Source: Clostridia bacterium
GTDB taxonomy: Bacteria; Bacillota; Clostridia; Oscillospirales; CAG-272
Length of the DNA: 64,000 bases
Reading direction: 5' to 3'
Assembly (NCBI GenBank): GCA_017481595.1
Contig: JAFUOY010000017.1
Location: 5,117 to 69,116, forward strand
Under the pieces are notes generated by a model that was not told the origin of the DNA, made no database searches, and saw only the letters and a program-made list of their open reading frames with translations. This document shows, in pieces, positions 1-64,000 of the stretch. The position numbers and the translations under genes were made by a program. How positions within the stretch are numbered: position 1 is the stretch's first letter; every line of letters starts with the position of its first letter.

Positions 1-809
1 ATGGGTTGAAGCTTTGTTCCTGAGGAATCCGCTGTGGGGATGGAGCGCAAAAGACCCTTTGTATATTCGTGACAGGGGTTGTAGAATATTTCATCCGCCG
101 TACCCTGCTCACAAATAGAGCCTGCGTACATAACGATGACCTCGTCACACATCTGCGCAACTACGCCAAGGTCGTGAGTGATCATAATAATAGCCATACC
201 AAGCTCCTTCTGAAGCTGATTCATAAGCTCAAGGATCTGAGCCTGAATAGTAACGTCAAGGGCTGTGGTGGGCTCGTCGGCGATAAGGATATCGGGCTCG
301 CAGGCAAGTGCCATAGCGATTACGATTCTCTGTCTCATACCGCCGGAAAATTCGAAGGGATACTGGTTCATTCTCTTTTCGGGCTCGTTGATGTTTACAA
401 GCTTAAGCATTTCAATAGCTCTTGCCTTTGCCTCCTCCTTGTTACGGGGAGTGTGGAGCAAAATTGCCTCCATAAGCTGGTGCCCGATGGTGTAGGTGGG
501 GTTAAGAGATGTCATAGGGTCCTGGAAGATTATAGAGATCTTGTTACCGCGAACAGTTCTCATAACCTTTTCACCGGAGTTTACAAGCTCCTGTCCGTCA
601 AGCTTAACGGAGCCGGAAACTATTTTACCGGTGGATGCAAGAATTTGCATAATGGAATAAGCGGTAACGGATTTACCCGAGCCTGATTCTCCAACTATAC
701 CGAGAACCTTACCGCGTTCAAGACTGAAGGAAACGCCGTTTACGGCTTTAACCTCGCCCGCATCCGTAAAGAAGGAGGTATGCAGGTCTTTTACTTCAAG
801 TAATGCCAT
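1..809 (-). CDS. oppD: Oligopeptide ABC transporter ATP-binding subunit (3' end runs off the window)
   Basis: Not in the ORF track. Reverse strand from ATG 809 reads MALLEVKDLHTSFFTDAGEVKAVNGVSFSLERGKVLGIVGESGSGKS (Walker A); GGAGG RBS; follows oppC. Confidence 0.93.
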   Translation of the reverse strand, partial: MALLEVKDLHTSFFTDAGEVKAVNGVSFSLERGKVLGIVGESGSGKSVTAYSIMQILASTGKIVSGSVKLDGQELVNSGEKVMRTVRGNKISIIFQDPMTSLNPTYTIGHQLMEAILLHTPRNKEEAKARAIEMLKLVNINEPEKRMNQYPFEFSGGMRQRIVIAMALACEPDILIADEPTTALDVTIQAQILELMNQLQKELGMAIIMITHDLGVVAQMCDEVIVMYAGSICEQGTADEIFYNPCHEYTKGLLRSIPTADSSGTKLQP

Positions 810-823
810 ATTTACGTTCCTCC

Positions 824-1885
824 TTAGCTATTGATCTTGGGGTCAAAGGCATCGCGCAAGCCGTCGCCAAAGAGGTTCAAGGAAAGCACGATAAGTGAAA
901 TTACGATTGCAGGGATAACCAGACGGTAGGGATAAGACATAACACCGTTGAGTGCGTCGCTGGCAAGGGAGCCAAGGGACGGCATAGGCGCGTTTACACC
1001 GAGACCGATAAAGGAAAGGTAGCTTTCCGTAAAGATAGCGCTGGGGATCTGGAGAGCTGTGGAAATAATGATAACGCTGATACAGTTAGGTACCAAGTGC
1101 TTCATAATGATCCAACGGCTGCCTGCGCCCGTTGCTTTTGCAGAGAGAACGTATTCCTGCTCACGAAGGGAGAGGATCTGACCTCTTATAAGTCTTGCCA
1201 TGGATACCCAGTAAAGAAGGGCGAATACGATAAACAAGCTTATTATGTTTCCGCCAATAGCCTCAAGGAACGTACCCTTTAAGGCGTCTCCGAATACCAG
1301 CTTAAATACGGTAGCAAGAAGAATAACCATAAGCATATCGGGAAGTGAGTAGATAATATCAACGATACGCATTATAACAAGGTCCACCTTGCCGCCGAGA
1401 TAACCTGCAAGGGAGCCGATGGTCATACCGATAACAAGAACGATAATGCTGGCAAAGAAGCCTACGGTAAGTGAAATTCTCGTACCGTATACCACTCGTA
1501 TAAAGTAATCTCTGCCTGCGGAGTCAGTACCGAAAATATGGGGGAATACCTTTTCGCCGTTTTCAATACGCTCAAGCTCTGTTGCGCCGTATTCAAAGGG
1601 CTTTAAGTTGTTGTAAGATGGATCAACGGGCTTAAAAAGCTGCTGACCGAGCTGCTCGTCATACTCATAGGGCCATACCATAGGTATGATAAGACAAGCG
1701 ATAGTAATAAATACAATAATAAAGAAGCTTACTGTTGCTACTTTGTTTTTGAGAAGACGCTTTACGCCGTCCTTAAAGAAGGTTGACGGAGGACGCATCT
1801 TGACCATATATTCTTTTTCTTCAGCGGTAGCGGGAATGAATTGATCTAAATCCACCTGCATGCTGAAAGGATTTTTCTTTTTCAT
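824..1885 (-). CDS. oppC: Oligopeptide ABC transporter permease
   Basis: HIFGTDSAGRD motif; EAA loop EYVLSAKATGA; LFGDGLRDAFDP C-terminus. Confidence 0.93.
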   Translation of the reverse strand: MKKKNPFSMQVDLDQFIPATAEEKEYMVKMRPPSTFFKDGVKRLLKNKVATVSFFIIVFITIACLIIPMVWPYEYDEQLGQQLFKPVDPSYNNLKPFEYGATELERIENGEKVFPHIFGTDSAGRDYFIRVVYGTRISLTVGFFASIIVLVIGMTIGSLAGYLGGKVDLVIMRIVDIIYSLPDMLMVILLATVFKLVFGDALKGTFLEAIGGNIISLFIVFALLYWVSMARLIRGQILSLREQEYVLSAKATGAGSRWIIMKHLVPNCISVIIISTALQIPSAIFTESYLSFIGLGVNAPMPSLGSLASDALNGVMSYPYRLVIPAIVISLIVLSLNLFGDGLRDAFDPKINS

Positions 1886-1900
1886 GACGATCCCCTTTCT

Positions 1901-2827
1901 TTATTCCAAGGTAATACGAGGGTCAACCACTTTATAAAGGATATCGCCCACGAGGTTCATAATAACGATAAGGCTGGCAAGAATAATAGTTGTACCCATA
2001 ACCATAGGATAGTCACGGTTTGTAATGCTGCTAACAAATTCCTTACCGATACCTGCAACGCCGAAGATCTTTTCAACAACGAGGGAGCCTGTAACGATAT
2101 AAGCAAGCATAGGACCAAAGTATGTGATTACGGGGATAAGCGCGTTCTTGAGCGCGTGGCCAAAAATAATTTTCGGACCGGAAACACCCTTAGCCTTAGC
2201 AGTTCTTATGTAGTCCTGACCGAGAACGTCAAGCATGGAGGAACGGGTAAGACGGGTAATGTGTGCCATAGGATAAAGGGCAAGAGTGATAGTAGGAAGG
2301 ATAAGACCGCCTGCAGTATCACCGAAGGTGTGCATATTCAACACAAACGAGCCTAACAGTAATAGAGCAGTACCCATAATAAATGAAGGCATTGAAATAA
2401 ATGCGGTGGTAATAACCATTATTACACGGTCAATAACCTTATTTCTCTTAAGTGCCGCAACGGAGCCGAGTACAACGCCGATAACCAGCGCGGAGGCAGC
2501 TGCGATAAGACCGAGGGTTGCGGAGGTCTTCATACCGTCACTAATAATATCAACAACCGTACGTCCTCTCTGCTTAATGGAAGGACCGAAATCAAACTCG
2601 GTAATAATATCCTTCAGATAGGTGATGTACTGCTGGAACAATGGCTTGTCCAAGCCGTATTTTTCTTTTAGCGCCGCTTCAACCTCAGGTGAAACAGCCT
2701 TTTCTGCCGTAAAAGGACCGCCGGGTATCAGGTGAACTACGAAAAAGGTTACCGTAATAACAACCCAAATGGTCAAAATGGCAAGTAGAATTCGCTTTAA
2801 GATATATAACATCGTTTTGGAATTCAT
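1901..2827 (-). CDS. oppB: Oligopeptide ABC transporter permease
   Basis: PGGPF, YGLDKPLFQQY, DYIRTAKAKG, VDPRI motifs. Confidence 0.93.
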   Translation of the reverse strand: MNSKTMLYILKRILLAILTIWVVITVTFFVVHLIPGGPFTAEKAVSPEVEAALKEKYGLDKPLFQQYITYLKDIITEFDFGPSIKQRGRTVVDIISDGMKTSATLGLIAAASALVIGVVLGSVAALKRNKVIDRVIMVITTAFISMPSFIMGTALLLLGSFVLNMHTFGDTAGGLILPTITLALYPMAHITRLTRSSMLDVLGQDYIRTAKAKGVSGPKIIFGHALKNALIPVITYFGPMLAYIVTGSLVVEKIFGVAGIGKEFVSSITNRDYPMVMGTTIILASLIVIMNLVGDILYKVVDPRITLE

Positions 2828-3090
2828 TTAATACCTTTCCTTTCTTCCCATACGCTAAAACCTTTTAAAATAAAAAAAGCGTATGGCTATGTTAGATTAT
2901 TTGGCAAATGGGCAATAAAAATTTGAAGAAATATCGTAAAATAAATGATAAAATTCCTTAAAAATCAGTCTGCTCGAAAAATTAGCCAAAAACATTATAG
3001 CACAAAGATTTCTTTTTGTCAATTAGTACTAAATATATTATATAATATTTTTTTAAAAAATAAAATAAATGAAGAAAATGAAAAAAGGTA

Positions 3091-3119
3091 TTGACACGAT
3101 ATAAATTTTGTGATATCAT
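3091..3119 (+). promoter_or_regulatory. Sigma-A promoter probably driving E1-E2-tRNA-Ser
   Basis: TTGACA-17 nt-TATCAT with extended -10 TG. Confidence 0.65.
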
Positions 3120-3163
3120 ATTTAGGCAATAAAAAGCAGAAATGCATTGTTATAATTTGATAA

Positions 3164-3292
3164 GCAGGAATAGCAAAACCTTGTTTTGTGCTTCGGCAGC
3201 CCCTTGTGAGCGAGCTCCCAGATGGCTTTGCCTTGCATACGCAGCGGATTCGCGAAATAAATATCGCGAGCCACTTCGATATGACGCCTGCA
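3164..3292 (+). ncRNA. Structured 129-nt element E1 (unknown family)
   Basis: GCAGG...CCTGC closing stem and three internal stems; 40/44-nt core shared with E2. Confidence 0.6.
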
Positions 3293-3346
3293 TATTTAAT
3301 TGTAGCGATGCACAAAATTAGAAATGCAGATGAAGCATTATAGTAT

Positions 3347-3475
3347 ACAGGAATATCTCACTGACGTGAGGTTACCCACACTTGCCGCTTACAAGCGAGC
3401 TTGACACGGCTTTGTGGGGTACACGCAGCGGATTCGCGAAATGGATTTCGCGAGCCAATTCGATATTGACCTGCA
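3347..3475 (+). ncRNA. Structured 129-nt element E2 (unknown family)
   Basis: Same length and stem layout as E1, with compensatory stem sequences. Confidence 0.6.
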
Positions 3476-3502
3476 TATATGATGCAAGGCTGCATCATAT
3501 AT

Positions 3503-3590
3503 GCAGGAATATCGAAGCGGTCACAACGAGGCGGTCTTGAAAACCGTTAGGCCAAAAGCCACGGGGGTTCGAATCCCTCTTCCTGCGCCA
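3503..3590 (+). tRNA. tRNA-Ser(TGA)
   Basis: Acceptor GCAGGAA/TTCCTGC, anticodon arm GCGGT-CTTGAAA-ACCGT, long variable arm, TTCGAAT T-loop, G73 and encoded CCA. Confidence 0.96.
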
Positions 3591-3592
3591 AC

Positions 3593-3632
3593 AAAAAGAG
3601 AACATTTGTCGGTAGACAAATGTTCTCTTTTT
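3593..3632 (+). terminator. Intrinsic terminator of the tRNA-Ser transcript
   Basis: AAAAAGAGAACATTTGTC-GGTA-GACAAATGTTCTCTTTTT. Confidence 0.85.
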
Positions 3633-3638
3633 GTTTAT

Positions 3639-3817
3639 CCAAGCCGCAGGCTTGGCATATCATCACGACGCAGTCGTGTATATCATCAAGGGCGCAATGC
3701 GCCCTTGTATCTCATCACGCGCCAGCGTGCATCTCCCTGCGGCTTGATGATATACAATGCTTCGCATTGATGATATACCGCAACAAGTTGCGGATGATAT
3801 ACAAGGCTACGCCTTGA
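3639..3817. repeat. Hairpin array A (TATATCAT/ATGATATA linkers, 7 hairpins)
   Basis: 4 hairpins joined by YATMTCAT, then 3 hairpins each preceded by ATGATATA. Confidence 0.85.
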
Positions 3818-3946
3818 TTTATTTACAAAAGCATGGTATAATGAAATAAAAAAGTCAGTGTCCTTTTTATTTGGCTCCGGTACGAGAGGATTCTCACGTC
3901 TTTTTGTGTTGCCTACGTCAAATCTTTTCCATAATTATAAAATAAG

Positions 3947-3977
3947 AAAGCGGCACTTCAAAAGGAGTACCGCTTTT
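3947..3977. terminator. Terminator downstream of the GH4 gene
   Basis: AAAGCGGCACTTC-AAAA-GGAGTACCGCTTT. Confidence 0.65.
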
Positions 3978-3990
3978 GTCATAGCTTATC

Positions 3991-5391
3991 TTATTTCTCA
4001 AGCTCGCTAAGGTCGTAGTCGGAGAGGTATTTCTTTGTGTTGAGTACCATTTCCTTAAACATCTTTTCTGCGTCCTTAAGTCCGCAGGTAACGAGAGGGT
4101 CGGATGAAAAGGCGTTGAAGATAGCCTTAAGGTCACGGCGTGTAATTCCGTCAAATACTGCTTCCTGCTCTGCGCAGATACGGGAGATCAAGGAATGTAT
4201 CTCTGTGGGGATATTTCCTGCAAAAACGGGAGTTACCTCATCGGAACGGAAGATAGCGTTTGTTTCAACGATAGCGCCCAAGGGAAGATTGGGAATCTGT
4301 CCTCTGTTGGGGATATTTACGTTTGTTACAAGGTCTTTAAGACCGAGAAGAGCGCGCATCTGATTTACACCGTCCTCTCCTGTTTTCCAAATCTTTACCT
4401 CCTCTTCGCCACTAAGAAGCTTACGGCTTCTTTCAAGTCTGTTTGCAAGGTCCTGTTTACGCCAGCTTACGGGAGTCAATGCAAATTTCATTTCGTGTAC
4501 TCTTTCGGGGCTTTCAAGATACCATTTGCCGGGGCAGAATTCTGCTAAGTGACGGTCACCTGCTGCCGCAATGTAGCCGAAGCGTCTGAAAAGATCGATT
4601 CTTACCTTGAATTGGCTGGAGAAATGGTTGTTCATCCAGTTGTTGTCAGCCTTTGTGGGTAAGCCGTCGGAATATTTTTCACAAAATTCCTTGTAATAAG
4701 GAAAAAGATCTATTCCGTGATAGGAAGCGGAGGTAAGCCAGGTGAAGTGATTTACAGACACAGGGTTGACCTTTATTTCTTCACGTGAGGCAGTTTCGCC
4801 CAAATATTCCTCGATAACGTAGCCAAGAAGTCCCTGTGTACCGAATACCTCGTGACAGCAACCGAATGCCTTTATCTCGGGGAACACATTGTAAAGTGTT
4901 TTTACGCAAAGGGTCATGGGGTTTGTATAATTTATTACCCACGCGTTGGGAGAAAATTCCTTTATGTATCTGCCTATTTCCTCGAACATAGGAATAGTTC
5001 TCATAGCGCGTACGATGCCACCGGGGCCTGTTGTGTCACCAACGGGCTGATAAATACCGTACTTTTCGGGGGTGTGTACGTCTGACTCCATTTCATCAAA
5101 AGTGCCGGGGAGTATGGATATAACTACAAAATCCGCGCCTGTAAGAGCCTCCTTTGGTGTTTCCACCGCGTAGTAGATCCACTTGGATTTTGCCCCCTCA
5201 CAATCGTTGAACTTGTTGCCTATTATTTCGTTTGCTTTAGCCGCATCCTTATCAATATCGTAAAGATATACGCATCCACTCATGTCATCTGCGGAGGCAA
5301 GGTCACTCATTAGTCCCCATGCCCAGCCGCGTGAGCCGCCGCCAATATAAGCGATCTTTACGTCCGTTGCCTTTTTGTCGATTATTTTCAT
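3991..5391 (-). CDS. GH4 NAD-dependent alpha-galacturonidase (LplD-like)
   Basis: IAYIGGGS, GDTTGPGG, NYTNP and GCCHEV motif; start moved to MKIIDKK (GGAGG RBS). Confidence 0.85.
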   Translation of the reverse strand: MKIIDKKATDVKIAYIGGGSRGWAWGLMSDLASADDMSGCVYLYDIDKDAAKANEIIGNKFNDCEGAKSKWIYYAVETPKEALTGADFVVISILPGTFDEMESDVHTPEKYGIYQPVGDTTGPGGIVRAMRTIPMFEEIGRYIKEFSPNAWVINYTNPMTLCVKTLYNVFPEIKAFGCCHEVFGTQGLLGYVIEEYLGETASREEIKVNPVSVNHFTWLTSASYHGIDLFPYYKEFCEKYSDGLPTKADNNWMNNHFSSQFKVRIDLFRRFGYIAAAGDRHLAEFCPGKWYLESPERVHEMKFALTPVSWRKQDLANRLERSRKLLSGEEEVKIWKTGEDGVNQMRALLGLKDLVTNVNIPNRGQIPNLPLGAIVETNAIFRSDEVTPVFAGNIPTEIHSLISRICAEQEAVFDGITRRDLKAIFNAFSSDPLVTCGLKDAEKMFKEMVLNTKKYLSDYDLSELEK

Positions 5392-5554
5392 AAAAAACCT
5401 CCTAAAAAATAGTTCTTCAACAAAAAGTATAAACCTTTTTTTAAAAAAGTCAAGCATATTGAAAAAATAAGCTCAAAATAAAGAATAAATAATTGAAATT
5501 ATATGCGCTTCTATGTTAAAATAAGAAAAAAGCATATTTTAAAGGAGAATAAAT

Positions 5555-7282
5555 ATGAGAAGATTGTTTGATGAGCACGTAAAAAGAAACGTAATCGACC
5601 TGAACGGTACATGGGGCTTTAAGATTGACCGTGACAACGTGGGTGAGGCTGAGGGATGGCAAAACGGACTTCCTTGCGGTGATGAAACCACCGTACCCTC
5701 CTGCTGGAACAACGAGCTCAGACTTTTGAATTACGAGGGCTGCTGCTGGTATGAAAGAAAATTCAGAACGGAGGGCGGCACCCTGCTTCTGGAATTTGAA
5801 AGCGTAATGACTCTTGCAACCGTATGGCTTGACGGCGTTAAGCTTGGCGAGCATTACGGCGCGTTTACCGAATTTGAATTCGTTGTAAACGATGTTAAGG
5901 CGGGAGAGCATACTCTTGTTGTCCGCGCCGACAGCAGATTTGACGAGCATTCCTTCCCCCAGAGATATACGGACTGGTTTAACTACGGCGGTATTGCAAG
6001 AAGCGTTTCCGCCCACGAGCTTAAGGGTATTTCCATTCTTTCAAACCATTTGGTTTACGAATTGTCCGAGGACCTTAAGGACGTTACCGTAAGCGCTAAG
6101 CTTGACCTTTATAACGCTTGCGAAGGCTCCGTAACCTCTCCCTTGTCCGTTACCGTTGGTGACGTAACCGTTTACGACGGAGAAATTACCCTTGACGGAT
6201 ACGAAAGAAGGACCTACGAAACACCCAAGGTAACTATTGAAAACGTAGCTATCTGGGATCCAAAGACACCCAATTTGTACACCGTAGCCGTAAAAACCGA
6301 TACGGACGACCTTATTGACAGAGTAGGCTTCAGAAAAATAGAGGTTAAGGACGTAAAGATACTTTTAAACGGCAAGCCTATTGAGCTTCTTGGCGTAAAC
6401 AGACACGACGAGCATCCCGACTGGGGCTTTGCATTCCCGCCCAAGCTTATGAAAAAGGACCTTGATCTTATTGAGGACCTCGGATGTAACACCATAAGAG
6501 GATCGCACTATCCCAACTCCAAGATATTCCTCGATATGCTTGACAAGCGCGGAATTTTGTTCTGGAGTGAGATCCCTATGTGGGGCGTTGGCTTTAGTGA
6601 AAAGTCACTTCTTGATCCCATTATCGAGGAGCGCGGAACGAATATGCACGAGGAAATGGTGCGTCAGTATTACAACCATCCCTCAATTATCCTTTGGGGT
6701 ATGCATAACGAAATTCCCACCTATTCACCCAATTCCTACCACCTTTCCGAAAAGTGGTCGAAGATCCTTCGCGCAAAGGGCGGTAACCGTCTTATTACCC
6801 ACGCATCCTGTCATCCCATGAAGGATAACGATATGGGCTTTGACGACGTTATCAGCATAAATATTTATCACGGCTGGTACAGATACGGCGGATATAACGG
6901 CACTCTTCAGGACTGGGATAAGATGGTTGAGGACTTGAGAGCCCGCAGAAAGGAAATGGGCTGGGAGGATAAGCCCGTTGTAATGAGCGAGTTCGGCGCG
7001 GCTGCATTGGCAGGCTTCCACTCCCACTTTGACGACGTGCGCTGGAGCGAGGAATATCAGAGAGACCTTCTTGAATACACCCTCGAGCTTTTCCATAAGA
7101 CCGACTATATGAACGGCACGTACATCTGGCAGTTCTGTAATATAAGAACGTCACCCTCAACGGACCTTAACAGAGTAAGATACTTCAACAACAAGGGTAT
7201 TCTTGACGAGTACAGAAATCCCAAGGCATCCTACTTCAAGGTTAAGGAGCTTTATCATAAATACGCAAAAGAGGGTAAATGA
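5555..7282 (+). CDS. GH2 beta-glucuronidase/beta-galacturonidase
   Basis: DWFNYGGI, GVNRH, IRGSHYP, WGMHNE, MSEFG and NxKG (NNKG) motifs. Confidence 0.88.
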   Translation: MRRLFDEHVKRNVIDLNGTWGFKIDRDNVGEAEGWQNGLPCGDETTVPSCWNNELRLLNYEGCCWYERKFRTEGGTLLLEFESVMTLATVWLDGVKLGEHYGAFTEFEFVVNDVKAGEHTLVVRADSRFDEHSFPQRYTDWFNYGGIARSVSAHELKGISILSNHLVYELSEDLKDVTVSAKLDLYNACEGSVTSPLSVTVGDVTVYDGEITLDGYERRTYETPKVTIENVAIWDPKTPNLYTVAVKTDTDDLIDRVGFRKIEVKDVKILLNGKPIELLGVNRHDEHPDWGFAFPPKLMKKDLDLIEDLGCNTIRGSHYPNSKIFLDMLDKRGILFWSEIPMWGVGFSEKSLLDPIIEERGTNMHEEMVRQYYNHPSIILWGMHNEIPTYSPNSYHLSEKWSKILRAKGGNRLITHASCHPMKDNDMGFDDVISINIYHGWYRYGGYNGTLQDWDKMVEDLRARRKEMGWEDKPVVMSEFGAAALAGFHSHFDDVRWSEEYQRDLLEYTLELFHKTDYMNGTYIWQFCNIRTSPSTDLNRVRYFNNKGILDEYRNPKASYFKVKELYHKYAKEGK

Positions 7283-7283
7283 A

Positions 7284-8564
7284 ATGACGAATAAAAGACC
7301 TTTAAAAGTTATTCAGTTTGGCGAGGGAGGCTTCCTTCGCGGATTTGTGGACTGGATGCTTCAGATAGTAAACGAAAAAACGGATTTTGACGGGGGTGTG
7401 GCTGTAGTTCAGCCTATCAAGGAGGGACTTTGCGACCTTCTTACCGCCCAGAATTGCGTTTATACACATCTTTGCAGAGGATGTGAGGGGGTAGATATAA
7501 AAAAGATAGACGTTATTGAAAAATGTATCAAGCCCTACGATAATTTTGATCAGTACATAGCTCTTGCTGAAAACAAGGACTTCCGCTTTATCGTATCCAA
7601 CACCACGGAGTCGGGTATTGCCTTCAATCCCGAGGACAAGATGACGGACCGTCCCGCAAGCTCCTTCCCCGGTAAGCTTACTCAGCTTCTTTATAAGAGA
7701 TACGAGCTGGGACTTGATGGCTTTGTATTCCTCCCCTGCGAGCTTATTGATAAAAACGGCGCTCAGCTTAAAAGGTGTATTCTTCAGTATGCGGAGCTTT
7801 GGAATCTCGGTGATGGCTTTGTAAGCTGGATAGAAAATGAAAATATTTTTACAAACACCCTCGTTGACCGTATCAACACAGGCTATCCGAGAGGGGAAAA
7901 GCTTGAGCTTGACTTTGATGACAGGATGGTAAACACCTCCGAGTATTTCCACCTTTGGGTAATTGACGGCTATGATAAGCTTTTTGAGGAGATCCCCTTT
8001 GATAAGTGCGGACTTAACGTAATTCTTACAAAGGAGCTTGAAAGATACCGCACAAGAAAGGTGCGTATCTTAAACGGCTCCCATACCTCAATGATACCCT
8101 ACGCATTGCTCTTAGGCGTAGAAACCGTAGGGGAGTGTCTGAAAAACGAGGTAATTTCCGCCCATCTTAAGAATTGCCAGGCAGAAATAGTTGACTCCCT
8201 TGATATGAACAGGGACGAAGCCCTTGAGTATGCGGACTCCGTAATGGTGCGCTTTGCAAACCCATATATTCAGCATAAATGTCAGTCCATAGCCTTAAAC
8301 TCCGTAAGCAAGTTCAAGGTAAGAGTTCTTCCCTCCATTCTTCAGTATGAGGAAAAGTTCGGCAAGACACCAAAGACCCTTATGTTCTCCTTTGCCAAGC
8401 TTATTGATTTTTATAGGGTTGGCACTCCCGACGACGCGGCAGACGTAACGGAGAAGATGAAAACGGGTACGGTCAAGGAAATTCTTGCGGACGCATCCCT
8501 TTGGGGACAGGACCTTTCCCGCTATGCAGACGAGGTAGAATCATATGCGGATACACATAAATGA
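7284..8564 (+). CDS. uxaB: Tagaturonate reductase (altronate oxidoreductase)
   Basis: QFGEGGFLRGF, SNTTESGI, KVRILNGSHT, IALNSVSKF; start at ATG 7284. Confidence 0.92.
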   Translation: MTNKRPLKVIQFGEGGFLRGFVDWMLQIVNEKTDFDGGVAVVQPIKEGLCDLLTAQNCVYTHLCRGCEGVDIKKIDVIEKCIKPYDNFDQYIALAENKDFRFIVSNTTESGIAFNPEDKMTDRPASSFPGKLTQLLYKRYELGLDGFVFLPCELIDKNGAQLKRCILQYAELWNLGDGFVSWIENENIFTNTLVDRINTGYPRGEKLELDFDDRMVNTSEYFHLWVIDGYDKLFEEIPFDKCGLNVILTKELERYRTRKVRILNGSHTSMIPYALLLGVETVGECLKNEVISAHLKNCQAEIVDSLDMNRDEALEYADSVMVRFANPYIQHKCQSIALNSVSKFKVRVLPSILQYEEKFGKTPKTLMFSFAKLIDFYRVGTPDDAADVTEKMKTGTVKEILADASLWGQDLSRYADEVESYADTHK

Positions 8565-9921
8565 TAACGTAGAGGTACGTGATGACGGCCATAAGTACGC
8601 ATTGTATCCTATAAAAAAGGGAGAAAACGTAATAAAATACGGCTCTCCCATAGGTCACGCAACGGCGGATATTGAGGTCGGTCAGCACGTTCACACCCAT
8701 AATCTGAAAACAAACCTAAGTGGCAATCTTGAATACTCCTACGAATATAAGGATTACGGAATTACGTACACAGGGTCCGACAAATTCTTTTACGGATACG
8801 TAAGAGAAAACGGGGATGTGGGTATAAGAAACGAGATCTGGATAGTAAATACCGTAGGATGTGTCAATAAAACGGCTAAGATCCTTGCCGAAAGAACGGG
8901 AGCAAAATACTTTCCCCACCCTTACGGCTGCTCCCAGCTTGGGGACGACCAGGATATAACGAGGAAAATACTTTGCGGTATGATAAAGCATCCTAACGCC
9001 GCGGGAGTTTTGGTCCTTGGTCTCGGATGCGAAAACAGTAATATCGGCGAAATTAAAAGGGTGCTTGGAGAGTATGACGAAAAGCGGGTAAAATTTCTTA
9101 ATTGCCAGGACGCAGAGGACGAAATTGCCGAGGGAGTGGCTATAATTGAGGAATTGAAAGCGTATGCTAACACCTTTAAGAGAGAAAAAATAAATATAAG
9201 CCGCCTGCGCCTCGGCTTGAAATGCGGAGGAAGCGACGGATACAGCGGCATTACCGCAAATCCCTTGGTGGGCAGTCTTTGTGACAGGCTCGTTTCCTTT
9301 GGAGGCAGCTGCGTCCTTACCGAGGTGCCCGAAATGTTCGGGGCGGAGCATCTTTTGATGGAAAGATGCGTAAGCCGTGAGGTGTTTGACAAGACCGTTA
9401 AGCTTATTAACGATTTTAAGGACTACTTTACAAGGCATAATCAGGTAATTTATGAAAATCCCTCTCCCGGAAATAAGGCGGGCGGAATCACCACCTTAGA
9501 GGAAAAATCCCTGGGATGTGTACAAAAGGGAGGACTTTCTCCCGTTGTTGACGTCCTTGATTACGGTGACACCCTTTCAAAAAACGGTCTTTCCCTTTTA
9601 AACGGCCCGGGCAACGATATAGTGGCGGTTACTAATCTTACGGCGTGCGGCGCCCATATGATATTATTTACCACGGGCAGAGGAACACCCCTCGGCGCGC
9701 CTGTACCCACGGTCAAGATAGCCACCAACCGCGCCCTTAGCGAAAAGAAGAAAAACTGGATAGATTTTGATGCTTCTCCAATCCTCGACGGAGAGACTAT
9801 GGATAAAATAACCCACCGTTTCCTCGACTACGTGTGCGAAATTGCCTCGGGTAAGGAAACGAAAAATGAAGAAAACGGCTACGCCGAGATCGCGATATTC
9901 AAGGATGGCGTAACCCTTTAA
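8545..9921 (+). CDS. uxaA: Altronate dehydratase
   Basis: SAF N-terminus, HPYGCSQLGDD, KCGGSD, ENPSPGNKAGG, FKDGVTL. Confidence 0.94.
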   Translation: MRIHINDNVEVRDDGHKYALYPIKKGENVIKYGSPIGHATADIEVGQHVHTHNLKTNLSGNLEYSYEYKDYGITYTGSDKFFYGYVRENGDVGIRNEIWIVNTVGCVNKTAKILAERTGAKYFPHPYGCSQLGDDQDITRKILCGMIKHPNAAGVLVLGLGCENSNIGEIKRVLGEYDEKRVKFLNCQDAEDEIAEGVAIIEELKAYANTFKREKINISRLRLGLKCGGSDGYSGITANPLVGSLCDRLVSFGGSCVLTEVPEMFGAEHLLMERCVSREVFDKTVKLINDFKDYFTRHNQVIYENPSPGNKAGGITTLEEKSLGCVQKGGLSPVVDVLDYGDTLSKNGLSLLNGPGNDIVAVTNLTACGAHMILFTTGRGTPLGAPVPTVKIATNRALSEKKKNWIDFDASPILDGETMDKITHRFLDYVCEIASGKETKNEENGYAEIAIFKDGVTL

Positions 9922-9931
9922 GGAGAATAAA

Positions 9932-11320
9932 ATGAGCTACATCAAGGATAATTTTTTACTTAAAAACAAAACTGCAGAGCTTCTTTACAACAGCTATGCA
10001 AAGGATATGCCCATATTTGACTACCACTGTCACTTACCCGAGAAGCAGATCCTTGAAAACAAGTGCTTCAACGATATTTTCGAGATCTGGCTTGCAGGAG
10101 ACCACTACAAGTGGAGACTTATGCGTAATTATGGCGTAAACGAGGAATATATTACGGGCAACAAGTCCAATAAGGAAAAGTTCCTTACCTATTGCAGAGT
10201 TCTTGGTACCGCATTCGGTAACCCCCTTTACCATTGGTCACAGGTGGAGCTTAAGGAATATTTCGGCTGTGAGCTTGAAATAAACGAGAAGAATGCAGAA
10301 GCAATCTGGGATCAGTGTAATTCCTACATCAGAGCAAACAACATTACTCCTCAGTACCTTATTGAAAGCTCCAACGTAAGCCACGTTTTCACCACCAACG
10401 AGGTCTTTGACGACCTTACTACCTTTGTTGATATAAAGAAAAAGGGCTACAAATTCGAGGTTATTCCCGCATTCCGCGGCGATAAGATAATGAATATCGA
10501 GGCAAAGGGCTACCTTACCTTCCTTGGCAAGCTTGAGGCTCTTACCCATAAGATAGAGTCCATTTGCGACCTTGAAAACGCACTCGAGATAAGACTTAAG
10601 GAATTTATCAAGGTTGGTACAAGAGCAAGTGATATAGCCGTTGAGCAGGTTTACGACGTGCCTACAAAGGAAGAGGCTGACGCAGTTCTTAAAAAGGTTA
10701 TAGGGGGAGAGGCTCCCACAGTTAAGGACAGCGAGGTATTCAAGGGATATATTACCTACTTCCTTATGAAAATGTACGCGGAATATAAGATAGCTACTGA
10801 GCTTCATATAGGAGCAATGAGAAACAATAACGCCGTAATGCTTGAAAAGCTTGGTCTTGACACAGGCTTTGACAGTATTTCCGACACCAACAGTATCGGT
10901 AAGCTTTCCCGCCTTATGGATAAGCTTAACTCCGAGGGTAAGCTTCCTAAGCTTATTATCTTCAACTTGAATCCCAAGATGAATGCAGAAATTATGACAA
11001 TTATGGGCTGCTTCCAGTCCGACGAGGCAAGGGGAAAGATACAGTACGGCCCTGCTTGGTGGTTCCTTGACAATAAGGTAGGTATGGAAAGACATCTTGA
11101 GGACCTTACCGCAACGGGACACCTTGGCGCCTTCGTGGGTATGCTTACCGACAGCCGTTCACTCCTCTCCTATCCCAGACACCATTATTTCAGAAGAATA
11201 CTTTGCACATATCTGGGCACACTTATAGAAAATGGAGAAATGACCTCCGATATGGACGTTGTATCAGAGGTAGTCAAGGACGTTTGCTACAATAACTCCA
11301 TAAATTATTTCTTTAACTAA
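9932..11320 (+). CDS. uxaC: Uronate isomerase
   Basis: DYHCH, GDHYKWRLMR, AWWFLD, GMLTDSRS. Confidence 0.94.
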   Translation: MSYIKDNFLLKNKTAELLYNSYAKDMPIFDYHCHLPEKQILENKCFNDIFEIWLAGDHYKWRLMRNYGVNEEYITGNKSNKEKFLTYCRVLGTAFGNPLYHWSQVELKEYFGCELEINEKNAEAIWDQCNSYIRANNITPQYLIESSNVSHVFTTNEVFDDLTTFVDIKKKGYKFEVIPAFRGDKIMNIEAKGYLTFLGKLEALTHKIESICDLENALEIRLKEFIKVGTRASDIAVEQVYDVPTKEEADAVLKKVIGGEAPTVKDSEVFKGYITYFLMKMYAEYKIATELHIGAMRNNNAVMLEKLGLDTGFDSISDTNSIGKLSRLMDKLNSEGKLPKLIIFNLNPKMNAEIMTIMGCFQSDEARGKIQYGPAWWFLDNKVGMERHLEDLTATGHLGAFVGMLTDSRSLLSYPRHHYFRRILCTYLGTLIENGEMTSDMDVVSEVVKDVCYNNSINYFFN

Positions 11321-11346
11321 TCTTTAACTAATAAAAAGGGGCAAAA

Positions 11347-11877
11347 ATGAAGCTGTTTGTTACAAGACACGGAGAAACCACATGGAACGTGGAATGGAAG
11401 GTAAGCGGAGTTACGGACGTAGAGCTTACGAGCCTTGGTATCTCCCAGGCAGAGGAGGCTGCAAAAGCCCTTGAAAACGAGAAAATAGATATCATCTTTG
11501 CTTCCCCCTTAAAAAGGACAAGACACACGGCGGAAATAATCAACTCAAGGTGCAACGCGCCCATTATTATAGATCCCCGCCTTACGGAGCAGGATTACGG
11601 TATTTACGAGGGCGTACACAGAAAAACAGAGGGCTTTCTTAATAACAAAAGGCAGTTTGCCGTTAAGTACCCCGGTGGCGAGTCAATGTTTCAGGTCGGC
11701 TACAGGGTGTATGCGTTCCTTGAGGAGATAAAGAAATCCTACGCAAACAAAAACGTTCTTCTCGTTACCCACGGCGGAGTTTGCCGCGTTATAAGAACCT
11801 ATTTTGAGGATATGACAAACGAGGAGTATTTCGAGTTTTCACAGGGAAATTGCGAGATAAGAAAATACGAAATCTAA
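11347..11877 (+). CDS. Histidine phosphatase (phosphoglycerate mutase family)
   Basis: RHGET, ASPLKR, VTHGG. Confidence 0.9.
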   Translation: MKLFVTRHGETTWNVEWKVSGVTDVELTSLGISQAEEAAKALENEKIDIIFASPLKRTRHTAEIINSRCNAPIIIDPRLTEQDYGIYEGVHRKTEGFLNNKRQFAVKYPGGESMFQVGYRVYAFLEEIKKSYANKNVLLVTHGGVCRVIRTYFEDMTNEEYFEFSQGNCEIRKYEI

Positions 11878-11878
11878 C

Positions 11879-11913
11879 AAAAAAGACACCTTTTGCAAAA
11901 AGGTGTCTTTTTT
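11879..11913 (+). terminator. Intrinsic terminator of the uxa operon
   Basis: AAAAAAGACACCTTTT-GCA-AAAAGGTGTCTTTTTT. Confidence 0.85.
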
Positions 11914-12077
11914 AAATGTCCCCATAAGACATTTTTGTATGTCCGCTTTTCCCCCCTCAAAAAGTAAAAAATTAACTTTTATTAAAAAATTCACATCTAA
12001 TTTATTGACAAGAGAGAGGAAATAATATAATATAAATTTATAACTCGCGCAAAAATATGTGTAAGAGGTGTAATATT

Positions 12078-12504
12078 TTGAAAAAAATAGACAAAACGGT
12101 CATAGTGGAGACGAAATTTATAGGCGCATGGATGCTTATATTTTCCGCTCTTATGCAGGCTGTATTTTTAATTATTGGCAAATGGGATTATACCGTGCTT
12201 TTGGGTAATTTGCTCAGCGGAGTGGCAGGAATTATCAGCTTCTTCGTCCTTGGTCTTACTATTGTAAAGGCGGTATCCTCGGGAGATGCGGAGTACGCAA
12301 AGAAGTTTATGAGCGCTTCAACGGCGGGAAGGACCTTTTTCCTCTTTATCGTGGCGCTGCTGGGAGTTTTGCTCCCCTGCTTCAATACTATAGCAACCCT
12401 TATTCCCATAATTTTCCCAAGGCTTGGACTTCTTATCCGCTCCTTTATGGTAAAGCGTATGGACAAGAACAGTAAGTCAGGTGACAATGGGGAGGTGGAT
12501 AAGG

Positions 12505-12512
<8 letters not shown>
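12078..12512 (+). CDS. atpI: ATP synthase protein I
   Basis: 4-TM protein heading the atp operon; probable TTG start after GAGGTG. Confidence 0.7.
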
Positions 12513-13735
<1,223 letters not shown>

Positions 13736-13749
13736 TACGGAGGTTTAAT

Positions 13750-14262
13750 ATGCAAACGTTGGAGATCATCTCTGTCAACATATGGCATATCGTGGTTTCC
13801 CTCTTAAACCTTTTGTTACTCTTTCTTATAGTCAAAAAGTTCCTATTTAAGCCCGTTAAAAAGGTTCTTGATTCCCGTAAGGAGCATATAGACACTCAGT
13901 ATTCCGAGGCGGAGAAGGCCTTGAACAACGCAAAAGCGTCGGAGAGGGAGCTTAATGAAAAATTAAGCGCGGCTCACAAGACGGCGGACGATATTTTAAA
14001 GGAGGCTACCGCCCAGGCGGAAAACCGCAGAGAAAATATAGTAAAAGAAGCGGAAAACGAGGCAAGCATCATAATCCGTCAGGCTAAGGCAAGCGCAGAG
14101 CTTGAAAAGAAAAAGGCGGAGGATGAGATAAAGGAGCAGATAGTGGATGTTTCCTCGGCTCTTACGGAAAAGCTGATAGAAAGAGAGATCAATACGGAGG
14201 ACCACAGAAAGCTTATAGATTCCTTTATATCCGAAATGGGAGAGCTGAGTGATGCAGAATAA
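13750..14262 (+). CDS. atpF: ATP synthase Fo subunit b
   Basis: N-terminal TM, KKFLFKPV, coiled coil; ATG 13750 after GGAGG. Confidence 0.93.
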   Translation: MQTLEIISVNIWHIVVSLLNLLLLFLIVKKFLFKPVKKVLDSRKEHIDTQYSEAEKALNNAKASERELNEKLSAAHKTADDILKEATAQAENRRENIVKEAENEASIIIRQAKASAELEKKKAEDEIKEQIVDVSSALTEKLIEREINTEDHRKLIDSFISEMGELSDAE

Positions 14263-14785
14263 CGTAGCTAAGGAGTACTCAGAGGCGCTTTTCATCCTCG
14301 CCTGTGAGGAAAAAAAGGAAAAGGAATATTTGGATGAGCTTAAATTGACAGAGAGCCTTATTTCAGAAAATCCCGAATATATGCTTCTTCTTTCCTCCCC
14401 GAACGTAAAAACGGAAGAGAAGCTTTCGGTACTGGAAAATACATTTTCAAATCATTTAAGCGAGAGCGTAATGTCGTTTTTATTGCTCCTTTGCGAAAAG
14501 GGACGCATTACCGACCTTAAGCTTTGCGTGGATGACTACGAAAGATTATATAACGAAAAATGTAAGATCCTTGTAGCCCGTGTTACCTCCTCCGTGGAGC
14601 TTACCGAGGGCGAAAAGGAGAAAATACGCATAATGCTTCAGAAGAAGCGCGGCGTTATGGTTGAGCTTATATGCAAGGTGGATAAGAGCATCCTTGGCGG
14701 TGTTATTATCGAAACGGAGGACACCGTAATAGACGGAAGCCTCAAGACCAAATTACGTAATGTAAAGGAAGTGATGAAGGCGTGA
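14249..14785 (+). CDS. atpH: ATP synthase F1 subunit delta
   Basis: [23 protein letters not shown]. Confidence 0.93.
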
Positions 14786-16275
14786 GGGCAAGACCTGAAG
14801 AAATCAGTAATATAATTAAGGAACAAATAAAAAATTACAGATCCCGTATCGAAATGAAGGAAACGGGTACGGTTATTCTCGTGGGTGACGGTATTGCCAA
14901 GGTATACGGCATTACTGAATGTATGGCAAGCGAGCTTCTTGAATTTGAGGACGGAAGCTACGGTATGGCGCAGAATCTTGAAACGGAGACCGTATCGGTG
15001 GCTATTTTGTCCGATAACGGCTCCATTCACGAGGGAACGCAGGTAAAAAGAACGGGGCGCGTCGTTTCCGTTCCCGTAGGAGAGGGAATGCTTGGCAGAG
15101 TAGTTGACGCTCTCGGTATGCCCATAGACGGAAAGGGCGACACAGGGTGCCGTAAAACAAGACCCGTTGAGTCGGAAGCCCCCGGAATTATCGAAAGAAA
15201 AAGCGTAAGCGTGCCTCTTCACACGGGTATTATCGCTATTGACAGTATGATACCTATCGGCAGAGGTCAGAGAGAGCTTATTATCGGCGACAGACAGACA
15301 GGTAAGACTGAAATCGCCATAGACACTATCATAAATCAGAAGGGCAAGGACGTAATCTGTATTTACGTTGCCATAGGACAGAAAAGCACCTCCGTGGTAC
15401 AGCTTGTAAACGAGCTTACAAGGGCGGGCGCTATGGAGTATACTATAGTTGTTTCCGCCTCCGCTTCTCAGAGCGCGCCGCTTCAGTATCTTGCGCCCTA
15501 TTCGGGATGCGCAATGGCGGAGTATTTCAGAGAAAAGGGCAAGGACGTGTTGATTATTTATGACGACCTTTCAAAGCACGCGGTAGCCTACAGAGCTTTG
15601 TCCCTTCTTATAAGACGTCCTCCGGGCAGAGAAGCATACCCGGGTGACGTATTCTATCTCCATTCAAGACTCCTTGAAAGGGCGGCTTGCGTGGATGAGG
15701 CATACGGCGGAGGCTCAATTACCGCCTTGCCTATTATTGAAACTCAGGCGGGCGACGTTTCCGCCTATATCCCCACAAACGTAATTTCAATTACGGACGG
15801 ACAGATATTCCTTGAGACGGAGCTGTTTAACGCAGGCATTATGCCCGCTATAAACCCGGGTATTTCCGTATCCCGTGTAGGCGGCTCAGCCCAGATAAAG
15901 GCTATGAAAAAGGTATCGGGCGAGCTTAAGCTCCTTTATTCTCAGTACAGAGAGCTTCGCTCCTTTGCTCAGTTCGGCTCCGACCTTGACGCGGATACCA
16001 AAAAGCGCCTTGCCCTTGGCGAAAGAATCGTTGAGGTGCTTAAGCAGGGCAGAAACTCACCCATTCGCGCAGGCTCTCAGGTAGCTATCGTCTACGCGGT
16101 AATAAACGGCTATTTTGACAACATTCCCGTATCCCGCGTAAAGGAATACGAAAAGCTTATTTGCGAAAAGCTGGAGCACGAATACACAGCCCTTCTTGAA
16201 AGACTTGAGGGCGGTCAGTACGAAAAGGAAGACGTGGAGGAGATGAAAAAGGCTCTTTCCGAAATTATGAGGTAA
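14782..16275 (+). CDS. atpA: ATP synthase F1 subunit alpha
   Basis: [32 protein letters not shown]. Confidence 0.97.
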
Positions 16276-16277
16276 TT

Positions 16278-17093
16278 ATGGGAGCAGATATTAAAAGCCT
16301 GCGCACCCGTATAAAAAGCGTAAGCTCCACCCTTCAGCTGACTAAGGCAATGGGCCTTGTGGCGTCCTCAAAGATCCGTAAGGCGCAGCTTGTCCGTACA
16401 AGAGCTATCGAATACTCAGACAGCCTTGCATCCATAGTAGACGTGCTTACCTCCTCAAGGGAGTGTCAGAAGAGCCCCTATTTAAAAATGGGGGAGGGCG
16501 TGTCTGAAATTGTGGTAATTGCGGGAGACCGCGGACTTGCGGGTGGCTATAATGCCAATATTTTCCGCTTCCTTCGTGAGATGGAGAATATAGAAATTAC
16601 TCCCGTTGGCAAAAAGGCGTGTGAAAGATTTACGGCGGAAATAATCTCCTCGGAGCATTTTTCCCACTCCGACGCCCTTTTGATGGCAACAAGGCTTTGC
16701 AACGATTTTAAGGAGGGCAAGTGCGCAAGGGTAGGCGTGGTATATACGAAATACGTGTCTATGATAAGCCAGGTGCCCGATATAAAATGGATACTCCCCC
16801 TTGAAAAAAAGGAGGAGCAAAAAACGGGCGGGGCTGTGGCTATATTTGAGCCTGATGAAGCTTCAATGCTTGAAAAAAGCGTACCCCTCTACGTTGCGGG
16901 ACTTCTTTACGCCTGCGTAAAGGAAAGCTTTGCCTGTGAGGTGGTGGCGCGAAGAAGCGCAATGGACTCCGCAGGAAAGAACGCTACATCTATGATAGAC
17001 GAGCTTATGCTAAAATACAATCGCGCAAGACAGGGAACCATTACTCAGGAAATTACAGAAATCGTGGCAGGAAGCGGAGAAGGAGAAAATTAA
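16278..17093 (+). CDS. atpG: ATP synthase F1 subunit gamma
   Basis: LTKAM, DRGLAGGYN, YNRARQGTITQEITEIVAG. Confidence 0.95.
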   Translation: MGADIKSLRTRIKSVSSTLQLTKAMGLVASSKIRKAQLVRTRAIEYSDSLASIVDVLTSSRECQKSPYLKMGEGVSEIVVIAGDRGLAGGYNANIFRFLREMENIEITPVGKKACERFTAEIISSEHFSHSDALLMATRLCNDFKEGKCARVGVVYTKYVSMISQVPDIKWILPLEKKEEQKTGGAVAIFEPDEASMLEKSVPLYVAGLLYACVKESFACEVVARRSAMDSAGKNATSMIDELMLKYNRARQGTITQEITEIVAGSGEGEN

Positions 17094-17122
17094 AAGCCGT
17101 CAGCTTCTCAAAAAATCTTAAA

Positions 17123-17167
17123 AGCCTTCCCTTGCGAGGGAAGGGGGACCACGTAGTGGTGGATGAG
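17123..17167 (+). repeat. REP-like family 1 unit (AGCCTTCCC...GGGAAGG...GGATGAG)
   Basis: Two-hairpin unit; related copies at 23808, 36671, 46541, 46731. Confidence 0.8.
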
Positions 17168-17219
17168 TAGTAAAAACGTATAATTTACTCATTAAAAATT
17201 GTTCAAAAAACTGTATTAA

Positions 17220-18886
<1,667 letters not shown>

Positions 18887-18930
18887 TAAATATTCCAACA
18901 AAAACAGATTATTATAAGAAAATCCTTGAC

Positions 18931-19000
18931 GTAGGGGCGACCATTGGTCGTCAGCGCGTTTAAAGGATGATTCTTGCGGACGTGCAATGCACGCCCCTAC
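18931..19000. repeat. GTAG-type REP inverted pair
   Basis: GTAGGGGCGACCATTGGTCGTC ... GGACGTGCAATGCACGCCCCTAC. Confidence 0.8.
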
Positions 19001-19053
19001 AAGCGCTATTTGAAGAAAGTCTGTTTCTTCTGCCGTTGAGCTATAATAATACT

Positions 19054-19085
19054 AAAAACCTCCCTTTTACACAAGGGAGGTTTTT
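19054..19085. terminator. Bidirectional terminator between atpC and the GH31 gene
   Basis: AAAAACCTCCCTT...AAGGGAGGTTTTT. Confidence 0.8.
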
Positions 19086-19090
19086 GATTT

Positions 19091-21418
19091 TTAAAGCTTT
19101 ACAATTATTTCGGTGTCCGTTGGTTTAAGCGTAATGCCAAGGTCGGATGCGGTCATATCCGCGCCCTTAAGGGAGCTTATCTTTTCTACGTTACGAAGCA
19201 CGATATTTGCGCCGTCGTACAGTTTATCAAGAATTATTGACACAGTGTCGCCCTTTTTCTCCGCTTTTACGGTAAGAATTGCATTTGCATCCGTTGAGTA
19301 TACGGTTGCTTCCGCCTTATGGGAAAGCTCAAAGATATGCAAGGAAAGATCCTTTGAATAATCGTAGTCGGGTCTTGTGCGCTCGCCGCCTATGGGAAGG
19401 ATGGTATTTTCCTTTACGTAAAGAGGCAAGGAGAAGAAATCGTAGGTATCGTTATACCATTTTCCTCCTACGCGTGTCTCGTTTGTAAGAAGATGGGTCC
19501 ATTTTCCCTCGGGCAAGTAATAGTCCACGTTGCCGTTTTCCTTGAATACGGGCGCGACTAAAATATCACCGCCAAGCATATATTCGCGGTCAAGGTAAAG
19601 GGCGTTTATATCATTTTCAAACTCAAGAGCCATAGCGCGCATTACGGGAATACCCGTCTTATGAGCTTTTATTGCATTTGCGTAAATGTAGGGCATAAGG
19701 GAGCATTTAAGCTCGGTAAAGTGCTTCGTCACCGCGCAAGCCTCCTCGCCGTTTTCCTCACCCTCCTTGCTAAAGAGCCATGGAACTCTGTAGGAGGTGT
19801 CGCCGTGGAGTCTTGAATGTGTGGACAAAAGTCCGAATGCCACCCAACGCTTGAACAAATGATGGGGAGCCGTGTTTGCAAATCCGCTTATATCGTGACT
19901 CCAGAACCCAAATCCCGACATACAGAGGGAAAGTCCGCCGCGTAAGGACTCCGCCATAGAGGGATAGTCCGCGGTGCAGTCACCGCCCCAATGCACGGGA
20001 AATTTCTGTCCGCCTGCGGTTGCGCTTCTTGCAAACAGTACCGCATTTCCCTTGCCCTTGCACTCCTCAAGAAGCTCGAAAACGCACTTGTTGTAAAGGT
20101 ATGTGTAGTAGTTATGCATACGAAGAGGGTCGGAGCCGTCAAAATATTTAACGTCCGTAGGCACTCTTTCGCCAAAGTCGGTCTTAAAGCAGTCAACGCC
20201 CATCTCAACAAGAGCGCGGAGCTTTGACTTGTACCAGGCGCAGGCGTCGGGATTTGTAAAGTCAACGAGGCCCATTCCAGCCTGCCATCTGTCCCATTGC
20301 CATACGTCGCCGTTTTCCTTGTTTAACAGGAAATTATTGTCCATAGCCTCCTTAAAGAGGGGGGATTTCTGTCCGATGTAGGGGTTTATCCACACGCAAA
20401 CGTGGAGTCCCTTTTCCTTCATACGCTTAAGCATATTCACAGGGTCGGGGAAAACTCTTTCATCCCAGGTGAAATTACACCACTCGCTTTCCCTCATCCA
20501 ATAGCAATCGTAATGGAATACGCTTAAGGGGATATCCCTTTCCTTCATTCCGTCAACGAAGCTTGTAACTGTCTTTTCATCGTAGGATGTGGTAAAGGAG
20601 GAGGTGAGCCAAAGACCGAAGGTCCAGGCAGGGGGTAATGCGGGATAGCCTGAAAGGGCGCAATAGTTGGACAACGCCCCCTTCATATTTTCTCCGCCGA
20701 TTATCATAAGGTCTATTTTCTCACCGGGAACGGACATCTGCACTCTTGACACCTGCTCGGAGCAGACCTCGTAGGACACAGGGCCCGAATCGTTTACAAA
20801 AACTCCGTAGCCCTTGCTTGAAAGGTAGAAGGGTACGTTTTTGTATGCAATTTCCGTACAGGTGCCGCCGTCCTCATTCCACATATCAACGGTTTGTCCG
20901 TTTTTAACAAGGGGTGTAAATCTTTCTCCAAGGCCGTAAATTTTTTCGTCAATATCCACGCTTAAGTGGGCGTCCATATAGGTTTTTGCGCCCTTGGTAA
21001 CGTGGGAAATATAGCTTCTGTACCATTTCTTTGCAAAGGAGGTAAGATAGCGGTCCTTGTAGTAGAAATCAAAAAACGCAGGGTTTTTGTTTATCTCAAG
21101 GCGCATATTCCCGCTTATAACGGTGAGGGACGTGTCCGTTTCCGTAATATCAAGGGGCTGCGGGTCCATATCAAGCTCGTATTTCGGCATTTTAGCGCGG
21201 GAGCCTGCGTGATGGCGCGCCTCCACTCTTATAACGTCCTTTTTCGGGGATGTTATTATAAGCTCAATGGCAGAGCCCTCAAGGGATCTTTTGTTCTCGT
21301 TATAGTTTACTGTAAAAAGGTACAAGGAGTCCTTATCGTATCTTGCCTCACGTATCTGAGCAACCTCAGTTGTGCTTGTACCGGGCAGATCTACCCACGC
21401 TCCGCATCTTATTTTCAT
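19091..21418 (-). CDS. yicI: GH31 alpha-xylosidase
   Basis: GLGERF, FGLWLTSSF, KTDFGE nucleophile motif, HWGGD, HSRLHG. Confidence 0.92.
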   Translation of the reverse strand: MKIRCGAWVDLPGTSTTEVAQIREARYDKDSLYLFTVNYNENKRSLEGSAIELIITSPKKDVIRVEARHHAGSRAKMPKYELDMDPQPLDITETDTSLTVISGNMRLEINKNPAFFDFYYKDRYLTSFAKKWYRSYISHVTKGAKTYMDAHLSVDIDEKIYGLGERFTPLVKNGQTVDMWNEDGGTCTEIAYKNVPFYLSSKGYGVFVNDSGPVSYEVCSEQVSRVQMSVPGEKIDLMIIGGENMKGALSNYCALSGYPALPPAWTFGLWLTSSFTTSYDEKTVTSFVDGMKERDIPLSVFHYDCYWMRESEWCNFTWDERVFPDPVNMLKRMKEKGLHVCVWINPYIGQKSPLFKEAMDNNFLLNKENGDVWQWDRWQAGMGLVDFTNPDACAWYKSKLRALVEMGVDCFKTDFGERVPTDVKYFDGSDPLRMHNYYTYLYNKCVFELLEECKGKGNAVLFARSATAGGQKFPVHWGGDCTADYPSMAESLRGGLSLCMSGFGFWSHDISGFANTAPHHLFKRWVAFGLLSTHSRLHGDTSYRVPWLFSKEGEENGEEACAVTKHFTELKCSLMPYIYANAIKAHKTGIPVMRAMALEFENDINALYLDREYMLGGDILVAPVFKENGNVDYYLPEGKWTHLLTNETRVGGKWYNDTYDFFSLPLYVKENTILPIGGERTRPDYDYSKDLSLHIFELSHKAEATVYSTDANAILTVKAEKKGDTVSIILDKLYDGANIVLRNVEKISSLKGADMTASDLGITLKPTDTEIIVKL

Positions 21419-21475
21419 AATAGCATCCTTTCTTTATGATTTATTGAATAATTTTAATTATTACCTCTTACTTTG

Positions 21476-21661
21476 TTCATTCAATAACGTTATTGAATGA
21501 ATTGATGGCAAACCATCATGAATTGAAGCTTTTGCTTCATGATTTCTCGCGCTTGCGCTCCATGATTTGAATTGCAACCTTTATGCGCCGCAGCGCAATT
21601 CATGGCGAAGCCAATTCACGAGAGGTTACGCTCAATTCATGCAACGCAGGTTGCAATTCAT
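21476..21661. repeat. Hairpin array B (ATGAATT/AATTCAT linkers)
   Basis: Left hairpins joined by ATGAWTT, right hairpins by AATTCAY; starts with a 26-nt perfect palindrome. Confidence 0.8.
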
Positions 21662-21669
21662 TGCTATGC

Positions 21670-22752
21670 TCATAGAATGAGCATAGCATCTCCAAAGGAG
21701 AAAAATCTGTATTTTTCCTCTACGGCGGTTTTATACGCATTCATAATATTTTCCTTGCCTGCAAGGGCGGAAACAAGCATCAAAAGTGTGCTTTCGGGCA
21801 GGTGAAAATTGGTTATAAGTGCGTCTATTGCCTTGAATTTGTATCCCGGGTAAATAAAAATTCCCGTATTTGCGCTTAAGGGGTGTACGATTCCGTTTTC
21901 GTCCGTTGCGCTTTCAAGAGTTCTGCAGGAGGTGGTACCAACGGCAATTATTCTGCCGCCCGCCGATTTTCTTTCGTTGATTATTCTTGCGCTCTCCTCC
22001 GTAACGGTTATAAACTCGGAGTGCATAATATGGTCGGTGATCTTGTCCGCCTTAACGGGACGGAATGTGCCAAGACCGACGTGAAGCATAACGGGTACTA
22101 TTTTTACTCCCTTTGCCTCAATTTTTGCCATAAGCTCCTTTGTAAAGTGGAGTCCCGCAGTAGGCGCGGCGGCAGAGCCGTTTTCCCTTGCGTATACGGT
22201 CTGGTATCTGTCCTTGTCCTCTAATTTTTCCGTAATGTAGGGGGGTAAGGGCATGGAGCCGATAATGTTCAGAACCTCGTAAATATTGGTGTATTTTTTC
22301 TTATCGTAGGAAAAGTGCACGATTCTGTTGCCGTCCTCCACCACGGACTCAACCGTTGCGGTAAGGATATCTCCGTAGCGGATAGTACCGCCGATCTTTA
22401 CTTTCTTTGCGGGGCGGAGAAGCACCTCCCACTTGTCAGATTCTATCTGCTTTAAAAGTAGAGTCTCGATTTTGGACGCCTCCTGCACGAATTCCTCACC
22501 CTGTGGACGTATTTTCTCACCGTAAATACGGGCGGGAATAACCTTGGAGTCGTTTATAACAAGGGTGTCCCCCTCTTTTAAGTAGTCTATAATATCGTAA
22601 AAATGCTTGTGGGTGATATTTCCATCCTGAAGCACCAAAAGTCGGGAGTGGTCTCTTGGCTCTATGGGAGTCTGCGCGATAAGCTCCTGTGGAAGCTCAT
22701 AAAAAAAGTCCCTTGTGCGCAGGTTGGTGTCGGGCAACTGATTTTTGATCAT
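21670..22752 (-). CDS. queA: S-adenosylmethionine:tRNA ribosyltransferase-isomerase
   Basis: [35 protein letters not shown]. Confidence 0.96.
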
Positions 22753-22878
22753 TTCTTTTCCTCTTTGTATCAAGTCAATAATAAATTGAATATTTTATAA
22801 TGAGAGTATATTTCTCTTTTAGTATACAATAATATTTTTTTGATTTCAACCGATTTTTACTTTTTCGGAGGGGAAAAT

Positions 22879-23772
22879 ATGAAATTTGATTATAAAAGCC
22901 TTACAGGGTGCATAACTGCCCTTATTACCCCCTTTAAAAACGGGGAGATAGATTATGACGCCTACGGCAATCTTATAGATTTTCAGATAAGCGCAGGGGT
23001 AAGCGGTATCGTTGTCCTTGGCACAACGGGAGAAAGCGCCACCGTTGACGAGGGGGAAAGGCGGCAGCTTATTTCCTTTGCAAAGGAGAAAATTGGGGGC
23101 CGTGTGCCAATGCTCGTGGGTACGGGCTCCAACAGTACCAAAAGGACGGTTGCCTTTACCGAGGATGCGGAAAAATACGGCGCGGACGGTATCCTTGCGG
23201 TAACGCCCTACTATAACAAGGCAACGGTATCGGGCCTTACGGAGCATTACAGAGTAGTGGCAGGCTCCACCTCCTTGCCCGTTATTCTTTATAACGTACC
23301 TGCAAGGACGGGGGTAAATATGACCTCTGCCACCTTAAAAAGGCTGGAGGACGTGTCCAATATTGTGGGTGTAAAGGAGGCGTCGGGCAGTATTGAAAAC
23401 ACCTTATCCATTTTAAGCGAGCTAAAGGACAGATTTCAAATCTACTCGGGCTGTGACGAGCTTACCGTACCCTTGATGTCCGTAGGGGCAAGGGGAGTAA
23501 TTTCCGCCTGCGCCAACGTCATTCCCGAAAAAATGGCGGGGATGTGTCGCGATTTTTACGAGGGACGTGTGGAAAAAAGCGGAAAAACACAAAATGAGAT
23601 CTACCCCTTTATTAAAGAAATGTTTGCGGAGGTAAATCCCATTCCCGTAAAGACCGCCCTTTACCTTATGGGCAAGTGCGAAAACGAATTCCGCCTGCCT
23701 ATGTGCGCCTCCACCAGGACGGAGCAGATAAGAAATATGCTTACAGATTATGGAATAGCAACGGCGAAATAA
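22879..23772 (+). CDS. dapA: 4-hydroxy-tetrahydrodipicolinate synthase
   Basis: GTTGES, TPYYNK, LYNVPARTG, GVKEASG, NPIPVK. Confidence 0.94.
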   Translation: MKFDYKSLTGCITALITPFKNGEIDYDAYGNLIDFQISAGVSGIVVLGTTGESATVDEGERRQLISFAKEKIGGRVPMLVGTGSNSTKRTVAFTEDAEKYGADGILAVTPYYNKATVSGLTEHYRVVAGSTSLPVILYNVPARTGVNMTSATLKRLEDVSNIVGVKEASGSIENTLSILSELKDRFQIYSGCDELTVPLMSVGARGVISACANVIPEKMAGMCRDFYEGRVEKSGKTQNEIYPFIKEMFAEVNPIPVKTALYLMGKCENEFRLPMCASTRTEQIRNMLTDYGIATAK

Positions 23773-23807
23773 TAGAGGGCCGATAAAAGGGGTAATAAAA
23801 ATGAATC

Positions 23808-23936
23808 AGCCTTCCCTAAGAAAGGGAAGGTGGATGCGAAGCAGACGGATGAGTATGTATCTAAAAAGTAACTAACTAAAAAGAGCATACTCATCCACCA
23901 CTACCGTGGTCCCCCTTCCCTTTCTTAGGGAAGGCT
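23808..23936. repeat. REP-like family 1 inverted doublet
   Basis: AGCCTTCCCTAAGAAAGGGAAGG...GGATGAGTATG / CATACTCATCC...CCTTCCCTTTCTTAGGGAAGGCT. Confidence 0.85.
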
Positions 23937-23964
23937 ACAAGTAACTTGTTTTGCATCAAAATAC

Positions 23965-23993
23965 AAAAGGGACGAGATTATCTCGTCCCTTTT
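23965..23993. terminator. Bidirectional terminator
   Basis: AAAAGGGACGAGAT-T-ATCTCGTCCCTTTT. Confidence 0.8.
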
Positions 23994-24077
23994 ACACACA
24001 ACCTTGACTGTAAGGGCAAACATCGTTCGGCGCGCCTGCTTTATCGCAGGTCGCCGCTCAGGGAGTTTTTAAGCATA

Positions 24078-24749
24078 TCAGTCGTCACAACGGCGAAGTG
24101 AAATTATAAAGGGGTTTTCCTTCATGATCTTTGTAAGCTCCGCGGAGCGATGCTCTCTTTCCGTAAGGAGCGTGGCGCTATAAATCAGGCGCTCGCCCTG
24201 TCGGGTGATCAAAAGACTGTTGAAACGGTCAACGCCGAATTCCTTTTTGATAAGGTTGTTTTCGTCGTCCACCTGGTAGAAAACGATTTCAATTGTGAAC
24301 TTAAGCTTGTGCTTGAAAAGTCTGAAATTGGTGTGGAAAAGAAGCTGAGCGGAGATCATAAGAGCAGATGCAACCACCGCAAGTATGTAAAGTCCGCCGC
24401 CGCAAGCCATACCAACGCCTGCAGTTGTCCAAACGCCTGCCGCCGTGGTAAGTCCCTTTGTTTCGTGCTTACGGTATACGATAATGCCTGCACCAAGGAA
24501 GCCGACGCCTGAAACTATCTGCGCCGCAACTCTGCCGGCATCCGATGCTCCGTCAAAGCCATAAATGGAAACAAGCATAATAAGGGCAGAACCAAGACAA
24601 ACGATGGTGTGGGTACGGATGCCCGCCTCCTTGTAACGTCTTTTTCTTTCGTATCCTATGGCAAAGCCCAAGATCACAGCAAGAAGAAGGCGAAAAATAT
24701 TTTCAAGCTCAAAGGCTAAATTTATATTAGAAAAATAGTCCAGCATCAT
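24078..24749 (-). CDS. MgtC/SapB family membrane protein
   Basis: IGYER, AGIRTH, RVAAQIVSGVGFLGAG, GLTTAA. Confidence 0.92.
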   Translation of the reverse strand: MMLDYFSNINLAFELENIFRLLLAVILGFAIGYERKRRYKEAGIRTHTIVCLGSALIMLVSIYGFDGASDAGRVAAQIVSGVGFLGAGIIVYRKHETKGLTTAAGVWTTAGVGMACGGGLYILAVVASALMISAQLLFHTNFRLFKHKLKFTIEIVFYQVDDENNLIKKEFGVDRFNSLLITRQGERLIYSATLLTEREHRSAELTKIMKENPFIISLRRCDD

Positions 24750-24755
24750 ATCCTC

Positions 24756-25484
24756 CTATAAGGGTTTTTTACTTATTTGGGAATTGTTTCTCGGGTATTT
24801 TTGCGGGGTATGTGTTTGTTTTCTTATAATTACCATTGTTCTCTCAAGGCTTTCCACCCCGTTTGTAAGAGTGTAGTTTATTACATTTTCACATTCAGCT
24901 CCAAGGAGAGAAATGGCATTTTTTGATTCCTCAAGCTCCTCGGCGGTGGTCCTTGATTTCATTGCGATAAATGCGCCGCCCTTTTTAACAAGGGGAATAC
25001 AAAGCTCGCAAAGGAGATTTAATCTGCCCACCGCGCGTGCGCAGGCAATATCAAATTTCTCTCTGTATTCTGCATCCTTGCCAAGCTCCTCTGCCCGTCT
25101 GTTTGACACGGAAATTGAGGAAATGTCAAGGAGGGTGGCTGTATTTTTAACGTATTCTACCTTTTTGGTGACGCTATCCACTCCTAAAACGGATACGTCA
25201 TCCCTTAAGATCGATATAGGAAAGGTGGGAAAGCCCCCTCCGCAGCCTATATCCACTATTCTTGCCCCCTCAGGCAGCAGGGGAACGATAGCGCAGGAGT
25301 CAACGATATGCTTTAAAATAACGCCGTCCGTATCTCTTATGGCGGTTAAATTAAGCTCCTCGTTAACCTTTAACATATGTGTGGAAAAGCGCTCAAATAA
25401 AGCTGCCTTTTCCTCGTTTATAAGGCCGCGGGTCGCTTCGTTAAGGTCGGCAACCCTGATCAGCTTATTCTGAAATTCCGTCAT
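24756..25484 (-). CDS. rsmG: 16S rRNA m7G527 methyltransferase
   Basis: NLTAI, KHIVDS, DIGCGGGFP, RAEE, ARAV, KYPR. Confidence 0.93.
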   Translation of the reverse strand: MTEFQNKLIRVADLNEATRGLINEEKAALFERFSTHMLKVNEELNLTAIRDTDGVILKHIVDSCAIVPLLPEGARIVDIGCGGGFPTFPISILRDDVSVLGVDSVTKKVEYVKNTATLLDISSISVSNRRAEELGKDAEYREKFDIACARAVGRLNLLCELCIPLVKKGGAFIAMKSRTTAEELEESKNAISLLGAECENVINYTLTNGVESLERTMVIIRKQTHTPQKYPRNNSQISKKPL

Positions 25485-25493
25485 ATTGCCTCC

Positions 25494-26414
25494 TTAGCTC
25501 AAGGCCTCAAGCCTTTTTAATAATTCCGTAAATTCCTTTGGCAGCTCCGTTTCAAAGCGCATGATCTCCTTCGTTACGGGATGTGGGAAGGAAAGCTCCT
25601 TGGCGTGGAGGCATTGACCCTGTAGAAGTGGCGCGTTTGCCTTTTCAAAGGGAGTTTTGCCGCCGCCGTAAACCGTATCGCCGATTATGGGATGCCCAAG
25701 ATAGCTCATATGGACGCGTATCTGATGGGTGCGCCCTGTTTCAAGCTCCATTTTTGCGTGGGTAAAGGATCTATACTCACAAAGGGCGGTGTAGTGGGTA
25801 ATTGCCTCACGTCCCCCGGAAATTACCGCCATTTTCTTTCTGTCGGACGGGCATCTGCCGATGGGGGCGTCAACCGTGCCGTTGGGACTTTTAAAATGCC
25901 CCGTTACTATTGCGTGATATACTCGTTTTATACCGTGGTCCTTTAAAAGAGAGGACAAAAACAGATGCGCCTCGTCGTTTTTTGCCACTACAAGAAGACC
26001 TGAGGTATCCTTGTCTATTCTGTGTACGATGCCCGGGCGGACAACTCCGTTTATCCCCGACAAGGAGCCCTTACAATGATACATAAGCGCGTTTACAAGA
26101 GTTCCGCTTGGGTTTCCCGGGGCGGGATGCACCACCATACCCGAGGGCTTGTTTACAACTATTATATGCTCATCCTCGTAAACAATGTCAAGTGGGATAT
26201 TTTCGGGCTCTGCGTTCAGAACCTCGATCTCCTCCTCCTCGACGGTAATATCGTCGTCCTTGCGGAGCTTGTAATTTTTGCTCTCAAGCTTATCGTTTAC
26301 CCTTACAAGACCGTTTTCTATCATTGATTGTGCGTGGGATCTTGTAACCCCCAAAAGCTCAGAAACGTACACGTCAAGGCGTTTTTTTACGTCACTCTCC
26401 TGTATTTTCATCAC
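25494..26414 (-). CDS. rluD: RluA/RluD-family pseudouridine synthase with S4 domain
   Basis: VNKPSGMVVHP, VHRIDKDTSG, LETGRTHQIRVH. Confidence 0.9.
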   Translation of the reverse strand: MMKIQESDVKKRLDVYVSELLGVTRSHAQSMIENGLVRVNDKLESKNYKLRKDDDITVEEEEIEVLNAEPENIPLDIVYEDEHIIVVNKPSGMVVHPAPGNPSGTLVNALMYHCKGSLSGINGVVRPGIVHRIDKDTSGLLVVAKNDEAHLFLSSLLKDHGIKRVYHAIVTGHFKSPNGTVDAPIGRCPSDRKKMAVISGGREAITHYTALCEYRSFTHAKMELETGRTHQIRVHMSYLGHPIIGDTVYGGGKTPFEKANAPLLQGQCLHAKELSFPHPVTKEIMRFETELPKEFTELLKRLEALS

Positions 26415-26892
26415 TTGAAGCCGCCTTTTTCGCTTTTTGCTCCTTTATCATAGAAAGGATGAAGCCGAGAATAGTAATGCCTGATCCTACGCAAACGCAG
26501 CAGTCTGCAAAATTGAACACGTAGAAGTCGATAAATCTGCAATCTATCATATCAACCACGTATTTAAGACAAATACGGTCTATCATATTTCCGATGCCGC
26601 CGCCGATAATAAGGGCAATACCGATCTTCGTTAAAATACCCTCCTCGCAGAACTTTATAAGATATACGGAAAGAGCGATAAGGGCCACTATGGAAAGGGT
26701 CATAAATACCCATCTGTGCTCGGAGAGCATACCGAATGCCGCACCCTCGTTACGAACGTAGGTAAAGTGGAAAATATCCTTTATTATGGGGATAGTTTCT
26801 CCAACGGTCATATTTGCTCTTACGATAGCCTTCGTTATCTGGTCGATGCCTATGGAGGCTGCTATAGTGCTTAAAATAATTATTAAGGTCAT
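26392..26892 (-). CDS. lspA: Signal peptidase II
   Basis: DQITK, NEGAAFG, GNMIDR, VVDMI, FNFAD. Confidence 0.94.
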   Translation of the reverse strand: MTLIIILSTIAASIGIDQITKAIVRANMTVGETIPIIKDIFHFTYVRNEGAAFGMLSEHRWVFMTLSIVALIALSVYLIKFCEEGILTKIGIALIIGGGIGNMIDRICLKYVVDMIDCRFIDFYVFNFADCCVCVGSGITILGFILSMIKEQKAKKAASSDENTGE

Positions 26893-26901
26893 TTTTACCT
26901 C

Positions 26902-27168
26902 CTAAATAAACAATACGGCAAGGCGGGAAATAACGCCGAGGCCTATAAATAAGATCAGCATTGAAAAGTCAATGGGGCATCTGCGGAACACGTCAAATCT
27001 GAAGAGAAAATCTCTTATAGGGCGTAAAACGGGCTCCGTCAGCATAAATGCAAAATCATAAAGCTTGGATTCCTGAAAATAGGGCACCCATGAGCAGATG
27101 GCTCGGGCGCAGAGTATCAGCTCATAAACGGAAATGAGGGATACCAATGTGTATACTAAATAAAACAT
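26902..27168 (-). CDS. YggT/YlmG family membrane protein
   Basis: SWVP, LTEPVLRPIR, IDFS. Confidence 0.9.
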   Translation of the reverse strand: MFYLVYTLVSLISVYELILCARAICSWVPYFQESKLYDFAFMLTEPVLRPIRDFLFRFDVFRRCPIDFSMLILFIGLGVISRLAVLFI

Positions 27169-27183
27169 TTTTGTACCCTACTA

Positions 27184-27570
27184 TCAAAGATTTGTAAAGG
27201 TGTCTTCATCGCGCTTCTTATTAAAGATCTCGCCGCCTACGTCAACCTTTTTGGGGGCGATAAAGAAGGACTCTGCGGTTGCCTGCTTGATGGTTGCATC
27301 AAGGGCGTAGGCAGATCCGCTTACGAAGTCGATCATTCTGCGGTAGAGGGATTTGTCTATATGCTCAAGATTGAGAAGAACGGTCTTGCCCTCCTTAAGG
27401 TGGTCGATAGCCACCAATAGAGTTTCAAAATTGATAGGCTTAACGAGCTTTAATTCAATATCTCCGCCTCCCAAGGAAATGCTGGCGTTATCCTTTTTGC
27501 CTTCTTCCTCAACTATTTCGTCATCTGCGTCGATCTCAACGTATTTTTTTGATTTTCTGAAAAGTCCCAT
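27184..27570 (-). CDS. sepF: Cell division protein SepF
   Basis: VLLNLE, RRMIDFVSGSAYALD; ylm context. Confidence 0.9.
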   Translation of the reverse strand: MGLFRKSKKYVEIDADDEIVEEEGKKDNASISLGGGDIELKLVKPINFETLLVAIDHLKEGKTVLLNLEHIDKSLYRRMIDFVSGSAYALDATIKQATAESFFIAPKKVDVGGEIFNKKRDEDTFTNL

Positions 27571-27572
27571 AA

Positions 27573-28241
27573 TTAATTCCTTTCTCCGAAGATCGCGCTG
27601 CCCACTCTTACCATATTAGCGCCCGCCTCTATTGCGTACAGATAGCTTTCGCTCATACCCATAGAAAGAACTGCGTCGTCCTCGTCTTTAAATAATTTAT
27701 CAAAAATTTTTTTGGTCAATGTAAAATATTTCATATATTCCTCTTTGGTATTGCACCTTGGCGCCATAGTCATAAGACCACGCACGTGTATAAAGGGAAT
27801 ATTCTGAAGTGAGGCGTAAAATTCCTCCACGTCCTCGGGCATAATTCCGCCCTTTGCCTCCTCCTTGCCGCTGTTTACCTCTATCAAAACGTCCATTACC
27901 TTGTTTATTTTGGAGCATTTTGCGCTTATTTCCTCAGCAAGGGATAAAGAATCAACGGAGTGTATCATATCCACCTTATCGTAGATATATTTTACTTTAT
28001 TTCTCTGTAAGGAGCCGATAAGATGCAAAGAAGCCCGTCTGTCAAGCAACTCGTACTTTTCTCTTACCTCGTTTACTCTGTTTTCTCCGATAAGGTCAGC
28101 GCCAAGGGAAATAAGATAGTTTATATCCTCTGCGCTTTGGGTTTTCGTGGCAATAAGCAGCTTGACCTTGCCTTCCTTATCAAGCTCCTTAATACCCCTT
28201 AACACTTTTTCGTAATTTAATTTTATCTGTTCCTTGGTCAT
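27573..28241 (-). CDS. yggS: PLP homeostasis protein YggS/YlmE
   Basis: GENRV, HLIGSLQRNK, GLMTM, LSMGMS, VRVGSAIFG. Confidence 0.93.
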   Translation of the reverse strand: MTKEQIKLNYEKVLRGIKELDKEGKVKLLIATKTQSAEDINYLISLGADLIGENRVNEVREKYELLDRRASLHLIGSLQRNKVKYIYDKVDMIHSVDSLSLAEEISAKCSKINKVMDVLIEVNSGKEEAKGGIMPEDVEEFYASLQNIPFIHVRGLMTMAPRCNTKEEYMKYFTLTKKIFDKLFKDEDDAVLSMGMSESYLYAIEAGANMVRVGSAIFGERN

Positions 28242-29161
28242 ATAAAATCTCCCACGTGACGAAGCACCGCCTCATAGGGGTCCTCCTTGTCAACGTATAC
28301 GGTAATATAATTGCTTTTTTTCTTGAACCAGGTAAGCTGGCGCTTTGCGTAATGCCTTGTGGAAAGCTTCAGCTGTGCAATACAGGCTTCAAGGTCCCTT
28401 TCGCCCTTAACGTAAGGGATCAGCTCCTTGTAGCCGATAGCTCCCGATGCCGTTGCCGAGGACTCAAAGGTGCCCGTTTCGTAAAGGCGTCTTACCTCAT
28501 CAAGGAGTCCTGCCTCCATCATTATATCAACTCGCTTTTCTATTCTTGAATAGAGAAGCTCCTTGTCCTCGCAGGTCAGAAAGAATATTTTCGATTCGTA
28601 GGGAGAGGGCTCTTTTTTGTTTTCCTTGTCTATTACGCTTTTTGGCTTGCCCGTGCATTTATATATTTCAAGGGCGCGTATTACTCTTTTTACGTTATTA
28701 TAGTGGATTGCCTCCGCGCTTACGGGGTCAATCTCCTTTAGCATATTATGTAGGGTGAGCGCGCCGTTTTTGTTTGCAAAATCCTCAAGGGAGTGTCTGT
28801 ATTCCTCGTCTGCCACCGTTTCTCCAAAGGTGGATATCTCAAGGACACTGTCAAGATACAGTCCCGTGCCTCCGCAAAAGATGGGGGTTTTACCTCTTTT
28901 TGTAATATCGGCAATCAGCTCTCTTGCTCTCTTTGCGTAGTCCGCGCAGGAAAAGGCTTTGCTTGGGTCTATAATATCGATCAGATGGTGGGTAACCCCA
29001 TCCATTTCCTCCTTGGTTACCTTTGCCGTACCGATATCCATTCCCTTATATATCTGCATGGAGTCGCAGGAAATTATCTCGCCGTTGTATTTTTTTGCCA
29101 GCCTTACGGAAAGGGAGGTCTTACCTACCGCCGTGGGGCCTACTATTCCCAATACCTTCAT
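28238..29161 (-). CDS. miaA: tRNA dimethylallyltransferase
   Basis: GPTAVGKT, DSMQIY, DIGTAK, GGTGLY, YAKRQLTW. Confidence 0.96.
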   Translation of the reverse strand: MKVLGIVGPTAVGKTSLSVRLAKKYNGEIISCDSMQIYKGMDIGTAKVTKEEMDGVTHHLIDIIDPSKAFSCADYAKRARELIADITKRGKTPIFCGGTGLYLDSVLEISTFGETVADEEYRHSLEDFANKNGALTLHNMLKEIDPVSAEAIHYNNVKRVIRALEIYKCTGKPKSVIDKENKKEPSPYESKIFFLTCEDKELLYSRIEKRVDIMMEAGLLDEVRRLYETGTFESSATASGAIGYKELIPYVKGERDLEACIAQLKLSTRHYAKRQLTWFKKKSNYITVYVDKEDPYEAVLRHVGDFI

Positions 29162-29172
29162 TTCTGCCTCCT

Positions 29173-29865
29173 TTAAATAAAGAATATCTTTTCAAGAGAG
29201 CGGCGCATAGGCTTACAGATGGCAACCACGATAAGCATCATTCCAAGAAGGAAGAACACAAGGGCGGGGTAGAAGGACCATATAAAGCGGATGCTGTCAA
29301 AGAAGGTAAGGCGGATAAGAAATTCAATAAGGACGGTAAAAAGCCCCGTTGCGATAAATCCGCCTCCGAGAGTGTAAAGAAAGCCGCGTCTTACGTATCT
29401 TTTAAGGGTGATCATTGTGGTGCTTATAATACATATTCCAAGGGTAATTGGCAAAGCGAAGGTGAAAAACCAGCTTTCCCCTCTTATAAAGGATATAAAC
29501 CAGAGAAATACCGCCGTCGCTCCAAAATCACAGGGGACGAATATTACGGGATTTGGGGATTTAAACCACAGGGGAAGCACAATTATTACGTAAGTAAGCA
29601 AAAGGGCGCTTATTACGTAGCGTGACCAGGTCATACGGTGAAATACCGTAATATCACACACGAAAAGGACGGACATTGCAATAAAATACAAAACGCTGAT
29701 AACGAAAAGTATGCCTATCCTGTTATATTCCGTCTGGGGAGCGCCGCCCTTTGGGAAAAGCAAGCCTTCCTTGGATATAAAATCGGGGTGGTATACCTCT
29801 GTGTTACAAAGGGGGCATTTTTTCTGCCCGTCAGTAAGCTCTACACCGCATTTTATACAGTACAT
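29173..29865 (-). CDS. Zinc-ribbon plus multi-TM membrane protein (DUF6320-like)
   Basis: CIKC...CPLC followed by about 6-7 TM segments. Confidence 0.75.
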   Translation of the reverse strand: MYCIKCGVELTDGQKKCPLCNTEVYHPDFISKEGLLFPKGGAPQTEYNRIGILFVISVLYFIAMSVLFVCDITVFHRMTWSRYVISALLLTYVIIVLPLWFKSPNPVIFVPCDFGATAVFLWFISFIRGESWFFTFALPITLGICIISTTMITLKRYVRRGFLYTLGGGFIATGLFTVLIEFLIRLTFFDSIRFIWSFYPALVFFLLGMMLIVVAICKPMRRSLEKIFFI

Positions 29866-29875
29866 ATTATCCTCC

Positions 29876-32101
29876 TTATCTTGAATTACTCTCTGCCACC
29901 GTTTTTATATTAAGCTCCTTAAGTACCTGATAAAACTCCCGCTCAAGGAGGGGCTCTTTTATATTTCTTACGAAATTTAAGTACATTTTGTCCTTGTAGG
30001 TAATAAGTCCCGTATTGTAGGGAGCCTTTGCCTGTACGCCAAGGACGAAGCCCATTTTCGTAACGTATTTATCTATCTCGGGGGGCAGAGTGCAAACGCC
30101 GAGATTTGAAAGGGCGAAGCAGGATTTCCTTTCTCCTACTGCGTTAAATACCATTTTCATTGCTAAATTCTTTATAAACAGGGGCATAAGCTTGATTATA
30201 AGAGCTTTTTCATCTCCTACGTTCTTCGCTATTCTTGCCCTCATCTGCTTCGGGGTATTCATTATTGCCATCTGGCTCTGAATCAGGGTAGCCGCCTCTT
30301 GTACCGTATATTCTCCGTATCTTGGGTCAATGCCCGGGGTTACGTAAAGAACGAAATTACGCAAGGAGCAGGACGGAAACATCTTACGCAGATTTACGGG
30401 GATAAGTATCTTTAAGGGCTTACGCCTGTTAATATTCCTTACCTTTTTTTCCTGTATTCTTGCCGCCGCAGTCAGCATTATGGCGGAAAACAGAGAGGTT
30501 ACCGTTACCTTCATTTCCTTTGCCATTTTAATAATGTCGGCAGAGTCGAAAATAAAGGTGGTATTGGTTACGTAGCCGTCAAGCTCCCTTGTGCCCGTGA
30601 GCTTAAAGGCGGTGGTGTCGGCTCTCGTTGCCTTGACTCCGCCCGAGTATTTTAAAAAGCTGTCCTCAAGCTCCTCGGGGGTGGGCTCGTCAAGAACGTT
30701 TAATATTCCGTCCCACGGAGTTACGTTTTCCTTGTATTTTTCCTTTACGTACTCGCAAAGGAGGGTCTTTAAAAATATAAGACCGCCGTTTCCGTCCGTC
30801 AGGGCATGGAAAAACTCAACCGCTATGCGCTTTTGGTACACAAGAACACGAAGTGCGCATTTTCGTATGTCGTCAAAGAACATACGGGAGAGGGGGTAGG
30901 GCTTTTCGTCCATTATGTCGGGGGCCTTTGGTATTTCCTCGATATAATACCAGAACATACCGGTTTTCAGCCTTACGGCAATGGAGGGGAATCGTCTTAC
31001 GGTTATATCAAGGGCTCTTTGCAAAGCGTCCTTATCCACGTCCTCCGTAAGAGTTGCGGATAAGCGGAATACGTTTGTCCAGTTTCTTCTTCTTGCGGCG
31101 GGATATATCTTTGCCGCGTTATCAAGGCTCATCCAACGGAGCTTTCTTGCGGGGATCCTTGATTTTACAAACCTTGCTATTCTGTTAAAATCCTCTCTGT
31201 CCTCGTAAAGACAGTAGAGAATATACGCGTGCCATTTTTTCTTGCCGATATAAATATGGGATTCTGCGCCCTGCTTTAAGAGCTTTGCGTGAATACCCAA
31301 AGCGTCATCACGCATTATTTCGTGCTCACCCACAAAAATAATTGATGGGGGCATACCCGTAAGGTCGGCAAAAAGAGGGGATGCCAGGGGGTGCTGCTTA
31401 AGCTCCCTGTCCTTTAAAATATCCTCCTCCGTACTGCGGAATTCTTTATTTCCGTTGGGAGTGTCCTTTCCGTAGATATATCTGTCTGCAAATCTTGTGA
31501 GCCTGCCTATCTTCATAGAAAGATCGTTTCGCTTGTTCTCCTCGTAGCTCTTGCCCGAAACGGTAAGGTCCGTCCAGGGAGAAATAGCGATTATGCCCGC
31601 AGGCATTTTTCTGCCCGCTTCTCTTAATTTAAGACATAAGGAGTAGCATAAGCCTCCGCCTGCGCTCTCTCCCGCAAGTAAAATTTCCTCGGGGGAGTAG
31701 CCAAGGGATAAAAGATGCTCGTAGGCGGTAAGGCAGTCGTCAACTGCGGCAGGGAATATATGCTCGGGAGCAAGACGGTATTCAACCGCAAGCACCTTAA
31801 TGCCCATCTTTGATGCAAGCACCGTGGAAAAGCCCTTTGCATAGGTAATATCACCGCCCGAGTATCCTCCGCCGTGGAGGTAAAGTATTACCCCGCGGGA
31901 AAGCTCGTCTTTAGGGGACACCATTGCCATAGGTAATCCGTTTACCGTAAGATCGGATACGTCAACCTTACTTTTTCCCATTCGTGAAAGAAGCTTACCA
32001 AGGGTAGTCATGCTTTTTCTTTCGTTTTCGGGGGCGGACTCGTTAAAAAGCGGCTTTAAAAGCTTAAAATTCGCTCTTACAAAATTACCCGACAGCTTCA
32101 T
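29876..32101 (-). CDS. HSL-family alpha/beta hydrolase fused to a CoA-dependent acyltransferase (alcohol acetyltransferase-like)
   Basis: HGGG and GESAG in the N-terminal part; LDNAAKIY, HALTDG (HxxxDG), PVNLR in the C-terminal part. Confidence 0.82.
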   Translation of the reverse strand: MKLSGNFVRANFKLLKPLFNESAPENERKSMTTLGKLLSRMGKSKVDVSDLTVNGLPMAMVSPKDELSRGVILYLHGGGYSGGDITYAKGFSTVLASKMGIKVLAVEYRLAPEHIFPAAVDDCLTAYEHLLSLGYSPEEILLAGESAGGGLCYSLCLKLREAGRKMPAGIIAISPWTDLTVSGKSYEENKRNDLSMKIGRLTRFADRYIYGKDTPNGNKEFRSTEEDILKDRELKQHPLASPLFADLTGMPPSIIFVGEHEIMRDDALGIHAKLLKQGAESHIYIGKKKWHAYILYCLYEDREDFNRIARFVKSRIPARKLRWMSLDNAAKIYPAARRRNWTNVFRLSATLTEDVDKDALQRALDITVRRFPSIAVRLKTGMFWYYIEEIPKAPDIMDEKPYPLSRMFFDDIRKCALRVLVYQKRIAVEFFHALTDGNGGLIFLKTLLCEYVKEKYKENVTPWDGILNVLDEPTPEELEDSFLKYSGGVKATRADTTAFKLTGTRELDGYVTNTTFIFDSADIIKMAKEMKVTVTSLFSAIMLTAAARIQEKKVRNINRRKPLKILIPVNLRKMFPSCSLRNFVLYVTPGIDPRYGEYTVQEAATLIQSQMAIMNTPKQMRARIAKNVGDEKALIIKLMPLFIKNLAMKMVFNAVGERKSCFALSNLGVCTLPPEIDKYVTKMGFVLGVQAKAPYNTGLITYKDKMYLNFVRNIKEPLLEREFYQVLKELNIKTVAESNSR

Positions 32102-32296
32102 TTGTCCACCTCCTGTGCATAATTACCTTATTATATCATTGTAACATATTTTTTTATGCTGTGCAAGGCTAAAACATATAATTTAATAATATTTAATAAA
32201 TACGCCCCCCATACCTCCTTATGAAAGTTGACAAAAAGGTATTTTAATGATATACTTAAACGGTAAGAACCAACTCAAAGGAAGGGTAAAGCAGAG

Positions 32297-32899
32297 ATGA
32301 AAAGCGGAATAAAAGGAAAATTACATATAATAATCCCTACCCTGTGTCTGATTTTGGCGCTTTGCGGCATATGCTTGGCAAGCGTATATAGGGTAGAGGG
32401 CAGAAAAATTGCCTATACCTATTCCGTCACCGCGCAGCCCGAGCACGTTTACGCCTGGGGATACGAAATAGAGGACGGAGTGTATACTCCCGTTAAGAAA
32501 AACGCCTATCTCGTACTTCCCGTTACGGAGGAAAAGGAAATTAACGACGTGCGCATAAAATTCAAGTCCCCCGTAAAGAAAAGCTGCGAAATAAAGCTTG
32601 CCTACGCCACCAAGGATTCGGGACTTTCCGACGAAAATACATATAAAAAGACCTTGAATAAGGGCTACGACGAATATTATTCCGTCCTTGACCCAAAGGT
32701 CTATACCATACTTGAATGCTACATTCCCGAGGAATTCGAGCTTGATTCCGTGGTGCTTTCCTACGTTACGGAAAGCGAGCCCGTCGCCGAGATAAAAATC
32801 CGAAAGGATCTACACGTCTACGGCAATATTGCCGTCTTGAGTGCATATTTTGTTTCCCTTGGAGCAATATTTTTCGTAAGAAAGAAAAAGCAAAAATAA
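32297..32899 (+). CDS. Hypothetical protein with N- and C-terminal membrane anchors
   Basis: Host-like codon usage, upstream TTGACA/TATACT promoter, hydrophobic ends. Confidence 0.7.
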   Translation: MKSGIKGKLHIIIPTLCLILALCGICLASVYRVEGRKIAYTYSVTAQPEHVYAWGYEIEDGVYTPVKKNAYLVLPVTEEKEINDVRIKFKSPVKKSCEIKLAYATKDSGLSDENTYKKTLNKGYDEYYSVLDPKVYTILECYIPEEFELDSVVLSYVTESEPVAEIKIRKDLHVYGNIAVLSAYFVSLGAIFFVRKKKQK

Positions 32900-32910
32900 T
32901 GTTTACATAG

Positions 32911-33078
32911 GTAGGGACAGGCGTCCCCGACTGTCCGAGGAAATAAGGGACAAAAGCAAAGCTTTGGTTTAGAAGATAGATATTACGACATAATCGGTAG
33001 GGGAGGGGCTTGCTCCTCCCATATTTTGTGAGAATTGAATTTATGCTGGAACGGACAGTCGGGGACGCCTGTCCCTAC
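32911..33078. repeat. GTAG-type REP cluster (3 units)
   Basis: GTAGGGACAGGCGTCCCCGACTGTCCG with its perfect inverse ending at 33078, plus GTAGGGGAGGGGCTTGCTCCTCCC at 32997. Confidence 0.85.
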
Positions 33079-33130
33079 AAAAAGATAATAAATCTCAAAG
33101 CACCTTGACGTAAGGACTTGCCCAAAAACG

Positions 33131-33159
33131 AAAAACTCCCGACACGTGTCGGGAGTTTT
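33131..33159. terminator. Bidirectional terminator
   Basis: AAAACTCCCGACACGTGTCGGGAGTTTT perfect palindrome. Confidence 0.8.
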
Positions 33160-33176
33160 CTTAATTTATGCCTGTC

Positions 33177-33317
33177 TTATTTAAAGAATCTGATTCTGTT
33201 AAGAGCCACTATAAATCCAATAAGAATGCCCATTACGATAAAGATACCGAGCATACCGAGACCCATATACTTAAACGATTCAAGAAAAGCTTCAAAATTT
33301 ATATTGAATTCAAACAT
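33177..33317 (-). CDS. Small single-TM protein, OadG/gamma-subunit-like (46 aa)
   Basis: Below the ORF-track cutoff: MFEFNINFEAFLESFKYMGLGMLGIFIVMGILIGFIVALNRIRFFK; AAGGCGG RBS; follows the beta subunit gene. Confidence 0.8.
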   Translation of the reverse strand: MFEFNINFEAFLESFKYMGLGMLGIFIVMGILIGFIVALNRIRFFK

Positions 33318-33332
33318 ATTTACCGCCTTTCA

Positions 33333-34454
33333 TTATAAGAAGAAGTTAAGGATAAGACCGCCCGCAATAACTGAGCCGATCTGACCTGATACGTTTGCGC
33401 CAATGGAGTGAACGAGCAAGAAGTTCTGGTTGTCCTCCTCAAGGCCGATTCTGTTTACGATTCTTGCGGACATGGGGAATGCAGAGATACCTGCCGCGCC
33501 AACCATAGGATTGATCTTCTTTCCTTCGGGCAAGAAGAGGTTCATAAGCTTAGCGATCATAATACCGCCGAATGTATCAAAAATAAACGCAATAAGGCCG
33601 AGACCGAGGATGATTACTGTGCCCCAGTTTACAAATGCCTCTGCCTTCATTGTAAAGGCAACGGTGATGCCGAGGAATATTGTAATAAGGTTAGCAAGAA
33701 CCTTTTGCGCTGTTTCAGAAAGGGATTCAAGCACACCGCACTCACGGATAAGGTTACCGAACATAAGGAAGCCTATAAGTGCAACCGCGCCGGGAGCAAG
33801 CATACCTGTGATTATGGTAACGAGAATGGGGAATACTATTCTTGTAAACTTGGAAACGCTTGCAGGTGAATAGGGCATTCTGATACGGCGTTCCTTCTTA
33901 GTTGTACAAAGCTTTATAATAGGAGGCTGTACAACGGGAACAAGAGCCATATAAGAGTACGCCGCAACCGTGATGGGACCTAAAAGATGAGGAGCAAGCT
34001 GAGTTGCAACTACAATGGACGTAGGACCGTCTGCCGCGCCGATAATAGCGATTGATGCCGCTTCCTTGAAGTCAAAGCCTACCAAGGATGCAAGGGAAAG
34101 GGTCATAAAAATACCGAACTGCGCCGCCGCGCCGAAGATCATAAGCTTCGGGTTGGAAAGGATAGGACCAAAGTCTATCATTGCGCCGATACCTATAAAC
34201 AAGATAAGAGGGAATAATTCGTTTGCGATACCTGCTTCGTAAAGAGTTTCAAGTACCTCGGAAACACCGGCAGTACCGGAGTTGTTTGGCAAATTCATAA
34301 GAATAGCGCCAAAGCCCATGGGAAGTAAAAGTGTCGGTTCCATCTTCTTCTTGATAGCAAGGAAGATAAGAACACCGCCGATGACCCACATTACAAGCTG
34401 CTTTAAGAAAAGGTCACCGTCAAGCTCCAAAATGTTTTTGAATAAAGCTTCCAT
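33333..34454 (-). CDS. Na+-translocating decarboxylase beta subunit (OadB/MmdB/GcdB family)
   Basis: EPTLLLPMGFG, IIGAADGPT, AYSYMALVP, GISAFPMSAR, GANVSGQIGS; start MEALF after AAAGGA. Confidence 0.93.
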   Translation of the reverse strand: MEALFKNILELDGDLFLKQLVMWVIGGVLIFLAIKKKMEPTLLLPMGFGAILMNLPNNSGTAGVSEVLETLYEAGIANELFPLILFIGIGAMIDFGPILSNPKLMIFGAAAQFGIFMTLSLASLVGFDFKEAASIAIIGAADGPTSIVVATQLAPHLLGPITVAAYSYMALVPVVQPPIIKLCTTKKERRIRMPYSPASVSKFTRIVFPILVTIITGMLAPGAVALIGFLMFGNLIRECGVLESLSETAQKVLANLITIFLGITVAFTMKAEAFVNWGTVIILGLGLIAFIFDTFGGIMIAKLMNLFLPEGKKINPMVGAAGISAFPMSARIVNRIGLEEDNQNFLLVHSIGANVSGQIGSVIAGGLILNFFL

Positions 34455-34483
34455 AAAAATTCCTTTCTTTTTCAATTTATAAT

Positions 34484-34524
34484 AAAAAGACCCTTAACAA
34501 AAGAAACCTTTTGTTAAAAGTCTT
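34484..34524 (-). terminator. Riboswitch expression-platform terminator
   Basis: Minus strand AAGACTTTTAACAAAAG-GTTT-CTTTTGTTAAGGGTCTT-TTT; overlaps the aptamer 3' strand. Confidence 0.82.
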
Positions 34525-34615
34525 GTTATAAACTTAAGTAAAGCTTATGATAGCCCCGGGCAAAAGCCGTATTGACGAGACTACCAACACGCAAGCGTGC
34601 AAACTACTCCCTTTT
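34516..34615 (-). promoter_or_regulatory. yybP-ykoY (Mn2+) riboswitch aptamer
   Basis: Minus strand AAAAG-GGAGTA-GTT...CGTCAATACGG...CCGG...AAC-AAGA-CTTTT: the L1 GGAGUA/AAGA and L3 CAAUA hallmarks. Confidence 0.85.
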
Positions 34616-34807
34616 AAAAATATTCAGTTTTGATAAAGAGCCATATATATTATACAATAATCTTTAGTGATTTGTCAACAATATTTTTTAAACTTATCCT
34701 TTATATGAACTTGACAAATAGAAATATTAGTGATAAAATATTTTTTACCACCCTATTATTTTTGATAATAATATTATTGTTTTAATAAATGTATCCGGAG
34801 GCTATAA

Positions 34808-35644
34808 ATGGACAACAAAATTATAGAACTTCAAAAAATTGCAACAGATATAAGACTTGGCGCCGTTGAGGCTGTGTTCAACGGTAAAAGCGGACACCCT
34901 GGCGGAGCTCTTTCCTCTGCGGACATCCTTGCTTGTCTTTACTTTTCTGAAATGAACGTGGACCCCAAAAACCCCACGGATCCCGACAGAGACCGCTTCG
35001 TGCTTTCAAAGGGACATTCCTGCCCCGGTCTTTACGCGGCTCTTGCTTGTAAGGGCTATTTTGACAAAAAGGAGCTTAAAAGCTTCCGTCATCTCGGCTC
35101 CGTTATGCAGGGTCACCCCGATATGAAGGCGATATGCGGCGTTGATATGTCTGCGGGCTCCCTTGGACAGGGCTTTTCCGCAGCCTGCGGTATGGCGCTT
35201 GCGGCAAAGATAAACGGCAAGGATTACCGTACTTACGTTTTGGTTGGTGACGGTGAGAGCCAGGAGGGTCAGATCTGGGAGGCTACTATGTTTGCCGCTC
35301 ATTACAAGCTTGATAACCTTTGTCTTATTATTGACAATAACGGCTTGCAGATAGACGGTAAAGTAGCTGACGTTATGAATACTATGCCCTATGATACTAA
35401 ATTTGCGGCATTCGGCTGGAACGTAATTTCCGTTGACGGCCACAATATTGAAGAAATTCTCAGCGCATTTGACGCTGCCAAGACCGTAAAGGGTAAGCCC
35501 ACCGTAATAATTGCAAAAACGGTTAAGGGTAAGGGCGTTTCCTTTATGGAGGATCAGGCAGGCTGGCACGGTAAGGCTCCCAATGCGGAGCAGTACGAGC
35601 AGGCTGTAAAAGAGCTTGAGGATTATAAAAACGAGTTGAAGTGA
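34808..35644 (+). CDS. Transketolase, N-terminal (TPP-binding) subunit
   Basis: SGHPGG, LSKGH, QGHP, GSLGQG, GDGE..EG, WHGKAP. Confidence 0.94.
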   Translation: MDNKIIELQKIATDIRLGAVEAVFNGKSGHPGGALSSADILACLYFSEMNVDPKNPTDPDRDRFVLSKGHSCPGLYAALACKGYFDKKELKSFRHLGSVMQGHPDMKAICGVDMSAGSLGQGFSAACGMALAAKINGKDYRTYVLVGDGESQEGQIWEATMFAAHYKLDNLCLIIDNNGLQIDGKVADVMNTMPYDTKFAAFGWNVISVDGHNIEEILSAFDAAKTVKGKPTVIIAKTVKGKGVSFMEDQAGWHGKAPNAEQYEQAVKELEDYKNELK

Positions 35645-35654
35645 GGATATAGAT

Positions 35655-36599
35655 ATGGGAGATAAGATTGCAACAAGAGAAGCGTACGGTAACGCCCTTG
35701 CGGAGTTTGGCGCTTTGAATAATGACGTTGTCGTATTGGATGCCGATCTTGCAGAGGCTACAAAGACGGTAATGTTTAAGAAAAAATTCCCCGAGAGATT
35801 TTTTGACTGCGGTATTGCCGAAAACAATATGATGGGCGTTGCGGCAGGTCTTGCAACAGCGGGTAAGATCCCCTTTGCCAGCACCTTTGCTATGTTTGCC
35901 GCAGGCAGAAGCTTTGAGCAGGTAAGAAACTCCATCGGCTACCCTCATTTGAACGTTAAGATCGGCGCAACTCACGCAGGCATCACCGTTGGTGAGGACG
36001 GCGCTACGCATCAGTGTAACGAGGATATTGCCCTTATGCGTACTATTCCCGGTATGGTTATTATCAACCCCTCCGACGCAGTAGAGGCAAGATGCGCAGT
36101 AGAGGCGGCTATCAAGCACGTAGGCCCCGTATATATGCGTTTTGGCAGACTTGCGGTTTCCGTTATCAATAACACCCCCGACTACAAATTTGAGCTTGGT
36201 AAGGGTATTTATATGGCAGACGGTAACGACGTAACCATCGTTGCTACGGGTATAATGGTAGAGCAGGCTCTTATCGCAAGAGAAATGCTCCTTTCCGAGG
36301 GTATTTCCGCTGCGGTTATCAATATTCACACCATCAAGCCCCTTGATAAGGAGATCCTTATTTCCGCGGCTCAGCAGACGGGCGCTATCGTAACTACAGA
36401 GGAGCATAGCGTAATCGGCGGTCTTGGAAGCGCAGTTTGTGAAACTCTTGCAGGCGTTTGCCCCGTTCCCGTTGTTCGCCACGGTGTAGATGACGCTTAC
36501 GGTAAGTCAGGCCCCGCAAAGGAGCTTCTTGAATACTATCAGCTTAACGCGGCAGGTATTGTGGAGAAGGTTAAGTTAGCGCTTTCTATGAAAATCTAA
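35655..36599 (+). CDS. Transketolase, C-terminal subunit
   Basis: ATREAYG, GIAENN, GEDGATHQ, EEHSVIGGLG. Confidence 0.94.
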   Translation: MGDKIATREAYGNALAEFGALNNDVVVLDADLAEATKTVMFKKKFPERFFDCGIAENNMMGVAAGLATAGKIPFASTFAMFAAGRSFEQVRNSIGYPHLNVKIGATHAGITVGEDGATHQCNEDIALMRTIPGMVIINPSDAVEARCAVEAAIKHVGPVYMRFGRLAVSVINNTPDYKFELGKGIYMADGNDVTIVATGIMVEQALIAREMLLSEGISAAVINIHTIKPLDKEILISAAQQTGAIVTTEEHSVIGGLGSAVCETLAGVCPVPVVRHGVDDAYGKSGPAKELLEYYQLNAAGIVEKVKLALSMKI

Positions 36600-36606
36600 G
36601 TAAATT

Positions 36607-36861
36607 CAAAATGCAAAATGCAAAATGCAAAATTAAAAAAGCGACACAGGGTGTCGCTTTTTTGTTAAGTAGCCTTCCCTTGCGAGGGATGCCCAGGCCA
36701 GCCTCTCTTGACGCTCTGCGTCAATTCACCTTCAGGTGGATGCGAAGCAGACGGATGAGTAGTAGTTAAATTGGTTAATAAGATAATTATTACTTCCTGA
36801 TAATTCTGCATTTGCGACGGACGTAGTCCTAGTCCCTGTGGGACATTCTGCATTCTGCATT
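36607..36861. repeat. Composite: inverted heptamer tracts flanking a terminator and a family-1 REP with a 44-nt insert
   Basis: (CAAAATG)n at 36607-36633; terminator 36635-36663; REP 36671-36759; (ATTCTGC)n at 36803-36861. Confidence 0.8.
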
Positions 36862-37580
36862 TAAATAATTTCGTTTGCCAATTTTTTAAGCTTGGCGCAA
36901 ATTGCGGAATCGGTTTCTTCAGGCTCGTATTCGACCTTGGTTACGTCATTGCCCGTAAAGAATTTGTAAAGGGTAAGACCTGCCAAATATCTTCCGTAAT
37001 CGAGGGTGAGATGGAAGCCGTCGCGGTTTAAGGACATACCGCCGGATGATACGTCAAACTCGGGAAGGTCGCGTCCCTTTTCAATGGCATCCCCCGAGGG
37101 AATAATGGGTAGACCGTATTTTTCAGCCACGTCGGACGTGGTTTTCACAATGGCGTTGTACATTGTCTTTCTGTCCCAATTATAATTTGCAAATCCGCCG
37201 TGGGTGCTGTCGTCGGAATAAGCCCACGTTCTGTGGAAAACTATCTTTGCCTTGGGACATTTTTCCTTTATGTAATTTACTAAAAATTCGGTATAAGGCT
37301 CGTAGCTGTCGGGCATACCTGAAAGCTGACTTACCTGTTGTATCGACACGTAGTCCCACTTTTTCTTCAAAAGCGCGTCGTTTATAGACGTCATTTTAAG
37401 CTTTCTGCCGTTTTTCTGATATTCGTAGTAGGCGTTTGCTTCCTTTACGTTGTTAACGTGGGTTTCAAGGGAGCATCCTCCGATATAGAGATTTCTTACA
37501 AAGATCTCGTCGTTTGATATCTGATGAAGATATCTTGTGGCATCCTGTGAAAAACTGTTACCGATAAATAATACGTTCAT
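36861..37580 (-). CDS. SGNH-hydrolase-like protein (DUF4886-like)
   Basis: FIGNSFS, LYIGGCSL, QQVS, TWAY, RDGFH. Confidence 0.82.
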   Translation of the reverse strand: MNVLFIGNSFSQDATRYLHQISNDEIFVRNLYIGGCSLETHVNNVKEANAYYEYQKNGRKLKMTSINDALLKKKWDYVSIQQVSQLSGMPDSYEPYTEFLVNYIKEKCPKAKIVFHRTWAYSDDSTHGGFANYNWDRKTMYNAIVKTTSDVAEKYGLPIIPSGDAIEKGRDLPEFDVSSGGMSLNRDGFHLTLDYGRYLAGLTLYKFFTGNDVTKVEYEPEETDSAICAKLKKLANEII

Positions 37581-37675
37581 AGCGCGTCCTCTTTTAATTT
37601 ACTTGATGTATCAATTTTATCACCAATAGATAAAAAAGTCAACATAAAAAGCCGACAAGAGTCGGCTTTTTATTC

Positions 37676-39286
37676 TTATTGCTCCGTTGCAAGAAGGCTA
37701 AGCCAATATTTACCCTCTGTATCGCTGCTTGATAGCACCCCATTCTTTTCCGCCTCGTAAAGGGAGCAGGTTACAAAAATAGTCAAGGCGTTAGACAAAA
37801 AATTGCCCATCTGCCAATGGAGGTGCCTCGGTACGGACGCTTCGTATTCGTCAAGCACAAGCTTATAGGAGCTTTTTACAATATCGCAAACGCTTTTTGC
37901 AAATTCCTGCGCCATTGCCTCAAGCTCCCTTAATTCATTCTTACCTATATAGTAGTAATTCTGCGTAAAGGAGCCGTCCTTACTTACAAAGAGCTTCTTT
38001 TCAATAGCGATACTGAAAAGATACTTTTCATCTTCATTAAGCTTATCTATAACGCGCTCCCCCTTGATTATTTGTCTTAAAAGAGCAAATACCTCGTTTG
38101 GAATATCAAAATAATCCTGACTGTCAATACCGCTCCAATAGTGGAAAAAGCCTTGCGTAAAAGCGCTTCCAAGCTTATGGACGGGTCCGTCCCAACCGTG
38201 ATATTTTTCAAATTTCTTCGGGGACGTGTCGCTGTTATCAAATCCAAAGGCTATCCATTTGCCGCCGTTTGGACGTAAGGGAATATCGTTATAGTGAATG
38301 TAATTTATATTGTTGAAGTGCCTGTAATACTTTACGGTAAAATCCGCAAATACGGGTATATATACCCATAGCAAGCGGCTCCATTCAAAGCCCGCAGTAT
38401 TAAATCTTTCCTCAGTTAAAATATCCTTCTTTGATTCTATAAAAGTCATCAGATTTTTGTAAAAATCGGGGAAGGCGTGTGCGTATATCTTATTTCCTAT
38501 GCTTGGATTCTGTCCCGGGAGTATTACAAAATCCGTCTGATATTTTCCCTTTACAGTCTCCTTAAGAAGCTGATTTTTACAAAGATAATACACCTCGTCC
38601 TCAATATAAGGGGCGGAAATTCCAAGCTCCTCGCTAAGCTCCGTTATGCTTACGGGATCTTTATATGCGGCAAGTAAAATATTCTGCGCGGATTTTCTTT
38701 TTACGCAGGAAACAGGCTCCATATCAGCGCCTGGATTTCCCGTACAGGAAACGTAAAGCGCTCCGGGGCGGTAGCTTTTTTCTCCGTAATTTCTCATTGT
38801 ATTCATTCCTTTCTCAATAGCTTGTCTTGCATCGTGAAGCCACCATTTTACCGTTCCCTCGCTTTTACCGAGGGCTTTTCCTATATCCTCGCAGGACATA
38901 TTTTCAAAATAGTGCATAACGACGGCGCGTCGGTAATTTCCTGACATAAGGGACAGCTCCCGCCTTAAAAGATTTTTTTGCTCCTTTAATATGACCTCGT
39001 ATTCAACGTCCTCCTCGGAGATAAGCATATGGTCATAATAAACGGCGGAGCCTTTCTTTTTACTCCTCAGATAATTGAAGAACATATGGTTGGATATTTT
39101 CCATACGTATGCGTTTAAATTGTTTATTTTCTTGCCCGAGTGGATGGATTTTAATACCTCCAAGCATATATCCTGGGACAGATCCTCAATATCCGCCTCC
39201 GAGCGCAGCTTCATACGGCAAAAGCCGTAGATCTTTGGTATCATTTCTTTTTCAAAGGCAAGTAGTATAGCGTCCTTTTCTGTCAA
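37676..39286 (-). CDS. ECF sigma factor with a long C-terminal extension
   Basis: EDLSQDI (region 2), SCEDIGKALGKSEGTVKWWLHDAR (region 4); TTG start after GAGGTG. Confidence 0.85.
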   Translation of the reverse strand: MTEKDAILLAFEKEMIPKIYGFCRMKLRSEADIEDLSQDICLEVLKSIHSGKKINNLNAYVWKISNHMFFNYLRSKKKGSAVYYDHMLISEEDVEYEVILKEQKNLLRRELSLMSGNYRRAVVMHYFENMSCEDIGKALGKSEGTVKWWLHDARQAIEKGMNTMRNYGEKSYRPGALYVSCTGNPGADMEPVSCVKRKSAQNILLAAYKDPVSITELSEELGISAPYIEDEVYYLCKNQLLKETVKGKYQTDFVILPGQNPSIGNKIYAHAFPDFYKNLMTFIESKKDILTEERFNTAGFEWSRLLWVYIPVFADFTVKYYRHFNNINYIHYNDIPLRPNGGKWIAFGFDNSDTSPKKFEKYHGWDGPVHKLGSAFTQGFFHYWSGIDSQDYFDIPNEVFALLRQIIKGERVIDKLNEDEKYLFSIAIEKKLFVSKDGSFTQNYYYIGKNELRELEAMAQEFAKSVCDIVKSSYKLVLDEYEASVPRHLHWQMGNFLSNALTIFVTCSLYEAEKNGVLSSSDTEGKYWLSLLATEQ

Positions 39287-39612
39287 ATTTATCACCTCGC
39301 AAAATGTGAACTCAACATGTTGTTTCACCTATTGAGTAACCGAAGGGATGCCTCGGTTGGGAATTTTTTATCATTATACCAAAAAATTTTGTAAAATGCA
39401 AATTAAAGGAACTAAAGCGTCCTTTACGGCTCATTTTAGTCCATTTTTCGTTTTTTATTGCTTTTGGTAACCAAAATAAGTGGAAAAACATCATTTTTTT
39501 CACAAAACCATCACAAATTTATAAAAGAAACTTGAATTATACGCCCGCGTAATGTAAAATAAAGTGAGAGGCTGTGACCTTTTATTTATATTTTGAGATT
39601 GGAGTAACGGTT

Positions 39613-41535
39613 ATGTCAAAGGCAACAAAAATAAAGCTTTTATTGGTCATTGCGTTTTTCGTGGTTCTCATTTTGCTCGGTTGGTTCCTGCTTACCGAGG
39701 AAAACGTGGATATAATTGTTTGCGTTTTCAAAAACGATGATCTTACTAACGAGCAGATCCAGGATAAGCTGAGTCAGCTTGGCATACGCGGTAACATTAC
39801 CATATCCGTTCTTTCTATGCTTCAGGTGGTGCTTACCTTCCTCCCCTCTGAGCCTACGCAGGTTCTTGCGGGACTTACCTACGGCTTCTGGCACGGTCTT
39901 GCCTGCTGTATGGTGGGCGTTTTCCTCGGCAACTCTATCATCTTCGTCCTTTATAAGCTATTTGGCGACAAACTCAACGCCTACTTTGACAAGGAGCTTC
40001 ACCTTAATATAAACAAGCTGAGCAATTCTCATATTATTACCGTTGTTGTTGCCACACTTTATCTTTTGCCCGTTATTCCCTACGGTATGATATGCTTCTT
40101 TGCGGCAACCATGAGGATGAAATATCCTAAATACATTGCTACCACCGTACTTCTTTCAACCCCCTCCGTCGCTATTGGAGTAATTCTTGGCCACACGGCG
40201 CTTGCTACAAGCTGGAAGGTTTCCCTTTCTATCTTTATCATTCTCGTTTTGCTTATCGTTGTTTTCGTAATAAAGAAAAAAGCCTTTTTTGCCTGGCTCA
40301 ACGACTATATTGACAACTCCCGCGACGTAATGTCGGGCAGATTTACGGTAAAATCCTATCACAGAAGAAATCTTCACCTTCCTTTCTTTGTAAGCCGCAT
40401 ACTTATGCACGGCAAGGTAAAGGTAAAATACAACTACAAGGTAAAGGATATTGAAAAGCCGTCTATTACCCTTGTAAATCACGGCTCGTTTATAGACTTT
40501 GCTTACGCAGGAGCTATGCTTCGTAAGCACGCGCCGAACTTTGTGGTTGCAAGACTTTATTTCTACAAAAAGCTTTACAGAAACTTCCTTCGTAATTTTG
40601 GCTGCTTCCCCAAGAGTATGTTCTGCGCCGACCTTGAAAGTGCGAAAAACTGCTTACAGGTATTGAAGCGAGGCAGAGCCCTTGCTATGATGCCCGAGGC
40701 AAGACTTTCAACCGTAGGCCGCTTTGAGGATATTCAGGAGGGCACCTACGCCTTTCTTAAGAAGGCGGGGGTTACCGTCTACGTAATAAAGCTTGAGGGC
40801 GACTACTTTGCAAGACCCAAATGGGGCGATAAGCTAAGAAAGGGTGCTTACGTTGAGGCAACTCTTGATACTCTTATCGATAAAGAGGAGCTTGCCGGAT
40901 TAAGCGTTGACCAGATAAAGGAAAGAGTAGAGAAGGCGCTTTATTTTGACGAGTTTGAATGGCTCAAGGAGCATCCCGAAATACACTATAAGTCCAAAAC
41001 TCTTGCAGTAGGACTTGAAAACATAATCAATCACTGTCCCGCTTGTAACGAAAAATACACCATAAGAACAAAGGGTAACGACGTATACTGCGAAAAATGC
41101 GGTATGAGGCTTACTCTTAACGACAGATACGGCTTTGAGCCAAACGAATATTTTGAAAACTTTGCCAAGTGGTACGATTGGCAAAAGGAAGAATTCCGCC
41201 GAAGAATGATAGAGGACGAAAGCTTCGCCCTTGTGTCCAAGGTGGAGCTTAAGAACAGCGCAAAGGACGGAAGGCGCGCTCTTTATACCGCAGGTCACGG
41301 CGTTTGCACTCTTAACCGAGAGGGACTTACATACGTTGGCACCCGTGACGGAGTGGAAATCACCAAGCATTTCCCGTTAAATGACATCTACCGCTTGCTC
41401 TTTGGCGCAGGCGAGGACTTCGAGATATACGAGGGCAAGGAGATATACTATTTCATCCCCGAGGAAAAGCGAAGCTGTGTAGATTGGTATATTGTCAGCG
41501 GACTCCTCAAGGAGCCTGTGGCTTTGGAGGTGTGA
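39613..41535 (+). CDS. DedA/VTT-domain plus PlsC-type acyltransferase fusion
   Basis: FLPSEPTQVLAGLTYG and LLPVIPYG (VTT); NHGSFID (HxxxxD) and MPEARLS (LPLAT); CPAC..CEKC. Confidence 0.82.
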   Translation: MSKATKIKLLLVIAFFVVLILLGWFLLTEENVDIIVCVFKNDDLTNEQIQDKLSQLGIRGNITISVLSMLQVVLTFLPSEPTQVLAGLTYGFWHGLACCMVGVFLGNSIIFVLYKLFGDKLNAYFDKELHLNINKLSNSHIITVVVATLYLLPVIPYGMICFFAATMRMKYPKYIATTVLLSTPSVAIGVILGHTALATSWKVSLSIFIILVLLIVVFVIKKKAFFAWLNDYIDNSRDVMSGRFTVKSYHRRNLHLPFFVSRILMHGKVKVKYNYKVKDIEKPSITLVNHGSFIDFAYAGAMLRKHAPNFVVARLYFYKKLYRNFLRNFGCFPKSMFCADLESAKNCLQVLKRGRALAMMPEARLSTVGRFEDIQEGTYAFLKKAGVTVYVIKLEGDYFARPKWGDKLRKGAYVEATLDTLIDKEELAGLSVDQIKERVEKALYFDEFEWLKEHPEIHYKSKTLAVGLENIINHCPACNEKYTIRTKGNDVYCEKCGMRLTLNDRYGFEPNEYFENFAKWYDWQKEEFRRRMIEDESFALVSKVELKNSAKDGRRALYTAGHGVCTLNREGLTYVGTRDGVEITKHFPLNDIYRLLFGAGEDFEIYEGKEIYYFIPEEKRSCVDWYIVSGLLKEPVALEV

Positions 41536-41536
41536 T

Positions 41537-42967
41537 ATGGAAAAAAATAAGCAAAAATCCTTTTCAAGTATAGGTCTGCGCTCGTTTCTTATAGTTATTA
41601 TTCTTTTAACTGTAGTAATAGCCGTTAGCGGAGCGTTATCCTACTTTATTCCCCAGGGTGAATTTCAAAAGGATGAAAGCGGAGCTATCATCCCCGGCAG
41701 CTACGTTGAGGGAGAGGTAAACGGAATTGCCATATGGCGTATAATTACCGCCCCTGTTCGCGTTTTTGCCTCAGAGGATTCCCTTACCATCATAATGATA
41801 AGCCTGTTTTTGCTCATTATGAGCGGTGCGTTCAATATCCTTGATAAGACCAACGGTATAAAGGTATTTATCGGACGTCTTATAAGCCGACTTTCGGGAA
41901 AAGTGGCACCCCTTGTATGTATTTGCGTTCTCGTGTTTATGCTTTTCGGTAGCTTTTTCGGTATGTTTGAGGAGCTTTGCACCCTTATCCCATTGGTAGT
42001 TGTCCTGATGCTTTCCTTGGGTATGGATACCATGACGGGCTTGGGCGCTTGTATGCTTGCGGCTTGCTTTGGCTTTTCCGCCGCTATTACAAACCCCTTT
42101 TCCGTAGGACTTGCCTCCTCCGTTGCAGGCTCCGACCCTATGGACGGCGTATGGTTAAGAATAGTATTCTTTATTCTTACCTACGGACTCCTTTGCGTAT
42201 TTTTACTGTTCCACATACGTACAATTAAAAAGGATCCTACCCGCTCCCTGACCTATGAAAGCGATATTGAAAAGAGAAAGAGCCTCGGCAACCTTGAAAC
42301 CGACACCATTCCAAACAGCGGCAGAATTTTCAAGGTTTATTCCGTATTCTTTGCAGTTCAGCTTACCGTGCTTATACTTATCGCCTCCGTGCGCGCAATA
42401 TCGGGACTTGCAATTCCCATCCTTTGCGTAAGCTTCCTTTTCGGCGGTATCATTTGCGGACTACTTGCAAGCGATGATAAAAAGGCGGTGTTCAAATACT
42501 TCGGTAGCGGCGTGGTTTCTATGCTTCCTGCCGTGATTATGATCGCTATGGCGTCCTCCGTTAAGCTTATAATGGCGGAGAGCAAGATAATTGACACTAT
42601 AATGAACGTGGTTATAAACACTCTTGAGGGTAAGGGAAAATTCTTCTCTGTAATTCTTATCTATTTCCTTATTCTTATCTTGCAGATATTTATCGGCTCT
42701 GCTTCTGCAAAAATAATGCTGGTAGTTCCCATAGTTGCTCCCATTTGCGCATCCCTTGGCATCTCTCCCGCATTGTTCATTCTTGCGTACTGTATGGCAG
42801 ACGGCTTTACGGACGTTATCATCCCTACAAATCCCATTTTGCTCGTCGGTCTTTCTATGGCTAACGTATCTTACACAAAGTGGGTAAAATGGACGTGGAA
42901 GCTTCAGCTCATCGTCTTTGCTTTGACTATCGGAGTTCTGTTCTTCGGAACCTGTATAGGATATTAA
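41537..42967 (+). CDS. YfcC/ArcD-like (IT superfamily) transporter
   Basis: IPQGEF, FGMFEE, NPFSVGLAS, IGSASAK, IPTN, YTKWVKW. Confidence 0.82.
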   Translation: MEKNKQKSFSSIGLRSFLIVIILLTVVIAVSGALSYFIPQGEFQKDESGAIIPGSYVEGEVNGIAIWRIITAPVRVFASEDSLTIIMISLFLLIMSGAFNILDKTNGIKVFIGRLISRLSGKVAPLVCICVLVFMLFGSFFGMFEELCTLIPLVVVLMLSLGMDTMTGLGACMLAACFGFSAAITNPFSVGLASSVAGSDPMDGVWLRIVFFILTYGLLCVFLLFHIRTIKKDPTRSLTYESDIEKRKSLGNLETDTIPNSGRIFKVYSVFFAVQLTVLILIASVRAISGLAIPILCVSFLFGGIICGLLASDDKKAVFKYFGSGVVSMLPAVIMIAMASSVKLIMAESKIIDTIMNVVINTLEGKGKFFSVILIYFLILILQIFIGSASAKIMLVVPIVAPICASLGISPALFILAYCMADGFTDVIIPTNPILLVGLSMANVSYTKWVKWTWKLQLIVFALTIGVLFFGTCIGY

Positions 42968-42996
42968 AATTTTTATTATAAAGGAGACAAAGAAAA

Positions 42997-43608
42997 ATGA
43001 TTTCTCGTTCTGAGCTTCGCGCAAGAGCAAGACAGACTCTTGGCGGCAAAATTTTTGGCAACCAGTGGCTCTTCCCACTCCTTGTTGCCCTTATTATCAA
43101 CGCTGTAACAGCGTTTGCAGGTGGCACCTTCGTCCTTGCTATCGTATTGACAGGCTCAATTATGGTAGGCTCTGCAGCTTACTTTATTGGTATCGTACGC
43201 GGTAATAAGGCTGATGACCTTAATCCCCTTCTTGACGGCGTTAAGGAGGACTTTGGCGGCAATCTTGTTACAGGCTTACTCGTTACACTTTTCACATTCC
43301 TTTGGTCCTTGCTCTTTATCATTCCCGGTATCGTTAAGTCATATTCCTACGCTATGACCTACTTTATCAAAAAGGATAACCCCGGTATGACAGGTCAGCA
43401 GGCTATTACGGAGAGCAGAAAAATGATGAAGGGCTATAAGTGGAAGCTCTTTATGCTTGACCTTTCCTTTATCGGATGGTATATCGTAGGCGCTCTTTGT
43501 CTTGGTATCGGTACTCTTTGGGTAATTCCTTATCACCAGACTGCAAGAGCTCACTTCTACGAGGAGCTTAAGGGAATACCCGCGGTTGAAGCTGCGTCCG
43601 CTGAATAA
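42997..43608 (+). CDS. DUF975 family membrane protein
   Basis: LWSLLFIIPGIVKSYSYAM, SRKMMKGYKWKLFMLDLSFIGW, PY..TARAHFY. Confidence 0.88.
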   Translation: MISRSELRARARQTLGGKIFGNQWLFPLLVALIINAVTAFAGGTFVLAIVLTGSIMVGSAAYFIGIVRGNKADDLNPLLDGVKEDFGGNLVTGLLVTLFTFLWSLLFIIPGIVKSYSYAMTYFIKKDNPGMTGQQAITESRKMMKGYKWKLFMLDLSFIGWYIVGALCLGIGTLWVIPYHQTARAHFYEELKGIPAVEAASAE

Positions 43609-43651
43609 TTACATACAAAATCATATAAAACGTACCCTAAAGGACAGTTTT

Positions 43652-43691
43652 CAAAATACGGTGTATCTCGAAAGAGGTATGCCGTATTTTG
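43652..43691 (+). terminator. Intrinsic terminator
   Basis: CAAAATACGGTGTATCTC-GAAA-GAGGTATGCCGTATTTTG. Confidence 0.75.
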
Positions 43692-43754
43692 CATTTGTGT
43701 CCACAAATGCAGTGCTTGCCAGGAAAATTGATTAGGCATAGGTGAACTAAAAAT

Positions 43755-43934
43755 GGCTCCCTTGTGTAAAGGGTGATTCCCCACAGTGTGGTGAAATGTC
43801 TGCACAGCAGACAAAAGGGCTGGCACGTAGTGTGTCAGCGAAGGCGGCTGAGGGATTGTTTCCGCGCTAAAACTAACTTTTGCAATCCCTCCGTCACGCT
43901 ATCGCGTGCCACCTCCCTTTACACAAGGGTGGCT
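43755..43934. repeat. REP-like family 3 inverted doublet with an internal insert
   Basis: GGCTCCCTTGTGTAAAGGG...GAGGGATTG / CAATCCCTC...CCCTTTACACAAGGGTGGCT. Confidence 0.8.
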
Positions 43935-44023
43935 CTACTACTACTTGACATTATATGGAGAATATGATATAACTATAATATATTAAATCAACAGTAATAT
44001 TCAAGCAAAAAGGAGATGTAATT

Positions 44024-44434
44024 ATGACATTAAAAAAATATTGTGAACAGAACAATTTAGATCAGAACAAGGTTTTTAACATGGTGCTTGCAAGAGGGGG
44101 CGATATTCTTCCTACAGTTACTGCCTTTACGGGATATATTGCAGAGATTAGAGATGAATGTTTAGTTTGTACAAATGATAAACTTAATGTATTCAACAAA
44201 GAAATTCCGTTTTCTTCTTTTCAAAGCGCGGAGTTCGGTATTGGAAGCGGACAGCTTTGGCTTCAATGCATTGTCGATGGCAATGAGTTTATTTTCTGCT
44301 CTCCCAGAAAAAGTTGGAAATCTCCTGCCGCGAAGTTGCTTCTTGAAAAAATAGGAGAAAAAACTGAAATTTTAAGTATGAAAGAATATGATAAGTACAC
44401 CGGAAAACTGTTTTTTATCTATATGTTTAAATAA
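44024..44434 (+). CDS. Hypothetical protein (AT-rich gene)
   Basis: AGGAG RBS; own TTGACA-17-TATAAC promoter at 43945; terminator near 44477-44516. Confidence 0.75.
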   Translation: MTLKKYCEQNNLDQNKVFNMVLARGGDILPTVTAFTGYIAEIRDECLVCTNDKLNVFNKEIPFSSFQSAEFGIGSGQLWLQCIVDGNEFIFCSPRKSWKSPAAKLLLEKIGEKTEILSMKEYDKYTGKLFFIYMFK

Positions 44435-44617
44435 ATCCATATGGGCAAACTTGCGCCCCTGAATATTCTTATTGCATACAAAATGCACCGCTGATTTTTC
44501 AACGGTGCATTTTGTATTGGTTTTTTTAGAAAATTTTTTCTTTCGTTTTCCTGTCGGTAGGTAACGTATTCTTAAAACTGTCCATAAGGACACAACGCGT
44601 AAGATACTGTTTTTGTT

Positions 44618-45574
44618 TTAAAAATTATATTTTTTTCCTTGATAAGAGCCGCGTCTGTACAGCTCCTTGTCAATATCGTTTATAACGGAGGTCTTTTTTA
44701 AGCTCCATAGGGGGGATAAAAGGCTATCCTTGATTCCGTCGCCCGTAACTCTTTCAACCACCGTGTCGGGGCATAAAAGCTCAAGCTGATCGCATACTAT
44801 ATTTACGTATTCATCCTTTTCGAGGGGGGTGTAAATACCTTTTTCATACATCTTTGCAAGGGGAGTGTCTTTTATTACGTGTAAAAGGTGTATTTTTATA
44901 ATGTCGGGGTTAAGCGCCCTTACGTCAACCGCCGTTTTCAGCATATCCTCCCTGCTCTCTTCGGGTAAGCCGTCTATTATGTGTACGGCAATTTTAACAC
45001 GGGGCGCAATTTTTCTGAGCCTTGCAAAGCAGTCTGTAAACTCATCGTAGGTGTGGCATCTGTTTATTCTTTTTGCCGTTTCGTCATTGGAGCTTTGAAG
45101 CCCCAATTCTACGGTAACGGGTATTTTTTCGGACACGTCCCTAAGGATCTCTATTTTTTCATCCTCAAGACAGTCGGCTCTTGTAGCTATATCTATCATT
45201 ACCGCGCCGTCAAATTCCCGTATCTCGTTAAGTATCCTTTTGAAATTGTCGGGGGAGGTGTATGAATTTGTGTACGCCTGAAGATAGGGAATAAATTTCG
45301 TTACGTCCCATTTTGAACGGATCTTCTGTATTTGCTCCGTATATTGGGTAAAAAGGGGCAATAATTCGTTGCATCCTGCGCTTCTGCTGCCGCCCGAGCA
45401 ATAAATACATCCGCCGACTCCGCGGCTGCCGTCTATATTGGGACAGGTAAATCCTGCGTCAAGGGTTATTTTTGCGCACTTTTGCCCAAAGGTACGGCGC
45501 AGATAATAATCGTACGTATAATATCTTTTGTTCGTATCACTGTTTTTAAAAGGATTGTCAGTTACCTGCGACAT
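44618..45574 (-). CDS. TIGR01212 (YhcC/YtqA) radical SAM protein
   Basis: DAGFTCPNIDG...GGCIYC, YLQAYTNSY, VELGLQS, IKIHLLHV. Confidence 0.92.
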   Translation of the reverse strand: MSQVTDNPFKNSDTNKRYYTYDYYLRRTFGQKCAKITLDAGFTCPNIDGSRGVGGCIYCSGGSRSAGCNELLPLFTQYTEQIQKIRSKWDVTKFIPYLQAYTNSYTSPDNFKRILNEIREFDGAVMIDIATRADCLEDEKIEILRDVSEKIPVTVELGLQSSNDETAKRINRCHTYDEFTDCFARLRKIAPRVKIAVHIIDGLPEESREDMLKTAVDVRALNPDIIKIHLLHVIKDTPLAKMYEKGIYTPLEKDEYVNIVCDQLELLCPDTVVERVTGDGIKDSLLSPLWSLKKTSVINDIDKELYRRGSYQGKKYNF

Positions 45575-45654
45575 ATTCTTACCCCCTGTGCCGATTTTGT
45601 CCTATATATTTTAACACGTTTGATAAAATTGTTCAATATAAAATAAAAAATTAC

Positions 45655-45683
45655 TTGACAAATAAAAATCCTTCTGCTATAAT
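45655..45683 (+). promoter_or_regulatory. Consensus sigma-A promoter of tRNA-Thr
   Basis: TTGACA-17 nt-TATAAT with TG. Confidence 0.85.
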
Positions 45684-45700
45684 ACAATAGCAAATAGCGT

Positions 45701-45776
45701 GCTACTGTGGCTCAGTTGGTAGAGCACATCCTTGGTAAGGATGAGGTCACCGGTTCGATTCCGGTCAGTAGCTCCA
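45701..45776 (+). tRNA. tRNA-Thr(GGT)
   Basis: Acceptor GCTACTG/CAGTAGC, anticodon arm CATCC-TTGGTAA-GGATG, TTCGATT, CCA. Confidence 0.97.
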
Positions 45777-46015
45777 AAATCCCGCACATCTGTGCGGGAT
45801 TTTTTGCTTTTATATCTTGGCTTTTCAAGGGCGCGGTCTGCTGTTTTTAACATAATTCCTTTTCCTCTTGTGCAAAAACACGAAAAAAAATTAAAAAACC
45901 CCCAAAAAACGGAGGTTATTTGTTTAAAATGACAAGATATTGTAAAAAATTTATTGACAAGTAAGCGATAGTATGATAATATATTATAAATAACGGTATT
46001 CGGGAGGATTGCTAC

Positions 46016-46471
46016 ATGGAAATTGCCATAATTGCAGATGACACAAAAAAAGAACTGATCACGCAGCTTTGTATAGCATATTGCGGTATTTTGAGTAAGC
46101 ATTCTATTTGTGCTACCAGCACTACCGGTGCTTATATTTCAGAAGCAACAGGCTTAAAAATAGAAAAGCTGCTTTCAGGTACCCACGGCGGAGAACAGCA
46201 GATCGCCTCAAGGATCGCCTTTGACGAGATCGACGTATTGTTTTATTTCCGCGCCGCTAACCCTTATAAGGATAGCAGAGACGTAAACGCCCGTATGGAT
46301 ATTGAACAAAATCTGCTTCGCCTTTGCGACGTTCATAACGTTCCCGTTGCTACAAATATTGCAACTGCGGAAATTATCGTTACCGCCCTTGAAAGAGGCG
46401 AGCTTGATTACAGAAACTTTATCAATCCCCGCTCGGAATATAATATAAAGAAAAGAAATATCAAATACTGA
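46016..46471 (+). CDS. Methylglyoxal synthase-like protein with a degenerate active site
   Basis: MGS-family motifs ATSTTG, GGEQQI, LLRLCDVHNVPVATN. Confidence 0.85.
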   Translation: MEIAIIADDTKKELITQLCIAYCGILSKHSICATSTTGAYISEATGLKIEKLLSGTHGGEQQIASRIAFDEIDVLFYFRAANPYKDSRDVNARMDIEQNLLRLCDVHNVPVATNIATAEIIVTALERGELDYRNFINPRSEYNIKKRNIKY

Positions 46472-46540
46472 TAAAAAGCCGATACGAATATCGGCTTTTT
46501 TTAAATTTCAAAAGAGATTATGTTTTTGTTTGCTTTGATT

Positions 46541-46822
46541 AGCCTTCACCTTGAGGGGATGGTCCAGACCAGCCTCTCTTGACGCTTTGCGTCAATTCAC
46601 CTTCAGGTGGATGCGTAGCAGACGGATGAGGTGTTTCCTGACATAAACAAATTATATGCGGACGACCAATGGTCGCCCCTACGGCGAAGCCATCTTATCA
46701 CTTATCACCTATCACTTCTCACTTTTCCTTGCCTTCCCCAGTGGGGGAAGGGGCGAACGAAGGCAAATATAAGAGAAGAGTGAAGAGTGAAAAGTGAAGA
46801 GTGAAAAGATAAGAGATAAGAG
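46541..46822. repeat. Composite: family-1 REP with 45-nt insert, GTAG REP, heptamer tracts around a partial REP
   Basis: REP 46541-46630; GCGGACGACCAATGGTCGCCCCTAC 46658-46682; (CTTATCA)n 46694-46725; (AAGAGTG/AAGAGAT)n 46771-46822. Confidence 0.8.
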
Positions 46823-46863
46823 AAAAAACAAAACACCCGACCTTAGTAAGGTCGGGTATGATT

Positions 46864-47088
46864 TTATTCAATATCCAAGGTATTAAGCAATTCCTTAAGA
46901 TTCTTCAGCTCTTCTGTTGTAAGAGTGATACCCTTACCGAGCTTTTCGTGGCCTTCCTGCCAAGCGCGAATATCGTAAATAGGCTCACGGTCATTCCAGC
47001 TAACAAGGTTAACCTCTTTAACCCAACCGCTGTTGCTCTCGGAGATTGTACCGAAATTTTTCACGATCTCAAATTTGAACTCGGGCAT
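46864..47088 (-). CDS. YdbC/PC4-family ssDNA-binding protein
   Basis: GWVKEVNLVSWN, YDIRAW, GKGITL; start MPEFKF after GGAGG. Confidence 0.9.
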   Translation of the reverse strand: MPEFKFEIVKNFGTISESNSGWVKEVNLVSWNDREPIYDIRAWQEGHEKLGKGITLTTEELKNLKELLNTLDIE

Positions 47089-47293
47089 TTGTCTGATCCT
47101 CCTCCATAAAGATTTATAGATGAAATTCATCTCTTACGGGAGTATTGTAACACATAATTATACAAATTGCAATATAAATTTCATATTTTATTATATTATT
47201 TTATAATATTTTAATAAATAATATAAAGGAGGTCAACGGTAACCCGTTCAACCTCCTTTGATATTGATTTTAGTATCAGAAGCCATTTGAAGA

Positions 47294-47935
47294 TCAGAAG
47301 CCAAGCTCCTCGTTTACAAGAATTACAACGATCCTTTCGGGAATTGAGGAATATCTTGTGTAAACGGTATGTCCGCAAATGGTCTGTCCCGAGATAAGAC
47401 AGCTTTCACACTTGCCCTTTTCGGCGCAGGGAGTCTTTCTTGAAAGACGCTGCGCGTTTTTAACGCAGGCAATGGTCTTTATTCTCTCCATAGCGGACGC
47501 TTTGTCCTTAACTATCTTGTTCTTACCAACTACCATTACCACCTTGTCGGGACCGCATATCATAGCGCCGAGTCTGTTACCGTTGCCGTCAATGTTTACT
47601 ATCTCGCCGCTTTCACAAAGGGCATTTGCGCTCATTAAGAAAACATCGGATAAAAGAGCTCTGCGCTTTGCCTCGTGCTGCTCCTGTCTGGTAGGAAAGG
47701 CATAAGGGTCAAGGACGTTGTATTTTTCAATAGCGGAGTAGACGTCAATTTCGGAAAGAGTTCTTGATCCGCCAAAGGATATCTGCATTTCCTTTTCGGT
47801 CTTACCCTTTTTTGCCATTTCCTCGTCTATTACGGAAAGGACGGTACGTACCGCCTCCTCCTTGTTTTCCGCGTAATAGGGCTTAAACTGTCTTTTTTTA
47901 AGCTCCTCCATAAGGGAAGAAAAGATCTTATCCAT
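47294..47935 (-). CDS. LUD-domain (lactate utilization) protein
   Basis: SFGGSRTL, SANAL, NIDGNGNR, VGKNKIV, KTPC...C..C. Confidence 0.85.
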   Translation of the reverse strand: MDKIFSSLMEELKKRQFKPYYAENKEEAVRTVLSVIDEEMAKKGKTEKEMQISFGGSRTLSEIDVYSAIEKYNVLDPYAFPTRQEQHEAKRRALLSDVFLMSANALCESGEIVNIDGNGNRLGAMICGPDKVVMVVGKNKIVKDKASAMERIKTIACVKNAQRLSRKTPCAEKGKCESCLISGQTICGHTVYTRYSSIPERIVVILVNEELGF

Positions 47936-47936
47936 A

Positions 47937-48470
47937 TCAGTCCTCTTTATCGGAGATCTTAGCCGCAGCCTTACCGAAGATGAACAAGCGCTTCTTTGAC
48001 AAAAGCTGGAATGCGTTTATTACGAATACTACGAATACGCATACGCTCAATACCGCGTTGATAACGTAAATAATTCTTGAAAAGCTTGCGTAGTTTAAAG
48101 CGGACAATTTACCGTAGTTGTACAAAACCTCGGCAATTATAGAGGGAACGTTGAGAGTTGCCTTTATAACGATGAACGTACCGAGAGCAAGACCGTTTGC
48201 TGTAACCGTGTGCATAGCATCCTTACCTGATTTTGTAAATACTGCAACAGCTATTGCAATGGTACAGATCATAGCCGCGCCGTAGTTGCTGAGTGTCCAC
48301 ATTGCAAGAGCAAAAAGGGACAAAGCGGAAATAAGGATCTCACCCTTGTTCATTACAAGCTTGGGAGCCTCGGGAGCCTTTTCCTCCTCATAATCGTTAG
48401 TACCGTCAAGAAATGACTGTAAAGCCTTTTCCTCGTTGGTAGCTTCAACGTTTTTGTTTTCCTGATCCAT
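47937..48470 (-). CDS. Hypothetical membrane protein
   Basis: About 4 TM segments; AGGAG RBS; abuts the LUD gene. Confidence 0.7.
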   Translation of the reverse strand: MDQENKNVEATNEEKALQSFLDGTNDYEEEKAPEAPKLVMNKGEILISALSLFALAMWTLSNYGAAMICTIAIAVAVFTKSGKDAMHTVTANGLALGTFIVIKATLNVPSIIAEVLYNYGKLSALNYASFSRIIYVINAVLSVCVFVVFVINAFQLLSKKRLFIFGKAAAKISDKED

Positions 48471-48509
48471 TTTATTTCTCCTTTCTGAAATATGTAAAAT
48501 TTATATCAA

Positions 48510-49736
48510 TTAAAAATTGAACTTCACTACGTCAAGGGAGGGTCTTGTTTTGTACGCGCCCCTTGTAAAGTCGGGGATAGCCTTAGGCATACCGCCCTCC
48601 TTTATAGATTCCTCGGAAAGACAGGTTACCACCATCCAGGCAGCCGCGTCATATACGTCGATCGCCATTTCCTCTCCTGCCTTAAGTCTGTCTACAAAGT
48701 CGCGGAATTCGATATAGTCCATTCCGCCGTGACCTGCATCAAGCTGCTCCTGCGTGATATTGAACCAGCTGTCGGGAAGCATATCCTTAAACTGCTCCGC
48801 GGTGTTCTTATACTCGTCAAAATACTCAACGGGTGACCAAAATTCCTTCTGTCCGTCAAAATATACGGAGTTGGAGGTCTGCTCATACATACCCTTGGAG
48901 CCGCGAACGGTGAACTCTCGGTTATAAGAGCGGGGGAGAGATGTGTCAAGTCTTATAAGTATCTGCTCGCCGTTTTCGCAGGTGATAATTGTGTTAATAA
49001 TGTCACCCTGCGCGAATTTAACGCCGATAAGCTCGGGATTTATGTTGTCCTTGTTGTCCTCAACGTACTGCTCCATACCGCAGGAGCCCGATGCAACGGA
49101 TACCAAGGATACCATTCTGTTTCCTCTGTTGATGTTAAGTATCTTTGCAATGGGACCAAGCTCGTGGGTGGGATAGTTTTCACAGTTTCTCGTAAGATAA
49201 TTGCGGAGTCTGTAGTGTCTGTTTTCCTTGCCTCTCGTTACCTCGGAGCGAAGGTCGTGGGAATAAGAGCCCGAGCAATAGATGATCTTTCCGAAAAGAC
49301 CCTTTCTTGCAATAGCCGTAGCAAGAAGCTCGTCTCTGTTATAGCAGCAGTTTTCCATAAACATAAAGGGCACTCTTGTTCTTTCCCAAGTGTCAACCAG
49401 GTCAAAGCAGTCCTGTACGCTGTACGCGCCGCCAACCTCAAGGGCAACGGCAACTCCTGCGTTCATTGCGTCAATGGCGATGGGAATATGAAGCTCCCAG
49501 TCTGTGGAAATAAGCACCGCATCAAGTCCCTCAGTCTTAAGAAGCTCCTTGTAATCGGTGGTCATAAAGGGTGTATTACCCTTCTTTTCCTTTACCTTGT
49601 CAAAGGCACTTTGCGCGCGGTCCTCATATTTATCGCAAACGGCAATTACGTCAACGTCATCAAGGGAGAGAAGTATCTCCAAAAGTCCCCATCCTCTGCA
49701 TCCGTGGCCGATAAGACCCATTTTTACTCTATCCAT
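48510..49736 (-). CDS. Gfo/Idh/MocA family, GH109 alpha-N-acetylgalactosaminidase-like
   Basis: IGHGCRG, MENCCY, YSHDLR, YPTHELGP, GHGGMD, DVYDAAAW, PDFTRG. Confidence 0.88.
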   Translation of the reverse strand: MDRVKMGLIGHGCRGWGLLEILLSLDDVDVIAVCDKYEDRAQSAFDKVKEKKGNTPFMTTDYKELLKTEGLDAVLISTDWELHIPIAIDAMNAGVAVALEVGGAYSVQDCFDLVDTWERTRVPFMFMENCCYNRDELLATAIARKGLFGKIIYCSGSYSHDLRSEVTRGKENRHYRLRNYLTRNCENYPTHELGPIAKILNINRGNRMVSLVSVASGSCGMEQYVEDNKDNINPELIGVKFAQGDIINTIITCENGEQILIRLDTSLPRSYNREFTVRGSKGMYEQTSNSVYFDGQKEFWSPVEYFDEYKNTAEQFKDMLPDSWFNITQEQLDAGHGGMDYIEFRDFVDRLKAGEEMAIDVYDAAAWMVVTCLSEESIKEGGMPKAIPDFTRGAYKTRPSLDVVKFNF

Positions 49737-49887
49737 AATAATCTCCTGTCCTTATATATTATATTGTAAAGTAGATACCTTAAGTATAGCATAAGAAAAA
49801 GTGAAAATCAATAAACTATTGACAATTTGTTTTTGTGATGATAAAATAAATGTACAGATATATTTTTGAGAAAGGAAATCATATGTT

Positions 49888-50055
49888 ATGAAAAAGATAC
49901 TTGCATTTTTAATGATCGTTCTTATGGCGTTTACCTTCGTATCCTGCGATCTTGGCGAGGATGTTGGCGCTATGTACGACGAGATGGTTCAGGGCGGAGC
50001 AGAGGCTCTTGGCGACTTCTTGAAGGAAGATCCCACTTGGTCCACCGGCGCTTAA
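49888..50055 (+). CDS. Small lipoprotein (55 aa)
   Basis: Below the ORF-track cutoff: MKKILAFLMIVLMAFTFVS-C-DLGEDVGAMYDEMVQGGAEALGDFLKEDPTWSTGA; AAAGGA RBS; TTGACA/TAAAAT promoter. Confidence 0.8.
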   Translation: MKKILAFLMIVLMAFTFVSCDLGEDVGAMYDEMVQGGAEALGDFLKEDPTWSTGA

Positions 50056-50071
50056 CTTATGGGGTTGAATT

Positions 50072-51058
50072 ATGAAAAATAAAGCATTAAGAGTAACGGC
50101 AAGGGTCTTTGCCGTTATACTTGCAATAGTATTCTTTTTGCTTTTCGCCATTTATTTCGGCGAAAAGGTGTTCTTTGCGCGCTTCTTTATGGATGCGGAC
50201 GCGGAGATGAAAACCCCCGGTCTTTCCGACGGCTACGTGCCTCAGGGCTTTGACTACGTGGGTGAAAAATCCGTATTTCTTACAAGTGGATATATGAAGG
50301 ACGGCAGCGCCTCCCGAGTGTATGTTATCAGCGAGGAATCAAGAAAGGTCATGTTCTTTGTTGAGCTTAAGGAGCAGGACGGCAGCGACCATACGGGTCA
50401 CACGGGCGGTATTGCCTACTACGGTAATTACGTTTACATTCCCGGCTCCGACGGCTGCGATATCTTTCTTATGTCCGACCTTTTTGACGGGGACTCCAAG
50501 CTTACCAAGTGCGGCGAGATAAAAACAGGTAACGATCCCGCTTACTGTAAGGTATTTGACGGCAAGCTTTACGCAGGCGCGTTTTTCTATCCCGAGGGTG
50601 GATATTCCACTCCCGACTCACATCACCTTACCACTCCGTCAGGAGATAAAAACTCGGCTGTCATAACAGTATTTGAGCTTGATAAAGCAACGGGAAATGC
50701 AAAAAACCCCACCCCTGTGGGCGTAATTTCAACTACTGACAAGGTTCAGGGTATGACAATGACGGATAAGGGCAACATTATTTTGTCCACGTCCTGGGGT
50801 CTTACAATATCTCACCTGTATGAGTACAACACCAAGATCGCTTCCACGGGTGAGTTTGATTTTAACGGTACAAAGGTGCCTCTTACGTATCTTGACTCAA
50901 AATGTCTTGTGCGTGATGTAAAAGCGCCTCCTATGGCAGAGGAAATTATATATATGCCCGACGGCGAGGTATACATAATGAATGAGTCCGCTTGTACAAA
51001 GTACATATTCGGTAATTTTACCTCGGGACGTCGCGTATACTCCTACGAGCTTGACTAA
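50072..51058 (+). CDS. Membrane-anchored extracellular protein, probable beta-propeller
   Basis: N-terminal TM; VPQG, GHTGGIA, KVQG, PPMAEE repeat-like blades. Confidence 0.7.
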   Translation: MKNKALRVTARVFAVILAIVFFLLFAIYFGEKVFFARFFMDADAEMKTPGLSDGYVPQGFDYVGEKSVFLTSGYMKDGSASRVYVISEESRKVMFFVELKEQDGSDHTGHTGGIAYYGNYVYIPGSDGCDIFLMSDLFDGDSKLTKCGEIKTGNDPAYCKVFDGKLYAGAFFYPEGGYSTPDSHHLTTPSGDKNSAVITVFELDKATGNAKNPTPVGVISTTDKVQGMTMTDKGNIILSTSWGLTISHLYEYNTKIASTGEFDFNGTKVPLTYLDSKCLVRDVKAPPMAEEIIYMPDGEVYIMNESACTKYIFGNFTSGRRVYSYELD

Positions 51059-51408
51059 GGGCATCACAAAAATAATATACGGACCTGTTTTACAGACACA
51101 GGTCCGTACTTTTTTTGTTAAAAACCCTTTCATGTGTGTGAATCTTGAGCAAAAACAGTATCTTTATGGCGTCTTGGCGTTTGTTGTCTTGCCAAAACAT
51201 AGTGAAATATTATTTAAGTAAAATTAAAGTACGTATGGTAGATTTTGAGATGAAGTAAAGCATATTTGACCCTAAGTTTATGCATTATTTACAAAAAATA
51301 TGCAAAAAGACAAAAATTTTAGTAATAATTCTGTTGATTTATTTTAAAATATATGCTATACTTTAAAAGTCTACAAAATCGTATGATACAAAACAGAAAG
51401 GAAAAATA

Positions 51409-52359
51409 ATGGTAGAAATTAAAAATCTCGTTAAAAAATACGGAAACAAGTATGCTCTTGACGATATTTCTTTTACTATAAACAGCGGAGAGATCGTTGG
51501 CTTCCTCGGTCCTAACGGTGCGGGCAAGTCTACGACTATGAACATTGTTACAGGTTACCTTGCTTCAACGTCCGGTACCGTTGTTGTTGACGGTAAAGAC
51601 ATTTTGGAAAATGCTCTTGAGGCGAAGAAGCTTATCGGATACCTTCCCGAGCAGCCTCCGCTTTACGTGGATATGACAGTTCAGGAATATCTTGATTTCG
51701 TATTTGAGCTTAAGGGCTGCACCCTTAACAAGGCAAAGCATATTGATGAAATATGCACCATCACAAAGATAACAAGCGTAAGAGAAAGACTTATCAAGAA
51801 TCTTTCCAAGGGCTATAAGCAGAGAGTAGGTATTGCTCAGGCGCTTATCGGAAACCCTCCCATCATTATCTTTGACGAGCCTACGGTTGGTCTTGACCCC
51901 AAGCAGATAATCGAGGTGCGTAACCTTATAAGAAATCTCGGTAAAACACATACCGTAATTCTTTCCACTCATATTCTTTCCGAGGTACAGTCCGTATGTA
52001 ACAGAATCGTCGTTATTAACAACGGTAAGATCGTTGCCGACGAAAAGACTGAAAACCTTACTAAGACCATTACGGAAAATCTCCGTTACAGAGTTAAGGT
52101 ATCAGGACCTCAGAGAGAGGTTACTCAGGCGCTTCGCACAATTCCCGGTATCGTAAATGTAGAGGCTCTTAACGAGCGTGATGCCGACGCATTCGTTTAC
52201 ATAGTTGAGGGCGCGCCCAACGTTGATATCAGAAAGAAGCTCTTCAGAACTCTCGCTGCCAAGGATTGGCCTATGCTCGGTCTTGAGGCTGTGGGTACTG
52301 ACCTTGAGGACATCTTTATCAGACTTACTGACAAAACAGGAAAGAAGAAAGGAGAATAA
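51409..52359 (+). CDS. ABC transporter ATP-binding protein (GldA-like)
   Basis: GPNGAGKS, LSKGYKQR, FDEPTVGLDP, STH. Confidence 0.93.
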   Translation: MVEIKNLVKKYGNKYALDDISFTINSGEIVGFLGPNGAGKSTTMNIVTGYLASTSGTVVVDGKDILENALEAKKLIGYLPEQPPLYVDMTVQEYLDFVFELKGCTLNKAKHIDEICTITKITSVRERLIKNLSKGYKQRVGIAQALIGNPPIIIFDEPTVGLDPKQIIEVRNLIRNLGKTHTVILSTHILSEVQSVCNRIVVINNGKIVADEKTENLTKTITENLRYRVKVSGPQREVTQALRTIPGIVNVEALNERDADAFVYIVEGAPNVDIRKKLFRTLAAKDWPMLGLEAVGTDLEDIFIRLTDKTGKKKGE

Positions 52360-52364
52360 TAGAT

Positions 52365-53096
52365 ATGTTGGCAATTTTCAAACGTGAATTGCGTTCATAC
52401 TTCACAACAGCCACAGGATATATTTTCCTTGCCATTTCTTTGGCTCTTTTCGGAGCTATCCTCGGCGCTACCACCCTTATGAACGCCACATCATCCACAG
52501 GCACATACTTCATTTTGGTGCTTATCATTCTTGCAATGATACTTCCCATCCTTACTATGAAATCCTTCAGTGAGGAGAAGAGAACAAAGACAGAGCAGCT
52601 TTTGCTTACAGCTCCCGTTTCCATTCCCAGAATGGTGCTTGGTAAATACCTTGCGGCTCTTACAATGTACGTTATCGTAGTTCTTGCTTCCATGCTTAAC
52701 TACATTCCTCTTTATACGTACACAGTAAAGGATGCGCTCAGCTCAACAATGCCTCCCAACTTCGTAATGATCCTTGGCAGCACTATCGCTATCCTTCTCG
52801 TAGGTATGAGCTTTATCGCTATCGGTATGTTCGTTTCCTCCCTTACGGAAAACCAGTTTGCCGCCGTTGTTATTACCTTTGGTATTCTTGCAGCATTGCT
52901 TTGCATCACTATATTCAACGGATATATAAGCTCCGCTGCTATCAGACTCATTCTTGACTGGTTCAGCATCTACAACAGATTCTACAATTTCACATACGGC
53001 TTGTTTGACTTTGGAGCGCTTATTTACTATCTCTCCGTATCAGGCGTGTTCGTTTTCCTCACTATCCGTGTGTTTGAGTCACGCAGATATCGCTAA
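52365..53096 (+). CDS. ABC-2 permease (GldF-like)
   Basis: KRELRSYF, TMKSFSEEKRTKTEQLLLTAP, SSLTENQ. Confidence 0.88.
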   Translation: MLAIFKRELRSYFTTATGYIFLAISLALFGAILGATTLMNATSSTGTYFILVLIILAMILPILTMKSFSEEKRTKTEQLLLTAPVSIPRMVLGKYLAALTMYVIVVLASMLNYIPLYTYTVKDALSSTMPPNFVMILGSTIAILLVGMSFIAIGMFVSSLTENQFAAVVITFGILAALLCITIFNGYISSAAIRLILDWFSIYNRFYNFTYGLFDFGALIYYLSVSGVFVFLTIRVFESRRYR

Positions 53097-53113
53097 TTGA
53101 AAGGAGAGAAAAA

Positions 53114-54742
53114 ATGAAAAAAGGATTTTTAAAGTCGCTTTCCGACTCAAAAAACGTTAAATACACAAGTATAAACATCGCCTTCTGCGCTATCGTTATT
53201 GCAATCGTAATGGTGCTTAACGGTATGGTAACTATTTTCTCTGAAAAGTACAAATGGCAGCTCGATATGACTGATGAAGGACTCTTCACAATGTCAGAGC
53301 AGATGGAAACTGCCGTTAAGGAGCTGTTTGATAAGAGAGATGTCGAGATCGAGATCATCTTTGCAAAGGATAAGGATGAGATCAGCGACAAGTTTGAGAT
53401 CAGCAGCACATCAGGCGCTATCGGCTACGTACACGCTACTGCAGAGCAGCTCAGCCTTAAGTTCCCTGATAACGTTACTCTCAGCTACCACGATATCGAA
53501 GAGGAATATACCTTCTTCAAGAACAATTTCTATTCTGATTCAGGTACGTCCCTCAGCCAGAACGTAGTTATAATTGCAAGAAAGAATGCTGACGGTACCT
53601 ACGGTGAGTACAGAGTATTCCACTACAATGCATTTTACGGCAGTGATTCATCAGGCAACCTTTACGCATATAACGGAGAAATGCTCTTTACGTCCTCTAT
53701 GCTCGGTCTTGCTCTTGATGAAAGCCCCTCAGTTTATTTCACATGGCAGCACGGTGAAACCTCCTTCAAGTCCTGGACTGACAAGAGTGAGCCCATTGAC
53801 TACCTTACCATCGAAACGTCAGAAGACATCAATGCTGACGCAAGAGAGCTTATAAGAATCTTTGCTCAGAGCGGATTTGATGTTAAGCCCATTGACCTTG
53901 CAACTGAGGCAATTCCCGATGATGCAAGATGTATCGTTATCAACAAGCCTAAGTATGACTTCTCCGAGGCTGAAACAAAGAAGCTCATTGATTACTTCAA
54001 GGACTCCGGTACTATATTCTGCTTCACAGAGTACAATATCGACCTTCCCAACCTTTACGAGTGCGCTGAGGCAAACTTCGGTGTAACCGTTAAGCCTCTT
54101 GGCGTAACAGAAAATCCCATCAAGGACCCCGCAACGGTTCTTGCTAACAGCACCCCCTACACTATCAGAGCATTCGTTCCTGATAACAGAGCTACTAACA
54201 ACTATTTCAGAACTATTAAGGATATTGCATCCGCTAAGGCTATCATCACTAACGCAAACGTAATTGAGATTGAAGAAAAATACCTTAGTGACAGCGGATA
54301 TGAGGAGGGTGAATTCGGTAAGTTTGTTAAGCCCTTGCTCGTTACAAGTGAAACTGCTGAGCTTAACGGTAAGGCAGGTATTTATAACCTTGTTACCTTG
54401 ACCGCTGCCGCAGAGACCGATATAAACGGCTCATTTAACGGAGTTGCAAAGGAAAAATATTCTTACTTCCTTATGTGTCCCAATGACGGCTTTACCTCCA
54501 ATCAGAATCTTCTCAGCGGCGCTAACGCAAACAGAGATATGATGATGGCATTGGTATACACCCTTGCCGCTAAGGAGGATACCACATCCCTTGTTGACAT
54601 TGACTTTAAGGTATTTGTCAACTACAGCCTTGATATCACAGCAAGAGAGGCTAATATCGTAACTGTTGTTATATCCACAGTTCTTCCTCTTGTATTCGCT
54701 ATCACAGGAGCTGTAATTATTCGCAGGAGAAAACTCAGATGA
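53114..54742 (+). CDS. GldG-family ABC auxiliary protein
   Basis: LDMTDEGLFTMS, YNGE, QHGE, PKYDFS; C-terminal TM then RRRK. Confidence 0.82.
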   Translation: MKKGFLKSLSDSKNVKYTSINIAFCAIVIAIVMVLNGMVTIFSEKYKWQLDMTDEGLFTMSEQMETAVKELFDKRDVEIEIIFAKDKDEISDKFEISSTSGAIGYVHATAEQLSLKFPDNVTLSYHDIEEEYTFFKNNFYSDSGTSLSQNVVIIARKNADGTYGEYRVFHYNAFYGSDSSGNLYAYNGEMLFTSSMLGLALDESPSVYFTWQHGETSFKSWTDKSEPIDYLTIETSEDINADARELIRIFAQSGFDVKPIDLATEAIPDDARCIVINKPKYDFSEAETKKLIDYFKDSGTIFCFTEYNIDLPNLYECAEANFGVTVKPLGVTENPIKDPATVLANSTPYTIRAFVPDNRATNNYFRTIKDIASAKAIITNANVIEIEEKYLSDSGYEEGEFGKFVKPLLVTSETAELNGKAGIYNLVTLTAAAETDINGSFNGVAKEKYSYFLMCPNDGFTSNQNLLSGANANRDMMMALVYTLAAKEDTTSLVDIDFKVFVNYSLDITAREANIVTVVISTVLPLVFAITGAVIIRRRKLR

Positions 54743-56445
54743 CAAAAAACAAGAAAATTATTATTACCTTGGCAGTAATGCTTATCGCTCTTATAGCGCT
54801 GGTAGTGGTTTATTTTGCAGTTGTTCTTCCCCTTCTTGAGGATGATACGGAATCTCCCGTGCCTCAGGACGGAGAGGGACTCTTCAACAATAAGCTCACT
54901 CTTTACGAGCCCGTAACCGAGGATCAGCTTATTTCCCTTAAAGTAAAAAATGCCAAGGATGAATACACCTTTAAAAGGGTAAAGGGAAGTGACGGAAAAT
55001 ATAAGACCGTTGTGGACGGATACGAAAGCCTTGCCTTTGACGAGACCTTCTACGCGTATCTCAGAACTCACGCCCTTACTCCTCTTACCGTTGAAAATCA
55101 GGTATACAGAAATTGCTCCGAGGAGAAAATGATCGAGTACGGAGTAACGGATGAGACCTGCCAGGCTATCCTTACGGTAAAGTTTACAAACAGCAAGGGC
55201 GAGGTTGAAACTCACGTAATGAGAATCGGTCACCTTGCATTTACAGGTAACCCCTCTTACTACGTTTCCATTGATGACAGACCCCACGTGTACAGATTCT
55301 CCTCCACGGCAGAATCTACACTTTATGCACTTGCAGAGTATATATCTCCTATCATCAACGTAGGATACGATACCTCCTCAGATGCTATGGTAGATATCAC
55401 AAGATTCTACATTGCAAAGGGACCTCTTAACGATCTTAAGAGATTCGTTGTTCTTACAGCTGAGCGCTATCTTGATTCTCAGGGCATTTACAGCACGGAG
55501 TACTATTACCATGTTCTCAATGATGAAGGAGTTGGTATAAAGAGCACAAGAGCGGATCATGAATACGTTCTTAACTCAATTGCCATCTTCTATACTCAGT
55601 TCCTTGGTGACGTCGTTATAAAGATAGATCCCGATGAGGAAACTCTTACAAAATACGGCGTTGGTTCCGATAGCGAGGGTTATTTCGTATACGCGCAGAA
55701 CGTAGAGGGCAAGGATCTTCCTTCCTTCTTTATCAGTAAGCCTATTTATGATGAGGAATTGAAGCAGAACTTCTACTATACCTTGACATCCCAGGGTGAT
55801 ATCAAGCTTCTTGTAAGAATTCCCGAAAGCGCTTTTGTTCCTCAGAATCAGTATAAGGACGTTGAGTCTGTTGTATTGGATGAAACAAAGGTTATTAACT
55901 GGGCTGCCACAAATACACTTGGCGTAGGATTTAACCAGGCTATTAAGGGCGACGGAGTTAAGTACCAGGGTGTAAAGAGCGTTACTATCAAGCTCCCCAC
56001 ATCCGTATACCAGTACGGTGAGGAGACCTTCTACATCAATTACGTAAATGACGTACTTAAGGTAACTACGAAGAGCGGCAGATATAAGGATGAAAGCAAT
56101 GATACCATCAAGCCCTTTAACCAGTTCTACTACACTCTCGTTTCTTACCCCTTGGCATCAAGATTCAATTCTCTCAATGATGCAGAGCTGGAGGCTATTA
56201 TTTCAAATCCTGCAAATCACCTTTACACCATCGAGGCAGAGCTTAATCCGGCAGAGGGTGAAGCTGCAGGTATCGTAGAAAGATACTCATACTACAGGCT
56301 CAGTACAGAGTACGTTATTATATACCGTACAGAGGGAACTTACGTAAACGGTGTGTTCGTTGAAACCGAAGCATCTGCAAAACGCGGTTTTTCAAGAAAT
56401 ACAATATTTGATACAGTAAGAAGCCAGGTTACCGACTATATCTAA
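54739..56445 (+). CDS. DUF4340-like membrane-anchored protein
   Basis: N-terminal TM; duplicated (E/K)YGV...IG..YY modules; fourth gene of the Gld-like operon. Confidence 0.7.
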   Translation: MTKNKKIIITLAVMLIALIALVVVYFAVVLPLLEDDTESPVPQDGEGLFNNKLTLYEPVTEDQLISLKVKNAKDEYTFKRVKGSDGKYKTVVDGYESLAFDETFYAYLRTHALTPLTVENQVYRNCSEEKMIEYGVTDETCQAILTVKFTNSKGEVETHVMRIGHLAFTGNPSYYVSIDDRPHVYRFSSTAESTLYALAEYISPIINVGYDTSSDAMVDITRFYIAKGPLNDLKRFVVLTAERYLDSQGIYSTEYYYHVLNDEGVGIKSTRADHEYVLNSIAIFYTQFLGDVVIKIDPDEETLTKYGVGSDSEGYFVYAQNVEGKDLPSFFISKPIYDEELKQNFYYTLTSQGDIKLLVRIPESAFVPQNQYKDVESVVLDETKVINWAATNTLGVGFNQAIKGDGVKYQGVKSVTIKLPTSVYQYGEETFYINYVNDVLKVTTKSGRYKDESNDTIKPFNQFYYTLVSYPLASRFNSLNDAELEAIISNPANHLYTIEAELNPAEGEAAGIVERYSYYRLSTEYVIIYRTEGTYVNGVFVETEASAKRGFSRNTIFDTVRSQVTDYI

Positions 56446-56527
56446 AGGGATTTCCTTGCTCTTATGGAAGGAAAGCTTGAAACCATTCAGTAATAAAGCA
56501 ACATATCATTTATATAGGAGAAATAAA

Positions 56528-58870
56528 ATGGAAATGGAATATAAATACGGTTATTTCAATGAATCCGGCGACGAGTTTATTATAACCTCTCCCGCCACAC
56601 CCCGTCCCTTTGACAACTTTCTTTTCAACGATTCCTGCTATGCAAATGTTCATCAGACAGGTATAGGCTGCTTCGACTACCAGATCGACGGTAAGGAGGG
56701 CATTCAGCTTTATACAGGCGTTGGCCGTATCTGTGACTACGACGTATTCGGTAAGGACCATCTTTACAACCGTCTCGTTTACGTAAGAGATAATGAAACG
56801 GGTGAATTCTGGACTGTAAACTGGGAGCCTGTGTGCCACCCCTATCAGTCCTACAAGTGTACTCAGGGTATGGGCTACACGGAAATAGAGAATAAGACCG
56901 CTGATACAACCTCTAAAATGAGAATTTTTGTTCCCGTTGGTAAGGACGCTTGCGAAATATGGAAGCTTTCCTTCAAGAACGACGGCGCAAAGAAGCGTTC
57001 TTACTCCATCTTTACCTATAGCCAGATCCAGTTCAAATTCAAATGGGGATTTGACAGCTACGGAGATACATTCTACCGCGCTACCCGCTTTGACGAGGGT
57101 GAGAATACCTTCTATATGACAAAGCACCCCTTTATCAAGCCTCATAACTATCTTACCGCGTTTATGATCGCGGACAGAAAGGTAGTAGGCTCTGACGGTT
57201 GCCAGAACGTATTCGTTGGCGACTACGGTACTCTTTCCGCTCCTCAGGTGGTAAGAGAGGGCAAGGCAAGAAACTCCATCGGCTCTGCTAACGCAACTAT
57301 CTGCTCAATGCAGTTTGATATGGAGCTTGAGGCAGGCGAGGAGCAGGCTATCAGCCTCGTGCTCGGTATTGGCGAGTGCGAAAACGATTCCAAGGCTTAC
57401 AAGGACAAGTACCTTAAGGATCAGGATAAATACTTTGACGAGGTTAAGTCCTACTACAAGGCGCTTTATACACAGAACCACATTACAACAGAGGATAATC
57501 ATCTTGACCGTCTTATCAACTTCTGGGGCAAGCACGCTACCAACTTCGGCGCTACCTGGTGCCGTTGGGGATATAACGGATACCGCGATATCGTTCAGCA
57601 CGGCTTTGGCGTAGTTGCATTCAAGACAGACAGAACAAGAGAGATCCTTAAGGAAGCCGTAGCTAATCAGTATGCAAGCGGTATGGCAGTACGCGGATGG
57701 AACCCCGTTGATACAAAGCCTTATTCCGACTCTGCCCTTTGGCTTGAGTTTACACTTACAGCATACCTTCGTGAGACGGGAGATATCGACTTCCTCAATG
57801 AGGTAGTTCCTTTCAGAGACGAGGGAGAGGCTACCATCCTCGGTCATATGGACAGAGCTCTTAACTTCCTTGAGTCCAACAAGGGTGAGCACGATCTTCT
57901 CCTTATTAAGTTCGGTGACTGGAATGACTCTCTTACCGGTGTAGGTAAGGAGGGCAAGGGCGAGAGCGTATGGCTTTCCATCGCTTACGCACAGGCGCTT
58001 CTTGAAATGGCAGAGCTTGCCAAGTTTATGAAGGACGAGGCAAAGGAAAAGGATTACCTTGCAAGACGCGAGGCTATCGTTAATGCTATCAATGCTAACG
58101 CTTGGGACGGAGAATGGTATCGCCGCTGCTACACAGACGCAGGCAAGCCCCTCGGCTCAAACGAAAATAAATACGCTAAGATGTTTATGGAGCCTCAGTG
58201 CTGGTCACTTATCTCCGGTGTTGCAAGCGAGGAAAGAGCTGCCACTCTTATCAACGCAATGGATGAGCATATGGCAACTCCCGTTGGTTATATGCTTCTT
58301 ACACCCTCCTATAAGGAATTCGACTCCACAATCGGCCGTATTTCCTCTATGGAGCCCGGTATTTGTGAAAACGGTACAATTTACTCTCATACAAACATCT
58401 GGATGATCCTCGGACTTCTTAAGTACGGTAAGGCAGACCTTGCTTATAACCTCTTTAAGAAGATCGCTCCCGGTTATATCGAGGGCGACAACGCAGAGAT
58501 CAAGAATAAGTGCTTACCCTTTATGTTTGCTAACTGCTACCTCGGTCCTGAGCACAAGAACAGCGCGTTCCAGATGGAATACAGCTGGATCACAGGCTCC
58601 GTTGCTTGGTACACAAACACAATGGAAAGCTATATGATGGGTATCCGCGCAACCTACGAGGGACTTGTGGTTGATCCTCACCTTCCCTTTGCAAAGGGTA
58701 CAATGAAGCGTAGCTTCCGCGGCGCAACGTATAACATTACCATCGACAACGCAGACGTTAAGTACAAGGACGTAACAGTATCCGTAGTAGTTGACGGTAA
58801 GGCGATCGACGGCAACGTTATCCCCGCATTTGCCGACGGCGAGCACGAAGTAATCGTTACAGTTAAATAA
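56528..58870 (+). CDS. GH94 glycoside phosphorylase
   Basis: YGYF, GYRD..Q, SDSALWL, GDWNDSL, GESVW, ENGTIYSH, SWITGS. Confidence 0.92.
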   Translation: MEMEYKYGYFNESGDEFIITSPATPRPFDNFLFNDSCYANVHQTGIGCFDYQIDGKEGIQLYTGVGRICDYDVFGKDHLYNRLVYVRDNETGEFWTVNWEPVCHPYQSYKCTQGMGYTEIENKTADTTSKMRIFVPVGKDACEIWKLSFKNDGAKKRSYSIFTYSQIQFKFKWGFDSYGDTFYRATRFDEGENTFYMTKHPFIKPHNYLTAFMIADRKVVGSDGCQNVFVGDYGTLSAPQVVREGKARNSIGSANATICSMQFDMELEAGEEQAISLVLGIGECENDSKAYKDKYLKDQDKYFDEVKSYYKALYTQNHITTEDNHLDRLINFWGKHATNFGATWCRWGYNGYRDIVQHGFGVVAFKTDRTREILKEAVANQYASGMAVRGWNPVDTKPYSDSALWLEFTLTAYLRETGDIDFLNEVVPFRDEGEATILGHMDRALNFLESNKGEHDLLLIKFGDWNDSLTGVGKEGKGESVWLSIAYAQALLEMAELAKFMKDEAKEKDYLARREAIVNAINANAWDGEWYRRCYTDAGKPLGSNENKYAKMFMEPQCWSLISGVASEERAATLINAMDEHMATPVGYMLLTPSYKEFDSTIGRISSMEPGICENGTIYSHTNIWMILGLLKYGKADLAYNLFKKIAPGYIEGDNAEIKNKCLPFMFANCYLGPEHKNSAFQMEYSWITGSVAWYTNTMESYMMGIRATYEGLVVDPHLPFAKGTMKRSFRGATYNITIDNADVKYKDVTVSVVVDGKAIDGNVIPAFADGEHEVIVTVK

Positions 58871-58895
58871 GATTACATACAATCAAATAAAACAT

Positions 58896-58928
58896 ATCGG
58901 CAGAGGTATTGACCTCTGCCGATTTTTC
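58896..58928 (+). terminator. Intrinsic terminator
   Basis: ATCGGCAGAGGT-ATTG-ACCTCTGCCGAT-TTTT. Confidence 0.85.
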
Positions 58929-59099
58929 TGTTTTTAGCATATAATAGACTCTATTTATAAATGGAAAAAATATTTTACCGTAGAATATTTTTACTGAGTC
59001 GAAGAAAATAGAATTTTTCTATTGACAAGCACTTTCGCATATGATAGAATATAAGTGAATCATACGATTATATTAGTATCTATAAAAAGGAGGAAAAAT

Positions 59100-60593
59100 A
59101 TGAAAAGGTTAATGTCAATTTTATTAGTGGTACTGATGCTAATACCCTTAATTGTTTCCTGTGGCGGGAATGATGTAACCACAACTACTGAGTCCCCCAC
59201 AACAGAAGCTCCAACTACGGAAGCTCCAACTACGGAAGCTCCTACAACAGAAGCACCAAAGAATATTTGGTCATCAAAGACCGATATAAGAGATACGTGG
59301 TCGGGTAAAACCTTAAACGTTGCTTGCTCCACGTGGTATTCTACAGGCGCTCCCTGGGCAATGCCCGAGGTTTTTATAACCGAAAAGGATGATGCTTACT
59401 TTGGCAAAAAAATTCAAACAGCAGTTCTCGACCGTAATGAATTTATAGAAAAAACCTACGGTGTAAAGGTCAAATGGCTAAATACAACAAAGGCAGGTAT
59501 GCCCGATGCACTTGAAAAAGCAACAGTTGCAAAAAACGTAAACTATGATCTTGCCGCGCCCCGAATGATGAACGTACAACCAATCGTTGCAGGCGGATAC
59601 GTATACGACCTTGCAGACAGGGAGCTTATAGACCTGAGAAACACTTATTATAACCAAAATATTGTTAAGTCATTGACGGCTCACGGCCATACCTTCTTTG
59701 TAACAGGCGGTTTTTCTAATCTTGATATAGAAACTGCATCCGTTTTTTATTTTAATAAAAACGTTCTTGGTGACGGAAGTGAAAAGGCAAGTAACGAGCT
59801 GTATCAATTGGTAAGAGACGGCAAGTGGACCTATGATAAGCTTGTAGCGTATGCCGAGGCTGCTTATAAGGATAACGGCAACGGCAAAAAAGATGAAGAG
59901 GATATATTCGGAGCTTATATAGGTGGTTATGATAAATTTTTTAATAGCTTTGGGATAACGCAAGCGGGTGTAAATGAAGCAACAGGCGAATGGGAGATTA
60001 CCCTTAATGATGATAGAACCGACGATATTATTACCGTAATCCTTGATACAAAAAAAGCAGACTGGCAACAACCTTTCTTTGGCTGGGGACACGTAGATGC
60101 AGATTTAATAGATGGAAAATACATTTTTGCCGACTATGGTTTGTACCAATATCACGTTGGATTAAGCGATAATATAGGTGTAGTTCCTTTTCCTATGCTT
60201 AATGAAGATCAAGGCAGATACTGCGTTCCTTATTCAACGCAGATGTCTGTTGCAATGTGTATTCCGAAAATAACACAGGACAGAGAAATGTCCGAGTACT
60301 TTATGGACGTTCTTTGCTGGACGGGCGAGGAATATACAAAGAAGGCCTATTTGGAAAACAAGAAGGAACATATTAAATCAGATGCGGATATGGAAATGAT
60401 TACTGATTATATCATGCCAAATCTTTATTACGATGCAGGCTTAGCGGTAGGCTGGGATCGACTTTTCACTATTAGCAATATGTATGATAACAATCAAAAT
60501 AATTTTGATGCGTTCTGGAAAGAAGAATCCCCCGACGCACTTAAAACCATAGCCGAGTGGAACGCGGCTTGGGGCGGATATACCGAAGAATAA
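59100..60593 (+). CDS. Extracellular solute-binding lipoprotein (sugar ABC family-like)
   Basis: Lipobox IVS-C, Thr-rich linker, LVRDGKWTYD, GVVPFP. Confidence 0.82.
   Translation: MKRLMSILLVVLMLIPLIVSCGGNDVTTTTESPTTEAPTTEAPTTEAPTTEAPKNIWSSKTDIRDTWSGKTLNVACSTWYSTGAPWAMPEVFITEKDDAYFGKKIQTAVLDRNEFIEKTYGVKVKWLNTTKAGMPDALEKATVAKNVNYDLAAPRMMNVQPIVAGGYVYDLADRELIDLRNTYYNQNIVKSLTAHGHTFFVTGGFSNLDIETASVFYFNKNVLGDGSEKASNELYQLVRDGKWTYDKLVAYAEAAYKDNGNGKKDEEDIFGAYIGGYDKFFNSFGITQAGVNEATGEWEITLNDDRTDDIITVILDTKKADWQQPFFGWGHVDADLIDGKYIFADYGLYQYHVGLSDNIGVVPFPMLNEDQGRYCVPYSTQMSVAMCIPKITQDREMSEYFMDVLCWTGEEYTKKAYLENKKEHIKSDADMEMITDYIMPNLYYDAGLAVGWDRLFTISNMYDNNQNNFDAFWKEESPDALKTIAEWNAAWGGYTEE
59196..59255 (+). repeat. 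4 x 15-bp coding repeat (PTTEA linker)
   Basis: CCNACNACRGAAGCW x4. Confidence 0.9.
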
Positions 60594-60606
60594 CAAAAAT
60601 AACATA

Positions 60607-60638
60607 CAAAAACCTCGACACGTGTCGAGGTTTTTTGT
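60607..60638. terminator. Bidirectional terminator
   Basis: AAAAACCTCGACACGTGTCGAGGTTTTT perfect palindrome. Confidence 0.85.
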
Positions 60639-60665
60639 ATTTAAATGATTTTATTGAGCCTTGTT

Positions 60666-62816
60666 TCAGAATATGTACGTTCCCTTACTTACCCTATGCT
60701 CCTTGCTGTCAATTATAATTGTGGCGGGGACGGGAGTTATAATTTCGTAGCGCACCTTTCCTTCAAAATGATACCATTTTGAGGATATGGTGCCGTATTT
60801 TGTATCGATTCGCGCGCTTAAGTGGTCAAGCTTGTTTGTGGGATGGGGAGAAATAAGCACCTCCTCAAAGCCGGGCTTGTCTTCAACCGTATGTATTCCG
60901 CAAGCCTCCATATACACCCAGTCAGCCACGCTTCCGTAGGCGTAATGGTTAAAGGAATTCATAGCCTTGGACCAGAATTCGCCCTTTTCGTTCTTGCCGT
61001 CCCAATGCTCCCATATGGTGGTGGCGCCCTGCTTTACGGAGTAGAGCCAGGATGGGAAGGACTCCTGCAAAAGAAGCTCGTAGGCGGTTTCTGCATATCC
61101 GTTTTGGGAAAGGGCGTGGAGAAGATAGGGTGTACCTACAAATCCCGTCTTTAGTCTGTTGCCGTTTTCCTTTATCATATTATTAAGCTGAAATGCAACG
61201 GCTTTTTTGTCCTCTGCAATATTAAAATATAACGCAAGGGCGCACTCGGTCTGCGTTTTGTATTTCTTAAAGGTCTTTCTTATTTTCGCAAGGATCTTTT
61301 CGTACAGCTTTTCGTATTTATCCACACGTGCCCCGATGATTTTGCCCGTTTTAGCCACAAGAAGGGTGGAATGTGCGTAGAAAACAGAGGCAATAAAGTC
61401 CTCGTTTGACGATCCGCGATAGCTTCCCTCGGGGGCGTCAAGCCCCAGCCAATCTCCAAACTGCTCACATCCCGACCATAGGTATTTTTCCTTGGTATGC
61501 TCGGTTATGTACTTTATATATCTTTTCATTGAGGTGAATTGGCGCTTAAGAATATCCTTGTTACCGTAGGTAAGATATAACTGATAGGGAATAATGGTGG
61601 ATGCATCTCCCCATACGGCGCCGCTATGCTCCGCAACGCTCCAATCCCAACAGATAGTCTGGGGAATAATGTGGGGGATGTGTCCGTTTTTTTCCTGGTC
61701 AAGAGCAAGGTCACTAAGCCACTTTGTAAAAAATTGGTTTACGTCGTAGTTATAGGTCGCCGTTCTGCAAAATACGGTGGCGTCCCCCGTCCAGCCCTGT
61801 CTTTCATCTCTTTGTGGGCAATCCGTGGGTACGTCCAGAAAATTACCCTTCTGTCCCCATATGATATTGGAAAAAAGCTGATTCAGTAATGGGCTTGAGG
61901 AGTCAAGATAACCCGTGCGCTTTATATCGGAGTGAAGAACGATAGCCCTTATATTGTCCCTTTGTATCTTGGTGGGAAATGCGTCCACCCTCATATAGCG
62001 GAAGCCCCAAAAGGCAAGGCGGGGCTTGTATACGTTATGCCCCTCGTGGCAGATATACTCAAACTCCGCCTTTGCATCGCGGTAGTTTTCGTTGTAGAAA
62101 TTGCCGTATTTGTCAAGCTCCTCACATACGGAAAGCGCCACCCTGTCTCCGATTTTTGCGTCCAATTCTATTTCGAAATAGCCCGTCATATTCTGTCCGA
62201 AGTCAATTAAGGTGTCCCCATTGGGAGAAGTAAATATTCTTAAGGGGCGCAGTATTTCCTGCTCCTTTACGTATACGCCCTCCTGCTTTACTACCTTTAC
62301 GGATGGGGGATCATTATAAATTTCAGCGTTTACGTAGCTGTCCTCGTAATTTGCATCAACCCTTTCGCCGTCATACAAATCAACGTAGCGAATTTTGTCC
62401 TTTTTTACAAGCCAGCCTTCGTCCGTTACGATTACGTCCCGCGTTCCGTCGGTATAAAGGATGCGGATCTCAGCCATTAAGGCTTTTTTCTTTTCGGGGC
62501 CGCCCTCGTCCGTGCCGAAGTTTATCTTTCCCTTGTACCAGCCCTCACCGAGGGAAACGGAAAGAACGGACCCTGTGTCTATCATTTTTGTAATATCATA
62601 GGTCTGATACTGTACTCTTTTTCGGGAGGTAAAGCCCGGGGCGAGTATAAAATCCCCCACGCGCACTCCGTCAATTTCCGCGCAGTACACACCAAGGGCG
62701 GTAATATTAAGGGTAGCCATCTTTACCTTTTTTGATATGTTAAGCTCCCTTTTAAAGCTTACCGCCTCGTATTGCTTATTATCCCCATGGATTATCCATT
62801 TTGCGTTTTCAAACAT
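60666..62816 (-). CDS. GH78 alpha-L-rhamnosidase
   Basis: DFGQN, PTDCPQRDERQGWTGD, FGDWL, GATTIWEHW, NSFNHYAYG. Confidence 0.93.
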   Translation of the reverse strand: MFENAKWIIHGDNKQYEAVSFKRELNISKKVKMATLNITALGVYCAEIDGVRVGDFILAPGFTSRKRVQYQTYDITKMIDTGSVLSVSLGEGWYKGKINFGTDEGGPEKKKALMAEIRILYTDGTRDVIVTDEGWLVKKDKIRYVDLYDGERVDANYEDSYVNAEIYNDPPSVKVVKQEGVYVKEQEILRPLRIFTSPNGDTLIDFGQNMTGYFEIELDAKIGDRVALSVCEELDKYGNFYNENYRDAKAEFEYICHEGHNVYKPRLAFWGFRYMRVDAFPTKIQRDNIRAIVLHSDIKRTGYLDSSSPLLNQLFSNIIWGQKGNFLDVPTDCPQRDERQGWTGDATVFCRTATYNYDVNQFFTKWLSDLALDQEKNGHIPHIIPQTICWDWSVAEHSGAVWGDASTIIPYQLYLTYGNKDILKRQFTSMKRYIKYITEHTKEKYLWSGCEQFGDWLGLDAPEGSYRGSSNEDFIASVFYAHSTLLVAKTGKIIGARVDKYEKLYEKILAKIRKTFKKYKTQTECALALYFNIAEDKKAVAFQLNNMIKENGNRLKTGFVGTPYLLHALSQNGYAETAYELLLQESFPSWLYSVKQGATTIWEHWDGKNEKGEFWSKAMNSFNHYAYGSVADWVYMEACGIHTVEDKPGFEEVLISPHPTNKLDHLSARIDTKYGTISSKWYHFEGKVRYEIITPVPATIIIDSKEHRVSKGTYIF

Positions 62817-64000
62817 TATAGCGTAGCCCCCGATTCCTTTGATTTTTCTAAATAGGTCTTTAAAACCTCGGTAGCTCCCGTAAGGAGATGGTCACCGGAT
62901 CTTGTCATTAAGCAGATGTAGGGATTTTTGCCAACACCCATAATTTTTATCCTTGCCGCATCCACCTTGGACATAAGATAAAGGGTGCCAAGGTCGATCT
63001 TGTCGGGATAGAACCTTATCTGATCCCTCATTTGCTCCACCTTTTTTATCTTCGCCTTGGATGCGTAAGCCTTTACAAGGGCGCACCTTGCAAGAGTTTC
63101 CGCGCTTTTCGGTATCTTTCCGAATCTGTCCGTCATCTCGTCCAAAACGTCCTTGTAGTCCTCGTCGTTTTCAATATGGGCGATCTTTTTGTAAATATCC
63201 ATTCTCTGCGCCGAGGAACGGATGTAGCTCTCGGGCAAGAATGCGTCGGAGGAAAGGGAGATTACGGACTCGAATTTTTCCTCCGTCTTGTATCCCTTTT
63301 CTTCAAGGACAGCCTCATTAAGCAGCTTGACGTAAAGATCGTAGCCCACCGCCTCCATATGTCCGTGCTGAGCCGCGCCGAGAAGATTACCGGCTCCCCG
63401 TATCTCAAGGTCACGCATGGCGATTTTAAATCCTGCGCCAAACTCCGCAAAATCGCGGATGGCGTCAAGCCTTTTCTGCGCTATCTCCGTAAGAGCCTTG
63501 CCCTGACGGAAGGTAAAGTAGGCGTAGGCACGTCTGTGGCTTCTTCCAACTCGTCCGCGTATCTGATGAAGCTGAGAAAGTCCCATTTTGTCTGCGTTTT
63601 CAATAATAAGGGTGTTTGCGTTGGGAATATCGATACCCGTTTCTATAATGGTGGTGCTGACAAGGATATCTATCTCACCCTTTACAAGGTCAGCCCAGAT
63701 ATTTTCAATATCCTCCCTGTCCATTTGTCCGTGGGCGACACGGATACGGGCATCGGGAAAGGCTTTATTAAGTCTGTCTGCGATTCTGTATATATACTCC
63801 ACGTTGTTAAAGAGGTAGAATACCTGTCCTCCGCGGTGAAGCTCACGTCTTATGGCGTCGTTAAGTATGTTTTCGTCGTATTCAAGGACGTAGGACTGTA
63901 CCCCTTGGCGTCCGCCGGGAGCTTCGTCAAGGACGGACATATCTCTTATACCGCCGATAGCCATACTTAGAGTACGGGGAATAGGAGTTGCGCTTAAGGA
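62816..64000 (-). CDS. mfd: Transcription-repair coupling factor (5' part outside the window)
   Basis: SATPIPRTL, AHGQM, TTIIETGIDIPNANT, QIRGRVGRS, DLEIRGAGNLLG, TRCF C-terminal domain. Confidence 0.96.
   Translation of the reverse strand, partial: SLSATPIPRTLSMAIGGIRDMSVLDEAPGGRQGVQSYVLEYDENILNDAIRRELHRGGQVFYLFNNVEYIYRIADRLNKAFPDARIRVAHGQMDREDIENIWADLVKGEIDILVSTTIIETGIDIPNANTLIIENADKMGLSQLHQIRGRVGRSHRRAYAYFTFRQGKALTEIAQKRLDAIRDFAEFGAGFKIAMRDLEIRGAGNLLGAAQHGHMEAVGYDLYVKLLNEAVLEEKGYKTEEKFESVISLSSDAFLPESYIRSSAQRMDIYKKIAHIENDEDYKDVLDEMTDRFGKIPKSAETLARCALVKAYASKAKIKKVEQMRDQIRFYPDKIDLGTLYLMSKVDAARIKIMGVGKNPYICLMTRSGDHLLTGATEVLKTYLEKSKESGATL

What the first reader, a model, noticed from the sequence alone, without database searches (positions are those of the whole stretch)
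3164..3516. Two tandem 129-nt structured elements that copy and mirror the 5' end of tRNA-Ser
Seen: E1 (3164-3292) and E2 (3347-3475) have the same length and lie between a TTGACA/TATCAT promoter (3091) and tRNA-Ser, with no terminator in between. Each begins with the tRNA's own first bases (GCAGGAATAGC, ACAGGAATATC; tRNA GCAGGAATATC). Each ends with a near-antisense of tRNA nt 1-18 (CCACTTCGATATgacgCCTGC, CCAATTCGATATTgaCCTGC; exact antisense CCGCTTCGATATTCCTGC). The 3' cores match at 40/44 nt. The 5' halves differ in sequence but keep the same stems: hairpin 1 CAAAAC/GTTTTG vs CTCAC/GTGAG; the long arm GGCA-GCC-GAGC/GCTC-GGC-TGCC vs TACCC-ACA-GCCG-CAAGC/GCTTG-CGGC-TGT-GGGTA. This looks like covariation. 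I do not recognise the family. Inference: either a non-autonomous element that inserts repeatedly at tRNA 5' ends, duplicating about 11 nt and carrying an antisense guide to its target, or a co-transcribed ncRNA involved in tRNA processing.
Basis: partly seen in the sequence, partly recalled or inferred. Interest (0 to 1): 0.85.

Follow-up and report, generated by a model that had tools for sequence, protein, structure and literature searches.

The report
Structured elements mirroring tRNA gene ends
The two repeats in front of this serine tRNA gene belong to a large, undescribed family of small folded non-coding elements that sit beside tRNA genes and wear copies of the neighbouring tRNA's end as their closing stem, which most likely marks a new kind of tRNA-targeting insertion element.

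Summary
E1 (3164-3292) and E2 (3347-3475) are real, homologous and structured. They lie between a strong promoter (3091-3119) and tRNA-Ser(UGA) (3503-3590). No Rfam family matches them.

They belong to a large family. It occurs in 44 of 50 genomes of the genus and in 17 of 97 genera sampled in the family. A four-way-junction core of about 100 nt is supported by compensatory changes in 43 of 43 pairs across 99 copies.

Of 80 copies examined, 71 point their 3' end at a tRNA or tmRNA gene end:
- 29 lie upstream of tRNA-Ser(UGA/CGA) on the same strand.
- 42 lie beyond the terminator of 14 other tRNA kinds or tmRNA, on the opposite strand.

In each, the closing stem is a direct copy plus an inverted copy of the neighbouring gene end. 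Related cores sit at different tRNAs and share only the core. Arrays mix lineages. The 3'-side copies lack promoters.

Best reading (0.55): a non-autonomous insertion element whose arms are taken from its target. The mechanism is inferred and no partner enzyme was found. Rivals are a tRNA-linked regulatory RNA and integrase-made mini-elements. No expression data could be obtained.

The parts
3091..3119 (+). Sigma-70-type promoter TTGACA-17-TATCAT with TG extension, which drives E1-E2-tRNA-Ser
   Evidence: 11 of 12 consensus positions. It is the only + strand site in 2900-3700. In one search, 17 of 25 tRNA-Ser 5'-type arrays have such a site within 170 nt upstream.
3149..3306 (+). E1 with its extended closing stem; the flanks pair beyond the model match
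   Evidence: fold of 3146-3306 at -52.5 kcal/mol. The outer stem GTTATAATTTGATAAGCAGG pairs with CCTGCATATTTAATTGTAGC.
3164..3292 (+). E1: covariance-model match, with closing stem P1 and hairpins P2, P3 (long arm) and P4
   Evidence: R1 125.2 bits; R2 112.4 bits. The 5' end copies tRNA nt 1-9. 3271-3282 is antisense to tRNA nt 7-18 (I11).
3335..3485 (+). E2 with its extended closing stem, which includes a copy of the leader
   Evidence: fold of 3328-3490 at -56.9 kcal/mol. GCATTATAGTATACAGGAATATC pairs with GATATTGACCTGCATATATGATGC.
3347..3475 (+). E2: covariance-model match. Same architecture as E1, but the 5' half has a different sequence.
   Evidence: R1 99.5 bits; R2 76.1 bits. In the tree of cores E2 has a long end branch (0.36) and only 66% identity to E1.
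3453..3522 (+). Mirror hairpin: E2's inverted copy plus linker paired with the tRNA leader and tRNA nt 1-20. The perfect 17-bp arms are 3470-3486 and 3491-3507.
   Evidence: I6; alignment of the hairpin; the whole-transcript minimum-energy fold uses this pairing.
3503..3590 (+). tRNA-Ser(UGA), the target gene whose 5' end is copied
   Evidence: ARAGORN; Rfam tRNA, 53.8 bits.
3590..3635 (+). Terminator hairpin of the tRNA: 21-nt arms, 100% complementary, with A- and T-tracts on either side
   Evidence: I2; sequence.

Best explanation
E1 and E2 are two separate insertions of a small, non-coding, non-autonomous element family that targets the ends of tRNA and tmRNA genes.

**Anatomy.** Each unit has a conserved core of about 100 nt that folds on one strand into three hairpins (P2, P3, P4) around a junction. 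A long stem closes the core. Its two strands are a direct copy (far side) and an inverted copy (near side) of the neighbouring gene end plus its flank. The layout is always [direct copy]-core-[inverted copy]-[hairpin linker]-[tRNA end], with the 3' end of the core facing the tRNA.

**Proposed mechanism (inferred).** The element moves as a folded single strand, DNA or an RNA copy. Its closing stem is a duplex replica of the target site, as in the folded attP of CTXphi or integron attC. A host or island recombinase acting in trans exchanges strands between this replica and the real gene end. The arms are renewed from the new target at or after each move; how is unknown.

**At tRNA-Ser.** The units lie inside the transcription unit, so they are transcribed with the tRNA. 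Pairing of the direct copy with the inverted copy would keep the inverted copy from trapping the tRNA 5' end.

**Shown:** the family, the structure, the strand of folding, the tRNA-end association, arms that match the target, mixing of lineages among targets, and the lack of promoters at 3'-side copies.

**Inferred:** mobility itself, the single-strand intermediate, the recombinase, and the insulating role of the direct copy.
For: **Family size and spread.**
- 44 of 50 genus genomes have matches, up to 9 per genome.
- The window's own genome has 6 copies.
- 22 of 151 genomes and 17 of 97 genera sampled in the family have matches.
- Only 2 of 143 genomes from other families of the order have matches.

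**Structure.** On 99 copies, 86.0% of cells are paired against at most 44.4% in slid controls, 43 of 43 pairs show compensatory change, and the covariation score is 0.694 against 0.198 shuffled. The 61-copy alignment gives the same picture.

**Strand.** G-U pairs outnumber A-C mismatches 125:52 and 105:40 on the element strand.

**Position.** Of 80 copies, 29 lie upstream of tRNA-Ser(UGA/CGA) on the same strand (median gap 31 nt). 42 converge on the 3' end of 14 tRNA kinds or tmRNA (median gap 50 nt). 9 have no tRNA within 700 nt. At least 7 of those 9 (L042 x3, L051, L054, L059 x2) have what I read as a tRNA 3' remnant beyond the array, followed by other DNA. For L042 and L051 that DNA holds an island recombinase gene.

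**Arms match the target.** Local scores against the element's own tRNA end are 9.9 (direct) and 8.8 (inverted), against 5.7 and 6.9 for mismatched pairs. Two copies in other families carry 17-18-nt copies of their tRNA-Gln 3' end.

**Movement between targets.**
- The tree of cores mixes 3'-side targets, and starred branches force at least 4 changes for Gln-CTG and 3 for Ser-GCT.
- The tree needs 5 changes between 5'-side and 3'-side positions.
- Arrays (L043, L050, L042, L046) hold units from different clades.
- In 5 of 5 same-clade pairs at different tRNAs, similarity stops at the core. Arms and linker differ.

**No cargo or nearby enzyme.** Units have no ORF of note, and the flanking genes are housekeeping.

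**Promoters.** 3'-side arrays lack a promoter-like site on the element strand in 31 of 32 cases. 5'-side arrays have one in 17 of 25.

**Sites without a full-length element in the genus.**
- G343 has promoter, 57-nt leader and tRNA-Ser(CGA) with no element.
- G316 has the promoter and leader joined directly to a tRNA-Ser 5' half.
- G304 has only a shortened element.
Against: - **No direct sign of movement.** No insertion polymorphism in one strain, no excised form and no circle junction was seen. Two metagenome pattern scans for an empty or single-unit form of this locus found nothing.
- **No partner enzyme was found.** Y1/RAYT transposases were not found in the window's genome or in the 2 other genus genomes sampled. 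The island integrase next to one array has relatives of at least 45% identity in only 12 of 50 genus genomes. One of those 12 (G344) has no element.
- **The strand-exchange model does not explain arm renewal.** It also predicts that the linker travels with the element, which the 5 pairs do not show.
- **Vertical retention.** Within the genus the tRNA-Ser copies form one clade (support 100) and are nearly fixed. That also fits a retained, useful RNA.
- **The tree is thin.** It rests on 100 columns and a quick search.
- **Possible bias.** The alignments were fitted to the model, which favours the structure and the strand.
- **No expression data.**
Confidence: 0.55

Rival explanations
1. A functional non-coding RNA tied to tRNA biogenesis. 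The core binds a protein or ligand. The closing stem (tRNA-end copy paired with its antisense) competes with pairing of the antisense arm to the precursor tRNA end. The element would thus gate RNase P/RNase III processing or the stability of the neighbouring tRNA.
For: - The tRNA-Ser copies lie between the promoter and the tRNA with no terminator in between, so they are part of the precursor.
- In 4 of 4 loci folded, the whole-precursor minimum-energy fold pairs the antisense arm and linker with the tRNA leader and 5' end. This beats 'element fold plus cloverleaf' by 8.1 to 17.5 kcal/mol, which is a switch-like layout.
- The structure is strongly conserved and folds on the transcribed strand at tRNA-Ser.
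- The tRNA-Ser clade is near-fixed in the genus.
Against: - 42 of 80 copies lie on the strand opposite to the tRNA, beyond its terminator. Only 1 of 32 such arrays has a promoter-like site upstream.
- Copy number varies from 0 to 3 per locus, and arrays mix lineages.
- Cores have moved between unrelated tRNAs.
- A regulator would not be expected at 14 tRNA kinds plus tmRNA, in either of two geometries.
Confidence: 0.2
2. Miniature integrative elements, or leftover att sites, made by ordinary double-strand (Campbell-type) recombination by tRNA-targeting integrases of genomic islands. The direct repeats would be the att identity segments, and the core a conserved attP arm region.
For: - Direct copies of the tRNA 3' end reach to the T-stem, the classic T-loop integration site (recalled, not tested); for example 17-18 nt in L104.
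- tmRNA is also a target.
- Large islands lie between the tRNA side and the element arrays, next to a tyrosine integrase or a serine recombinase gene. In L063 the tRNA-Ser(GCT) gene is about 6 kb from the array; in L062 no tRNA gene lies within the 10.7 kb fetched. So these sites are live attachment sites.
- In an array read by eye (L043), the inter-unit terminators carry their T-tract only in the tRNA-sense direction, as expected if a unit supplies the tRNA with a terminator.
Against: - Double-strand protein-binding arms do not predict compensatory base-pair changes in 43 of 43 pairs or a G-U strand bias.
- The long inverted copy next to the tRNA is not needed in a Campbell model.
- The tRNA-Ser copies sit at the 5' end.
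- Linkers differ between same-clade units.
- Relatives of the one integrase tested do not track the element.
Confidence: 0.15
3. There is no mobility and no function. These would be decayed local duplications and fold-back (palindromic) duplications of tRNA gene ends around hairpins, homogenised by gene conversion.
For: - The inverted copy, linker and tRNA end form one long palindrome centred on a hairpin. Fold-back synthesis can make such palindromes.
- Some tandem units are near-identical, as after local duplication (L022, L045, L060).
Against: - A shared structured core of about 100 nt at 15 kinds of loci in 17 genera cannot arise independently by local duplication.
- Purifying selection on pairing is evident.
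Confidence: 0.05

Closest known systems
Folded single-strand recombination sites: CTXphi attP(+) with XerCD/dif, and integron attC with IntI
   Same: - One strand folds into a stem that imitates or partners a double-stranded target.
- Structure is conserved more than sequence.
- The fold has conserved mismatches: pair 67-126 is unpaired in 69 of 99 copies.
- Tandem arrays build up next to a reconstituted target.
- My strand-exchange sketch reproduces the observed order: direct copy, core, inverted copy, linker, target.
   Different: - The target here is a tRNA or tmRNA gene end, not dif or attI.
- The arms differ with each target instead of being constant.
- No integron or phage context was seen.
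- No recombinase has been tied to the elements.
- The three-hairpin core has no counterpart in these systems.
- What is known about CTXphi and attC is recalled from memory, apart from abstracts listed.
REP/REPIN elements mobilised by RAYT (Y1 HUH) transposases, and IS200/IS605-derived palindromic elements
   Same: - Small non-coding intergenic repeats.
- Strand-specific hairpins with compensatory changes.
- Often near terminators.
- Non-autonomous.
   Different: - No Y1_Tnp gene was found in the window's genome or in the 2 other genus genomes sampled, although they hold 5-7 copies.
- These elements are tied to tRNA ends and have target-derived arms. REPs have neither property (recalled).
tRNA-targeting integrative elements and their cis-mobilisable remnants (Campbell integration)
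   Same: - Same targets: the 3' ends of tRNA and tmRNA genes.
- Direct repeats of the tRNA end flank the insert.
- True islands use the same sites in these genomes.
   Different: - Units are 160-215 nt and carry no gene.
- They have an added long inverted copy.
- Their core is structured with covarying pairs.
- They also occur at the 5' end of tRNA-Ser.
IS110/IS1111 bridge (seek) RNAs
   Same: A structured RNA of about 130-180 nt inside a mobile element carries sequence matched to the insertion target on both strands.
   Different: - Bridge RNA guides lie in internal loops, address left and right target halves, and sit beside a recombinase gene (abstract and listing, otherwise recalled).
- Here both arms copy the same stretch, pair with each other at the termini, and no recombinase gene is adjacent.
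- IS110 genes were not searched for.
MITEs (miniature inverted-repeat transposable elements)
   Same: - Short and non-coding.
- Terminal inverted repeats that fold into a long hairpin.
- Flanking direct repeats.
- Multiple copies.
   Different: MITE terminal repeats are constant within a family because a transposase reads them (recalled). Here the terminal repeats change with each target, and only the interior is conserved.

Membership tests
Any Rfam 15 family | Covariance-model score at or above the family's gathering score | tested here: not met
   (whole window): only the two tRNAs. (E-value mode, 2950-4300): only weak miRNA-type hits to the palindrome, best E 0.048 at 24.5 bits against a gathering score of 100. 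(10 related loci): only tRNA and tmRNA.
tRNA gene or pseudogene | Called by ARAGORN or the Rfam tRNA model | tested here: not met
   call only 3503-3590 and 45701-45776. E1 and E2 share only the first 9-11 nt with the tRNA.
REP/REPIN-RAYT | A Y1 (RAYT/IS200-type) transposase gene in genomes that carry the repeats | tested here: not met
   PF01797 has no match in G000, G031 or G120, which hold 6, 7 and 5 copies. G000 is only 62% complete.
MITE | Terminal inverted repeats constant across copies of the family | tested here: not met
   The arms follow the neighbouring tRNA. Same-clade cores at different tRNAs have unrelated arms (5 of 5 pairs).
Integrative element (Campbell type) | Direct repeats of the tRNA end flank the insert | tested here: met
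   the median direct copy is 13 nt (5'-type) or 15 nt (3'-type), reaching 21-25 nt in single loci.
Integrative element (Campbell type) | An integrase gene inside the element | tested here: not met
   Units are 160-215 nt. The window's neighbours are ABC permease and glycoside hydrolase genes. The neighbours of the genome's other copies are housekeeping genes.
Integron cassette / attC | Integron integrase with attI, and R''/R' core sites | not tested
   No search for IntI or for attC core motifs was run.
CTXphi-type IMEX | The target is dif, and the folded strand imitates XerC/XerD binding sites | tested here: not met
   The targets are tRNA or tmRNA gene ends. No dif-like site was looked for.
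IS110/IS1111 bridge RNA | Guides in internal loops, next to a DEDD/Ser recombinase gene | tested here: not met
   The target-matching stretches are the paired termini, not loops. No ORF is adjacent. IS110 genes elsewhere in the genomes were not searched for.
T-box or other tRNA-sensing leader | Match to the T-box model, and a downstream regulated gene | tested here: not met
   No T-box hit. 42 of 80 copies have no downstream gene and face a tRNA 3' end.

The most novel reading that the evidence does not exclude
This is a new class of mobile element whose insertion specificity is written in nucleic acid taken from the target itself. A conserved three-hairpin core is carried from one tRNA or tmRNA gene end to another, and each time it is re-clothed with a direct and an inverted copy of the new gene end. 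The folded single strand thereby presents a duplex replica of its own target to a recombinase. If so, it would be a naturally re-programmable, protein-gene-free integration module.
Probability: 0.3. Interest if true: 0.9.

Novelty: new variant of a known kind. Interest (0 to 1): 0.8.

Why it matters
tRNA and tmRNA genes are the classic landing sites of genomic islands, but the known users of these sites carry their own integrase. This family differs: it has no gene, a strongly conserved fold, and end sequences that change to match whichever tRNA end it sits beside, on either side of the gene.

If it is mobile, it shows a way to set and reset target choice by nucleic-acid mimicry. That could be tested directly and might be adapted as a tool. 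If it is instead a working RNA, it would be a widespread regulator of tRNA maturation in uncultured gut Clostridia.

In both cases it explains many intergenic 'orphan' repeats and contig breaks next to tRNAs in these genomes. It also supplies a covariance model with which to annotate them.

Tried and rejected
**Known RNA family.** Rejected. The Rfam gathering and E-value scans gave nothing for E1/E2 or for ten related loci.

**Phage or plasmid origin.** blastn (distant mode) of 3140-3500 found no match in the phage or plasmid collections.

**Y1/RAYT partner.** Rejected for this genus.

**Island integrase as partner.** Close relatives (at least 45% identity) occur in 12 of 50 genus genomes, one of which has no element. 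There is no tracking.

**Synteny route to an empty site.** 19 loci were examined out of the 80 loci holding relatives of the neighbouring GH4 gene. None has a tRNA-Ser or an element beside it.

**Empty or single-unit form of this exact locus in metagenome contigs.** Two pattern scans gave 0 matches each. This is weak, because exact matching of 39 bases was required.

**Expression.**
- The look-up of sequencing runs listed 6 RNA runs, all with small shares of the words (best 0.27).
- So I have no expression evidence either way, and I make no claim from the shares.

**Primer-binding-site idea.** The idea was that the 5' arm of 3'-side copies is complementary to a mature tRNA 3' end. Rejected: where the tRNA gene lacks an encoded CCA, the copy lacks TGG too (L043). 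The copy is therefore of the gene, not of the mature tRNA.

**Coding.** ORFs over E1/E2 (50-98 aa) are mechanical. The covarying pairs argue for structure, not coding.

**Literature.** Five full-text searches found no description of such elements. I read search listings and abstracts only, plus the passages holding 'tRNA' in one preprint (10.64898/2026.10.21.760802), which do not mention them. Supplements were not seen.

Full report
**What is in the window.**
- Positions 3091-3119 hold a near-consensus promoter, TTGACA-17-TATCAT with a TG extension (11 of 12).
- Two 129-nt elements follow: E1 at 3164-3292 and E2 at 3347-3475.
- Next comes tRNA-Ser(UGA) at 3503-3590.
- A perfect 21-bp terminator hairpin lies at 3590-3635 (I2).
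- E1 and E2 align at 83% column identity. Their 3' halves are nearly the same: 40 of 44 bases, with a shared 20-mer found twice against 0.01 expected. Their 5' halves differ in sequence but fold alike.
- Both fold into a closing stem and three hairpins, better than shuffles (z -2.4 and -4.1).
- Each starts with a copy of the first 9-11 nt of the tRNA and ends with a near-antisense of nt 1-18.

**Two additions to the observation.**
- With 15-20 nt of flank on each side, the closing stems grow to about 20-25 bp. The sequence just upstream of each element resembles the tRNA leader, and the sequence just downstream is its mirror.
- E2's 3' arm and the linker form a perfect 17-bp inverted repeat with the leader and first five bases of the tRNA (3470-3486 / 3491-3507, I6). 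This is extendable to about 30 bp.

**Not a known RNA family.** Rfam 15 gave only the two tRNAs at gathering thresholds. In E-value mode it gave only weak microRNA-type hits to the palindrome. ARAGORN does not call the elements.

**A large family.**
- A third copy lies in the same genome directly upstream of tRNA-Ser(CGA). It starts GCAGAGATAG where its tRNA starts GCAGAGATATCG.
- Model R1, a covariance model built from five copies, found matches in 44 of 50 genomes of the genus, and in 21 of 23 high-quality ones. There are up to nine per genome, often in tandem with periods of about 160-215 nt.
- A broader model, R2, found six copies in the window's genome.
- R2 found matches in 22 of 151 genomes and 17 of 97 genera of the family.
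- Only 2 of 143 genomes from other families of the order have matches.
- Titles of related records mark these organisms as uncultured Clostridia from ruminant hindguts.

**The structure is real.**
- On 99 copies aligned to R2, 86.0% of pair cells are standard pairs, against 38.7-44.4% when the 3' partners are slid by one to three columns.
- All 43 pairs show changes on both sides. The covariation score is 0.694 against 0.198 in shuffles, and 0 of 500 shuffles reach it.
- The 61-copy alignment gives the same picture.
- The alignments were fitted to the model, which leans towards the structure, but the margin is large.
- G-U pairs outnumber A-C mismatches about 2.5 to 1 on the element strand (125:52 and 105:40). 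Several G-U pairs are conserved, for example 70 of 99 copies at pair 37-155. So the fold belongs to the strand as modelled.
- The consensus keeps a GCRAGC tip on P3, a conserved mismatch in the P3 tip (69 of 99 copies unpaired at pair 67-126), and a T-CG-A junction before P4.

**Where the copies sit.** I examined 80 copies in the loci I held.
- 29 lie upstream of tRNA-Ser(UGA) (20) or tRNA-Ser(CGA) (9) on the tRNA's strand. The median gap is 31 nt, or about 190-220 nt when another unit lies between.
- 42 lie downstream of another tRNA on the opposite strand, converging on its 3' end. The median gap is 50 nt, and it is filled by a bidirectional terminator.
- Those 42 cover Arg-ACG, Arg-CCT, Gln-CTG, Gln-TTG, Glu-CTC, Glu-TTC, Pro-CGG, Cys, Lys, Tyr, Leu-GAG, Ser-GCT, Ser-UGA and Ser-CGA, plus tmRNA.
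- 9 have no tRNA within 700 nt.
- At least 7 of these 9 (L042 x3, L051, L054, L059 x2) have, beyond the array, what I read as a short remnant of a tRNA 3' end followed by other DNA.
- For L042 and L051 that DNA holds a serine recombinase or a tyrosine integrase gene.
- In L063 the tRNA-Ser(GCT) gene lies about 6 kb from the array. In L062 no tRNA gene lies in the 10.7 kb fetched.
- The window genome's three other copies face tRNA-Glu(CTC), tRNA-Gln(TTG) and tRNA-Pro(CGG) at gaps of 57, 43 and 47 nt. Their flanking genes are housekeeping.

**The arms follow the target.**
- In every geometry the order is [direct copy of the gene end]-core-[inverted copy]-[hairpin linker]-[gene end], and the 3' end of the core faces the tRNA.
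- Arms score higher against their own tRNA end than against other tRNA ends of the same geometry: 9.9 against 5.7 for the direct copy and 8.8 against 6.9 for the inverted copy.
- Single loci show 17-25-nt copies, for example TTTATTTTGGTTGCGGAACTAGGAT in L104.
- In the loci I read by eye, the inverted copy at 3'-side units often reproduces the last 25-30 nt of the tRNA, including the discriminator and CCA. It is followed by the A-tract and the left arm of the terminator, so two tRNA 3' ends face each other across one terminator.
- Where the tRNA gene has no encoded CCA, the copies lack it too (L043). The copies are therefore taken from the gene.

**Signs of movement.**
- A maximum-likelihood tree of the cores alone (100 columns, quick search, so weakly resolved) puts the genus's tRNA-Ser copies in one well-supported clade (support 100: 24 tRNA-Ser copies plus one long branch).
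- It mixes the 3'-side copies among targets. Starred branches force at least 4 changes for Gln-CTG, 3 for Ser-GCT and 2 for Arg-ACG.
- It needs 5 changes between 5'-side and 3'-side positions.
- Arrays at one tRNA hold units of different clades (L043, L050, L042, L046). E1 and E2 are themselves only 66% identical in the core.
- In five same-clade pairs that sit at different tRNAs, similarity begins at P2 and ends at the junction or P4. The arms and the linker are unrelated (5 of 5).
- So only the core is shared between sites, and the arms are renewed at each site.
- Sites without an element exist in the genus. G343 has promoter, 57-nt leader and tRNA-Ser(CGA) with no element. G316 has the orthologous promoter and leader joined directly to a tRNA-Ser 5' half. 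G304 has a shortened element that lacks P3.

**RNA or DNA?**
- At tRNA-Ser the units lie inside the transcription unit. 17 of 25 arrays have a promoter-like site (at least 10 of 12) within 170 nt upstream.
- At 3'-side arrays only 1 of 32 has such a site on the element strand, against 6 of 32 on the other strand of the same stretch.
- In an array read by eye (L043), the inter-unit terminators have their T-tract only in the tRNA-sense direction.
- A fold that is conserved on a strand with no evident promoter points to use as single-stranded DNA, or as an RNA made only in some transient form.
- As RNA, the tRNA-Ser precursors look hazardous. In 4 of 4 loci the minimum-energy fold of the whole precursor pairs the inverted copy and linker with the tRNA leader and 5' end. 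This beats 'element fold plus cloverleaf' by 8.1-17.5 kcal/mol.
- Because the direct copy is transcribed first, it can capture the inverted copy and leave the tRNA free. This is my inference for why the direct copy is kept.
- I could get no expression data.

**Mechanism.**
- The layout is what a one-strand exchange would give between a double-stranded target t and a folded single strand whose stem t/t' replicates that target: flank-t-core-t'-linker-t-gene. This is the logic of CTXphi attP(+) and integron attC (recalled).
- It explains the strand-specific fold, the fixed orientation, the inverted copy and the build-up of arrays next to a restored target.
- It does not explain how the arms are renewed. 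It also predicts that the linker moves with the element, which one search does not show.
- No enzyme could be tied to the family. Y1 transposases were not found in the three genus genomes sampled. Relatives of the one island integrase tested are found in 12 of 50 genus genomes and do not track the element.
- I therefore hold 'insertion element with target-derived arms' at 0.55, and the particular single-strand mechanism at well below that.

**Rivals.**
- A tRNA-linked regulatory RNA (0.2) fits the tRNA-Ser copies and their switch-like alternative pairings. It does not fit the promoter-less, opposite-strand majority.
- Integrase-made mini-elements by double-strand recombination (0.15) fit the targets and the direct repeats. 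They do not fit the covarying fold, the inverted copy or the 5' position.
- Purely local duplication (0.05) cannot give one core at 15 kinds of loci.

**Novelty.**
- No Rfam family matches.
- There is no match in the phage or plasmid collections.
- Five full-text searches, read as listings and abstracts plus one set of passages, found no description.
- I file it cautiously as a new variant of a known kind: small structured non-autonomous intergenic elements that use tRNA genes as sites.
- None of the named families passes its membership test, however. The target-derived arms have no counterpart that I can name.

Noticed in passing
window 3640-3818: Just after the tRNA-Ser terminator lies an array of six short G+C-rich hairpins. 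Each is flanked by TGATGATATAC or its complement, three in each orientation, and together they form a larger imperfect palindrome (inverted repeats I1, I3, I4). All six matches with at most 1 mismatch in this stretch cluster here. The only other such match in the window is at 32245-32255. The same motif array lies distal to an element array in another genome (L051, G340).
   Followed up: partly
L069 (G316) about 1280-1330 and L067 (G324) about 1335-1380: A truncated 5' half of a tRNA-Ser (about the first 42 nt, ending in the anticodon loop) with its own promoter lies about 115-160 nt upstream of a complete tRNA-Ser that has a different acceptor stem. The spacer holds a TTTCTCGCAGTTTTCTCGCAA-type repeat. 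This looks like a second, different small insertion or replacement event at the tRNA-Ser 5' half.
   Followed up: no
L062 (G239:C17) 8847-10361 and L063 (G340:C40) 9592-10341: Islands are inserted on the tRNA side of element arrays. Their array-side ends share an AACCTCAGTTGAACA stretch. Yet one has a large serine recombinase gene next to that end and the other a tyrosine integrase gene. The integrase copy in L063 looks N-terminally short (249 aa; relatives have open frames of 307-344 aa).
   Followed up: partly
L065 (G304:C19), minus strand, 1620-1695: A shortened element lacking the long P3 arm lies upstream of tRNA-Ser(UGA), with its own TTGACA-17-TATAAT promoter about 7 nt before its 5' end. 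Further upstream is a fragment that starts like the tRNA (GCAGGGGTATCGGTCATAACGGG) and then diverges.
   Followed up: no
L042, L045, L059 (inter-unit spacers of arrays): A GTGCGAACATCAT motif recurs just upstream of the 5' arm of non-distal units, in arrays of three different genomes and at two different tRNAs. Its role (promoter part, or unit boundary) is unknown.
   Followed up: no
L011 (G160:C56) 1274-1568, minus strand: In another genus of the family, tandem units of about 190 nt with the same core lie near tRNA-Met and tRNA-Glu. The first blastn search picked up only their P3 tip, GTGAGCGAGCTCC...GGCTTT.
   Followed up: partly
window 45701-45776: The window's other tRNA gene, tRNA-Thr(GGT), has no element of this family on either side at E up to 1 with model R2.
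   Followed up: yes
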